A stretch of 64,000 bases of DNA from Pelomyxa schiedti (lineage: Eukaryota; Protista; Evosea). A program made the translations under genes and the position numbers. Location of the stretch: positions 1 to 64,000 of the forward strand of contig JAHLWZ010000798.1 in NCBI GenBank assembly GCA_020536535.1, in the 5' to 3' direction. The notes under the pieces were generated by a model that was not told the DNA's origin, ran no database searches, and was given only the letters and a program-made list of their open reading frames with translations. Positions 1 to 64,000 of the stretch are shown in pieces (position 1 is the first letter of the stretch; each line of letters begins with the position of its first letter).

Positions 1-137
1 GAAGCACATTGGTGTGTCTGTTGGCCGTTGGCGTGCTGCAAACTGTGTGCACACTGTTTTCCCAGAAAAACGCTCGTTTTTTGATCGTGTGCACACCGAA
101 AAAGTTTGGGCAGTCCCAATATTAATTTCGTTTTCAG

Positions 138-2380
138 GAGCCAAACGGGACACGGACCCTGTTGTGCAATATGTCCTTCACTTAATTTCTGAGAGAACCG
201 CTACCACCCTTAAACAACTGCCACTAAACGAATTTGGAGCAATTGGTACCACAACTTCATTCCACCTTCGTTCATACTCTAAACAGAGAGTACTAAATTG
301 TACGAGGAAACGTGTTTGCATATTTTTGATTTCTCCTGGGATCTCGGCTCCTTAGGTAGCAAGCGTTCTGTGGTTGATACAGCCTTACGGTTTGTTTCAT
401 CTATTTATTCATAAGTCAACGGAAAAACCAAGAAACCTCCTGTACTATCAACAAAAAATGATCGTCATTGTATCGGGTACCAATCCCCTTATGCTCTCTA
501 CGCAGAGGATAATCCCACACGATACTTTCTACTTCTTTGTATGCCAATACTGTCTTTGCTTTCTAATTCTCCATAGGCACCTATTATCACACCTGAGGTG
601 GCTGCTAGCGTTTTACGCTATCTTCTTTGTACATCTCCTGGTCACAGTCTGTTCGGCACATCTGAATCAGTCATTGACAAGAACATTGAGAGTGTTTCTG
701 GTGGAATGATCTATGGCGCACCATGGCAAATACGAGAGTGGCTCTTATTGTAACATCTTCCCGATTTTATGTATCTTTCTTCTTAAGATAAATAGGCTTA
801 AGACAGCTAACTACAGTATTGACACACTATCACTAGTGAACAAGAAATTCCTTGAAAAAGCTAATGACTTGTTCGGTCCAAAATTTGCCTAATACCAGTA
901 CTAAAATTGGTTAGATTATGTAGAGAACCTGGAGGAAGGGACTCAATTTTTTCTCTTAAGACAGAGCTGAGAAAGACCGACTTCGAATGGCTGACCCCTC
1001 ATATGTTTAGAAACAATAACGAAGGTACAGAGATCCTTATCCTTTACTGTATGCAATAATTAAAAAAATCCCAGCTTCCAGTGATCTTGTTGAAATGGGG
1101 TTCGGGATGAACACCAATAATTTGTCTATTGTGGAGCAGACAAACAATTCGATATTATTTCGGATACCATGGAGTTTCTGCTGCCGCATGGCATCACACT
1201 TTCCTGATTCACCCTTTGCGGTATGACCCTTAGGGTAACCTCTTGGGCTTACAAATACTCACCAGATTTCCCCATGGGGGATGCTTATTGAAGAAGCCAA
1301 CAACCGCTTTGTTGTGTGTGTTGTGGAGCAACTAATACGGCCCAAGAGCAGCCTCAACATCTGGATATCCTCACAGACCCCTGAGTATAAGTCAATATGT
1401 AGAATGTGGAAGGGCATATGAATTCTGACATAGTGACTAGGTTGTCAGTTTGGTATGACGTTCGCTGTTCACAGAGAAACAGACAATGCACAACTGGAAC
1501 GTACGAGTGTGGGTGAGTTCCATCACAATGGGCCATTTACTTTCGTCAATGGTACAAAATATGTGGGCCACATGCCTTCGAAACCCAGACAAGTCCTCAG
1601 TATTCTACCCATTTATCATTGGCCTGTTTAACCATATCCTACAGGAAAGATAAAGATTACAGATGCATCTCCTGCCACTCTTCAAAAAGAAGTGTACAGT
1701 TGGACAAAGACTTCGTTAGAGGAACTATGTGATGGTTTATCAACTTTTCTGTAGGCAGCATAATGACTTTCTACAGGCTTTTATTTTTTGATATCGAAAT
1801 ACCCGATTGAATTCAAACTTCCCGTGTTGGATGGTGTCCAGGAGTTTGAAAAGAAGTTCTTCTTCCTATCAGGCTTCCAGACATGGGAAATGTGTCCAGC
1901 AAGTGGGGAGAATATCTTAAAAGGAGTTCCCTCTCTTCCTCAATCCCTCATCGTGAATCCAATGGACAAGGTAATAGCCAAGATATGTGTCTATCTTACA
2001 AATAAATCTCAAGATCCTTGCACTGCATTGCTTCACTGCAGAAACCCGTGGACTTCTAGCTATGATCTATGCCTTTATTTCAGCATGTGAGAATCAGCCT
2101 CTCCCATTAGAAGACTTCCAGCGTCTGATTTCCCAGGCACCTACAAATCCAACCAAGACACTGGAGGACCTTGGCAAGATCATTCATAAACACTTTGTGA
2201 TGTACATACCCGCATTTCAGGCTGCTATGAAATCTGAATCTGAAAATGGCAACCTAGGTTCACATACATATTTTTTCATTGTCTAACACTGAAAAAGAAG
2301 TGAAAACTGGGGAGCCTGTTTCCCCCGAACTTGATCCCATTCCCCCAAAGAGTCTTCCACAGAAACGCGCTGGAGAATAA
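138..2380 (+). CDS. Multi-exon hypothetical protein, 5' end uncertain or outside the window
   Basis: Run of short exons between GT...AG introns. Coding-like segments include YPIEFKLPVLDGVQEF and MIYAFISACENQPLPLEDFQRLISQAPTNP. No recognisable domain. Confidence 0.4.
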
Positions 2381-2495
2381 TCAGGATGTCGCCAACCTAT
2401 AAGGAATTCCCCAAGTCCGCAACATACAACAAACACTAGACCCAGTACTCTATTTAATTTTTTTTGAATAACTTGCTGGCTTTTTCCATGCTTTT

Positions 2496-3560
2496 TTAGT
2501 CTTGCTTTGGGAGAGTTTGGTGTGTTGGTCGTTTGTGGTGCATGTAGAATGGTTGCCAAAAGAGTACAAGACAGGATGTGTAGAAAAACAAGGATGTGAG
2601 GACAACTGACCAGGGAGAACTTTGTGTACCTCCCAGTAGTTTAATGCCGCACCACCCAAGGAGGAAGTCCGTTCCCAGGAAAAGTTGGAAAAGCTCCATT
2701 ACTGGAATGCTTGTTGTCCACCACGATATATCCTCTGACAACTTATGGCATTACAGAATAATAGAGAACAATAAAGACAAAAGATACCTCACACATGAAA
2801 TAGTGCCAATACAAAAAGACAGATGGGAACACATCCAGGAGGATACAAAATGAAGAAAAAACAAAATTTGTGTGAATCCAACAGAACCTGCCCAGAAAAA
2901 CAGGAAATGTAAGAACAACAAAAGCAAAAGTGAGCATACACAAGTGGACAAACTGAGGCATGCTTCCATATGTGATGGTATGAAAGAGGTTTCTTCTTGA
3001 GAAGAAGGAAGGCGGTATCAAAAAAAGAAATATACTTGCTGGTGAAAAGACCAAATAAACAAGAAGGAAAAGAGTGTGGAAAGCATAAGAAAAACCTGAG
3101 GTAATGAGTATAAGCACAGAGCCCCAATATTCCATCAAATTCTATATCTTCACCAGACAAGAATTGTCGAAAGCCATGAACATAAATTTTGATAGATATT
3201 CCAGCCAGCATTCCAACAAGAATACAAAGAGATAAGAATGTCATCTGTGTTGTTTGTCCGTGTATACATACGAATTCCATGCAACAAACCAAATGGAAAA
3301 GGAAAAGGAAAACCCTAATCAACAATCGAAACAAAAAAAAAAAAAAACCACACGCTGTATCAGGGAGTAAAACACACGAACAGGTTGTGCATCTTAATGG
3401 CATTATGGGGCCTCAATTTAGGAAATCGCCTCATCACCCTGCGCAGTCCCACGGCCACGAAAACATATGCCATCGACGCCAAGATCGGACGAAGGGCGTT
3501 GTTGTCCTCCACTTCGAACTTGAGCTCGACCCACCACACTCGGTCCCACAATCCCGCCAT
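2496..3560 (-). CDS. GNS1/SUR4 (ELO) fatty acid elongase-like membrane protein with degenerate catalytic motifs
   Basis: Spliced reading: MAGLWDRVWW...HNLF|MTFLSLCILVGML...YLS|KYISFFDTAFLLLKKKPLSYHHIWKHAS...MELFQLFLG...CLVLFWQPFY. This matches the ELO pattern SKxxExxDTxFLVLKKKxLxFLHxYHH and its transmembrane spacing. Confidence 0.8.
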
Positions 3561-4009
3561 GCCCCCACGCTTCACACTGTTCTGAACTTTACAGGCTTGA
3601 TCAAGCAGCCTTACGCGAAATCCGGACTCAGGGTCCCCTTGTCTGAGACAAATCGAGGCCAAGCTCGAATAGAAGGGAAAAAGGGAAGGTTCAGCGAGGC
3701 CAATCGGGAACCACAGCCCACACACCCCAACCAAACGAACCGTTGTTTTTTCCGATTCGAAGTTCATTCCTAATAAATTCACACCGGCGTCTGTGTCTTG
3801 AGAGCGGCCAACCCCGACAACATACAGACAAACTCACAGTAACATAAGAAGGAGATCTTCTGCGCCAACACGATACTGCACAGACCGAAAAAAAAAATGC
3901 GTAGAAGAAGCACGTCGGGTGCACCCGTTAGCGGCGCACTTCTACGACAACACTCGAATAGCATTGTTCTACCCTTGTCACTATTGACTGCAAACAACGC
4001 CGCAGGGAT

Positions 4010-4109
4010 NNNNNNNNNNNNNNNNNNNNNNNNNNNNNNNNNNNNNNNNNNNNNNNNNNNNNNNNNNNNNNNNNNNNNNNNNNNNNNNNNNNNNNNNNNN
4101 NNNNNNNNN
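4010..4109. other. 100-N scaffold gap; 3889-4009 is repeated exactly at 4110-4230
   Basis: Identical 121 nt on both sides of the Ns. Confidence 0.95.
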
Positions 4110-4347
4110 AAAAAAAAATGCGTAGAAGAAGCACGTCGGGTGCACCCGTTAGCGGCGCACTTCTACGACAACACTCGAATAGCATTGTTCTACCCTTGTC
4201 ACTATTGACTGCAAACAACGCCGCAGGGATTAACTTTTGCCCAGAGACGCTTTCTGGTTTGTGAGTCCCTTGTTTGGTGCCAATGCCCTTTTTTCCCTTT
4301 TTGGCTAATGAATTTTTTTGGGGGAACCAGTCTTTTGGTTTGGACAA

Positions 4348-7300
4348 ATGAGTGTGGGGAGTGTATGTACTTCCTTGTCAGAAAATAACTTGCTGTTGCG
4401 TCTGGGTCTGTGGGGAGCAAGGCCAACTGGTAAGTTTCCAGTTTAAGTTGGGTGACAGAAATTTGACTGTCCCTAGGTTCTGCCTCACCATATCTTTCCC
4501 AACTCACCCGTAATCCTGGTTTGTTGCATGACAACACACTCAGTTGGAGCATTTTTTCTCAAGTGCATTCCAGTATTGTGCATTCTTGTTTGCAATCCAT
4601 CAAATTCCATAAAGCACTACAAGAGATCCCAGGTTCACATAGTTCACAATACATTACAATTTGGATTCACAGGTAAATTACAGGAGATGCAGTATTAGAG
4701 CCGACAGAAAATCAAATTCTCACAACGTGGTACTGTGGCTATCCAGGAGAACGAAATTGCAGTGCGTAGCTATCCTTTTATCTAAAATAAGAAAGATAAA
4801 AACGTATGAGGGAAGGCCATAGAAATCTAACCTCGTGTACCTTTCAAGTCAATGTTGGCATTGCCTGTAGCATTCTTAGAACTTTCAAAAATCTCTCTAC
4901 TCTCGTTATCATTGGTATATACATCAACCCGTAAAAATACCCATACCGTTGCCAGGGGCGAAGTTATCTGCCTGGGAAATGAGAATATTAGGAGAAGAAC
5001 TTAAGTTGCATAGTATTACAAGTCTTGTTCTTTCAGGTAATCACCACTAATCTTCACCTTGCATAAAAGTTTAAGATCTCTGTAGACTGTTGTCCTGCCA
5101 GTGAACAAGCGGAGGCAGTTATCAGGAGCTTACTTTCAGGGTTAGAGGATCACCCCACACTTACTTACCTGGATATATCACGTGTTTTCCCGTGTTCCTC
5201 ACCCTTTTTAAAAACACTGCCCTTACTTAGTGTAGAAAATAATTTGACATCTTCAGCCACAAAGCACATTAAGACTCTCTTGGAGGCAAATAGTACCCTT
5301 CAGTATCTAGTTTTAAATGGTGCGCTTTTTCCAATATGTAGAGATCCTCAATTTTCCCAGGAAACAATTTTGGAGAAGAAGGGCTGACCGTATTAAAGGA
5401 GGGTGTAAAAAATAACACATCTTTAATACATCTGAACCTGAAAGGTACAAACTACCTACATTACTCTCCCTTACTCATGAAGATTGCCACATTCCACCGA
5501 TTTCTGTGAAGAAGTATGATGGATTGGTACACCTAAAGGGTCTGACTATTAATTGGGAAGGTTTCACTTATCTCGGAAGATTTTGACCTAACCTCTTCTC
5601 TAGATCCCACACATCGTGGGGATTCTGATATTCTTCCATTATTTAATTTCCTTGCAATAAGCAGATTGCAGTACATCAATCTTGGTGGTAGGTAAGGAAA
5701 CAGTGTTTCAAAACCTAATGAATAATAGGGAGTACCTTTGAGGGGTCCTTCTGTGAGTGTTTGCTAAAAAATTCAAATTTGACCTCAGTCAATCTCTCCC
5801 GTAAGTGTCATTCACAATGTTTTTGACTTTAATACACTTCTAGAATGCCAACTTGGTGACCCATGTGCTGAAATTCTGTTTAACACTCTGAAAGGAAATT
5901 ATTCCCTTATATCTCTTTGTCTTGCAAGTACCCTTCCTTTTTTTTCTCTCTCTCTTCAGGGAAGGTGGAGGAGAGGAATCTCCACAGGAATAACAATGAT
6001 TTCTAAGGCAACAAATTTGGCCCCTTGTCTGGGAGTGTAATAGGGGAGGCACTGCAAATGAACACAGTTTTGCGTATTTTAAATCTTGAAGGTACTTGCT
6101 TGCTTTTAGTGAGTGTAACTAAAAATTCTCTAGACAACCTTCTTGGTGATGGTGGATTGAAAGGCCTTACATTGGGGCTCCAAAACAAAACTCTTTTCTC
6201 TCTGAATATAAATCGTATGTATTTTTTTTTACGGGGTCCAGTAATAAAAGAAAACGATTCCCCCAGGGAACGCCTTAACCAAGGGAGCATGTGCGGACTT
6301 CCTGAAAGCTCTTCATGAAAATACTACCCTGCAATTCCTTTATATGGAGAGTGGTAATTCTTGCTCATTTTATTTTACTTCAGGCAGCTAACTTTTCTAG
6401 ATCAACTTTCTGGTGTAGAGGCACTTTGCAATGTTATCAAGCAAACCAATCTGTCTTATCTCTTTTTAGGAAGTACCTACCACACATCCCTTCTTAATTT
6501 CATTCTCAACTGACTAAGAAAATGATACGGCAAATTGCAAAACAGTTGACAATCAACTTCAGTTTTCTTCTACACTTGTGGATCTGTGTGGTATAGAATG
6601 TATGCCTTTCCGTTCTTCATTAATCTTCTTCAAGGATTGAAAGGACTTCATCGGCTCCAGGTTTTCTGAAATATAACTACTCTCTTATGTCAACAAAATC
6701 CAAAGATTGCTTGGGATGATATCATGTCAATAACTGGGCTACATTTTGACTTAGATCTCCCAGACCCTGATGGTGTAGAACACTGTTTTATGGAGTGCAT
6801 TCGTTCAAAGGAGTGGAAGCGCATGCTTTTATTATGTGGAGCTATATTGTCAAAAAAGCAATATACCCCGTTCCCAGCTATTGGACATTCTGAGTGCTCT
6901 AGAATTCTGCAGTACGTTGTTTCGAAAATCGATGACCAGTGCTATGAAATAGTACTAGCACCCATGAAAATGAGGGTGTTGGATTGTGGCATGCTGCAAC
7001 CTTCTGAGTGCCGCATGATTGTGCACTCTTTATTGCAAATCACTAAAGCAGAAGGAAAAGGTACTGCGGCTTCTGCAATGCTCTCTGAACTAGCACGAGG
7101 ACTATTCATTAGTAATAATTTTGAGGCTCTACGTGAAATGGCCTTAGCACGTGCAATGCGCTCGATGTGTGTTGATTTGTCCCTTCTTGGATTGGCGGAA
7201 GTGCCACAGAACATGGCAACCCTTTTATCTTCATGCCGCGAAATTGACCTTAGTTATAACAAACTTGATACACTTCCACGAGCGCTATGCACCGTCTCGA

Positions 7301-10300
7301 ACATTAAACTGGATGGGAATCCCCTGGGAAAAATACCCTTTCACTTTCATTCCTGGAACCTGTTGAAGAGGTTTCTTCGATTAGATGGCGAACCAATTCC
7401 CTGGCTGCAACGTAAATTACTCATGATAGGGGATGGTGCCGTTGGCAAGACATCTCTCCTTTCCTGCCTTCAGCACCATAAAAGCAAAACTGACACAAAG
7501 AGGGCGTCAATTGCCACTGATGGTATTGCTGTACACAGTGAATTTAAACTCAATGACACCTTAATATGGACTGCCTGGGACCTTGGTTAGTTTTTTTTTC
7601 TTGGGGTTTCCCTTTGCTGATGTTTCTTCAGGTGGACAAGGTTTACCTTGATTTTCATCATTTTGAAAACCTCATTTCTTTTAGAAATTCTATATACGTC
7701 TCACCAATACTTTCTCTGTAGTAGTTCCATTTTCCTACTACTTTTTGATCTTGCACTTGCTTCTTCACCCCAGGAACGTATTAGTGAACATGTTTTCCAT
7801 AATATATCATACTGGGTGAAGCAAATTAGAGCATCAGCGGCGACCTCAAGAACATCTACTGTGGATACTGCTAAGACACATGTAAGTCCAGCTTGGTTGG
7901 AGGTTGTTTAATTGCAATAGGTGGTTCTTGTTGGAACTCATATGGACCAATTAGAAGATCCCGATGCGGCTGGTATAATATTATGTAAGTTATGGACCCA
8001 ACATAAAAACTTTTCGGCTGCATTTGCTATAAGTCTCAAGGATGGAACCGGAATAAAGCATATACCAGCAGAAGGCACGACAAAAAATGCCGACTTCAAG
8101 CTGGAGCCAACAACAGACTCTGTATCCTCAATTTCATCCATCCTGTCACAGCTTGCCTCAGCTCAACTAAATGTCCCTGCCAGCTGGGGGGTTTTATCAC
8201 GAAAACTCAAGAGGAAGAGAAAACCAACAATAGACTGGGATGCATTTCGCAAGTTAGCCAGAAAATGCAAAGTTGGGGTATCATGCACGCAGGAAATGGC
8301 TTCAGAAGAGGAGATTCTGATGTGTGCAGACTTCTTTGCCGACTCCGGCTTGATTATACACTTCAGAAATTCCGTGACTACAGAGGAGCAGTTATGTTTA
8401 GATGCCGCAGCTTGTACCGCAGCCATTGGTGGTGGACTAAGGCAAAAATCTGGGAGAAGTACTCAACTGGCGGACATGGTGATACTGCAGCCCAACTGGT
8501 TATCTGGAGTGCTGACGTGCATTGTGACAATTAGTGGAGCAGACAGATGGATGAAAAATGGCTTCATCAACGCATCAAATTTGACTAAAGTGTTCGAAGG
8601 CAAATTTCCTGAGAGTACTCATGTAGCACTAGTGCAGTTACTTTCCGATTTTGAAGTGTTCTTCAAGATGCCTGATGGCAGAATTCTTGTACCAAGTTTA
8701 CTTTCGGAAAAGACACTGACAATTGTTCCTGCTGATCACCCTGTAGAGAAGGTAGTGACCCCAGATACCAAGCCATCACCGTCTTCTGTAATAAGTGACG
8801 AAATGGATGCACTTCTCGGTTCTGCTTTAGGTGCTGGCAATTTAATTGGAGGCACTCTTCTGACAAGCGCAGTATCAGCAATTCCTCACATCCCCGAAAT
8901 TAGTGGTCCACTGCCAACCAAAATCGCCACCGAACCACAATTTGATGAGCAGGCTGGGCAAGCAGGGTATGAACTAATGCAAACAGAGTCAAATGTCTCT
9001 GGGAGAATCTTTGTTTTTGGGTTCCTACCGATTGGATTCTTTTCCCGGCTGACAGCTCGTATTCTTGGGATCCCTGCAATTCAGCCAGTGGTCCTATGTC
9101 GACTGCAAATCTGTTTTATGCTCAAAACAGAAGCCGGCACAGAGTATGGAGTTGTTGCTAGTGACAATGTCAGTACAGTGTTCATTTACACCTGGCACTT
9201 GACTTCAAACGTCACGAAAGAAAGCTCCGAATTATTTGTCTTGATTGTTGACACAATTAGTGCTTTTGTGAGAAGCTTTTATCAAGGGCTGTGGGACTCG
9301 GCAACCCAAAAGATTTCTTGCCCACATTGCCTTTCAGCTGTTACGGAAAAGAAGTGCATTCTGTCCTCCACGTTTGGAAGTATGACAGGACACACCTTTT
9401 CATTAGTGGACTGTATAGAAGCAGTAAAGAAGGGATACGGGAGATTATTTTGTCCCAAAATGGCATCTTCCCTGGATGTCTCATCTGCACCAGAAATCAA
9501 TGTGGCAACTGCAACGNNNNNNNNNNNNNNNNNNNNNNNNNNNNNNNNNNNNNNNNNNNNNNNNNNNNNNNNNNNNNNNNNNNNNNNNNNNNNNNNNNNN
9601 NNNNNNNNNNNNNNNNCTTTTCATTAGTGGACTGTATAGAAGCAGTAAAGAAGGGATACGGGAGATTATTTTGTCCCAAAATGGCATCTTCCCTGGATGT
9701 CTCATCTGCACCAGAAATCAATGTGGCAACTGCAACGCCACCATCCCGCTCCTGCCTCACTTCCTCCGCGTTAGTACGCATTATGCCTGCTGCTACTATT
9801 TCTGTTGCAAAAGCTGCACCAGATATAGCAATGGTTAACTTGCCTCTCGTGAATTATGATGACATTGTATTTGACCAGTCAGGTTCACCAATAGGTGAGG
9901 GTGGATTTGGTAAAGTGATGAAAGGTGTATGGCATGGTTTGCCTGTGGCAATAAAAGAACCAAAGCTACAGGATTGGTCAAGGGTGACAGAATTCCTTTA
10001 TGAGGCCAACATCATGAAATCACTTCCCCCACACAGTAATATCGTGCAATTCTTTGGGGTTTGTGTCCATCCAAAGATTTTACTGGTGATGGAATTTATC
10101 TCCCCAAGCATCCCCCTTACTATGTCAAATATCTTAAACAACAAAAAACTGTCCAAGCCGGATTTTGTATGCCTCCTCAGCACGTTGTGCAGTCTGAGCC
10201 CTACTTCTGTACCAGATGTATACTACCTTCCTGATTCCGGACAGGCACCTGGAGGTCGCAGAGTCTCGTTGTCCCTTTCACTTCCTCAAGAGGTTGAAAG

Positions 10301-11201
10301 AAGGAAGGCACTTGTTACCCGGGAAGAAGCCCTTCTCGACATGAAAAGACTTTGGCTTCGGGAAGCATTTCCCGAAAAACTTCAAATGAAGATACTTGCA
10401 GTACGTTTGCATTACGGAGGTCCACTTCTGACCTTATCCAGGATGTAGCATTTGGTCTTGAGCATCTACACGGCCAGTCTCCGCCCTTGGTTCATCAAGA
10501 CTTGCATGCCGGTATGCTACCTTTCTCTTGGTAACTATTCCGCAACACTGTAACTTTCTTCAGGAAATGTGTTTATCTGTTCTCTTGATCCAGAGGGGTC
10601 TGGACCTTGGGCAAAGGTTCGTCAACACCTCTAACTCAATATTGAGCTAATTCTACTTGATAGATAGCAGATTTTGGCCTTTCTCAGTAATTTCTTTTGG
10701 TGCCAACCTTGAAGGATTTACTTGTATGCAGGTACCTGTATGGAGGATGTGCAAAGACAAACACAGGGTGCCGCTATGACGTTTTTGCTCCCGAGGTGTT
10801 TATCCTCCCTTCCGCGCCCGATTTGTTGGAAGTAACATTTTGTATTCTTCCCGCAGGTACTTGCCGGAACCAAGTTCGACTCCTCAGCCGATGTATGGAG
10901 CTACGGAATGCTATGCAACCTCACAATAGACCCCTTCAGCTCACCCTTCTCACACCTTCTCGGAAACCCAACCTACAGCAAGTCCATCACCACCGAGGGA
11001 GTTACCCAAGTGACTCTGCTGGAAACGGCAGTCAAGACCGACCTCATCACCGGCAAAATCGGGCCGGACACTCCCCGCAGCAACGAGAACTGCAAATGGA
11101 GGTGCCCAACTTGGGCCGCTGAGATAATGCAGCTTACCTGGGCACACCAGCCGAATTCCAGGCCTGATGCAAGACTGCTGGCCAGCAAGATGAAGAAGTA
11201 A
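4348..11201 (+). CDS. Roco family protein (LRR - Roc GTPase - COR - tyrosine-kinase-like kinase); start codon uncertain
   Basis: LRRs: LRILNLEG, IDLSYNKLDTLP, IKLDGNPL. Roc motifs: KLLMIGDGAVGKTSLL, WDLG|GQ|E, VLVGTHMD. COR: VILQPNWL and CPHC. Kinase: IGEGGFGKV, VAIK, HQDLHAGN, ADFGLS, APE, DVWSYG. Collapsing the gap-2 duplication joins ORFs 7921 and 9291 in frame. Confidence 0.93.
9517..9616. other. 100-N scaffold gap inside the Roco gene; 9396-9516 is repeated exactly at 9617-9737
   Basis: Identical 121 nt flank the gap, and removing one copy plus the Ns restores the frame (INVATATPPSRSC). Confidence 0.95.
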
Positions 11202-11381
11202 GCAATCCCCACCTTCTCCACGTCGCACTTGAAAATTTTCTTACTCTATCACGCAGACTCTTGACTAGTGGTTCACTGTAAAAATCTTTGTGTAAAATAC
11301 AAAATTTTTGTCGAATACAAACGCCGGCTGCACTTCAACTTGGGTTTGTTTTTTTCAATCAAAAAAGAAAAAAAACCGAAC

Positions 11382-13529
11382 ATGCAAGGTAGGAGCGGAA
11401 CTGCGACAACGACGACGACACCAGCGACAGTGACCACACGTAGTGCCAGTGAACGTGGGACAGTTGTTGATAAGTTTGGGGATGTGGTGGCGACGGGACC
11501 TGGGCAGCCGCTGACTGTGGCGCAGACGGCCGCGAGAGAGTCGAGGGAGTTTGGGTGCCGGTGGCTGAAAGACAACGTGGGCGCCAAGGGCGTGTTCTTT
11601 GACAAAGCTCCTGCTCACGTTGAGGTTACTTTGCCGCTCAATTCTTTGGATATTTCGTTTCGTGGGGAGTTCGTTGATTTGCAGTGGTAATGGTGGATTA
11701 GTTCGTGCTGATACAAGGGGTGGTGAGAGTTACATCAAACATGATAGTTGCTTCTTATTTGGCAGCAGAGAATCTACAGGTTCGTTTTGGACTCTCACAC
11801 AGGCCTTTCATTTAGCACTCAGGATATGATTGTCATCAAGTACATGATAAACGAGTCCTCTAGGATGCTTAGGGTGTTTCAAGGCAAATCTACTCCTCGA
11901 GATTTATCCCAAATCAGTGAAGATGTTGGTTATCTTAGCACTCTGTTTAGTGTCATGTCCACACCAAATGTAAACATCGACACAGCTGCACCCTACATCA
12001 TTTTACTTTGTACAAAAGCAGTCTTGAGTAAGTTTATCCCCCGACTTTTTTTGGACTAAAATTCTTTTCAAGGTATAGCAGAGGAGTACTTCTCTGACAA
12101 AGACAGACACTTTGTGACCTGTATGAAGTATATAGAAGAAAAAGTGTCACTGTGCCTCAGATGTAAGTTTTTAAAATTGCTGCTATTCATCTCAATTCTG
12201 GAGCCCCCAATGAGCGACGCTCATGCCTGGAAGTTCTTGGCAGAGCACAATTACTTCGGGGAAGACACTCAATATATAGTGGTACAGATGCCTCTGGCGA
12301 GGTGACTCTTGGCCATGCCCGCATTTCACTTACTGATGCTATTAGATTACCGGCAGCCAGGGGGTAGTTCCTTTCTTCTTAATCTAAAAGTAAATTCTGT
12401 TGTAGATACAGTACTGCTATGTATGACTTAGCTCGTGCCTGTGCTCTACTTGGGGACGCAGACGAAGCTAAAATCTGGCTTGACAGAGCAAAAAATGTAT
12501 ACTTCCTGCACTTTTTCACGAGTCACTCTGTACTAGAGCAATGAATTACCAGCAGCTGGAATTATGCGGGCTGAACCAGACTTCAGCCCAATCAGGGATG
12601 CGCAGTGGTTTAGAGATTTAGTTAAAGAAGCTCTGGCCGCTGAAACAGCAGGTGCAAATATGGGGCTTGAGTTACTATGCACAAGTAGATTTGGCGTTGG
12701 TAGAGGTTGTGGTACAGCAGTCGATTTGAAGTCAAGTATGATTGAGCATGGCTTTGAAGTTAGGAAGATCTATGATTTCCTCAAGTTTTCCCTTTGTATG
12801 CTCCCATGCTAATAATTAAGTAAATTAGTATCTACACGAAAAGGTAGTAATTCCAATCAACTTCACAACCACATACCAGTGCAGACATGGGAAAACCTTC
12901 AGGCCCCGATGTTGGTCCTGATGACTATGAGAAAACAATTGCTGCAAAAGAGAGGCTTAAAGAAAGGATGATGTTGTTTGGTGTCAGGGAGAAGCGAGTT
13001 ATACCTGGTGATGGGAATTGCCAATTTTATGCTTTGTGCGACCAACTTTATGACGATATAAATAGAGTAATACCCCTTGAATTAATCCTACTTGCCATCT
13101 GACTTGTTTGTAGGCTGCTGAACTTAGAGAAGAAACTGTTAATTGGCTACTGCAGCATCGTGACTGGGACACGGGCAATGGTGCTCTATTACGAGACTTT
13201 GTGCACAATCAAACATGGGAAGAATACTGCGCCACAATGAAGAAAAACGGTTTCTTTTTTTCCATCCTCCTTTTATCTCTCAAAGAATTAAGGAATTTGG
13301 GGAGACAATTTGACACTTGTGGCTGTTTCTGAAATGAAAGGAGTTTCCATAACAATACTCTCCAGTGTTTCCGGGGACAACTTCTTCACAGGTAAGCCAA
13401 GTCACCCATCACCCACTATCCACTCACAATCCTCAAAAAGAAATCGTTCCCCACAACCCCCAGTCCGAAAAAGTATGCCTCTTGTCACACTTTGCTGAGT
13501 TCCACTATGGCTCTCTGGAAAGAGCCTAA
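11382..13529 (+). CDS. OTU-domain deubiquitinase-like cysteine protease with an N-terminal region and a TPR-like helix pair
   Basis: IPGDGNCQFYALCDQLY (catalytic Cys), WGDNLTLVAVSE, and HFAEFHYGSL (catalytic His). Upstream TPR-like segment MYDLARACALLGDADEAKIWLDRA. Confidence 0.85.
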
Positions 13530-13576
13530 AAAAAAAGCCAAAAGATTTTTTTGTTTTCAAAAACCAAAACAAAACA

Positions 13577-14445
13577 ATGTTCATGGACGTTGAGCCACAG
13601 GTGTGATGGAACCGGTTTTTATTTTTATATTTTTAATGGTGACAGCTATTGTGTGGTTATACAACAGACAAACCCAAACACGAGGTACCGAAGTGCACTG
13701 GATTTTCTGGACCTTGTGAAGTCTAGAGTGAACCGTGAGGCTTACGATGAGTTCCTTGATGTGATGAAGCAATTCAAAAACGCCGAGTTGAGTGAGGGGA
13801 CTTAATATTCTTTGGGTGTGGGTGCTGCATTTTTGTGTTCATGGGCATAACACGAAAAACGCTTGTTGATTTTAATTTCATGACAGGTTGACAACAGAAC
13901 AAGTTGTGGGTACAGTGCACACAATGTTTGAGGGGTATCCAGAGTTAATAGAAGGATTCAATATATTTCTACCTGAGAATTACGTGCACGTTCAACGTGG
14001 ACCTGGTGAGAGCAATATGCGCGCGGCTGAGAGTACGCCAACAAGGGCACGTGGAAAAGACCCATACTTTGACACTGCTGTTCAATTTGTGAAAACCATC
14101 AAGGTAGTTGCATTCTCTTTTTAAATCCACAATAGCCTACCTTCATTCTGCACATAAGCTCTAAACATAAACGGCACTTTTCATAATAAACCCTCCGTTG
14201 AGGGTATACATAGCGCCAACATTTGCTTGCACTTCTCAATATTATTCACCTTTTTGCCCTGATAGGCACGATGTGCTGATGAGCCGGAAATTTACCGCTC
14301 ATTCTTGAATATTCTTCATGAGTACAAGTCTAATTCGCGTAGCATTGCACAGACAACTACTGAAGTGGAAGCTCTGTTCTGCCCTAAATATCCTGACCTC
14401 TTTGAAAAATTCACTGAATTTTTACCAACATGGGCAAACAACTGA
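13577..14445 (+). CDS. Small stand-alone protein of two PAH (paired amphipathic helix, Sin3-like) domains
   Basis: PAH1: ALDFLDLVKSR...YDEFLDVMKQFK...MFEGYPELIEGFNIFLP. PAH2: AVQFVKTIKAR...IYRSFLNILHEYK...YPDLFEKFTEFLP, followed by a stop. Confidence 0.85.
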
Positions 14446-14624
14446 GAGGCTTCCCAATAGCCTAAAGACAGGGAACAACCACTTGATGTCCCGGAAGAAA
14501 ACAAAGAACATGATGGTTCTTTCGGCTTTATTTTTCTTTTTTTTTTTTGTTTAAAAGAAAATACTTCGTTTTTCTTTCGCGAATTGATTTTCCCGTTTCA
14601 CGGGCATTTTGATTGTTGTTGGGG

Positions 14625-17600
14625 ATGCACCTATTATCGCGTTTGGTGAAGAAGAGGTACCTTTTTATTTGTTGTTGACAGTTTGTTTGTGAGTGTTGTT
14701 GATTTCAAAACAAATTCCAAATAAATAACTAACTGTTTTGTCTGCTCCTCTGTGTTTGGGTGATATAGGCAGGTGAATCATGTACGTGTTAAATTGGACA
14801 CTGTGAGTGACACTTTGCCAAAATTTATCCGTGCTGCCAAAGCATTCGTCTCTGTTGGTGGTATTTTTTTTCCCCCATTTTTTCTATTCCTTTTGAAAAC
14901 AAAATTTTTATTTTTTTTTATTTTCTACTTTTATCGTTTCAGGAGTGACGAGGGAGGGAATTTTCAGACTGAGTGTATCACCTGCTGACACAAAAGCTCT
15001 CAAGCTTCTATGTGACACAGGTACTGTTTACCATAAACTACAATAAACACAATTGGCCACCCAATACTTACATTCATTTCTTTGGAGAAAGTCCTCCTGA
15101 TTTCTCTGTGATCAATCCCCATGACATTGCGGCATTGATCAAGTTTTACCTCCGAGAAATGAGTGAACCACTAATTCCTTTTCCTATCATCGAAGCAATA
15201 TCAAATGCCACCAGCATATGTGAGACTCTTGAAATGGTTTATTTGGACTCATCATTTGTTTTTGTTTTCAGCCAACGATGAATTGCGGTCCCTTCTAATG
15301 CAACTACCCCTTCCAAATGTCGAACTCTTTATTTTTCTCCTTGGGTTTTTGATTTTGGTCTCTACCAAGGAAGAACAAAATAAGATGAGCCCAGAAAATT
15401 TGTGTGTGCTTCTGCTTTTTTTCCAAGGCTAACTTGCTTCTATTTCTCCTTCCTAAGAGCTATTATTTTCTCACAGAACATTTCACAACCCCCCGAGATG
15501 ACACCACAAGTTTTGGCAACCCAGTCGAAGTTTCGACCAGTTTTTGAATCATTCATTGTAAATGGAAGAGTCATCTTCCCAGAGGTGATATCGAATTAGA
15601 CTCCACTACAGTTCACACAAAATTAGGTCCTTGAGATCATCAAAGATTTGGATATACTATTGAAAAATGCTTCAACAGAAGCCCCGCCAACAAACACTTT
15701 GACAACAACGCCAACTTCAACATTACCTCCATCCACAAGTTCCACAATCTCTGTAGCAGTCTCCCCATCACCATCGCCTTCACCTGACAATCTCATACCC
15801 CCACCACAGCCACCACAACTTCCTTCAGTTCCATCTGGTTTCATGTCCATAATTATTCACAAGTCGGATTTGGTTGCAAGCCAAGATTTGCCCCATAATT
15901 CGCTAATTCAAATATCTATTCTTGGTAGCCCTACTGCTTACATTTCATATCTTAACACTCTGCAGATTCTCATGACTGGCGAGCTCTTTATGTTCGTCCA
16001 GATGAGAGTGAGGCTGTTAGAACCCTTAGTTGCCAAAAACTTGTTCAAGGTTTGCACTGCATAGCGTTTTGGTACTACACCACCCAAAGTTCTTTGAAGC
16101 AGTAATCAAAACCTCAATAGGGAAGAGCAGATAGTTGTCCCTCTGAATTTCGAAACAATAACTTCGGGCTCAACAGTAATATTTTTTGAATTACAGGAGC
16201 AAAGTGGCAAGTAACATACCACTTTTCATCGTGCCCCATATTCAATGCACAGCACGCTTGTTTCTTGGATTCATTTCCACTTCTAGGGACCAAAAACCAG
16301 CCAGTATTGCATGGGGGTACATTGTACCATCAGAAACAGTAAAAGAAATTACAGCTGGCAGACAAGTATCATGCCGATTCAGAAAGATCTCTAACATTTC
16401 CCAAGATAAGATTGCAGATGTACCACTACTTTTGTACACCTGACACAGAGGCGTCTGATGTACTTGTGTCCTGGCAGCATCGAGAACTTACTCAAGTAGG
16501 TTTCTCTATCAAAAATCTTGCAGTTAATAGCTTTAGATGGAATATCCTGTTGCTATATATGTAACAGTGCAAAAACTAAATAGCAGCAACCACAAAGACT
16601 CTCAAAGCAGGTTTTGATTTTCCTTTTCTTTTGGAGTGGTGGAACTCAGCCTAATACAGGGATGCAACTACACCTGATTGCAACAAAATGGCACCTGAGA
16701 GTAAGTGCCATATCCCAAATAGTCTTTCGACATGTACCCAAACCACAAACTGGTACTGAAAACTGAAATAACTTGCCTCTAACTCATTCAAGTGGTGCTA
16801 CACTTGTCAAATTTTCTCCCAATGGTGAATATCTAGCCGCAGTATGTGCAACTTGTGATCAGCACCTAAGTTATACAATTTTGGTGTACAACACAAGTGT
16901 TTGGAAAGTAGTTCAGTCTTTTGTAGGTATTTTTTATTTCATTGTATTTGTCAGGTTTATCCCTACAATTCTAAACAATATAAGGGCACAGTAATGTTAC
17001 ACATGACATTTCTTGGTCCCCAGATAGTAAGTTAATTTTAACAGCCTCCTCAGATAGAACTGCGAAGGTGCAAATTTATTCTCCCTATCTCCTTCTTATT
17101 CTACTTAGGTTTGGTCTCTCGACCTGCAATCCTTTCAATCAGAAATCACACACTCTCCTGAAGCCGTATCTCTGTCAACTCTCAGTCACTACTCTTGTGT
17201 TTTCTGTGCAAGATTCAAGGGATCCAAGTGTGACACATTTTACTTCGTGACGTACCTACCTTTCCCAATATAGACTGATTTTCACTGGGGGATGTGATGC
17301 CTTTATTCATATTTGGAGATATCCAGAATCGTATGAATTACTCTCTGTGCCTGCACACTCTTCATCGATCCATTCTATGTGCTTCTTCAAGGCAGATTCT
17401 CCAACTTTCAGTCATTGCTTACCCCTCATCAGAGTGGCAATTGTTTAGCAACCGGAGATTCTAAGGGCTATTTAAAATTGTGGCTTGTCTCGTGTGATGG
17501 GACAACTCTTTCTTGTAGTAAAGTCATACATAGCCATGCCCCCCTCACAATTTCTCACATCGAAGTAACTCAAACACAATCCATGGGTTCCTCGTTTTCA

Positions 17601-19083
17601 GCATCCTCTGCAACTTCACGAAATCCTTCTCAGCCCAATAGCTCCCAGCAACCAGGAGAAATGCTGCTGATTCAGACACATGGCCCTGGCAGTGCCATGA
17701 TGATAATTGAAGTTTCCTCACTTGTGATTACACACATGTTTGTGAGAGTTGGTGACTGGATGTGGCCATTGCGTGGGTGCTGGAGTCCAAATAACCAATG
17801 GATTGGGGCTAGCTCTGAAGATGGCAACATGTACGATTTTTGTTACCCTTATTGACACTAATACGTATGGCAGCAACATTTGGGGCGTTGATGGTGCTCT
17901 CAGGCATTCTCTTCGGGGTCCAACAGGAGCACCATCTCCTCCAGCAGAACCAAACTCACCAACTTTACCTCCTACATCCTCTACTCCTCCAGCTACAACC
18001 CTCCAATCACTAGTTCAAAACGCAGCCAACGCCATCACCCAGCCCACTATCTCGTGTACAACTACATCTTCAAGTAGTAGTACATGTACTACCGCCACCA
18101 GTAACCCTAGCCAAACATCGCTTTGTACTGGTTGGCACCTTGCCCCTTGTATCAGTATGACTTGGAGCCCATGTTCTGATTGTCTTGTTGTATGTCCCTC
18201 TCCAAGCGTATCTACTACATTACTGGTATTCACTTGGACACCGGACATCTCTTCACCAGAGGCAATAGCTTATCTCTCTTCACATATAGAAGTCTCTTAA
18301 TACAATACAGATTTCTTACCAATGTACCAGTGGAGAAAGACGGCATGTATGTACTGAACAAAATTTACTGTAATATGACCTTCCAATAGATTGACCTTTT
18401 AATGTCATCTGTATTCTCTTGCTGGTCGTCACCACTACCATGCAGTTGTACAGATAAAGCTGTAAAATCACAGTATTTTCTCTTTCCCTCGGGATTTTGC
18501 CTATGATAAATAACAATACCTTCTCAGAACCTGTTCCAGCCGAAACACACTAGCAACAACACCAATCAATCCTTCACCACAACCAACTGGACCTATGACA
18601 AGTCCTGCCAGGCATCATACCCTATTGTAAACAACACCTAACAACAAAATTAGCCGCCGGGAAACCACAAGCTGGATGAGAGTCGGAAAATCCCGCTCAG
18701 TGGCCTACTTCTCAGACCCCCTCAGCCGGCCCCTTGTGCCCCTCTGGCAAGGCAAGCCCCAGACCCTTGCCTCAGGCCGAGGCTCCACTGCTACATCAAC
18801 AACACCCCCTTCTTCACAACCCACTTCCGCAACCACTTCCACTTCCACTTCCGCTTCGGCTTCCTCTTCCGGATCAGCTACATCATCCTCCTGTGACTCT
18901 GTTGTACATCCCACATCTCCCTTCTCTACAAATTCCACTACCCCACAATCACAAGCATCTCCTTCTTCTACTTCTACTAGTGCTTCTGGTTCAAGTGTAA
19001 TTCCTCCACCTCCACCACCGCCTCCACCCCCACCTCCTCAATCCAAAGGTAGCAGTGCTGCACCACGTAAAAAAAGATTCTAG
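14625..19083 (+). CDS. RhoGAP domain fused to a jouberin/AHI1-like C2 + WD40 region with a Ser/Pro-rich tail; 3' exons (18300-19083) less certain
   Basis: RhoGAP: GIFRLS (Arg finger), HDIAALIKFYLREMSEPLIPF, NKMSPENLAIIF. AHI1-like: EEQIVVPLNF...VIFFEL, IAWGY, YPVAIYVTVQ, CHIPN, KFSPNGEYLAAVC, GHSNVTHDISWSPDSKLILTASSDRTAKVW. The linking intron near 15586-15626 keeps the frame. Confidence 0.75.
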
Positions 19084-19169
19084 AATTGTGTGTTGTATTT
19101 TAAATAGAACTCCAAGAGTTGTTTAAAAAATCATAGTTTTGGCTGTTTCTTTTCTGTTCCTTTATGTTC

Positions 19170-21477
19170 TTAGGAGAGGTTCAGGCAGTGGAACTTTAGC
19201 TTCTCCCATAGTTGTTGTTCTTCCTCATGTGTTGGTGTGGACTGCTTGTTTTTGATTTTCGCTAGTTGGTGACGGGTGAGACATGCCTCGCGGAAATGCC
19301 TCAATGAACCCGGGGCAACAGATAGCTCTGACATATCATCATTATGGGGAATAACAGTGTCCTTGACTTGGGTGTACATCCATTCCTTAGATTTCTATAA
19401 GAAACGGGTGGTTTGTAGGTAAAAAGTTTTTCTTACAGTGAGTTCTACTGCCTCCAAGAAGTTCATTGTGGGTGTTTCCCAGGCATGGAGACATCCTGTG
19501 AGGTTGTGTTTGTGTCTAAAATCCATCGAAAATGCAAGAGAGAGGGGAACAAGGCCGAATGTGAAAATCTGTCCACGTATTGTAAAGACATCAAGAAATT
19601 GGTACCAAATTACCTTGAAGAAACAGACTCCAGGACCTTCAGTGTAATAGTTATTAATCATATCAACTGTCTCTCTAACGGTTTCTCTTGTTTCACCCGG
19701 AAAACCACCTACTTGTTATTACCAAAGATTTTAAAATTAAGGCTGTATTACAAATGAAGAAACTCCTGTTGAAAATATGAGTTGTAAATAACTAAACAAC
19801 GAGAACCCACAGAGTGTTTATTCCCTTCATTGAGAGTAGTCGTAGACTATGTAATGTCTGCTCAGGGTGAGGTGGTTTTCCCATTGCTCTAAGAATATCT
19901 CTATTCCCACTTTCAACGCCAGCCCAAATTTCAATGCATCCAGACAATCTCATCCATTCAGCAAGTTCTTCATCTACAATCCACACCCTTTGGTACGCCT
20001 CGAAGGAAGGGTAATCAAAAACGGTGGGAAGGGATTGCATACTGTCCAACTAATATTCATGTTTGATTCAACAAGAGCTTTACACAGTTGAACTGCTTGC
20101 TGTTTGTTCTGAAACAAGTTATCATTTGTGAAAGCGACGTAACGCCTGCCATTTACAACTGGTATATGAGAAACTTTTTCCAAAATTTCTTCTATACTGT
20201 GATATATTGGGCTTTGGAAAAATTCCTCATAAAACATACCTGTCCACTTTGGAGGTCGGAATTACATTTCTGAATTCACCTGAATGGCTCAAATTACATG
20301 TATATAGAGTGAATGGTAACCTTACAAAATGCGCAGTTGAGGTTGCATCCATGCCCAGCATAAACAGGAAGGCAGACTGGTGGTCTATTTTGATACTCTG
20401 CCCATTCCACAAAGGGGCTTGCTATTGGTTCCTGAGCTAGTCAGAGGATACTAAAGTAGTTGGGTTGGATGTTACATCAAGAATTTGATTAATGACAAGC
20501 CCTCTATCGGATGGGTATGCAACTGAGCCCATCGAATGCCAATCGGTATGATTTTTAAGGCTCTTTTAAAGGAATTAGAATAACAGGCAGCAAAGAAGGA
20601 AAGACCTGAAGTAGGGTGAGAAGGGCACGAGTGCCCCCAGGATTAATGATGAGGGCATCTGCCAAGCAGTGGGCTTGTGGATTGAAAAAGGGTGAGTAAA
20701 CACGGCCCTCTCCTTCGCTACACATAGAGATTAGCAAACGCACAACCTCGTCAGAGTATTCACTGTTAATGTTTGTTAGGATTGACAGGGAAAGGGTAAA
20801 ATAAGATGACGAACCCAGCATCTACTGCAAGTTTAATCTTATAACTCTTCCAGACAAAAATTCCCCCCATGATAATAAAAGCAGAAGGACAAGTTTTTCG
20901 TACCTGTCTGTATGGAAGAGGTTGATGGTACTTGGACAATTACACATAATTCATACAAAGGAATGCTTACAACATTATTTCGTTGACCTGTACACAAGAA
21001 AAGTAAAATGATGTTGATATAACCACAACATTATCCCTGCCAGTCAGAAGTTCTTGCTCTAACTGCACAAATGCTTAACTTGCTTAAGCAAGGGGGAGAT
21101 AAAGCTTTGGGTACCTGTACTTGATCGTGTGGTAGATAGTTTTCAATAAGCACAACATCATAACCCTCTTGGGAAATGATCTTGTTCAAATAGGGACCAG
21201 CCAATGTTACAGGAACAGAAGGAACCCCCTTTGACATCTCTATTAATGTTCACCCTTGTATTTTACAGCCAATTACATATTTAGGACAACATCTAGGGAA
21301 AAACAAAAAAAAGGAAAGACCAACCAAATGTGGCAAGGAGTCAGCGCAACAAGAGAAATAAGCCCTGAGGAATTGCAACGATGCTATTTCACCCTCCACG
21401 GTCAGCAACCTCCTGTAATGCATGTACCCCCTCATGTGACAAGGGTCACTCATTCCACCAACCACAATCACCTTCAT
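19170..21477 (-). CDS. Cobalamin-binding-domain radical SAM enzyme (class B methyltransferase-like)
   Basis: GHGCNLNCAFC (CxxxCxxC at 20324-20347, third Cys codon split by intron 20280-20325). N-terminal B12-binding-type Rossmann motifs: VVVISTSF, RKTCPSAFIIMGG. Core motifs: FTNDNLF, SGCIEIWAGVESGNRDILRAMGK, GFPGET. Confidence 0.88.
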
Positions 21478-21663
21478 TTCTTCCCCTTTGTTCCCTTCTC
21501 GTCGGCTATTATGGGTGCTTGTCCTACTGGGTACCGCTTTCACGCCTGGGCTGCGAAAATGTCGGTTGGGGTGTGATCAAGAAACGCTTTGTGTTTTCCT
21601 TTTTTTTTTTTCTTTTTTGAACTCAAAAAGAATGATATGGAGGTGTTTCACTGGGTGGAGGAA

Positions 21664-23491
21664 CTAAAAGTCAACACCCCAGATATCATGGCAGTAGGTT
21701 TGAAATGTGCCTGTGCTTATGTGCCGTCTTATATCCTCGAAAAATCTCAGGTAATGGAAGTTGTTGTGCCTGGGATCACATTGAGTGAAATGAGTAGTAT
21801 GGTGGAGGAATTACATACAGTGAAAGCAGAATGTTGGCCAGCATCTCGTGTGTGAGGAGTAGGTGATGGACATATGCCCTTGTGTAGGTACGACAGGCAT
21901 AACAAGTGCATCCAACAACAAATGGCTGGAAATCCATGAAGTACCTTCAAATTCGTTTGATTGTTGTCAGGCTGAATACATTCCATACATGTTGTCATTC
22001 AAATTGATTTTGTGTTTATCAAGAGTCGAAGGTTTAGATGGCTCCGACGTTCCAACGTGAAATATAAGTGCGTAGCCCCAGGAGGCCATATACGATGCAT
22101 AACTAAGAGATTGAGACCAATGAAACTTCTGTCCAGCATACTTATTTGTAAATAGGTCAACGCCTCTCTGAACAAGATCCAACACTTCCTCTGAGGATGT
22201 TAAGTATTATAAATGAGACTGAAACTTATTACCGGGAATTCCAATCCCATGAATAACACGAAGACACTGAGCTGGCATCGTTTTCTAGCTTAAGTTGGTG
22301 AAAAAAGGTATTAATACATCGGTCAGAATACCACAACAACATCTACAATTTCACCACGTTGTCTGACATCCTCACCCAGACCAAGGCCAGCTATCGAATA
22401 AGCTTGTGTGAGGTTAAGGGGGAAAAATAGCAATAAAAGTAATTTCAACATACCCGGGAGATTTCTCTTGGCAACTTCAGAAGCATTTCTAATACGCGAT
22501 TGAAGATTCACTCCACCTTGAATTACACCTGACATCTAGGGAAACTCTTTATTTATGAGGTACGGTACAAAAAGCAAAGTATTACAACTGGTCCCCCTGG
22601 GCCTGTGTTCAATGCAATACATTCATCGAGCCACTTCAATCCTTTCTCATCGTTTTTCCTTTTGGTTTTCAAACTTAAGGAGGAGATTGAGAAAAGTTAC
22701 TGGCTCTTGGAAGGGCTCGAATCTAAAGTGAGGTCAACGAAGAGAGAATCCAACAAGTTGACCCCTGCTGCATGAGCTAATTCCATATAGGCAGTTGGTG
22801 TGATCTAATAGGAGTAAGTGCCCATTGTGAAGAGCAATAGGAGATATACTATTTTTCTTCCAGACTTAGTATCCAATAAAACACCTTTCGGGGAAGCACC
22901 CGTGGCCGCCAAACAAGCCGTAGTTCTTGCTGAGAGATATAACGGTGAAGAGGGCTTCAAACAAAACAGAGCACGGACTCCTCCGTTTGGTCTGCACTGT
23001 ACTGCCGAAGATGGTGTGGTGCAACTGCTAGTTGAAGCAGAATCAGCTGCAGAATCTACAGAAGAAGGGCGTCGAGTGTTGTGGATGGCCCATTGGCGGA
23101 TTGTGAGTTCGTTTTCTGCACTAACCATTGGAATCAGTGCAGTCAGAGAAAAAAGTATTTAGATACTATGGACGAGAAAGAAAAAAAAACCATACATGTC
23201 AGAAAGAGGGATCGAGAGGCACTGAGCAGGAACCCCAGAGGTAAGATCAGGCGTGAGGAATGGAATAGCACATTTCTTCGTCGAAGTGGCGACCCCAGGA
23301 GTGTCAATAAAACCCCCATCCTGTTTAATTTAATGCATTAGCTAGCGGGGAAGAAAAAAAAAAAAGAAACACCCTGGCAACAAACGAACCGAGAAAGAAA
23401 ACTTCCCAACTCTGGCCCTTGTCGACGACACATTCGGCGGTGCCGCATCCGTAGTAACCGACGACTCCGCACTGCTCTCGATCGTCAACAT
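21664..23491 (-). CDS. QTRT2: Queuine tRNA-ribosyltransferase accessory subunit (TGT family); an alternative start lies at 23578
   Basis: GVFIDTPG, GVIQGGVNLQSRIRNASEVAKR, YSIAGLGLGE, RVIHGIGIP, VLDLVQRGVDLF, and the Zn site GCTCYACRTYTRAYVHHLLLTHEMLA...HN. Confidence 0.88.
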
Positions 23492-23724
23492 CCTAGTACC
23501 GATACAACGCGATGGTGGAAAGCAAACAAAAGGAGTCTTCAGTGAAGACCGTTTTAGGTAATGCTGTGCCATCGTCATGGATATTGGCGATATGGTTATC
23601 AACACAGCGGTCCATGCAGTAGAAGAGGAGTTGGCTAATAATGTCTGTGACACTATGGCGCTGGTTATGGGTTAAAAAAAAAAAGAAAGAAAAAACCAGA
23701 TTGTTCTGTTCCTAAGGCTACATC

Positions 23725-26700
23725 TTAGTATGTGTCCCGTAGAGATCTCACGCTCAGAGACGAACTGAGCTGATTGAGGGTGAATGACTGCTTGGAATCA
23801 AATGTCACGGTTGTCATTGTTCCAGGCAGCATCAAGAACCCGTTACTGGAAAAATGCCCCCCAGTCATCCCATAAGCCGTCAGTGTCACGAAGGGTGCCA
23901 CAGCCGTAGTGGTGAGATTGACCGAGGCCGAGAAGTCCGAGATCATCGAGATCGCGGTGGTGACAACGGCCTTTTGGAGGGGTGCCGATTTCAGGTCACT
24001 TGGGTAGAATTGGTTGCTGCTGATAACACTGTCGTTGACGTTTTTCAGAGTGAGAGTGAACACACCCTCATTCAGGGCAAGTCCACCTATTTTTGGGATT
24101 GGCGAAGAAAAAAGCCCAGAATGCGTGTGGGAATTCTAGTGTTACCTGTCATTTCGGAAATGTATCCTTCGAATATAAGCAAGCTGGAGGCTGTGGTTAC
24201 TGTAAACAAATCAGTGCTGTGCTTGTATTTTGTTTGACCGTCGATCCATCTGTGGGAAGGGTGAGTGCCGCAATGAAGAGGTAACAGGAGATAACCCAAT
24301 GAACGAGATTGTTACGTAGCATATTATCGAGTCCTATAAGAGATACATCAATGATCATTGATAGTACACCTCAGAAAGCAAAACCGGTGTGTCGTTATTG
24401 ACATAGACAAGGTACTTTCCATCCACTTCATAAGAGGAAACCAAAATAGGCGCAAAGAAGTCTTTTGCGTAGTTGTGAAGAAGCTTCCACTTTCCGCCAT
24501 ACTCTGTGATATAAAGATATTAATTTGCGCACAAAATACAGCGCAGTGAAACCTATACTGGCCCATGTTGGTCCTTGCCAAATATCGTTGAGCTGCCAAT
24601 ACAACGCACCCATGGTGTAAATAGAATTTATACTCTAAAAGAAAAGTGTTGGGGAAAAATTGGGTCACTGACTGATCGGATCAGACCTGATGGCGCCTGT
24701 AATGTTCTGTTTCAGCTTTCACACACAGTGCTTGTGTCACTGGCAAACAGTAAGACTTAGAAAAAAGAAAAAACTATGTACCTTGGGTCACATAACAAAT
24801 GTCATCAAATTGGGTTACTGAATTTGTATTGTTTGGCCACACGAAATGCATTTCAACTTGCTCCTGAAGTTCAAGATTCCCCGTGTCGTGATGTTGCCGG
24901 TGCCTCATCAGTTCCGATCTTGGAACCCAATTTTAATCTATACTGATGAGTTTGGAAGAACACATACTCATAGTGAAGGTCCGTTCTCACGGTGACTGGC
25001 TCCCAGGTCTCCAGCGAGGGGAAGCTTTGATAGCCAAACTCCTTTTGAAAGTAAATGAAGAGGAAAAACTTGAGTAGTATGAATTAACTGAGGCAAATCT
25101 TGGTTTAGGGAAATGCCATGTCTTCCAGCAGTCTTCCTTAAGAATATTTGGTGACCATTACTTTGGTAGCTTCACTTACAATGTAATTGTAATAGTGCAC
25201 ATCCCCATAATTTTCCGAGCCAGGATCACCCCTGGTTGTTTATGCTTAGCCAAAGAAGGCTGTGTTTCTTAAGTTACCATCTGCCCACAAACAACTCTTT
25301 GGAGTCCACAAGGGCACCATTGCTGGGACTGCTTGAGAGGAAAGGGTGCCTACTTACTGTTATGGAAATTGGAATGATCGTTATGAAATACCAGGGGTCT
25401 TCAGAAACAATAGCAGTGCGAACAGTGTTGAAGTATAGAACACTGTACGGGAATGAGTGGCAGTTTGTGGGACTGATAAAGTACCTGTAATCAACAGTGT
25501 ACCGCTGTTCATGAGTGAGTGTTGCAGGGTACCATCGCAAAGCAGCTTCATTTTCATTATTTCCACTCCATAGCAGCAAAGAAGGATGTGACATTGTTCG
25601 GCGTGTCTTTTCAACGTTGGAATGTGCCAATGGATGAGAGCATACAAGTGAGTCACGGAACCTGGTATTGGACTTCATTTGCGACATTCAAAAGAAATGT
25701 TTTGTCACGTGGATACATAGCACAGGCGAACATGATCTTGCACATGAGTTAGCTGGAATGTCGTAAGGGGTAATGGGTATTTACATCTTCCCAAATCAAA
25801 ATTCCAAGCTGGTCTGCAAGGTCATAAAATGAATCTTGTTGATATATTCCACCTCCCCAGTTTCTACAAATATTCAGAACAGGATCTCGTTTATTTAGCC
25901 AAACCTAAGCATATTCATATGTGCCTCTGAAGCTGATGTCAATAAGGTATCCAACATATCAGTGGTCTAGATAGGATCAGTCATTTTAATTGTTGTTTTA
26001 TTAATACAATGCGGGGCTCAAAGCTGTCAGCGGGGATCCAATTTGAGCCTTTTGCAAAGAAAGTGAAATCATTAACCCTGAAATAAAACGAATTTCCAAT
26101 GGTGTCAGAATATGGCTCTTGGACCTTTTTTTTTTTTATAAACATGTGTTTTTGTTGTGTAACATAACTCACCAGCTCAAGTTTCCTGAAGCCAATGTTT
26201 TGTGAGTAGGATGATGTTTCTCCATCAGAACTGGTGAAGGAAGTCTTACAAATATTCAGCAGGTACCGATTGGAGGAAGAACCCTACCTGAAGATTGTAA
26301 AGTGTCCGTGTATCTTCACCAACGCCGTTCGGCCACCACAACTGGGGATTTGACACGGTCATGGTCAAAGAGACTTTATTTTCCCCCTGTTCTTATTGTT
26401 AAGGAAATCTATATTAGCATATGCTTTACCGTAACAAGTGAAACACTCTTTGATGTGGAGGTGGAGAGTGCAGGAATGTCGACATTAACTGTCCCAGAAG
26501 TGGATGAACGGGACTGAAGAAAAACGTTGATGTTAACAGTCCACTGTGTTAACCCTGATGTTGGGGTGGGATATGCCGTTGTATCAGATATAAATGCATC
26601 AGAGAAGCCAACAAGGTGAATTGGTTGCCTAAAAGAGCATTAGGCATCTCCGAGTAAGTTTGATCTTGACCAAATTCCAGAGGGGATGAAGCATGGTCCC

Positions 26701-27536
26701 CAGTCCCATGAAAAGCTGCATTGCTCTTTCCTGATGAAGTTACGATTGTCTTCACCAGATGGATTCGTATTAGCAGGTACTTCGTAAGGATAGTTACTAG
26801 CCTAGATGGAAGTTAAAAAGTGGGGGTAGCCGAAGTTGTAATCTGCGCTCACCTGGGTATCGGCATATGTAGCAGCAGATTGGAATGCGAGGGATAGGGT
26901 ATTGGAGGAAGAACTAAGATAACTTGTGACATCAAATGTCCAACTACAAAAAGTGTCAGTGTACGTACCATTTACTGACACAAACCGGCGGAACATGTTA
27001 TTAGCTGTGCCAAGTGTTACGCCATTCAATACTACAGTCGCAGCAGTATCAAGTCCATAACAGACAAGAATAATCTGAAGGTGCACTGTATAAGACTGCT
27101 GTGTATTCCATCATTGCAACAAACTTTTTTGTACTTCAATAACGCCGCAGGAGGGGTGAATGTTCTCTCAAAAACCCAGTCACTCAGCCCAATCCATCTA
27201 TAGTCTACATCATTAAACCTGTAGTACGGATCCTGCCAACAAAGGTGGGTGCACCAAAATACATCAAACTGAACATGGGGCGAGTACATCAATAACACCA
27301 GCGTTCAACAAATCAGTGTGCACCGTTCCTGGTACAGTAGACGCGTACTTTGGGCTTCATTTCAACACTAAAATAAGCCACCAAAAAAAGTGGGGGAGAA
27401 AAAAAAAAAACCTTGTTTCATTGTAGACAGTCCATGAAGAGCCACCCAAGTCAAACAAATAAGGAGGGGTCGAGCCGCCAAAACAAAGCCGTAACGTAAA
27501 TACGCAACAACAGACAACACCAACTACCCACCCCAT
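23725..27536 (-). CDS. MANBA: Beta-mannosidase, glycoside hydrolase family 2, secreted or lysosomal
   Basis: Signal peptide, then [56 protein letters not shown] (acid/base Glu), RFASEFGYQS (nucleophile Glu), [16 protein letters not shown]. Confidence 0.93.
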
Positions 27537-27695
27537 CAAGGGTTTTTTTATGTTGAGAAGGCCAAATCGCAGAATTGATCGAATAATATCTGTTCGTTTT
27601 GTGTTTCGTTTTTATTTTTTTTTAGAGGTCGTCAGGATCGGGGTCGTTTGTGGAACGAGCCAAGTTCCGTGCTGTTCGGACTATTTTTCGTAATT

Positions 27696-28632
27696 CTACG
27701 GGTGATTTGGGATTAGGCAATTGGAATTCCTATGGGAAGAAGGGGGGGACAAACTGTGCATTTGGGGTCTGATGATGAACAAGTGAACAAGACCGGCAAG
27801 TGTTACACCGATGGAGGCGGCACCTAAGACAGCCCCCAGGACTCCCAGTTCAACGAGAGTTGTGTGGTGTTCTTGATCAAAATATGATGGATCATAGTAG
27901 AAGTAAGCCAACGAGGCAGGCTTGGAAAGCTGGCCGAGATAGGGAAAGTTCACAATGTTGGCTGGGTGATGGTCAGTGATACAAGGTTGTAGAGAGTTCG
28001 GTAAAAGTAGACAGTGACCAAAATGGAAACATACATACAAGGGGCAAACATCACGTTGTACTGCTGCCCTGGTTCATATTTCTTCAGTGCCTCTGCAGCA
28101 TATTGGTAAGGTGCATGAGTATGTCGGTGTTAAAATTTATTTTTGGTTGGAAAACAAAAAGGGAAAAGCCAAACCGTTTGCTTCTTCAATTGTACAAGTT
28201 GCTCCCTGCAATCTGCAGAAGTAATCAGAGAACCAATTATAAACTAGAGAGAATGGCATTACGAAGTAGTAAATGTTGCAGCCTTCTTTGTATAGTTCAT
28301 GTTGTCAGAATCCACAATATCCACAGCCCACTCGGCACGATAGTAGTCCACTCCTTGCATTGTGTACTTCACCACTGTGGTGAATGAAGGGGAAAAAAAG
28401 TGACATTAATTTGGATAAAAAAAACAGAACAGAAAAAAAAAAAACCCTCACCTTGAGTGTTGTTCCTCACCAAAGCAATACCCGGCACAAACAACGAGGA
28501 TGGGTCCTCAGTGAGTGGAATTATCACACATAACACTATCATACAAGGTACGCCAAACACAGCCCCGAAGAACACGTATGTCCCAACCTGTTCCGTCTTC
28601 CTCCCACAATTCCGAGGGCACACTACTGGCAT
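27696..28632 (-). CDS. Hypothetical two-transmembrane protein
   Basis: N-terminal TM (YVFFGAVFGVPCMIVLCVII) and C-terminal TM (LGVLGAVLGAASIGVTLAGLVHLFII), joined through short introns. Confidence 0.55.
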
Positions 28633-28775
28633 TTGTGTTGATGTGTGTGAGTGGGAGAGTACAGAAAAAAAATCAGTGAAGCCTTGGAACGAGGAAGACC
28701 AGTTCCCAGAAATGGAAAAGTGCCTGAAAACTCTGCTTGTTTTTTCTAATCCCTACAAAACTTTTTATTCCTTCT

Positions 28776-30126
28776 TCACCACCTGTGGTACTTAGGCAGT
28801 TCCACATCGTGATTTCCTCCTGGTTTTCGGTGCTTACGGTAACACCATATTGATAACAGCATGGCAAATGCTGTTATCAGCAACAACAGCAGAGCCCCAC
28901 CCACAGCTACAACAATAATGATCCAAGTCTCCAATTTTTGGTCACTGTCAGTGCTGCTGTTGTGGCTGTGGCTGTGGCTGCCGCTAGGACTGGGACTGGG
29001 GCTTGTATTGCTTCCTGCACTTCTTTGGCTGCTAACACCCCCACTTTCACTTCGGCTTTTTGATGAACTTGTGCTGAGACTTCTACTTACACTGTGGCTC
29101 TCACTGTGGCTCTCACTGCTGCTCTCACTCAGACTCTTACTGAGGCTCTCACTCTCGCTCTTGCTGATGCTCTCACTCCGGCTCTCACTAGGGCTCTCAC
29201 TGCGGCTTGTGCTAACACCGCCACTACTTTCAGTTACACTGTTACTCTCGCTCGCACTGTAACTTTTACTGCCACTGCTGCTCTCATTGGAACTCGCACT
29301 GGCACTACTTTTGCTTTCAGTCTCGCTACCACTACTATCTCTGCCACTGTTGCTGCTACTTTCACTGTCACTGTCACTGTCACTATTGCTGACACTCTCG
29401 CTGGAACTGCTGCTGCTGCTGGCACTGTAGCTTCCGCTAGAGCTCATACTCGTGCTTTCGCTGAAGCTACTACTGGTGCTGATGCTCAGTGATTCAGAAC
29501 TGGACCACGGTGTAGTGAATGGGATGGTGATGTAGATGGCCCTGTGAGAGCTAAGAGTACTATTATCACAGAAGTACGACCCACCGGCTTCGCAAGAGAT
29601 GTTTGCGACAACTACGAAATAGCCGTGGCAATTGCAATCTACGGTTGATGTTAGAGACTTTATGTTTCACCTATGTACCACACACACCAGTCGACATGAA
29701 ATACTCGAGTTTGAACTGGTCCGTGAAGTGGGTGGAGTTCAAGTAGCTTGGCATTGCCAAAATCACCGAGCTTGGGATATCCCCTGGCATCGACAGGAGG
29801 ACAGTGCAGATTACGGCGATGTAGGGGCGCCTAGTTTACACAGTTCATTAGGATCAAATTGGGTGGCACAAACTCTAACTCTCACCAAACCCCGAAATTC
29901 ACAAGGTGGGATCAACATACAGCATCGTCAAATTGAAATCTGCCCACCCCACGGTATTCGAAAGAAACCCCTGCCGCAGCATCATCACCGTGGCACCATA
30001 CGCTGAGGGAGCATCCGATGTTAAGAGCCCAACAACCATGTTCTGGCACGTCGACCCGCGAACCGCCCCGGCGGCATCATGTGCCAGTATCATCATGGTA
30101 AAAACCACGGCTACGAGGTGCCTCAT
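28776..30126 (-). CDS. Type I cell-surface protein: signal peptide, Cys-containing N-domain, long Ser/Glu-rich stalk, TM helix, short tail
   Basis: Signal peptide MRHLVAVVFTMMILAHDAAG, about 180 aa of S/E/SES low-complexity sequence, then WIIIVVAVGGALLLLLITAFAMLLSIWCYRKHRK. Confidence 0.75.
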
Positions 30127-30441
30127 CCCGCGTCCCTGCTTTTTGTGTTCTTGCGGCCGTTCGTTTTTTGTTTTTGTTTTGTTTTTTGATTTGTTTTCCA
30201 CTCGTGGCCAGCAAACACACGAAAAGAAGTTGCCCAACTTGGACAAGTTGGAAACACAATTGAAGGCAAAGTCACGGTTTTGATGGCGTTGCCTTAAGGC
30301 CCTCCTGTTGGGAGGCAAACGTCGAATAAACAAGTCAAAATCATTTGTGGGTGATGTGGCGGACTGGACTCTGGGCTCTTGTGTTGGGTAGGAGGAGTGT
30401 GTGGTGTTGAAAGTGTTGTGGTGTAAGAACATATGTGTATG

Positions 30442-31175
30442 TCATCCACCTTCTGAGTAGGAGGCATCAGTGTTGTTGGAATCGCCTCTTCCTCTATCAC
30501 TTGCCCCATTATCCCTAACATAGCGTGTGCTGCCTCCAGAATACAGAGGCCGGGGTGATGGGGGTGGCATTGGCATTGGTGCTGGCCGGGAGAAGACGAG
30601 AGTGTGGTGGTCATACATGCGGCCCATTCCAAGATGAGCCAAGGTTTTCGACAACAAAATGACACTCACAATGGAGTTCGTTGTGCAGCATGCCAGGCAA
30701 AGCATAATGCCTGCACAGAAGACGTACTCATAGTTGCAGAATGACTCGCTTCCTTCACAATGTATGCTGTCTAAATAAAAAAGAGTTTTTGCACGGTTCG
30801 GGCCAACGAAATTAAGGCATCGAGGCAGAGTGAAAGTTACCTGATATGGCAGAGTAACCGTGCATAATAAGGGCACCAACATTGGCACATTCGGCCACAG
30901 TGGAAATGACACAAGGTATTCCGGCTTTTGTCCTCGTGAGCCACAACAGTATCGCGAGGTTCAAAACCACTGGAGTGTACAGAATTGCCACAACCACAAC
31001 CTGCGCAATAACAAACAGAGCCGTTTCCCAAGGATGCACCAACGTCGGCGCGACGCCGCACCAAACCATAAGCAACCCCACAACCAAAAACACTCCCGAT
31101 GTAGACGAGAGTGTCAAATATATCATGACGTGAGACCGCGTGCTCGTGCGTGCAAACAGCATCTTTCACAAACAA
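30442..31175 (-). CDS. Hypothetical multi-pass membrane protein; start uncertain
   Basis: Several hydrophobic helices in overlapping ORFs (30812-31162, 30442-30912) and a Pro-rich C-terminal tail. Confidence 0.45.
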
Positions 31176-31290
31176 ACTAGTCCCCCCCTTTTTTTCGAGG
31201 GGTCTTAGTGCTATGCCCCTGGCACGTGATGGGTTTTTTTCTTTTTGGAAATGGTGGTTCCGTTGTGTTTTTTTGGGACCTGGGGCGAAA

Positions 31291-33380
31291 ATGATGATGG
31301 CTTCATGCTACACTGTACTTTTCCAGAAGCGGGCTCCTTCTAAAACAGGACTTTTGAAATGTGGGCTTGGGGGACATAACGCGGACAACAAATCCAGTGA
31401 CTGCGGGGGTAATAGAGAAGGCCATCGCGAGATGCGCTCATCCTGATAAACGCAAGGAGCCACAAGTGTTTGGGGTTCCCCTTTTTTTCGGTGCTGTAAC
31501 TTTGTTGTTGTTTTTAAACGACGCGTTTTGTTCTGAAAAATATCAAATTCTTCTTTTCTTTTTCCTCCTTATGTTGTTTCTGACATGTTCTCAATGCTGT
31601 TTTGGCATCATGGACAAAATGTGCTGGTGGAAAAAGTTCCGGTGCTTCCAGAACGAAGAAGCACTTCACAACTCCTGCGGGAACACCACCTAGAGAAAGG
31701 CAGAATATATTAAGAGTGCTCTTAGGCCCTCCTATTCTAGTTGTACATGATGAGCATCTTCATTTGTGAGTAACAGTGCTACAGAAACCCTCACAAGCAA
31801 ATCAACAAGCACCTGGCCCTTGAATTTATGCCATATGATTTAGACCAAGTATGCGAAAAATTCTTTGAGACTCATACTGAGAGGTCTTGCCTATTTCCAT
31901 CCACGGCGTTGTCCACAGAGTATGCAAAATTCTCTGTGCCAGTGTGGATTCTCATTGTAGAGCAAAATAAGGATCTCAAACTTTGAAATATCCTTTTCAA
32001 TGACACTGGGCGCCTTGTAATTGTTGCATTTGGATGGGCACGGGCGTTGCCACAGAGTGTCCTCCACTGGAGGATAAGAGGAGTTGATGACGAAAACCAA
32101 ATTGCCTTGCCTTTATGGGCTGTCAATGGAGCACCTCCTGATCAATGTTGGGGTCATCCGGCATGGTCTCCAATTGCCCTCTCAAATAACCTATTGTTAT
32201 TTTTTCTCCGTTGTGAAGTTGTGCAACTGGGCAGAATTAGAGGCTGAGTATTTACTTCCCAAGAGTTATATGTCTTGCTAATAAGGAAGGGTGGAACGAC
32301 ACTAAAATTTGTTGATGCTATGAGGCTGGAACTAATATTGGTTTCCACAAATATTGGCCTGTAAATTGCGCGACCAACATCCTATCACTTTAACCCTTTT
32401 CCTGCGTTTCACGAGTGCAAAAGCCCATGGACGGTTGCTGGTTGCCTGAGTCAGGAATGAGATTTTTCGAGGAACTTAACTGCCTAAGCACTTGGCCAGT
32501 TCTCTTCCCTGTTTACCAGGTGGCATTGCCGTATTCAACAAAAGCTTTTTCTAACATAAACCATAGAGGACTTGGGAGAGGTTGACAATGATACAACCGC
32601 GTCTTAAAACTTTTCGCCTTGCTAGTATGCGCGTTTTTCAGTGCGGCTTTGATCCCTGGTGCTCTAATGGAAAAGAAAAAGCCAACATAACACCAGCTCC
32701 TCGGCTCCAACAACTGCCAAACAACTAGGATGGCGATCCTTTGCCTGAATCGGCAGATAATTGCCGCAATGCTCCACGGCCCAGCACTCTTGACCCTCGT
32801 AGTTCAGGTATTAATTACAAAGTTGTGAACATTTACTTTCTGAACTACGAAGAATATTAGTGCTATGTCCAAATTGCCGTTTGTCAGTTATAAGAGCCAG
32901 ACTATGAGAGCCATATCTTAATAATTGAGGGTAAGTCTTCTTCACCCTCAATTATCAATAACCACTGCTTAAAGAGTGCAGGAATGATCCGTGGATGATC
33001 CACGTTCTGGTTTCCACGGGAAAGGCCACGTTCTGGTTTGGCGACTCACAGCGCGAATTGCCCCTATGTCGCCCTACAGCCGCTTCTACAGAAGCTACTT
33101 TCCAATTAAAACTCAAGCTGAAACTATCGAACAGCAGCAGCAACATATTAGACTTCTCAGTGAGAAAGGACATAATGCCGACATTGAGAGAATACAAAAA
33201 AGCACACAACAACATCTCCTACTTCCAATTCACCAAGATCATCTACACTGGCTAAGGGACTGGCTGCCAAAACTGGGAGAACCTCTTGATCAAAATGCGG
33301 CCTGTTCAACCTCTCCCTTTGTAATCACCACCTCTATTCTTGCAGAGTGGTTGGACAACACATTCTATGTTAGGTACTGA
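31291..33380 (+). CDS. Multi-exon hypothetical protein; start unresolved
   Basis: Coding-like exons ending in ORF 32991-33380. No domain recognised. Confidence 0.35.
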
Positions 33381-33682
33381 GGCGGAACTGCATCGTATCT
33401 CCTCCCAGTCTATTTCCTTTTGCTGTGGTGGTTGGAAATGTTCCGGGGCTCTGAGTTCGGAGGAATTCATCTGAATTCCACCTCCCTCCCTGTCCACAGA
33501 GAAAAACAACGCCCACCTTCACGCAACCCATTTTGGCAGGCAGTTTATTAATTGGGCGACTCGAGTAAATGTAGGGAAAAAATGAGTAGAGAGATCTAGG
33601 TTTTTTTTAATTCTCACACATAAAACATAAAAACAATTATTACTTTCACCGTCACCCGGCTGCAATATGTACTCTCTCGCCC

Positions 33683-34124
33683 ATGTCGTCGACTACTACA
33701 GCAGCGGCAGGCACAACTTCAGCAGTTTCGGGTGAGTGTGTAGGGCATTTTCTTTCTCTGTCTCCCCTTCCTCTCTCCACACGGATCTCACCAGTTTTTT
33801 CTGTTACACACAACAGGTGCATCGTGCTTTTTAGAGGCAGAGTGCGAGCGCGAGTCCCTGGCCCCTGGATGGCCAAGGATCTTTCAAATGAGGCACAGGG
33901 TGCCTTTTTCTGTCTCGCGCGCAGAGGACAGAGAGCAGGGATCTTCAGAGTGGCTGATGATAAACTCCTCGTATGTGGGCAGAGAGCACTGCTGCATACT
34001 CCTCGACGCTGTCTTGGGGAGTGCTACATTGACTGTAATACGGTGCGCACCCCAAGACAGCGTCGAAGAGTATGCAGCAGTGCTCTCTTCCCACATACGA
34101 GGAGTTTATCTTGAGCGACTCTGA
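33683..34124 (+). CDS. Small protein with a possible degenerate FHA-like motif
   Basis: Intron 33732-33817 joins MSSTTTAAAG... to FSVSRAED...INSSYVGREHCCILLD, which resembles the FHA GR...SRxH pattern. Same frame as the downstream CAR but separated from it by one TGA. Confidence 0.35.
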
Positions 34125-34217
34125 AGATCCCTGCTCTCTCTGAGGTTACTTTCACCGAAAGTAGATCACTTGCTTCCGTTCAGGGAAACTGTTTCCCGCA
34201 AACAAAAACAACACAGC

Positions 34218-37200
34218 ATGCACGTTGGTGTTGAACACGCGTCTAACAGCAGTGTGGACGAGATCTACCCAGATGAACCAGATCACGCAGACGAGATCAA
34301 CAACGATGGCGTCTCTGCCGCTCAGTCGTACTCTTTCACTTGCGACTCGTGCGCCACGCCGATCAAGCCCGCGGACGACCGGTACTACTGTCGTTCGTGC
34401 GACCTCGACAACTCCAGCTTCGACCTGTGCTCGTCGTGCTTCGGCTCGCGAAAACACGCCGCAAAGTGCCACGCCCTCGCCCTCGTGCGCCCTTCTCATC
34501 TGAGAAAAGAGCTCGTTTACGGGAACAGCGCCGCTATGACTCTGAGGAATCGCCTGTTGTGCAGGAGGGAGAGGACGGCGATACGGCGGGTTGGCGAGCC
34601 GTTTTGCGTGGGAGTCTCGTACTGGAATCTGTATTATGGGGCAAGGTCCCTGGCTTCCACTCTCGCGACGAGTTTTGGCGTAGAGAGAGGCGCTCATGTG
34701 GCTATTTGTGGAGACAATTCTGCCGAGTGGGTGATTGCTGACTTGGCGTGCATATTTGGGGGGTTTGTGTCAGTGTCTATGCACACTAGTTGGACCCCTG
34801 AGGTAATGGCTGAGGCTATATCCAGCTGCGGCGCTCGAGTTTTACTTTGTGACTCAGTCCAGCGAGGAAAGGTATCTTCTGTGCCAATTGTGGAATTTGG
34901 CAGTGCAGATTGGAACACTCACTGCACAGTGCCGCCTGCAAAGTGGCGGGACATTGTTGTAAGACCAGCTGCTGAAGCTTTCACACTGTGTTTTACATCC
35001 GGTACAACAGGAGGACCTCTAAAAGCTGCCATAATACCCGATTCCATTCTCATCCAAGAGCTATCCAGTCACCCCACTCAACCCTCGATTCAATTGATGT
35101 ACCTCCCATTGGCTCAAATGACACAGCGAGCTCTAACCTATGGTGTTTTGGGAGGATCTGGTATTTTGTATTTACCCAGCAATAGGGGTTCGCTCTTTGA
35201 CGATTGCCGAGCATGCGAACCCACATTCTTCCAGGGACCTCCTCGGGTTTGGCAAGATTTGTATGATCAATTCAATATATTTATGGCAAGCACCGAATGT
35301 GAATCACGGAAACATGCTGTTGGCGTTTTTTCCAAGAAACTTGGAACCAGGCTAAAAGCTGTATCCACGGGAAGTGCAGCAACACCACAAAATGTGTTGG
35401 ACTGGATGCAAGAATGCTTTGGGGATATAGCACGAGTTGAAGAAGGCTATGGTTGCACAGAAGCTGGTACAATTGCCTTTAGGGGTGTTCTCACCTTTGG
35501 TGTGCAAGTACGATTGCAAGATGTACCCGAGATGGGCTACACGAAAGCAGATAAACCATTTCCTCGAGGAGTCTTGTGGGTAAAAACAAAAGAAATGGCC
35601 ATTGGCTATTTTGGGCAGGAATCCTCTTCATCTTTCAGCCCTGATGGTATTTCTTTCTTTTCTTGTGCCCAACTTACTGTTTCAAATAGGCTTTTTCTGT
35701 ACTGGGGATATAGTAGAATATGATCAACGTCTAAAGCGAATAAAAATTATTGACCGGCAGAAAAACTTCTTCAAGCTTAGCCAAGGGCAATATGTATCCC
35801 CTGAACAGATAGAGAGTGTACTTTTAGGGTCAGAGCTTATTAGCAAGGTCTTTGTTGATGGGGAAAGTACGCACAGCTATGTTGTTGCTGTGGTAATTCC
35901 GAATACTAGCCTGTTACAGAAAATGATGGTAGACATCCCTTCTCAGTCCGAGGAAGCGGTTGTCCTTGGTGAAGTTATGCGTATTGCACGCAAAGGCAGA
36001 AAGTTGAAACCATTTGAGATACCAAGAGGAATCATTCTGGAGAAGAATGACTGCTGGAACCCAGAAACTGGGCTCTATACTCAATCAATGAAACAAAATC
36101 GAAATGCTTTGAGAGTGAAATACCGACAAGCTATACAAGAATTGTATGCAACTTTGGATGCAACAAGCTGGAAAGAGCTTGCCACTGATACTGAAACAAC
36201 AAATGAGAGTGATAATACGCTGGAGATAAAATTAGAAAAAGTAATTAGTCAAGCTCTAGGCATTTCTAAGAATGACTTGGCGCGTGAAGACTCACTAGCA
36301 TTATTCTCTGTTGATAGCTTGTCAATGGTCAGGCTTTCTAGCTTAATTAATCAAATCTTCAGCAAATACATTGGTGCCACAGATCTCTACAAGCATACAT
36401 TCAATACACTACTTCAGTATTTGTCTGGTACTGTTGACAGGGGTGCTCCTATTTGTAAGGAGGAGATAAACTGGCAAACAGAAACACAAATCGAGCCAGA
36501 CATTGTTCGCCACTTCAATGAACATAGGGAGGAAAGCCATTCCGAAGGAATTCATATCTTTCTTACAGGGGCAACAGGATTCATTGGCATACATCTCCTC
36601 AAAGAGCTTTTGGGGCAATACTCCCCCCCAACTAAAGTTTACTGCCTTGTGAGAGCGTCGAATTCCAGTCCGCTAGAACGAATTGCAGAAAGCATTACGA
36701 AGTACAGAGTACGGATTTCACGGGAGGAGCTGCAAGCAAGAGTGATTCCAGTTCCTGGGGATCTCGGTGACTTTAAGATGAGCATAGAAGATAATTTATG
36801 GCAGGAACTTGGAAATAATATAGGAACAATATACCATTGCGGCGCCAAAGTGAGTGTGGTTAGTCCCCTAGAACAACTACAAGCAGCAAATCGGCGAGGC
36901 ACTCTGGAAGTGATACGGCTTGCTTGTTTGGGAGCCAAAAAAAGGTTGATTTACTTGTCTTCTATTTCTGCTCTTGGGGACAAAATGGAGGGAATGAAAT
37001 TCCAACTTGAGCCGAAAGAAATTTCTCTAAGCAATTATGGAAAAACCAAGCGAATTGGTGATATTCTGTGCTCTCGAGCTAGTAAGCAGCTAGGACTGGA
37101 CGTCACAATTCTTCGGCTGGGGACTATTGGCTACAACTCCGAAACCGGAGCTCACAATAAACTAGATATCTATTCTATGTTTCTACACTCGCTGTTGCAC

Positions 37201-37605
37201 AGTAAGACAGCACCAGGAGACTTGGAATTGGGTGGAGTGATTTCCCTGCTACCGGTAGAGTACACTGCCAAACTGATAGTCAACCTGGGAGTTGATAAAG
37301 CCAGAACGACTGCCAAGTCCTATATTCTCGCCTCCCCGTTCCCCACTCCCGCAATTACACAAATCATTCAGTGGGCCACGGAGCTCGGCCATCCCGTCGC
37401 CCCAGTTCCCCTTGATGAGTGGCGTACAATCACAAAGGCTCTGGGTGAGACTTCGCCCCTGTATCCCGTGTCTGAGTACTTCCTCTCGGGAGAGTTCCCC
37501 TTCCTGGAACCTGAATATGAGTGGCTCACAGGAACAACCAGGCAGCTCCTGTCCGGCTGCCCAGTGTTGACAAAGGAGTCGTTCTCACGTTTTCTCCAAT
37601 ATTAG
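34218..37605 (+). CDS. Carboxylic acid reductase-like, NRPS-like enzyme: ZZ zinc finger - adenylation - carrier protein - thioester reductase
   Basis: ZZ finger: FTCDSC...RYYCRSC...FDLCSSCF...H...H. A domain: FTSGTTG, EGYGCTE, GFFCTGDIV, IIDRQKNFFKLSQGQYVSPE. Carrier protein: VDSLSMV. Reductase: IFLTGATGFIG, YGKTK. Single intron at 35647-35689. Confidence 0.92.
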
Positions 37606-37737
37606 TTGACGTGCTCTATCCCCAACAAAAAGAAAAAAACCAAGGAGACAACTAACTAAATGTGGGGGAAAAAAATATTGTTTTTCTTTATAACATGGAA
37701 TAAGGGTAGTTGTAGTTGCAAAAGGGATTTAAACAAC

Positions 37738-39426
37738 TCAGATGAGGGCAACATAGTTTGCAGGCAATATTCCACGGGCACCATTGAGTTCTCCTTCCCA
37801 CCAGTCACCTTCTTTGGTGTGGATTTTTATTACATCACCTTTCTGCAACAATGTTAACAAGGAATGGGATGAAGTGGATAAGCTACCTTGAAGCTCAATT
37901 CGGTTGGGTCTTGGGCATTGAAAGTGTAGAGAGCTCTGGCTTGTACTCCTCTGGGTGGGGCAACTGGGGGTTGGCAACCTCCCGGTGCCGGCGGTAATCT
38001 CCTTCCTGGGGGTCCACTTTGAGTTGTAGTTGCTGTTGGGGTGTTTTGGACTGGTGCTGCGCGGCCGGTGCCGGTTCCGGGGGTGCTGTACATGGAGCCA
38101 GAGAGCCTCTTTTGTGGCGGTTGGGAAACTACAAGGGAGTTACTGGGCCCTCCTGGCGTTGATGCGCCACCATAATGGTTTGGGCTAGTTGAGTGAGTTA
38201 CGGTGACAGTTACAGTTGAACCCCCCATGTCTCCCTCAATTGCACATTCGGCGCCAGGTTGAACAGTAATAGGAGCAGGGCCACCCTTGAAGTTCATCAT
38301 ACTCCGGTCAGGTGGTGTGATAACTGGAGGATAGCCATGCTGGGTGCCAGTAGAAATGTGTTGAACGGTTGACCCCAATCCATTGTAGGCGTGACTAGTT
38401 GCTGTCCAGAAGGTAGCAGTTGCTTTTGCAAATTCGGCAATTATAGGAGTAAGGAATGGAACAAGGTCATCTTGAAGCCTAACATATGTCAGCTGGTATT
38501 TTATCTAAAAAAGAAATTACTTAGGGAAATCAGCCATGACTTCACCGTGTAAAGCGTCGTGCCTTGTGGGATTATTGGATGCAAAACAGTGACTTGAAAA
38601 AAATACATTGCTTTAGCTTGTTTGTACGCGGCATCCACCTTTGGGAGATTGTCTTTAGTGCCATTGGTTTTCTCCGTGAGTTTAATAAGTTTATCGTAAT
38701 GTCTGTCCATGTCTGTATGGCGGTCTTCCAACTAGTGTGAGTGAGTGACACAGTTTTCCATAGTTTCGGAAAGGTGCCTCGTCCATCCTCTTGGACATGA
38801 TGTCATACTGAAGTAGATAATCCTTGATTGGGGTTGATACTTCAGAGGTGTATGACTGGTGCATAGTCTCACGGGCTGCTCCAACCTAATCATACTTATC
38901 ATTATTGGATGATAGGATGTCTCTACCTCTGTGATAGCCTCCTTGTATACAGTCAATGCCTGTCCACCCTCTGCATCGAGCTTATAAAGATGCTCAAATT
39001 CGTTGTAAATCTCATCTTGGGTAGCAGCATTGATAAAAGGCATATTCACGGAGGTAATGAACCTTGTACCACAAGGATTGTGTGCATCAATTCGGATATT
39101 TTTTCGACATGCACGGAAATTTGTTTCAGCTTCTTTCCATTTTGTTGACATAGGTACTTGGCTTGATCGTAGGGAATGTCTCGAGTGACTTCAGCTTTAC
39201 CTGTTTATCATTTAACAACAACTCTTAAAGTCGAAAAAAAGTTACAGCGTTCAAGCACAAACAGAAGGGTGTGAGAGCAAAGTGCATTTTGGAGGTTACC
39301 AACAGCAGCCATGGCCTTGTGCGCCGCACGGCCCACAGTCACAGACAAATTCCCCAACGCCTTGGATGCCTTCTCGAACTTCTCTCCCACATTGAACTCC
39401 TTTGCCTTTGTCTTTATGTCGTCCAT
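37738..39426 (-). CDS. BAR + SH3 domain protein (amphiphysin/Rvs167-like)
   Basis: Helical N-terminal region, Pro/Gly/Thr-rich linker, and SH3 domain ARALYTFNAQDPTELSFK|KGDVIKIHTKEGDWWEGELNGARGILPANYV. Confidence 0.85.
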
Positions 39427-39763
39427 TGTTCACAACCGCTCGTGTCGCTTATCCGGTATTTACGTATTCTAACGCGTGTCGTCACCCGCGGTTGTTTTTT
39501 CTTTTTTTTTTTATGGTTTTTCTTTTTTTCTGCGTTATGTTGTCGTGTTGATTTATTGAAGTGAATGTCTGATGCACATCACAGGCCTGATGAGAAGATT
39601 TGGGGATTGGTTCTAATTCGGGAGACTGGTGGTTCAGATCTTCTCATCTGCGGGCTGTGGCGTGTGTTTGTAGATAAGAGATCCTGCACTCCGGTGACCA
39701 TCTCTGTCTATCTGAGTTCAGGTTGTTCAGTGTTGGGTGTTGTATTTGGTATGTCTATGGGGA

Positions 39764-40657
39764 TTATGACTGGCCAGTGAATAGGACTGGGCTCTCTGCT
39801 ATTAGCTCCTCCAAATTCTGCTTGTATTTCTCAAGAAGTTCACTACCACGTAGAGAGGGAACTCAATGGTGAGGTTGTAACTATACATTATGGTATCGGT
39901 AGAGGAAACCACACGTTTTCTTTTTCAGAGTTGCCTTTAGTTCCTCCTCTAACAAGTGCTGTTCTTCCAGGGATATGTCAATGCCTGATAATCCATCCAC
40001 CATCTTCCTCACTCGTTCTATTTCCTCAAAAAAGGCTGCTGCCTTGGGTCAGCACCCCAGGGTTAGTGTCCTTCTCTAATATTTTATCATATCATGCCAC
40101 GATGTAGGTTTTTCCTTCCTTTTTATATACATATATTTTTTTTTTATTTGTTGCACAGGCGCTATTTGTAGGGGTTTCCATGTATATAAGCACGTGGTTG
40201 GGCGCAAACACACCGCTGCTGTTGCAGGTCGGTCCTTCTGATCGCGAACGTGTACTAGCATTTCAGCCACGAGGGGCAGAAGCCTCACCGACTGCGCCAC
40301 GTCGTCCGCGCCGCCCCCGCTCCCGCTCCCGCTGTTGCTGTTGCTGTTGTTGTTGTTGTTTATGCACGGCGTGTTGGTGCTGCCGCCGGTGGCACTAACC
40401 GCGTCGCCCGTGTTGCCGAGGGCACCGCCGCCACCACCACCTGCGGCTGCAGCCGTGGCGCCGCCAAAGGGCGAGGGAGAGGACGAGAATGTGGGGAAAG
40501 ACGAGGAGGAGGAGGCGGCTGCTCCAACCCCGGCGCCCGCGCCGCCCCCGCCTCGCTGCTGCTGCTGTTGCCTGGGGGGAACGACGAGGAGCGGGGGAGG
40601 GGGCCCCTGCCGCGACTGGTGTTGCCTCCCCTGTGCCGCTTGGTGCTCGTTGTACAT
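39764..40657 (-). CDS. MED9: Mediator complex subunit 9-like protein with a long low-complexity N-terminus
   Basis: LLPLVAEML...VRKMVDGLSGIDISLEEQ...ELLEKYK matches the Med9 pattern (LPxI...RxxIxxxPGIxxSxEEQ...ELLxKY). Confidence 0.7.
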
Positions 40658-40720
40658 TGGAAACGCTGAACGAGTCGGTGTTTTTTTTTTTTTTCCTTTT
40701 CGCCTTGCCCCATTTTGGGT

Positions 40721-41120
40721 GATGGAGAACGAGCCTACGTCGCAGCCCCTACCCGTGCAGTCACCCGAGGGTGCTGCGATCAGGAAAAAGAAGTCTGCCT
40801 CGTGTTATCTCGCCCAGGGTCGGATGTGGGAAGCCGTAAAGTGGATTCTCAGGTCAATGGAGGGCGTGTGTGCAGGTTTGCATGTATCCTTTGCAGATGA
40901 TAGATAGCTGAGCACTCGACATTACATGCCCCCAAGCAGAACAATCAATTTTCACTCTTACTGCACTCTTCACGTACTGGTGAAAAAAGGTAATGTCGCA
41001 GGCCGGCAAATCCACGGAGTGTGCGACTTGGTGAGTGCCGTTGAAAGTGCAGAAAAGAGCATGGAGCTGACATGAGATTCCTGTGTTATCCAAGATATCG
41101 TGAAACTTGGTTGCTTTTCA
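40721..41120 (+). CDS. Possible small hypothetical protein divergent from MED9
   Basis: MENEPTSQ...KKKSASCYLAQGRMWEAVKWILRSMEG followed by a GT donor. The 3' end is unresolved. Confidence 0.3.
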
Positions 41121-42272
41121 TATAAGGAAATAGAATTTAGCAGAGCGACCTTGAGCATAGTGTGTTGGAACAGTGAATGTTCCAAAGAGGAAGCCAGTGA
41201 CACCGTCACGAACTGAGAAATCCATTTCTGTGGCAGTGGTATGACTGGGTTTTGTTGACGCAATTAACCCCGATTGACTGGGAAGTGCCCACGCACAGGG
41301 CACACAAAGGGAGGGAGGCGGCTCAGCCAGTTCGTCCCCAGTGTTGTAAACCTTGTAGTGTGTCATACCGAGATAAGGAGCTACGAAAGCGTGGGTCTGG
41401 TCAATCGGAACAACAGCGTGGGCTTTTGGAAAAGTGAGCCTCTTTCGGGTGGCTACGTTGATAAGCGTGAAATCAGAGCTATAATGGTGCAGAGTACCCA
41501 GAGAGCCATCAGCCATCCACATGACACCGCGAACGTCGTTGTTGCTGCACTCAAATTTGGTGAATTCCACCAGTTCGCCCTGTTTGAAAGAGGCCTCCAA
41601 GTCAACAAATATTGCACCACGGTTCAACATAATGATCAGCTCGCTGTCGTTCCTGGGTGAGAATTCGGCGAGCCTCGGCGAAATTACAACGGGGAGCATG
41701 ACAACTCGCGGGCAGACAGAAAGAAGCCCGCCTTTAGCAACTTTCCAAAGCCGCAGTTCTTGCCCGGCAAATCCCACAATCCACTCTCTGTTGCACTTTG
41801 TTGCGGGGTCATACAGCCACACACCAAGGTCAGTTGACCAAAACTCTGGAACAACGACCTTCCCATTGGTGTCGTTTACGGTGTATCCCACACTCCAGGT
41901 GTTGATGTTTGAAGACGCAGCCAAGAGCCTGTCCTGACCCACACAGCCGCATATTTTCCAAGTGTGGGTGAACCAAGAGTGGGTCACAACGCCCATTGTG
42001 GGAGACACACTGACGTACAGAGAAAAATAAGTCGGTGACTCGGGAGAGGGTTCGATCTCGTCCGAGTCCCTTATGGGAAGATCAAAGACTGCGTCCTTGA
42101 CAGATCTTAGCACCCAGTCCTCAGCCCACGCTCTGACCAACGTAGTCGACGACGCCCAATGCACCATTGCCGTCGTTGGTTGTGTTGATGGACTCGTTGT
42201 AGTTCTTCTCGCTACAACGGGGGCACAACAGACGGCCATCAGTTGGCCCTTGGCGGTGGTGATCGTTTTCAT
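41118..42272 (-). CDS. Intronless lineage-specific protein with a short N-terminal helical motif and a predicted beta-rich (propeller-like) body
   Basis: Uninterrupted ORF with AKGQLMAVCC...AEDWVL...SVSPTMGVV...CNREWIV. Resembles a family I recall as expanded in Pelomyxa (inference). Confidence 0.7.
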   Translation of the reverse strand: MKTITTAKGQLMAVCCAPVVARRTTTSPSTQPTTAMVHWASSTTLVRAWAEDWVLRSVKDAVFDLPIRDSDEIEPSPESPTYFSLYVSVSPTMGVVTHSWFTHTWKICGCVGQDRLLAASSNINTWSVGYTVNDTNGKVVVPEFWSTDLGVWLYDPATKCNREWIVGFAGQELRLWKVAKGGLLSVCPRVVMLPVVISPRLAEFSPRNDSELIIMLNRGAIFVDLEASFKQGELVEFTKFECSNNDVRGVMWMADGSLGTLHHYSSDFTLINVATRKRLTFPKAHAVVPIDQTHAFVAPYLGMTHYKVYNTGDELAEPPPSLCVPCAWALPSQSGLIASTKPSHTTATEMDFSVRDGVTGFLFGTFTVPTHYAQGRSAKFYFLI

Positions 42273-42508
42273 TGGTTTCCGGCCGTCAGACTGAACTGAG
42301 GGTCCAATTATGTTATCACAGGGTATTCCATAGTACTTGATTTCTGGAGATGGAACCAATTACAGCCAGGTTGACACCCAAGAGCACTCCTCCTTCCTGT
42401 TGTAGGTATCAGAAAACCAATTGATTCCGGTGTTCATCAGTGATTGTGATTTCCAGATCTAATGGGCCCGAAAACCGTCGACGAGCACCACAAAAAAAAA
42501 AAAAAGAA

Positions 42509-44867
42509 ATGAGCGGGAGTGGCACGAAATCCCCTCTTGATGACCTGTGTGACATATACGCGTGCAACTTGCGAGTGTTTTTGGGCAACGTAACTACTCT
42601 TTGTTTTCTTTTTTTGTTGTTGGTGTGTCGTGCACATCTCGAATCAAAAAACCCTTTGATTCACTCACTTGTTGGTAGGATAATGCATTGAAGGTGAATG
42701 AAATTTTGAAGTGCGTTTCGGCTTCTACACCTACCACTGTTTGTATTTTCCACCCTTTTAGCATTAACTTCAAAATTGCTGCGTGGTGAGGTGCAATCTG
42801 ACTTACTACCAACTGCAGTGTTGGTGGAAACTTGTTTTGGCTGCTTTTGATTGGTTGGATGATGTTTGCACTCAGTGCACTGAGGTGCTGGAATCCTTGC
42901 AGGGGGTTCGTCCCAGGGAGGAAATGAGCACAATTTTGGAGTCACTGCAAAAGGTATTGTCGAGTTCATTTCGTATCTAACGTTAGCTACCCTGCCACAG
43001 GACTGCAAACCGACATTGTTCAATGACATGGCGCACAGGGATGGCAACAATGGAGAGGAAGCCAATGACGCCTTTGGGAAACTGTTGCAGAGACTTAGAA
43101 TAGGTTCTCGTGTAAATGTAACGGGTGATGGTGTGTGATCATGTAACTGCACCCTTTTTTTCTAAATTCCTAAAGGAAATTGCCTTTTTCGTGCTGCACT
43201 GAAGAGTACATTTCCAAGCTTTCAACCTGAAGAGCTTGAGGTGTGTCCTATGTTCCTGTTCTTTGCCCCCTACTTATGGGTTTTCTTTCGAAAGCTGCAC
43301 TTTTGTTTGGCCTTGCGGGAACAACTCAATTCCAAGTCACTTGGTAGCCAATCTGTTTTCTTCCCAAATTGGTTACTTCCACGCAGCACCCGACTTGGAA
43401 GTGTTTGCTACTACAGGGGACACTGATTCAGTAACAATGTCCCGTTCTGGTGTTTGGGCGGATTCTGTGCAGTGCATGAAGTTGGCAATATTTCTCGGTG
43501 TTGTATTTCCCTGTTTTGATGTTGGCCCTGACTTCCAACTCCAGAGCGTCCTGTTCACATTTTACGTTGTGATGATCGTGAGACACAGTTCGATGGTCGT
43601 AGGTTGCATGTAGGCAAGTGGTGCAAGTTTGGAGACTACCCTTGCGAACCCATTTTTTTGTATTACATTCCAACACCAGTATGGCCTTTTTGTAGAAATA
43701 CAGGACTTATTGGTTTCCTAATGTTTTGCAGGGACACTTTGATGGAATTGCCCCATTTAATTATGTACCATCCACCAAAGAACAAAATATTCAAGAAGAA
43801 TTAGCCTCTTTAGAAGCAAAAATAAGCACCTTCTCTGCAACGGAAGTCCATCAAGTCCTATTTCCATCTCTCATCCCATTTTTCCTAAAAAAACTTAAAT
43901 AGAGTTGTGAGACATTCTGTTCTGTCTATGCTAAGTTGGTAGATGTACAATTACTTTTTCCAGCTGTTCTTTCCGAGACAGACCAAGATGTCCGAATGGT
44001 TATGGCCCATGAAGTCAATAATATGGTCCTACCCTTACAATTAACTCGTAACTTAAAACTTAAGAAAATCAGGGTACATTTGCTTTAAATTCGCTAGCAA
44101 AAATGAAAAATATCATTTCCAATGTTGGTGGTGACACAATCAAACGTTTGTGCCACAAAGTACTTCCACTTCACTACATGATACTGAGTGAGATTATTAG
44201 TGACGCCATTGCCTTCGAAGGTACTCTCAATACCAGGAAAAATTCACACATTATCCTTCCACTCACAACAGGTGAAACTCTCCTGATGCAAGGAGATGGG
44301 ATTGTCTCCACCATTTACATGCACGTACAGTCATCACTGGAATCCATAAAACCCGGGAGCACAGCACTGACTTACCAGCAACCAACCGCCTCGATGCCCA
44401 CACCGCCCTACACCGGACCATCGGCCATCCACAACGCATTCTCACCCTCCTACAGACCCCCAGCCATCCCCGACGGAAAACCAACCGAACCACTCTATTC
44501 TCCCCCAACCAGCAACACAACTTCCATCGCCGGCAGCAACACATGGGAGGGTTCAATGTTCTCTACTACTACTACTACTCCTCCCGCCGGAACATATGTA
44601 GCGGAGCCAACGGTGGAATCACTGCTCATTTCCGCTCCCACAACGAGTGCAGCAGACTGGCAAGCCGTCAGTTCATGCACTATGCTGCAATTCCATCAAG
44701 TGACAGTTTCCATGCAGGGAGCGGCTTCTCTTGTCAGCGCAGCAATCCATGGATGCCTCAAAAACAGGCTGCGCAACCTGGAATTCTACAACTGTGTGAT
44801 CCCAAATGATGTGAGGTACATCCTCGGTGAGCTGCGCGTGTGTGGAGTAGAATTTGGGGAATACTGA
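42509..44867 (+). CDS. Second OTU-like cysteine protease with N- and C-terminal extensions
   Basis: Splicing intron 43131-43175 gives VTGDGNCLFRAAL. Also GVWADSVQCMKLAIFL and GHFDG at about 43731-43745 (catalytic His). None of this is visible in the ORF track. Confidence 0.7.
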
Positions 44868-45080
44868 GCCCCCGATTTCTGAGGCTTGATAGAAATAAGA
44901 GATCTTTTTCTATACGCTTAGGTTGTGATGCAAAAAGGGCAGTTGCTCTCCCAAATTTTTTCTTCTTTCGTCGGAATCTAGGACATCAACGCATAATTAA
45001 ATAAAAGACCACATCTCGGCCGAGAGCACTTCGCTCGGGTTTTTTCCCCCGTCAGTCCACACACGACCGCACATTGAAAA

Positions 45081-45573
45081 ATGGAGAACGAAGAAGGACA
45101 GAAAGTCGATCTTTACATCCCACGAAAGTGGTGCGTTTTGCATTTCGCCCACGCCATGTTGCCATTTTTTTTTAAAACACTTTATTCGGAGTTTTTTGCG
45201 TTTTGTTCTGCGTTGTTTTTCTTTCACAAAATAACACATCACGTGCAGCTCCGTCACTCACAGAATCATAACCGCTAAAGATCACGGTTCGGTTCAAATC
45301 AATGTTCCCAAAGTAAACAAAAAGGGAGTCATCGTCCCCGGTATGCCTCCTTCCCCTACTAGCCATTATTTTACAAGCCAATGGCAATAAAAACAACCAA
45401 CAAACAAACCTCATGGCAAATCCACCAAACTGACAAACAAACAAGGCAAATACACCACCTTCGCCGTTTCCGGAGGAGTCAGAACAGGAGGAGCCTCTGA
45501 CCACTCCATCAACGTCATTTGCACCAAGAAAGGGTTCCTTAAACACGTGCTCCCCAAGAACATGGTTCTCTAA
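45081..45573 (+). CDS. RPS21: 40S ribosomal protein S21
   Basis: MENEEGQKVDLYIPRK|CSVTHRIITAKDHGSVQINV...TFAVSGGVRTGGASDHSIN, with two introns. Confidence 0.97.
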
Positions 45574-45758
45574 AAAGAGCCTTTTTTGCCTGTTCCACTA
45601 GCACCCAATCTTTTTTTCAAATACAAAGGACACCCGAGTTTGGTCCCACTTCCTCTTTTTTTTCTTTCTTCTCATCACTCGTAACATCGAGTTGAAAAGT
45701 ATCTTATCGGAAATAATCAAAATACAATATCTCTCAAAGATCTAGGGGTGTGGTGTGG

Positions 45759-46724
45759 ATGCGATCTACGAGTCCGGTCTTTCGTGCGGATCCCTCGCGG
45801 TGGTCGACTGCACAATCTCCACCGCCTACAGTTTCTGGTTAGTGCCCTCTCACCGTTAAGATGTTGTTTACAATTTACATTTTGTGTGGATGATAACTCC
45901 TTTTGAAGACGAACCCCAAGGACTTGACAAAAACTGTTCTTTTGATTGTGATGTGACATCGCCAAATTCTGTTATATGTGGGCATGGCACGATTTTGTGC
46001 ACAAAGGGCTACAGCGAAGTACTTTTTTCCTTACGTTGAGTATAGAATAGATTTTTATAGTTCGACCTTCTTATTAACTTATTTAATTGTTAACAGGGAA
46101 AGCACTACTGGGAATTTACAGCAAATCAATGTGGCTGGTATGCGTTCTGTGGTGTGGCAACTCGAGGTTTGATTCCTCAAACACAAACAAAAAGGCACAT
46201 ATGCCAATCACTGCTACCCCATTTCGTTACAGTGACCCTTTACAAGACCCTGGAGACGATGCAGAGGTTGACATCCCGGAATTTGCTCCTCTCCGTGTGG
46301 TGAGCTGACAGCAACAATCAAAAAAAAGGTACTTCGCGGCTACCCTCTGTCGGGTATGGAGGCAGGATACGCTATTTGTGGGTGGACTTCGCCAGGGACG
46401 TCCCCAGCTTTCCATGCGGGAATAGAGACTCAAACCAAGCTTCCTTTCTTTGTACCTGGTGACAGTGTTGGACTTCTTCTGGATTGTGATGAAGGGTCTC
46501 TGGTGTATTTCTTGAACAGGAAGAAGATTGGTTTGTGCAACCACGATTCCTCCATACTAACAACCAAAGGTTCTGTTTTCGATGGAATGCTGCACAGTAG
46601 AACTCTGTACCCTGCTTTTGGTGGGGGTTCCCTTACAACTGGTACAAGAACACCCACCCTTCTTCTTCTTATTTTTGTAGAATTCACAAACATAACCTGG
46701 GATTTACCCCTCCCGTCCTCATGA
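45759..46724 (+). CDS. SPRY/B30.2 domain protein; start uncertain
   Basis: FVPGDSVGLLLDCDEGSLVYFLNRKKIG...TLYPAFG is the SPRY C-terminal signature. Confidence 0.7.
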
Positions 46725-46815
46725 AGGTTGCCCTCCCAAATTCCAAGCAAACAAGCAATAAATTTTTGGTGTTGTAAAGACAATGAAGATGTATTTCGTG
46801 TTTTTACTGTAAACA

Positions 46816-49612
46816 CTATGGGTTGTGGAATAATACTTTCTCTGGGCTCCATACAGCAGAGCTGCCCCTTTTTCGTATCTTATCACCAGGGAACAACGCT
46901 AAAACACATTTTCAGGTTAGTAACTATTGTACAACGAGATGGAAGGAGTCACACCATGAATGTCACAGTTTTCTTCCATCTTAAAGATTTCATCTGGGTC
47001 ACGTGCAGCTTGTCTGGTTAATGCTCTGGTGAGGGACTTACGTAGTGCCCATGGAGGGAGTGGCTTTGGGCACAAGTGGTCCAGGGGCCCCTTATCACTG
47101 TCACTATCGGAAGAATTAAAGTCCTCACTGCTGTGTGTGGGGTCAGAGAGTTCTGCTGTTGCTTTGGGGGTGTAAATTCACCTGTATTCAGATTCTGGGG
47201 TGGGTGGAGCCGTTTTCACTTTCGGGGGTTCTGATTGTGGTCAACGTACTAGGAGGGAAAGAAAGGAAGTACACACGCTTTGCTTTTGGTGTGACCTGTT
47301 GTTTGGGTGCCACAGCTTTAGGTCTGGGTGTGGATGGGGGAGGCATTTGCAGTGCCGAGTCTTTTCTGGGAGACTATTTGTTGTGTTGGAAAAAATGTGA
47401 CTTGTAAAAGGTAAAAATTGTGGAAGATACTTCAGGAGGTTTTTGCGATACAGGTGCCAAGGCTGAAGCTGTTGGTATTACAGCTGTATTTTGAGTGCCA
47501 GATGGGGCTGCTGATACTTGGGCAACTGGTTGCTGGTTTTCCACTGGGGGTGAAATTCCCTTTTGTAGTGCAGTGGCTGGAGTTCTTGATGTCTGTGGAA
47601 TTTGCGAATGCACTGTGAGATTCTCTGTGACTGGAGGAGGTGAAACAACTTGGTGAGTAACAGGAGGAATGTCTTTTGAAGGCGCAGGTTTGATTGGTAG
47701 AAGTTCACTGAGACCTTGCACTTGGGATATTGGTGGTTGTGACCGCACTTTCTCGGCTGCGTTCTGCGGTGCACTTTCAGTAGGGTTTCGCTGCAAGGAT
47801 GACAGCTGTATCTCAGGTTGGTTTTTATATTGTTGGACAAGTAGTGGTTGCTGTGGATGCAATTGTTTCTGCTGTTGCCTATGTTGTGGTGGGGGTAGCT
47901 GTTGCGGTTGTGCTTGCGGTTGTGGTTGTGTCTGAACTTGTACTTCTACTTGTTGGGGTTGCTGTTGTGATCGTGGTTGCTGTTGCGATTGCAGGTGCGG
48001 TAGCGGTTGTGACTGCTGCTGTTGCAACTGAGGTTGCAGCTGTGGTTGCGCCTGTGCTGGTAGTTTTGGTTGGGGTAGAACCTGCAGCTGTGCTGGTGGT
48101 TGGGATTGTGCCTGGGGTTGAAGCTGAGGCTGAGACTGAGACTGAGATTGAAGTTGTGGATGTGGTTGGGGTATTGCTTGCAATTGTTGAAATGGTAGGA
48201 CAGCTTCGGTCTGCAATGGTGGCGGCTGGAAATGTGGTTGCAATTGCATTTTCAATTGAACTTCAGGCTGTTTCGTGATTGAATTGGTGGGTGGAGACAA
48301 CAATGGCCGTTGAAGTTGTTGTAGAGTGTTCGCCGGTTTTCCTTGGCAAATTGGTTCAATGAAAGAGCAATATCTTATACATAGATACCAGTTTTGCCAC
48401 ATATAGCAAGATGCTCTAAAAAATGTGGGTCATCTACTTCCTCAAACTGTGCACCACACAGGCCACACTGTGGAAAGGTTTTTGCACAACGAAAACTTTT
48501 TCTCCTTTGTGGTGGTGCAGGCTTGGGTGTAAGTATTAGTATGAAAAATAGTGAGTAACGGTGAAGGATTCACACCTCTACATCCAATTTTGTGGGCTGG
48601 AGAAATGTTATTGTAAGGTTTGCCATGAGATATATGAAAACTCACGTGTTTTGCGTCGTTTACACTGATTGCTGCCCTCTTTGGGGAGGGTGAAGCCACT
48701 TCTATTGCATTACCTGCCAGTCTCTTTCTTGGTGTCTTTGCCTCTGCATTGAGAACATGATCACTTCTAGGTGGGAAGATGCCACATTCCCTGATAAGAA
48801 TGTTATAAGCTGGATGTAGGTCTGGAACACCAACCTTACAGCACTGTGCTTTAGGACCTGTGGGTGTACTTGAAGTCTTCGAAGAGAAGCAAATTCGCCC
48901 AAAGATGAATAATCTATGTTGACTGGATTTATAGGGTACGTTTCCCAAGTCTCACATTCGTTTCTAAAAAGAAATACAAACAAAAAGTTAAAGTTAGGAA
49001 AAGTTTTTCAGAATAATACACCAAAAAAAAAAAAAAAGAAAAAAGAACTCCGCAATGGAGAGAGCTAGAACAATATTGGCAGAGCACACACATTCCAAAG
49101 AAATTAGCCATCCTGAGAACATTTGGCAGGAATCCCTCCAGCCACTGCGTGTTCTGCTTATCCAGCACCCCCAGCCTCCCGTCGCACGACTCGGTCACAG
49201 CCCACAGCCTCTCCACAGCCTCCCCCACCGCGTCCACCACAGGCACCGCCTCCTTGGCCCCCTCCGCCCCCGCCCCCTTCCCGCTCGCCCCACCAACGCC
49301 CCCCGCCGCCGCCGAGGGCGTGGCGCTGACCCGTGCTCTTATTGGTGTGGCTGGCTCGTCTTCCCCGTTGTTGTTCCTGCTGGCGGCGGCGGCGGCGGAC
49401 TCGCGGACCTCGAGCTTGCGGGCAGACTTGCGCCGCGGCGTGGGGGTGGAGGTCGACGTGGGCTTGTGGTGCCGCGAGGGCGGGGAGCGCACCACGGCGG
49501 CGCCCCCACGCCTGGCCTCGGGCTTTCCGCGTATTGGTGTGGTGAGTTGCGGTTGCTGGAGTCGCCGGTTGCTCGCCAGGGCGGCTGCCGTGTTACCCTT
49601 TCTCGCGTCCAT
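46816..49612 (-). CDS. INCENP: Inner centromere protein (chromosomal passenger complex scaffold)
   Basis: C-terminal IN-box PLPPWA...QAARDPDEIF...KRGSSAVWSP. N-terminal helix VERLWAV...QWLEGFL. Several CDK-like TP/SP sites and a Q/P-rich middle. Confidence 0.8.
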
Positions 49613-49888
49613 TCTGTTCTCCAGGAAAATAAAGAAATATTTTTGTTTTTTTTCCTTGGCTGCAAAGCAAATGAAACCCATAATCTCGAATTGACCAAAT
49701 TACACAAAGGTGAAAAGAAGAGAAACCCGAAGAATTCTGGCGATACTGGTTCAGCTTTGGCCCAGCAGAACCCAATCCCCAACCCAAGCACGCCCGGCGA
49801 CCTACGTTACGTACGTCCAAGGGTCTGCTGCGGTTTTTTGTTTTTGGTTGTGGTGAGTCTTTTAAGAAACTCCAGGTTTCTTTTGTTC

Positions 49889-51700
<1,812 letters not shown>

Positions 51701-52244
51701 CCTTTGACTAGTCACACTTTCACTTCGATATTTCTACGAACTGGAAATACATTATCGAATCCACAGCCCTCTGAACAGTACTGAATGGGGTTGGTGTGCA
51801 CACAGTAGACCGGAACACTCTTTCTAGCTGTCCTTAAACAAGCACTTGATTGACTACAGGAGAAACAAAAAAAAGTGTCCAAAAGAGTTGTTAGTTGCAA
51901 CGATATGATATCGAAACGCTTTCAGGCTGTAAACGTGCAGGCCTATCAGAATACAACGTAAGTGAAATATGTTTTTAAGGTGACGCAACCTGTAAACAAT
52001 TGTTTTGTTGCTGGCAAGACCTCCCGGTTATTTTATTTCAAAGCAACTTGAAATGGCGGTTCCATAATTTGTGCAAATTAACAGAAAAGAGATTTTTTTT
52101 TTTGTAGTACGAGAGTGGGGCTGACCACACGAGGCGGCAGTGCAGTGCCTGGGCAATCAGGAGGGCACCCAACTTGGCGGCGGAGCAAGCCCCACCACCA
52201 AACAGGCACCCCCAGCGACCCCACGAAAAATAAGTTTAATATCG

Positions 52245-54628
52245 ATGCTACCCAATGGGCAGCTTTCAGATATTAAGCTGAAAAGAACAGATACTACACT
52301 TGATCTTAGCCAAAAGGCCGAGAAGGTATGAGTTCTTCGTCTTTCCTCTCACCGTTAATAAACCCCCCAATTTCTCGATGAATTGTGGGAACATTCACTC
52401 TTCTACTAACGGATCAGAATCTTTCACTTAGGCGAAAAGATTGATGAACAACTTCCCCTCGGTGCCATCCGAAGACCCTCTGTACCCTGCCAACGACGAA
52501 GAGCCGAGATATCCCAGGCAACAACCTCGTATTGAGGCTCTGAGTGCTGCGTGTATTAATAATGGCCTCGAATCCCCGGATTGTTCTCTGGAGCTGCATC
52601 AGTCCCATACCGAGAATGACAATGACACTCACACGCACACCCCCAACGAGCAGAATCACCATCACAACACGACCCATAATCGCGGGCACGGGCAGGCGTG
52701 GTGGCGAGTGGCGTGCTGGACGTCGTGGATGGTGCCGTGCTCGGCCATTTTCAACGGCGTCGAGGGCGTGGTGTTGCCGGCTGAGCTGAGGAGACTGAGG
52801 CCTCTGAGGTCATCACTGTACATGGGTGGGTAGGGCGCCCCCTTTTCCCCTCTTTTTCTTCGCTTCTATAGTTCTATCTACCCTTGGGAAGTTCTCTGTT
52901 CTTGTTTTGATTGATTGAATAGAACTGCTATGTCACTAATTTCTTGGGTGTGGGCAAAGGTGTTATTTCTGGAATTGGATGTTTTGCCCAAATTGCAGGA
53001 TTGGCTGCTGGATTCGCGAGTGATCGACATACGAGCAAATGGGGTATATTACCTCTCCTTCTTTCTTCTCTTTGTTTGACCAAAGTAAAAACAAAATAGG
53101 AAAACGAACACCTTATGTGGGGTTAGCTTGTGCGTTAGTGGTAATAGGCTGCCTGGCTATGTACATTGCGCACTACCTCAACTCTGTTTTGTTAATTTCC
53201 TCTGGTTGGTGATATCATTAAGTTTCCTTTTCTAAATGTGTGCAAAGGGTTTCTTCTTCAAGTCAGTGGGCTTTCCAGTACACGCATATACATATATAAA
53301 CAACACTTAATCCAGTATAGTAGGGGAAATCTCGGTGCATACCCTGGTTCCAGATTTACTTCCGACTTCACAGCACGGAATGAGTTCCGGATTACTAGGC
53401 ACTCACTCCATAATTGGAACTGCAGTAGGTGACTACCTTTTAAGAAAACTGCCTACTCGACATTTCTTCTAAAAAAAAAAAGGTTATGTTGCTTTTATCA
53501 CAGGGATAGGAGTGGCTTCTGTGAATTGGCTTTATATTGGCGGTGTTCTCATATTTACGGCTTTGACTGTACTTTGTGCACAAGAGAGAAAATATACATT
53601 ACATGTTGTAGAAGTAACCCATCTCCTTTTGAATTGCTTGGCTTATTTCCCCAGAAAGCTGCACATATAAAACCTACAACCAGCGCCTTGCATTTCTTTG
53701 TTGAAAGTGCAAAGAGTAGCTGGTGTGCCTTCTTTTTTATTGATAGCAATCGTAACATTAATAACAGGGCCCTTATAACGCAACACAAGAACTTTGCTTA
53801 CTTACTTTGTATGCGGTTTTTTTTTTACTGCCATGTGGCTTTTCTGTCGTATTTGCAGTATTGGCTGGCAGATGTTATACATACCTCAGACCCTGAGAGT
53901 GTAAAAGAACATATGCCGTTTCATCTTTCATCAATAACCACTGGTAGGCAATGGGGAAAGTAGGCCTCATTTTGCTATGCGGTGCACTTGTAACCGCTCT
54001 TCCTGCGGGGAAATTGAGTGACTACACTGGTCGAAGACCACTTCTTGGTTTTTCCATTTTCACCATGATTTTTTGCCTGTTGGCTCTCATTTTCGTGAGT
54101 ACTGAATTTTATGCATACGCAATAGGTTTTGCTGTTCAACTTTTGTCAAAAATGACTCCAAACAGCATTTATCTATGGCATTTCTAGTGGTATTTATTAT
54201 ACCCTGGAGGATGCTGTTGCTTTCGACTTTCTCCCCAACAAAGAAAACAGTGGAAAATTCATGGTTTTCCCTCCCTCTCTTGTTGTAAATGACCACCCTC
54301 CCAGAGTGAATTTGGTATTTCCAGCATAGTAGGTGAACTTTCCGGACTTGTATTTAACGGTGCAATCCTCTACTTCTCTTTTTGTTATCAAACTCCCACA
54401 AACACCAGGTATCTTGTTGGATTTCTTCCCATCTGCTGTTGGGGAGTATTCCCTTCGTGGTTATCAAGTAACTTTACAACAAACCAACGCATGAAAACTT
54501 ACCCCCAAACCCAGACCCTCTTTGGCGCAGCCGGCCTATTTTTAGTTTTAACACTCGCGTTCATTTGTGCAATGAGAGAACGACCTTTAGACTCCTCTGC
54601 AACCACAACCACACCCTCTGAGGCCTAA
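52245..54628 (+). CDS. Major facilitator superfamily transporter; start at 52245 or 52444
   Basis: MFS motif A occurs twice (AGFASDRHTSKWGKRTPY; AGKLSDYTGRRP), with many TM helices. Confidence 0.85.
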
Positions 54629-54677
54629 CAACAACAAAAAAAAATTTTTCTTTTTTTTGGCCTTTGGCGAAACAAAA

Positions 54678-56477
54678 ATGAGCACGAGCGATGTGACGCC
54701 GACGTGCACGAGCGGCACCAAGTTGGGAGGCGGCGGCGGAGACGGCGCAGGGCCGACGTGCTTCTATTGTGGGCGCGGCGCTGAGTACGACGTGAACGGG
54801 GGCGGGACGTCGCGGCCGAGGTGCGGGCGGCACTGGCGGTACGTGTGCCGAGTCTGCGGCTCTGCTTACCACTTTGGCTACGTGGTGTTCTGCCCTCGGG
54901 CCACCGCGTTTGTGTGCGCCGGCTGCTGCCCGCAGAACAGGGAGATCCCGCCGTCGTCGCTGCCGCCTTCGACGCCGCCAGCGCCTCCCAAAGCAACTGA
55001 CACTGTGACGTCGGATGCAGCGGAACCTGCAACTGCAACCGCAACCGCAACTGCAACTGCAACTGCAACCGCAACTGCAAATGCAAATACGGCGGCCATG
55101 GAAGCCATTAGACCTGCACCTTTGACTAGGAATAGGATGGAGGGACAGTGCCCGTTGTGCGGAGAGTGGCATTGCAGGCTCGACGTTGCTGAACTGATGG
55201 GACTTCACCCTTACCAGCTGAACCCTGAATGGGAGAGTATGTAAAAAAGCACTAACATTTTTTTTTTTTTTTTTTTACTTTTTTGAAGGAGACCGATTTG
55301 GGTTAAGCACTGAAAGGGCACTCCCAGCTCTGCAGGTTAAAGTACCTCCCCGACTTGATGTTGTCTCTGATAAAGGTATATCACGTTGGAAAAACAACCA
55401 CTAATTCCTGACAGACGTGTCTCAAAATTGGACTCAAAAAGCTCCCACTTGGCTTGAAGGCTACGACGAATTTGGAGATTGGAACAGGAAGCATTGCATG
55501 TAAAGATACCACCAATTGTGGCACTCTTAACGTGGTTGCAAATTAGGGATCCAGTTTTGTTTAGGCTACTTGGTCCGTATGCCGGATTAACAGTTCTCGA
55601 TCTCGGGTGTGGTGGAGGTGGTTCGTAACGTTCCATATCCCTCCTAATGTTAACACAGGTACGCCTTACTTATGCAGGAGTGGTTAATGTAATAGTCCTT
55701 TATAGGGTACCTGTGCCGATTGTTAGCTAAAGGAGGTGCTGCTACAGTTGTTGGCGTGGATAACTGTGATGGGTTCCTCCAATCCGCGTTGGCTGCTGAA
55801 AAATCATCCCCAATGGGGATTGTGTACCACAACTCATCTATAAGCTCCATGCCATTTTTAAAGGTTTGTCTTCAATACTATCTCTTTAACAACCCAAAGG
55901 ATGAGACGTTCGACGCCGTAGTGAGCAACTATGTCCTTATGGATTGCATGAATTACGTTGAAGCGGTAAATGAGACCTGGCGAGTATGTATTCCTCCATA
56001 TTTCCTGGTATTAAAGTAAATGGTACAGGTATTGAAAAGGAATGGCATTGCCGTAATAGTTATTTCACATCCATGTTTCAATACGATACCTATGCATGGG
56101 TACATACCATTTAATCCTTTTTCCTCCTTAAAAGGACCCAAAGGTGGCTGTCTATTCCTTCCGATAGTATGTACAAGGAAGACAGAGCCGGATTTCTTGT
56201 GGATGGTTACTTTGTGACTGGATGCTTTATGGAAAAATGGGGTCGCTTTAAAGAACCGTTTTACAACTTCCACAGAACCCTTTCCGATTACTTCTCTACT
56301 TTCAGGTTTTCGTCACAATGCTCTCTCAGCTAATGCCGAACTGAATAAAATAACAGGCGAGCGGGATTTGATGTGGTAGAAATTGAGGAACCCAGGTGCG
56401 TGAATGGCTCTGAGGCGTCCGTGAAAAATGCACTACGAATTCCTTGGGGTTTGACATTTAAACTGAGGAAACCATAA
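54678..56477 (+). CDS. Class I SAM-dependent methyltransferase with an N-terminal Cys/His-rich zinc-finger-like region
   Basis: VLDLGCGGGYLCRLLA, VVGVDN, FDAVVSNYVLMD, RVLKRNG...ISHPCF, FHRTLSDYF. N-terminus has CFYC...CGRH...CRVC...H...C...CAGC, an (AT)n linker and CPLC. Confidence 0.88.
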
Positions 56478-56594
56478 AACAGTAAGAAATGGTTTTTCTT
56501 TGTTCATTTTATCAACATAAACAAAGTGTGGCTTTAAAACAGCTGGGTGGTGTCTTAGTGTCACAATGGTGTCTTTGTTTCTTTCCTTCCTCTC

Positions 56595-57790
56595 TTATAC
56601 AAGGCATCCCCCTTTGGAAGTTTTCTTTGTTTTTCCTTTGCCCTTCCCTTTCCCTTTTGATTTACTCTTCCCGCCTTCCTCACCATCAAGGGAGAATACA
56701 GGATCCTTGGTTTTTTTGTGTCCTTTGTCTTTCTCAAAGTCCATAAGTCTAGGTAGAATCGGTGTTAACAAAAAAAAAATGTGTAAGATTGGAGACTGTA
56801 CCCTGACAGAACTGACTCTCCCAGTGCGTTGAATACTTCTTTTACATTGGTTCCAACCTTGGAGGAACACCGGAAAGCACTCATAGAATGGGCTTTCGCG
56901 AATTCCTTGGCACATATTAAGGGGAAAAAAAGGGGGGGGAAGCAAAAGGTACTTGTTCCATTTCCTCAGAAACTTGAGGAGACCCCAAGTCATCCTTACA
57001 ACCAACAAGTACAAGCTTTACAGATTCAGCCCCAGCATACCGGTCGACCTGCTGCAGCCATTCTTTTAGGGATAAAAAGGATTCCAAATCTGAAAATTGT
57101 CATTAAAATATTGTCCAACGAGTAAGAGCAATAACTTGTAACATCGTAGCACAATAATACACCCTGGGCATTTCTGTAGTAAGATGCCGTCACTGTACGA
57201 AATCTAGGGATGAGGGTGAACACTCTTACGCCTTAACAAAGGAAACCTCACCTCTCTTGACCATTTGTATCCCACTATATACCAGAAACACTGTGAGAAA
57301 AGAAAACAGAGGAAAAAGGAACATACAACTGTCAAGAAGTTAGTGTGGGTAAGTTGGATGCAGAAAGGGGAAAAAAAAAAGAGAGAGATTAAAAGTAATT
57401 GCATACCAAACAGTGCCACTCTCTTTCCTTCAATTTGTACATTTTTCTTACGCTTTCACAGATGTCAGCCTTTAGTTGTTTCAGGAAAGAAAAAAGGTAA
57501 CATACAAAATCGTAGCCAGCAGGGGAAGCTGGTTTGTCACTAAATGTATCATCCTAAAGAAAGCCAAAACAATGAGCTTGTGCAATCACCAAAGCATTCG
57601 TTTCGAATGTTCAAAAAGAAAAAAAACACAAATACTAACACGTCAACAGTAAGCTCAAGAAAGAGAGTACATTTCCCAGACCACACTAGTAGTAAAAGCG
57701 TACCACAAATCTAAGCATCAAACTCGTCTTGCCTACGGCTGCATCACCCGTCAACAACAACTTGAGCTGATAGTCGTAGTCTGTTGCCAT
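56595..57790 (-). CDS. Divergent Rab1-like small GTPase
   Basis: YDYQLKLLLTGDAAVGKTSLMLRF, WDTNGQERFRTVTASYYRNAQG, VLVGCKDD, CSSK, and a polybasic tail ending GGCLV*. Confidence 0.9.
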
Positions 57791-57970
57791 CTAAGATCCC
57801 GGCTCACACCCGCTACACAAACTGCAACAGTAAAATAAACCAAAAAGAAAAACGTTTTTCTGTTTTGTTTTTGCTGTTGATTAAGTTCCGGTTTTCGAAG
57901 TTCATAGAATGTGGGTTATTTTTCCTCATTTGTGGCACGTGGAATTCCCCAATGCAGAAGAAAAGTGGTA

Positions 57971-58042
57971 TGGCCCCGCTCAGAATCGAACTGAGATCAG
58001 GAGAGCCAGAATCTCCCATACTAACCATTATACTACAGAGCC
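57971..58042 (-). tRNA. tRNA-Gln (anticodon CTG)
   Basis: GGCTCTGTAGTATAATGGTTAGTATGGGAGATTCTGGCTCTCCTGATCTCAGTTCGATTCTGAGCGGGGCCA folds as a cloverleaf: acceptor GGCTCTG/CGGGGCC, anticodon stem GGAGA/TCTCC, T-arm CTCAG-TTCGATT-CTGAG. A T-run (Pol III terminator) follows. Confidence 0.95.
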
Positions 58043-58160
58043 TTAGTGGAGGTGTTGCTGCTCCTGTGCACGGAAGGGTGAGATGGGGGAAACGGGGACA
58101 AGTTGGTTTTATTTTCAGAATACACAAATACAAAGGTTACAGGTATTTGTTAAACAACAG

Positions 58161-59231
58161 TTACGATTGTATGCTCTCATCTAGCAAACGTTTATCCTCT
58201 TGGCTCTCTATCTCGATTTTGGGCTTCTCTCGTTCTATTTCGTGTGAGACTACAAACATGAAAGTGTAATACAACTTTGTGAGGACTGAACACGAAGTAA
58301 AACCAGCATTAGAATGAGAGGTAAAATCTCTAGCCCCAAGTAGTATGAGATATCAACCCACCAGTAACTTTCAGATACAGTATCATTCATTGTTACAATC
58401 TTGAGAGTGACTTAGGAGTAAGGAAGAAATAAGATGAAGGATAGCAGGGTACTTGTGAGAACAATTACCATGAGTACAGCTCTTGTAACAAAACAACAGG
58501 TGCACATAAGGGTCAGTGCTGTAACTCGTGGTAGTACAGCTCTTGCTGTCGGACTTCCACCAAAATTGTGCTGAGAAAGCAGCTTATATAATATAAGGCA
58601 TCCATACATGAGGAACCCCCCGGCAAGAATGAAATATATCGATACTGTCATCTATTATACAAGAAGGAGAGATTGTTAAAAGAAAATCTTTCTCCAGTAT
58701 ATGGTAACCCATATTAAGGCTGAAGTGAGGGAATCCCCAATACTTCCATCCTCCACAACATCTGCCGTGTAAGCACACACCAGAGAAATGAGAAAGAGGT
58801 AAAGGAGGCAGTTGACAGACTAAATTTGATAGTTAATCACCAACGTGTAAAAGAAAGAAGTTGCATACAACAAGAATAAACTGCAAAAGTTTGTGTGTAA
58901 ATTTAGTACTTGTTGAAAGTTTTGAGTGATAAATTTCTGCCCTTTGTCTGTTAGAAAAAGAAGCTCACGTTTTTCAGTACCAGCACATTAGGACAATAAA
59001 ATAACATGAGAAGTAGATGTAACTCGGGATATAATTTAGCAGGGAATTCACTGCATGCGGTATTATGCCATTGTTTATGCATATAAGTGCGAAGTATATA
59101 GCCCTGGCTAACCCGTATTTTGGTGAACAACCAGCGATAACACAAGTAATAAAAAGGTGGGGGACTTACACCAACATCCAAGAATAAATAATACATGAAA
59201 CCATACCTGATTCATTGTCAAAACAGGAAAA

Positions 59232-59268
<37 letters not shown>

Positions 59269-59477
59269 TGACCACAACACGCCTGCCACTTATTTTTCAA
59301 CTCTTTTGTCTTGTATGCCCTCCTGCACCTCTTCCCAAGCGACCAGCACGATATCGCGCTCAAAATGGCGTAGCACATCGACAGCGTAGCGTGCATCAAC
59401 ATGAGCACCCACTCGGGTGCGTCCACAACCACCGAGGACGACGACGAGGACGGCGGAGGTGGCGGCGGTTCCTCCAT
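58161..59477 (-). CDS. THH1/TOM1/TOM3-like (GPR137-related) 7-TM membrane protein
   Basis: About 7 TM helices, including AGGFLMYG, RVTALTLMCTCCFVTRA and YYLGLEILPLILML. Confidence 0.7.
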
Positions 59478-59562
59478 CAAACGCCAAACCCCCAAATTTG
59501 TGGCGAATTTATTTGTTGAACTTGTCTTGAGTTCTAGAAGTTCAGTGCATCAAGAGCGATTT

Positions 59563-61336
59563 TCAGGCGGTGGTGTTGCTGTAGTTGTAGTAGTAGTTGA
59601 AGGAGTTGGGGTGGTGGGAGTGATGGTGATGGGTGGGAGTGAGAGTGGGAGGCAGGGCTTGGTTGGACTTGGGCTGTAGTGGTGATTGGCTTGCACAGGC
59701 ATCTTGTACAGGCTTCTTGTAGACTGTGGGTGCTAGAATGACCCTAATCTCGGGCTCAAGCCATGCTGCCCTTTGCATTACAAAATCTTTGCTCTGTTTG
59801 TGGGAAGAGAGTTAGTAGAGTTGGTCTTGTGTTATGCAACTTTTTTGGGTATACCTTGAAGTAGTAGTTGGGTTGAAGGGGATTCTTGTAAGAACGGGAA
59901 TGGAAGGCTTTGGGCAAAACATTGCTAGAGACCCGGTCCAAATTTAGTAAGCCCATGTGTTTGAGGGTGCATGCTACAAGCTCTGAGCAAAACACGGAGC
60001 TTTCATCATCTTTTCGATTCAGGTAAACAACTGACCGAACTATTGTCAACCATTTCTTTTGGTAGGACACATCTGCCATTTGCAAGAAGAACTTTTGGCA
60101 AAGAGTGAGAAAAGATGCGTGGTAGGGTGGACATACACGCTCCATATCAGGGAAGTCCACAGCATTGTCCCCAGTTCTTCCAGGAAGAACCAGCCTTCGT
60201 ATAAGGCAAAACATCTTGTGCTTGTATAGGCGTTCATAATCAAACAACCAGTAGCTAAAAGGTACGAGCTTTGTTTTTGTGGGTGAATGTCAAGATTAAA
60301 AATTGGAAGGAAACCTGTGTACCCCCTCCATGCCTGTTGTCAACTGTCCAATAGTCTGATTCGTAGATAAAAATCTATTGAACTTTAAAAATTTTACAAG
60401 TGATGGAGTGAGTACTTACATCATGGTCACTTCCTTTTGGCATGGTAAAGCCCTCAGACTCTGCTAAGTCATAATAGTTGTTAACTTTGTATGCTTCTCG
60501 GATAGCAGGGGATGGGTTCCTTATAATCTAACTTTATTTACTCTTTTTGAATGACTTTATTCTGCCTTACCACAGCCGCATGGCTCCAGTATGAAGTCGT
60601 CGCTGTGCAAACATTACACTTGAATTGAAGTGACTTTTAGCCCATAAGAAACTATACCCAACTCAATTCCAATACTGTGCAATTCACTGCCATGGAAGAT
60701 CATGATATCCTACAAAAAGCAAAAAAACAGAAAAAATAAGTGGGGTCAGGCATTCTCATAAGCGAGGGAACTCACTCCAGTCTCCAGAGACCCAGCGACC
60801 TCGCTGTACAAGTGGACCGGGTACTGAATTGTCTTCCACTTGGCATTCACGGACTTGGCGGTTCCCTTAACAACCGAGTGGGTTCCCGTAATAGCCGAGT
60901 GCACAGCCGCCCTAACATGCGGGCGCTTCTTCCCGTCCCCACCCTCCCCACTCACTCCCTCCTCGCTCCCACCGACACTGACACTAGCACTGGCACTAGG
61001 AGTTGCAGTGGCAGTGGCAGTGGCCGTGGCCGTGGCTGAGGCAGCGGGAGTGGGTGATGGCGTTGCGGCGGCGGCGGCTGCTGCTGCTGCTGCGGCTGCT
61101 TTGGCCTTGGCCTTGGCGGCGCGCCTCTCCTGGACGGCGGTGTGTATCTTGGCGCGGAGGTGGACGTTGCGGTGCCACCTGGAGACGGGGGCGGCGGCTG
61201 GGGCGCCGGGGGAGGGCGGCCCAGTGACGACGAGGCTGCTGCCGTCTGCGGACACCGAGACCGACGCGGAGTCCTCGGGCGGGGTGCCGTATCCCGTGGC
61301 GTCCAGGACAACCGACGCTGCTGTTGTGTCTGTCAT
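59563..61336 (-). CDS. Permuted papain-like amidase (NlpC/P60 permuted, YaeF/YiiX-like) with an Ala/Thr-rich N-terminus
   Basis: His-before-Cys order: DIMIF...WSHAAV ... VFCSELVACTLKHMGLL...VLPKAF. Confidence 0.8.
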
Positions 61337-61668
61337 TTGCTTGTTTGTGGGTTTTTTTATTTTTTTTTTGTTCTTTCCTTTGGCGTTTCGTCGGTTGCTT
61401 CGCTGGGGTTTTTCGAGAAGGAAGGAGAGCTATCCAGGAACTACTTGGGATGCGCTATGCATGGAAGTACTAGTTCAGCGAGTATGCCGCTGGGGAATAG
61501 TATCAGGCCTCTTTCTGAGGACTGGAAAACAATTGGGGATTTTTTGCGTCACACTCTATTTATGCCCCTTCCTTCCTTTAGATTTTTTTTTCAAAAAAAC
61601 AGTGGGTTGCCGTGAACGGTCAAAAGTTGAAAGGAAAAAAAAGAAAAAAAGATCCACAACCAAACGCA

Positions 61669-63187
61669 ATGGCCGCAACACCGTCGGTAATTCGGCTCGT
61701 TCCTTGCATCACGTGCCACGCATGGAATGCGGACCACAGCAGTGCGTTGCGTGTTTTATTGGAATTTGTTTTGTTGTCGAGTACTGGGTTTTTTTCCCCT
61801 GCGGGCTGTGTTTTGTTGGCGTAACCGACATGATCTATTCGTTTTTTTTTTTTTTATGTGGGGCGGCGTGGCTAATCTGAACCACAGAACTTGCTTTGTG
61901 CCCAAATAACAATGAAGTTCAAATTTACAAGAAGACCACAGAGTGGACGTTGGAGTTCACCCTCAAGCAGGTCTTCTTATTCACAACTTATTTGCTTGTC
62001 TCTTTTTTTTTTCTCCCCCACTTTATTAACCGAGGTTTAGCATGATGCTGTTGTAACTTCCATCGATTGGGCTCCACGCACCAACCGAATTGTGAGTTGC
62101 AGCCAAGACAGGAATGCTTACGTGTGGGCTTTTGACGCCGAAGCCAACAAATGGAACCCCACATTGGTCATTCTGCGAATCAACCGCGCTGCCACTCACG
62201 TGAGGTGGAGCCCAGAGGGTAGGTTTTTGTTTCCCTGATTTTTTTTTTTCAACTCCCCTTCTAGAGAACAAGTTCGCAGTGGCCAGTGGAGCTAAGGTTG
62301 TTTCTGTTTGTCACTTTGAAGAGGATAATGACTGGTGGGTTAGCAAGCATATCAAGAAGCACAGATCAACTGTTACCAAAGTACGGTGTTTCAGATTATA
62401 GTTCTAAATCTTACGGGTGTTCAGGTCGCATGGCATCCAAACAATCAACTCCTTGCCACTGGCTCCACCGACTCCAAATGCCGTGTTGTAAGTTGCCAAA
62501 TTAAGGGTATTGACAGGCGTTTGGCAGCCAGTTCTTGGGCTGGAGCTAAGCCACCTCCTTTTGGTGAAGTGGTTTGTGAGGTGGACTGTGGAGGCTGGGT
62601 TCATGGAGTTGCCTTCTCTCCAAGTGGTGACAGATTGGCCTTTGTTGGTCACGATGCGACTGTTGGCTTCGTTGATGCCCCAGCAACTCCCGGCGCCCCA
62701 ACGAACCCCTGCATTGTGAAGCTGTCCACCCTCCCTCAAATGGATGTTCTGTTTGTGGATGAGAACCGTGCCATCACCGTTGGTCACGACTGCCAGCCCC
62801 TCTTGTTCACCAGCAGCGGACCTGGTGCATGGTAAGGGTTTCAAAATTTCCAGAAATTACTGGTAACTTTTGTAGGGCCTTCACCAAGAACCTTGATGAG
62901 AAGCCCAAGGCCACTGGTGGTGCAGCAGCCAGGGGTGGACCTGGGTCTGCCAATGCCTTTGACATTTTCAAAACGGCTACCGAGAAGGGTACCACCGACT
63001 CCAATGCCACCCAGACTGTGTTGGAAACAAAACACCAGAACACGATCACGTATGTTACTTGCTTTTTCCCTTCCAATATACTTACATTCCGCACAGAATG
63101 ATCATTCCATTCTCCGCCACCGGTGGTGTCCTAGCCGAGTACTCAACAAGTGGGTTGGATGGTGCCGTAATTGTCTGGCGTGTGTAA
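61669..63187 (+). CDS. ARPC1: Arp2/3 complex subunit 1 (p41-Arc)
   Basis: [73 protein letters not shown]. Confidence 0.97.
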
Positions 63188-63499
63188 GTGTTTCTGTGTT
63201 TGTTTACAGAGAGAACCAAACATGTTTTTTCTTTTTCATCAAGTTCCATTTTTTTTTTTTTTAAACTCCAAACCAGAAGCTGCACGATCCGGAACGACTG
63301 TCCCATTCACAGACACCGAACATGGATTGGTACGTGCTGGGTTCGTGTGTGGCTGATGGCATCGCAATGACATCAGTGTCATCAGCAGTGCGTGTTGTTA
63401 GTTGCTGGGCGCCATAATCATCAACCAATGAACTGGTTTTGGCACCGCACTGCGCCACGCACGCCGCCCAACCCACAACCCCTACCATAACAACCAACC

Positions 63500-64000
63500 C
63501 ACAAAGTGGCACGACGCACGCCAATATTTCGGTGACACAACGAATTGACCGACCCCAACCCCAAGGTGTTGACCGTGGTCAAGTACGAGCACGGCGAGTG
63601 CACCACGTCGTTCATGGTGGGCCGCGTGAACGTGATAGGCTTCTTTGAGAGGCTGGTCACTCTGGCCGTCGCAGGCGTGCTGCTCTTTTCGGGTCACTGG
63701 ATTATGGCTCTGCCTTGCGTGCTACTCTCTGTTCCTTTCATTGCATTGTATGTGGGCCTGTATGTTTTATTTATTTTAGGTTTTTGTTTAGGGAAATCCC
63801 TAGTCCTATCTTTCGTGTATTCCCTGTCTAACCTCAACAAACAGACTTTTTGCAAGAAGACCGGTGTTTGATCCAGACACACAGTTGCATAAGAAAGGAC
63901 TACGCCGGCTCAGGAAATGCCTTCTGGGCCTTGGTTCATTCCACGCTACACACTTCTTGATATTACTCTGGGTGCTACTAATTGATTCATTGAACGAGAA
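63500..64000 (+). CDS. Partial hypothetical membrane protein running off the end of the window
   Basis: Hydrophobic pair LVTLAVAGVLLFSGHWIMALPCVLLSVPFIAL followed by an intron-like stretch. Confidence 0.35.

Follow-up and report, generated by a model that had tools for sequence, protein, structure and literature searches.

The question raised by this locus of the amoeba Pelomyxa schiedti is whether an interrupted eukaryotic gene codes for a radical SAM enzyme of the bacterial, cobalamin-dependent type and, if so, where it came from and which reaction it could catalyze. The gene is located in the window, the whole 64,000-nt stretch analyzed (positions 1 to 64,000 of contig JAHLWZ010000798.1), and no mention of it was found in the literature searched. 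The best explanation, with an estimated probability of about 70%, is a functional nuclear gene for a laterally acquired, bacterial-type 'class B' two-domain radical SAM enzyme, in which an N-terminal cobalamin-type Rossmann domain would be followed by a CX3CX2C [4Fe-4S]/SAM barrel and a C-terminal W-x-x-x-T-M domain. The host is an anaerobe, as the first-pass annotation had assumed, whose genes have 7.43 introns each on average and which has a B12-dependent MetH (PMC8887013).

An exon-by-exon mapping revealed that the gene product is the public 546-aa protein P0001, which NCBI lists as "radical SAM protein [Pelomyxa schiedti]", with 0 mismatches. The complete coding sequence, of a class-B-type radical SAM gene, runs on the minus strand from the start codon at 21477 to the stop codon ending at 19170, exactly the limits first proposed, and is divided into 14 exons by 13 introns of 43-96 nt, all of them GT-AG. 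All motifs quoted by the first-pass annotation are encoded on the minus strand of this interval: MKVIVVGG opening the protein, then PYLNKIISQEGYDVV and VVVISTSFY within the N-domain and, from the core onward, CNLNCAFC (CxxxCxxC), AGVESGN, GFPGET and LTGCLHAWETPTMN.

The N-domain begins in exon 1 (153 nt, 21325-21477), which carries the MKVIVVGG start and strand 1 of the domain and is covered by record 4 of RNA contig X1; this record spans 21324-21532 and is joined to 21227, so that the 5' UTR extends at least to 21532. Exon 2 (114 nt, 21115-21228), separated from it by the 96-nt intron 1 that is spliced in RNA, encodes the stretch from GVPSVPVTLAGPYLNK to GYDVV. VVVISTSFY, at the 'SxL' position of B12-domain motifs, is encoded by exon 3 (92 nt, 20971-21062), and IIMGG, with the GG that is invariant in the Rossmann domain, was located by mapping and alignment in exon 4 (93 nt, 20815-20907), which is spanned exactly by X1 record 3. 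Mapping and alignment also placed in exon 5 (157 nt, 20606-20762) an insertion common to Mastigella, followed by the GG/GE-x-x-L motif; here the 52-nt and 43-nt introns are spliced in RNA. Exon 6 (87 nt, 20476-20562) is found in the RNA contigs as well as in the mapping.

The catalytic core is spread over smaller pieces. CNLNCAFC is encoded by exon 7 (106 nt, 20326-20431), which ends after base 1 of the third Cys codon at a junction backed by the alignment with the Mastigella protein P0002, and the rest of this codon, followed by EFRNVIPTSKVD, is found in exon 8 (40 nt, 20240-20279; mapping, RNA and alignment). Mapping and RNA coincide for exon 9 (154 nt, 20043-20196), with the FTNDNL region of the radical SAM core, for exon 10 (188 nt, 19811-19998), where the GVESG motif was also detected by a domain scan of the exon piece, for the 14-nt micro-exon 11 (19752-19765), encoding LSFFI just ahead of GFPGET, and for exon 12 (95 nt, 19614-19708), with GFPGET itself. 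The family-specific C-terminal motif W-E-T-P-T-M was assigned by mapping and alignment to exon 13 (132 nt, 19437-19568), and the C-terminal helices are encoded by exon 14 (216 nt including the stop codon, 19170-19385; mapping, RNA and predicted structure).

Ten of the 13 introns were absent from RNA contigs of three single-cell transcriptomes, and the same stretch was unspliced in a DNA run; RNA contig coverage lies outside introns 2 and 3. The micro-exon is present in RNA, as X1 and X3 hold 13 extra matching letters between 19708 and 19810, and the 45-nt in-frame intron at 19569-19613 was removed in X1, X2 and X3. The locus is an expressed nuclear gene of Pelomyxa schiedti with 14 exons.

The first-pass annotation had also placed an intron inside the third Cys codon. 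The annotated intron 7 (46 nt, donor at 20325) splits this codon as T/GT, and this junction is demanded by the reading frame and by the Mastigella orthologue. The sole spliced RNA contig over the intron (X2 record 6), in contrast, skips 41 nt from a donor at 20320 and retains the 5 bases GTAAG (20321-20325, minus strand). This alternative donor (AAG/GTTACC), 5 nt downstream, leaves TGT whole but shifts the frame to a stop six codons on (...CAFCKVNSEM-stop), and the intron is retained in a second RNA contig. The claim is thus upheld by the gene model, the frame and the orthologue, and not by the spliced RNA contig; since that contig is out of frame, a productive in-frame junction is one that we infer.

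Family scores and alignments are those of a radical SAM protein. P0001 scored 72.8 bits with Pfam Radical_SAM (PF04055; cut-off 29.5) and 16.4 bits with Pfam B12-binding (PF02310; cut-off 32.1). Scans of single exon pieces against Pfam and NCBIfam gave weak matches only, the best being PhpK with an E value of 3e-8. The radical SAM CX3CX2C motif binds a [4Fe-4S] cluster, and an aromatic residue precedes its last cysteine. In P0001 this motif, CNLNCAFC, occupies residues 261-268, with C261, C265 and C268 invariant in 29 relatives and F267 conserved in at least 90%. In alignments of 19-29 family members G359, E361, S362, GFPGET and W461 were invariant or nearly so, as were G73, T106, G134/G135 and G194 in the N-domain; the glycines G73, G134/G135 and G194 are invariant over the whole PhpK-like superclade, true PhpK members included, and the C-terminal W-x-x-x-T-M motif is specific to this superclade. 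In P0001, GT stands in place of the GE of the otherwise conserved GE-x-T-L motif. Two other assignments were tried and rejected. MiaB/RimO enzymes hold a second cluster through three conserved N-terminal cysteines; the N-domain of the alignment has no conserved Cys and the methylthiotransferase model TIGR00089 gave 35.5 bits against 251. The AprD4 family of diol dehydratases (NF033070) reached 45.7 bits against a cut-off of 500.

The AlphaFold model of P0001 (pLDDT 86.9, pTM 0.87) has two domains. It matched TsrM with a Z score of 21.5 (425 residues aligned over 1-545), and other two-domain enzymes, MgmA, OxsB and CysS, with Z scores of 21.3, 20.8 and 20.0, respectively, whereas enzymes matching only the radical SAM core remained at Z 13-14; AprD4 (Z 21.1) was on a par with TsrM. 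The core is predicted as a partial TIM barrel, and the model fits radical SAM cores at Z 13-21. The N-domain, proposed from the sequence to be of the B12-binding type, adopts in this predicted model the Rossmann-type fold of cobalamin-class radical SAM enzymes, which AprD4, a protein that binds no cobalamin, matches equally well.

Concerning the origin of the gene, P0002 of Mastigella eilhardi is an orthologue with 45% identity over the full length. The nearest genomes, in a search built on 7 closer sequences, all belong to the PVC group (Planctomycetes-Verrucomicrobia-Lentisphaerae), at 30-34% identity over the full length; for the nearest PVC relatives taken together the full-length identity is 30-37%. 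In the maximum likelihood tree, in which the Pelomyxa schiedti family was represented by the window gene only, the amoebal pair (100/100) was recovered inside a 17-row clade together with 15 PVC-group sequences (98/97), and further bacterial clades enclose this one in turn (98/94 and 100/99). The pair sits on a long stem of 1.5 changes per site, and the nesting refers to the PVC clade as a whole rather than to a place within it. Because the amoebal pair is found within the PVC clade (98/97), the lateral transfer that the first-pass annotation had suggested is supported by the sequences, with PVC-group bacteria as the source; the gene entered the Pelomyxidae lineage and gained its introns afterwards. 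The gene neighborhoods of 16 bacterial relatives contained no conserved partner and gave no consistent functional clue. Neighbors in this set included a HAD hydrolase, a SAM methyltransferase, GH94, DUF2400, ParB and cytochrome c, and the only recurrent one was a DUF116-polyprenyl synthetase fusion, found at three loci of which two are close kin.

The first-pass annotation had treated the gene as a single acquisition, but the gene (C798) is in fact one of at least 12 family loci in the genome. The at least 11 others are found on contigs C475, C589, C562, C252, C160, C423, C173, C694, C966, C526 and C870 and, compared exon by exon, they share the architecture of the window gene, with about 21-33% identity in the aligned pieces and again a PVC sequence as the best bacterial match. 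They are apparently intron-interrupted, judging from tblastn matches alone, which occur in exon-sized pieces with stops between them. Ten of these loci form a tight within-genome group, and C798 and C870 stand apart. The window gene is closer to PVC bacteria (261 bits) than to any of the paralogues (162 bits or less), and by these comparisons it is a separate, divergent lineage within the family set of the genome.

Several other readings of the locus have been considered. Bacterial and archaeal endosymbionts live in Pelomyxa (PMC10579272) and could be a source of contaminating DNA, but contamination is excluded by the eukaryotic neighbor genes on the 148-kb contig and by the 13 spliceosomal introns, of which RNA contigs show 10 removed, in agreement with the eukaryotic status claimed at first. 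A widespread, vertically inherited eukaryotic family might have escaped the protein searches, which were word-based and not exhaustive; those with P0001, P0002 and a family profile gave, among the matches listed, only Pelomyxa and Mastigella as eukaryote-labelled proteins, the profile search being capped at 8000 candidates and missing even some members of its own alignment. Mastigella is thus the sole eukaryotic relative found beyond this genome, in a pair that the tree places among PVC bacteria. When the C-terminal exon piece was used as query, an exhaustive HMMER search yielded no close relative of full length other than P0002, and an ESM Atlas feature search gave bacterial clusters and one viral cluster, nothing else. 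Contamination or vertical descent is, taken together, hardly credible. A decaying or non-productive copy with mostly mis-spliced transcripts would explain the out-of-frame donor and the retained intron in the two RNA contigs over intron 7, but the frame is unbroken over 14 exons and every catalytic motif is retained, the transcript of the Mastigella orthologue is intact and encodes the same motifs, nine other junctions, including those of the micro-exon, are spliced precisely as the frame requires, and minor or alternative forms are lost in assembled contigs; decay of the gene is very improbable.

The remaining alternatives concern the chemistry. The resemblance to PhpK, a methylcobalamin-dependent methylase (PMC9204698), that the first-pass annotation had noted is real insofar as TIGR04479 is the best named family for P0001 (E 7e-53, more than 100 bits above any other B12-rSAM family), and the JGI name of the nearest bacterial relative, P0011, is 'p-methyltransferase'. 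A PhpK-type P-methyltransferase making a C-P-C phosphinate in an amoebal phosphonate pathway is nevertheless quite unlikely. Membership in the subfamily does not hold, as P0001, with 179.8 bits, stays below the curated cut-off of 600 bits, whereas the true members P0021, P0039, P0020 and P0023 reached 630-666 bits and the PhpK clade (8 rows) is split by a 100/100 branch from the 30-row clade with the window gene. Neither was the phosphonate pathway, which the annotation had proposed to look for, recovered in the draft genome: the only PEP-mutase-like match was a methylisocitrate-lyase-type exon (prpB 95.8 bits vs PEP mutase 45.9), phosphonopyruvate decarboxylase (TIGR03297) gave no match, and PEP mutase adjoined none of the 16 bacterial relatives. 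From scores and tree, the window protein is only distantly related to the P-methylase PhpK and lies outside the family proper. More weight, while still the less probable course, has to be given to a class B fold without class B methylase chemistry, either with cobalamin binding lost, as in AprD4 and ArsL-like enzymes, or with a non-methylating use of cobalamin, as in BchE and OxsB. The structural match to AprD4, which is also the top PDB sequence match (E 2e-30), the B12-binding score below threshold and the GE to GT change point in this direction, and reviews caution that some enzymes with such domains bind no cobalamin (PMC12931638). Against this reading stand the low score of the NCBIfam AprD4 model, the fact that PhpK, the nearest named family, is a methylase, and the invariant N-domain glycines shared with true PhpK members.

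Returning to the class B enzyme, it is slightly favored, by analogy, that it acts like the characterized class B methylases. The reduced cluster would split SAM to give a 5'-deoxyadenosyl radical, which would take a hydrogen bound to an unactivated substrate atom; methylcobalamin would then pass its methyl group to the substrate radical, and cob(I)alamin would be re-methylated by a second SAM. The cobamide could come from the prokaryotic endosymbionts of the amoeba or from its prey. Methylation by the window protein would be an extrapolation, because the clade holds no characterized enzyme. With no phosphonate pathway found in the draft genome and no conserved gene neighbors in the bacterial relatives, P-methylation is unlikely, and methyl transfer, like cobalamin use, is what we infer. 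The genes of the bacterial relatives stand alone, outside biosynthetic clusters, so that the substrate is more likely to be a conserved component of the cell (lipid, protein or RNA) than a phosphinate natural product.

At somewhat less than even odds, it is proposed that a PVC-type class B radical SAM family has been domesticated in pelomyxid amoebae and expanded there into three divergent lineages, one of them that of the window gene, which together comprise at least 12 nuclear loci with introns. If this is true, a eukaryote would carry out cobalamin-dependent radical methylation, a third B12 chemistry beside MetH and methylmalonyl-CoA mutase, with cobamides probably from methanogen and bacterial endosymbionts and with cellular targets; a dependence of the amoeba on symbiont cobamides is suggested. 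The searched reviews of cobalamin-dependent radical SAM enzymes (PMC12931638, PMC9204698) make no mention of eukaryotes, and a spliced, expressed eukaryotic member of an expanded family would widen the known range of class B chemistry. The locus is also a clear, datable case of bacterium-to-protist transfer in an anaerobe, older than the Pelomyxa/Mastigella split, and the gene acquired 13 introns after it. In addition, a conserved, uncharacterized PVC sister clade of PhpK is defined, for which the automatic 'P-methyltransferase' label is probably wrong.

Among known systems, the nearest relatives, in a shared clade, are the PVC-group B12-domain radical SAM proteins, for instance P0011, P0137 and those of loci L025-L041, with Lentisphaerota, Kiritimatiellota, Verrucomicrobiota and Planctomycetota as hosts. 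Like P0001 they remain under the PhpK model cut-off (about 232 bits), but they are intronless, stand-alone bacterial genes, uncharacterized, and the amoebal proteins differ from them by the extra insertion around residues 160-180 and the long stem branch. AprD4 (6fd2), a radical SAM diol dehydratase, resembles P0001 in fold (Z 21.1) and sequence (E 2e-30), but binds no cobalamin (PMC12931638), and its family model gives P0001 45.7 bits vs 500. TsrM (6wte/6wtf), MgmA/QCMT (9ccb), OxsB (5ul3) and CysS (9n1d) share with it the Rossmann domain and partial TIM barrel (Z 20-21.5 over about 370-425 residues), with only 14-18% sequence identity and unrelated substrates, and their cobalamin binding is experimental, whereas that of P0001 is putative. 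PhpK/BcpD (TIGR04479) differs from the window gene in score (180 bits vs 600), identity (19-25%) and clade, as well as in the eukaryotic host, the 13 introns and the lack of any phosphonate gene context found for the latter, but it is the best-scoring family and has in common with P0001 a length of about 540 aa, the three-part layout, the N-domain glycines, CX3CX2C, GxESG, GFPGET and the C-terminal W...TM motif.

The coding sequence of the class B-type radical SAM gene runs from 21477 to 19170 on the minus strand, exactly the limits proposed in the first-pass annotation. These limits were obtained by a scripted mapping based on the 546-residue P0001, a stored database protein equal to the spliced product, which matches the window exactly when threaded through it as 14 exons (153, 114, 92, 93, 157, 87, 106, 40, 154, 188, 14, 95, 132 and 216 nt). 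The 13 introns are of the GT-AG type and have lengths of 43-96 nt, mostly 43-52 nt. Stop-free pieces of 19170-21477 (minus strand) encode MKVIVVGG at the start, an N-terminal part with PYLNKIISQEGYDVV and VVVISTSFY, the motifs CNLNCAFC, AGVESGN and GFPGET, and also LTGCLHAWETPTMN, and each motif quoted in that annotation is present in them. In an exhaustive HMMER search the C-terminal piece (19398-19715, minus strand) retrieved P0001, named by NCBI 'radical SAM protein [Pelomyxa schiedti]', with 97% identity, the sole difference being 15 residues absent from P0001. These extra residues of the genomic open frame result from an in-frame 45-nt intron (19569-19613, minus strand) that is skipped in RNA contigs. 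Just upstream of the gene there is an open frame (21776-21937, minus strand) that we take to resemble the zinc-site region of queuine tRNA-ribosyltransferase.

Parts of the gene were present in three single-cell RNA libraries from the same study as the genome, and the whole stretch was found in a DNA run, collinear with the window. Ten of the 13 introns were removed in RNA contigs, whose coverage excludes introns 2 and 3, with ends CT..AC on the plus strand that correspond to GT..AG on the gene strand. In RNA contigs, a 14-nt micro-exon (19752-19765, minus strand) appeared as an insert of 13 letters at the join of 19708 to 19810, and its flanking introns of 45 and 43 nt were both skipped. RNA contigs and genome differed at three bases (window positions 19263, 19509 and 19887), two of them synonymous (L516 and K451) and one causing A370S, which probably reflects allelic or cell-to-cell variation.

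Intron 7 in its annotated form (20280-20325, minus strand, 46 nt, donor at 20325) splits the third cysteine codon as T|GT, as had been read from the DNA. The in-frame junction is supported by the open frame itself and by the Mastigella eilhardi orthologue P0002, which aligns residue for residue across it. However, the sole spliced RNA contig at this intron uses a donor located 5 nt downstream (AAG|GTTACC), and the removal of 41 nt leaves the TGT codon intact and shifts the frame, with a stop six codons on. The intron was retained in another RNA contig (20269-20348). Judged from the coding frame and the orthologue, the annotated form with the intron inside the cysteine codon is the most plausible productive one, and splicing at this intron may be noisy or a regulated unproductive event.

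The host is a free-living anaerobic archamoeba, as previously assumed, with 7.43 introns per gene, and its methionine synthase is B12-dependent (PMC8887013). Its endosymbionts comprise methanogens and bacteria (PMC10579272). Among other eukaryote-labelled proteins, the sole relative retrieved was the Mastigella protein P0002, a full-length transcript with 45% identity (EukProt EP01105). Mastigella is another archamoeba, grouped with Pelomyxa in the Pelomyxidae. All the remaining relatives found were prokaryotic, including the metagenomic proteins P0011 (35% identity) and P0012 (31%), encoded on gene-dense contigs without introns. About 15 full-length matches with 30-34% identity in a species-level genome collection belonged without exception to Verrucomicrobiota, Lentisphaerota (Victivallales and Lentisphaerales), Kiritimatiellota and Planctomycetota (Brocadiaceae among them). 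In a careful maximum-likelihood tree (38 rows, 545 columns, LG+C20+F+G4), the Pelomyxa and Mastigella sequences formed a pair with 100/100 support and a long stem, placed inside a 17-row clade with 15 sequences of the Planctomycetes-Verrucomicrobia-Lentisphaerae (PVC) group (98/97), which two further bacterial clades in turn enclosed (98/94 and 100/99). The result was the same in a quick tree that included additional rows and outgroups. This nesting upholds the lateral acquisition first suggested from the sequence, and supports a PVC-type bacterium as the donor to the Pelomyxa/Mastigella lineage, with a later gain of introns. No symbiont protein turned up among the close relatives of the gene, so that the donor is no obvious present-day symbiont. 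The distant matches listed contained a RimO protein (P0092) whose label, 'Syntrophus sp. SKADARSKE-3', is that of the bacterial symbiont of this amoeba.

The PhpK model gave 23 exon-sized matches in the P. schiedti genome, distributed over 12 contigs, and tblastn searches with family proteins revealed at least 11 further loci where exon-sized pieces make up the same three-part architecture (L005 and L015-L024, on contigs C475, C589, C562, C252, C160, C423, C173, C694, C966, C526 and C870). These paralogues were left out of the careful tree and compared exon by exon. Ten of them were mutually closer (summed tblastx scores of 330-1450 bits) than to any bacterium, the locus on C870 and the gene under study (C798) stood apart from this group, and the PVC clade provided the best bacterial match of every family locus. 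Since the gene under study scored 261 bits with the PVC protein P0011 versus no more than 162 bits with its paralogues, these comparisons would fit an old branch that evolves fast or else a separate acquisition.

P0001 scored 72.8 bits with the Pfam Radical_SAM model (cut-off 29.5) and 16.4 bits with the B12-binding model (cut-off 32.1). An alignment with 19-29 relatives revealed invariant or near-invariant residues in all three parts of the protein, namely C261, C265, C268, G359, E361, S362, G401, P403, G404, E405, T406, W461, T465 and M466 and, in the N-domain, G73, T106, G134, G135 and G194. At the level of the alignment, the spacing from ISTS/TF to GG in the N-domain is similar to that of SxL...GG in the classical B12 motif. 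The histidine-bearing DxHxxG is absent from this domain, which we take to be the usual state in class B enzymes. A confident AlphaFold2 model built with the family alignment (pLDDT 86.9, pTM 0.87) starts with an N-terminal domain of alternating strands and helices; the radical SAM barrel comes next, and the C-terminus is helical. Its top Foldseek matches were MgmA (9ccb), TsrM, AprD4, OxsB, CysS and TokK, and VIA-align gave Z values of 21.5 with TsrM (425 aligned residues, span 1-545), 21.3 with MgmA, 21.1 with AprD4, 20.8 with OxsB and 20.0 with CysS, core-only matches among radical SAM enzymes reaching 13-14. The B12-type Rossmann domain claimed at first reading is thus recovered as a predicted fold, shared with TsrM, MgmA, OxsB and CysS and also with AprD4.

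The best-supported mechanism for this product, with a probability of about 0.55, is the generic class B one, in which a reduced cluster would cleave SAM to a 5'-deoxyadenosyl radical, this radical would take a hydrogen atom from the substrate, the methyl group of methylcobalamin would be transferred to the substrate radical, and the cob(I)alamin would be re-methylated by a second SAM. Such cobalamin chemistry stays putative, and cobalamin binding does not follow from the fold alone because AprD4 has a domain of this kind and binds no cobalamin (PMC12931638). The main rival, an enzyme with the same fold that is cobalamin-independent or non-methylating, is accordingly conceivable, although we consider it rather improbable. 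Far less credible is the PhpK reaction, the P-methylation of a phosphinate, towards which the nearest family model points, since the gene context and the genome searches for phosphonate enzymes were negative. Neither a PEP mutase nor a biosynthetic cluster was found in the neighborhoods of 16 bacterial relatives, and the phosphonate pathway sought in the P. schiedti genome yielded only one PEP-mutase-superfamily match, a methylisocitrate-lyase-type exon (C792, 83577-83855; L014, 1501-1779) that scored 95.8 bits with prpB versus 45.9 with PEP mutase, and no phosphonopyruvate decarboxylase.

With the generic class B mechanism, the target of the enzyme would probably be a housekeeping-type substrate. 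No conserved neighbor gene was common to those 16 neighborhoods, the sole recurrent one being a DUF116-polyprenyl synthetase fusion encoded immediately upstream of the radical SAM gene at three Lentisphaerota loci, two of them close kin (L028, 3794-5419; L041, 3628-5382; L026, 8874-10073). A prenyltransferase alpha-alpha-toroid protein is encoded just downstream in L041 (7601-8521), and both genes give a weak hint of isoprenoid lipids or metabolism.

No paper on this product, already public under a generic name, was found in a literature search, and the two searched reviews of cobalamin-dependent radical SAM enzymes made no mention of eukaryotes. Among known families, the likeness to PhpK noted at first reading holds in that TIGR04479 is the nearest one (179.8 bits, E 7e-53), the next best (ApyD, HpnJ, ladderane-type and BchE) scoring 60-65 bits, below their cut-offs. 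However, it does not extend to family membership, which requires 600 bits, and the proteins above this cut-off (630-666 bits) formed a separate clade with 100/100 support in the careful tree. The product is therefore a eukaryotic, laterally acquired enzyme belonging to a sister clade of PhpK.
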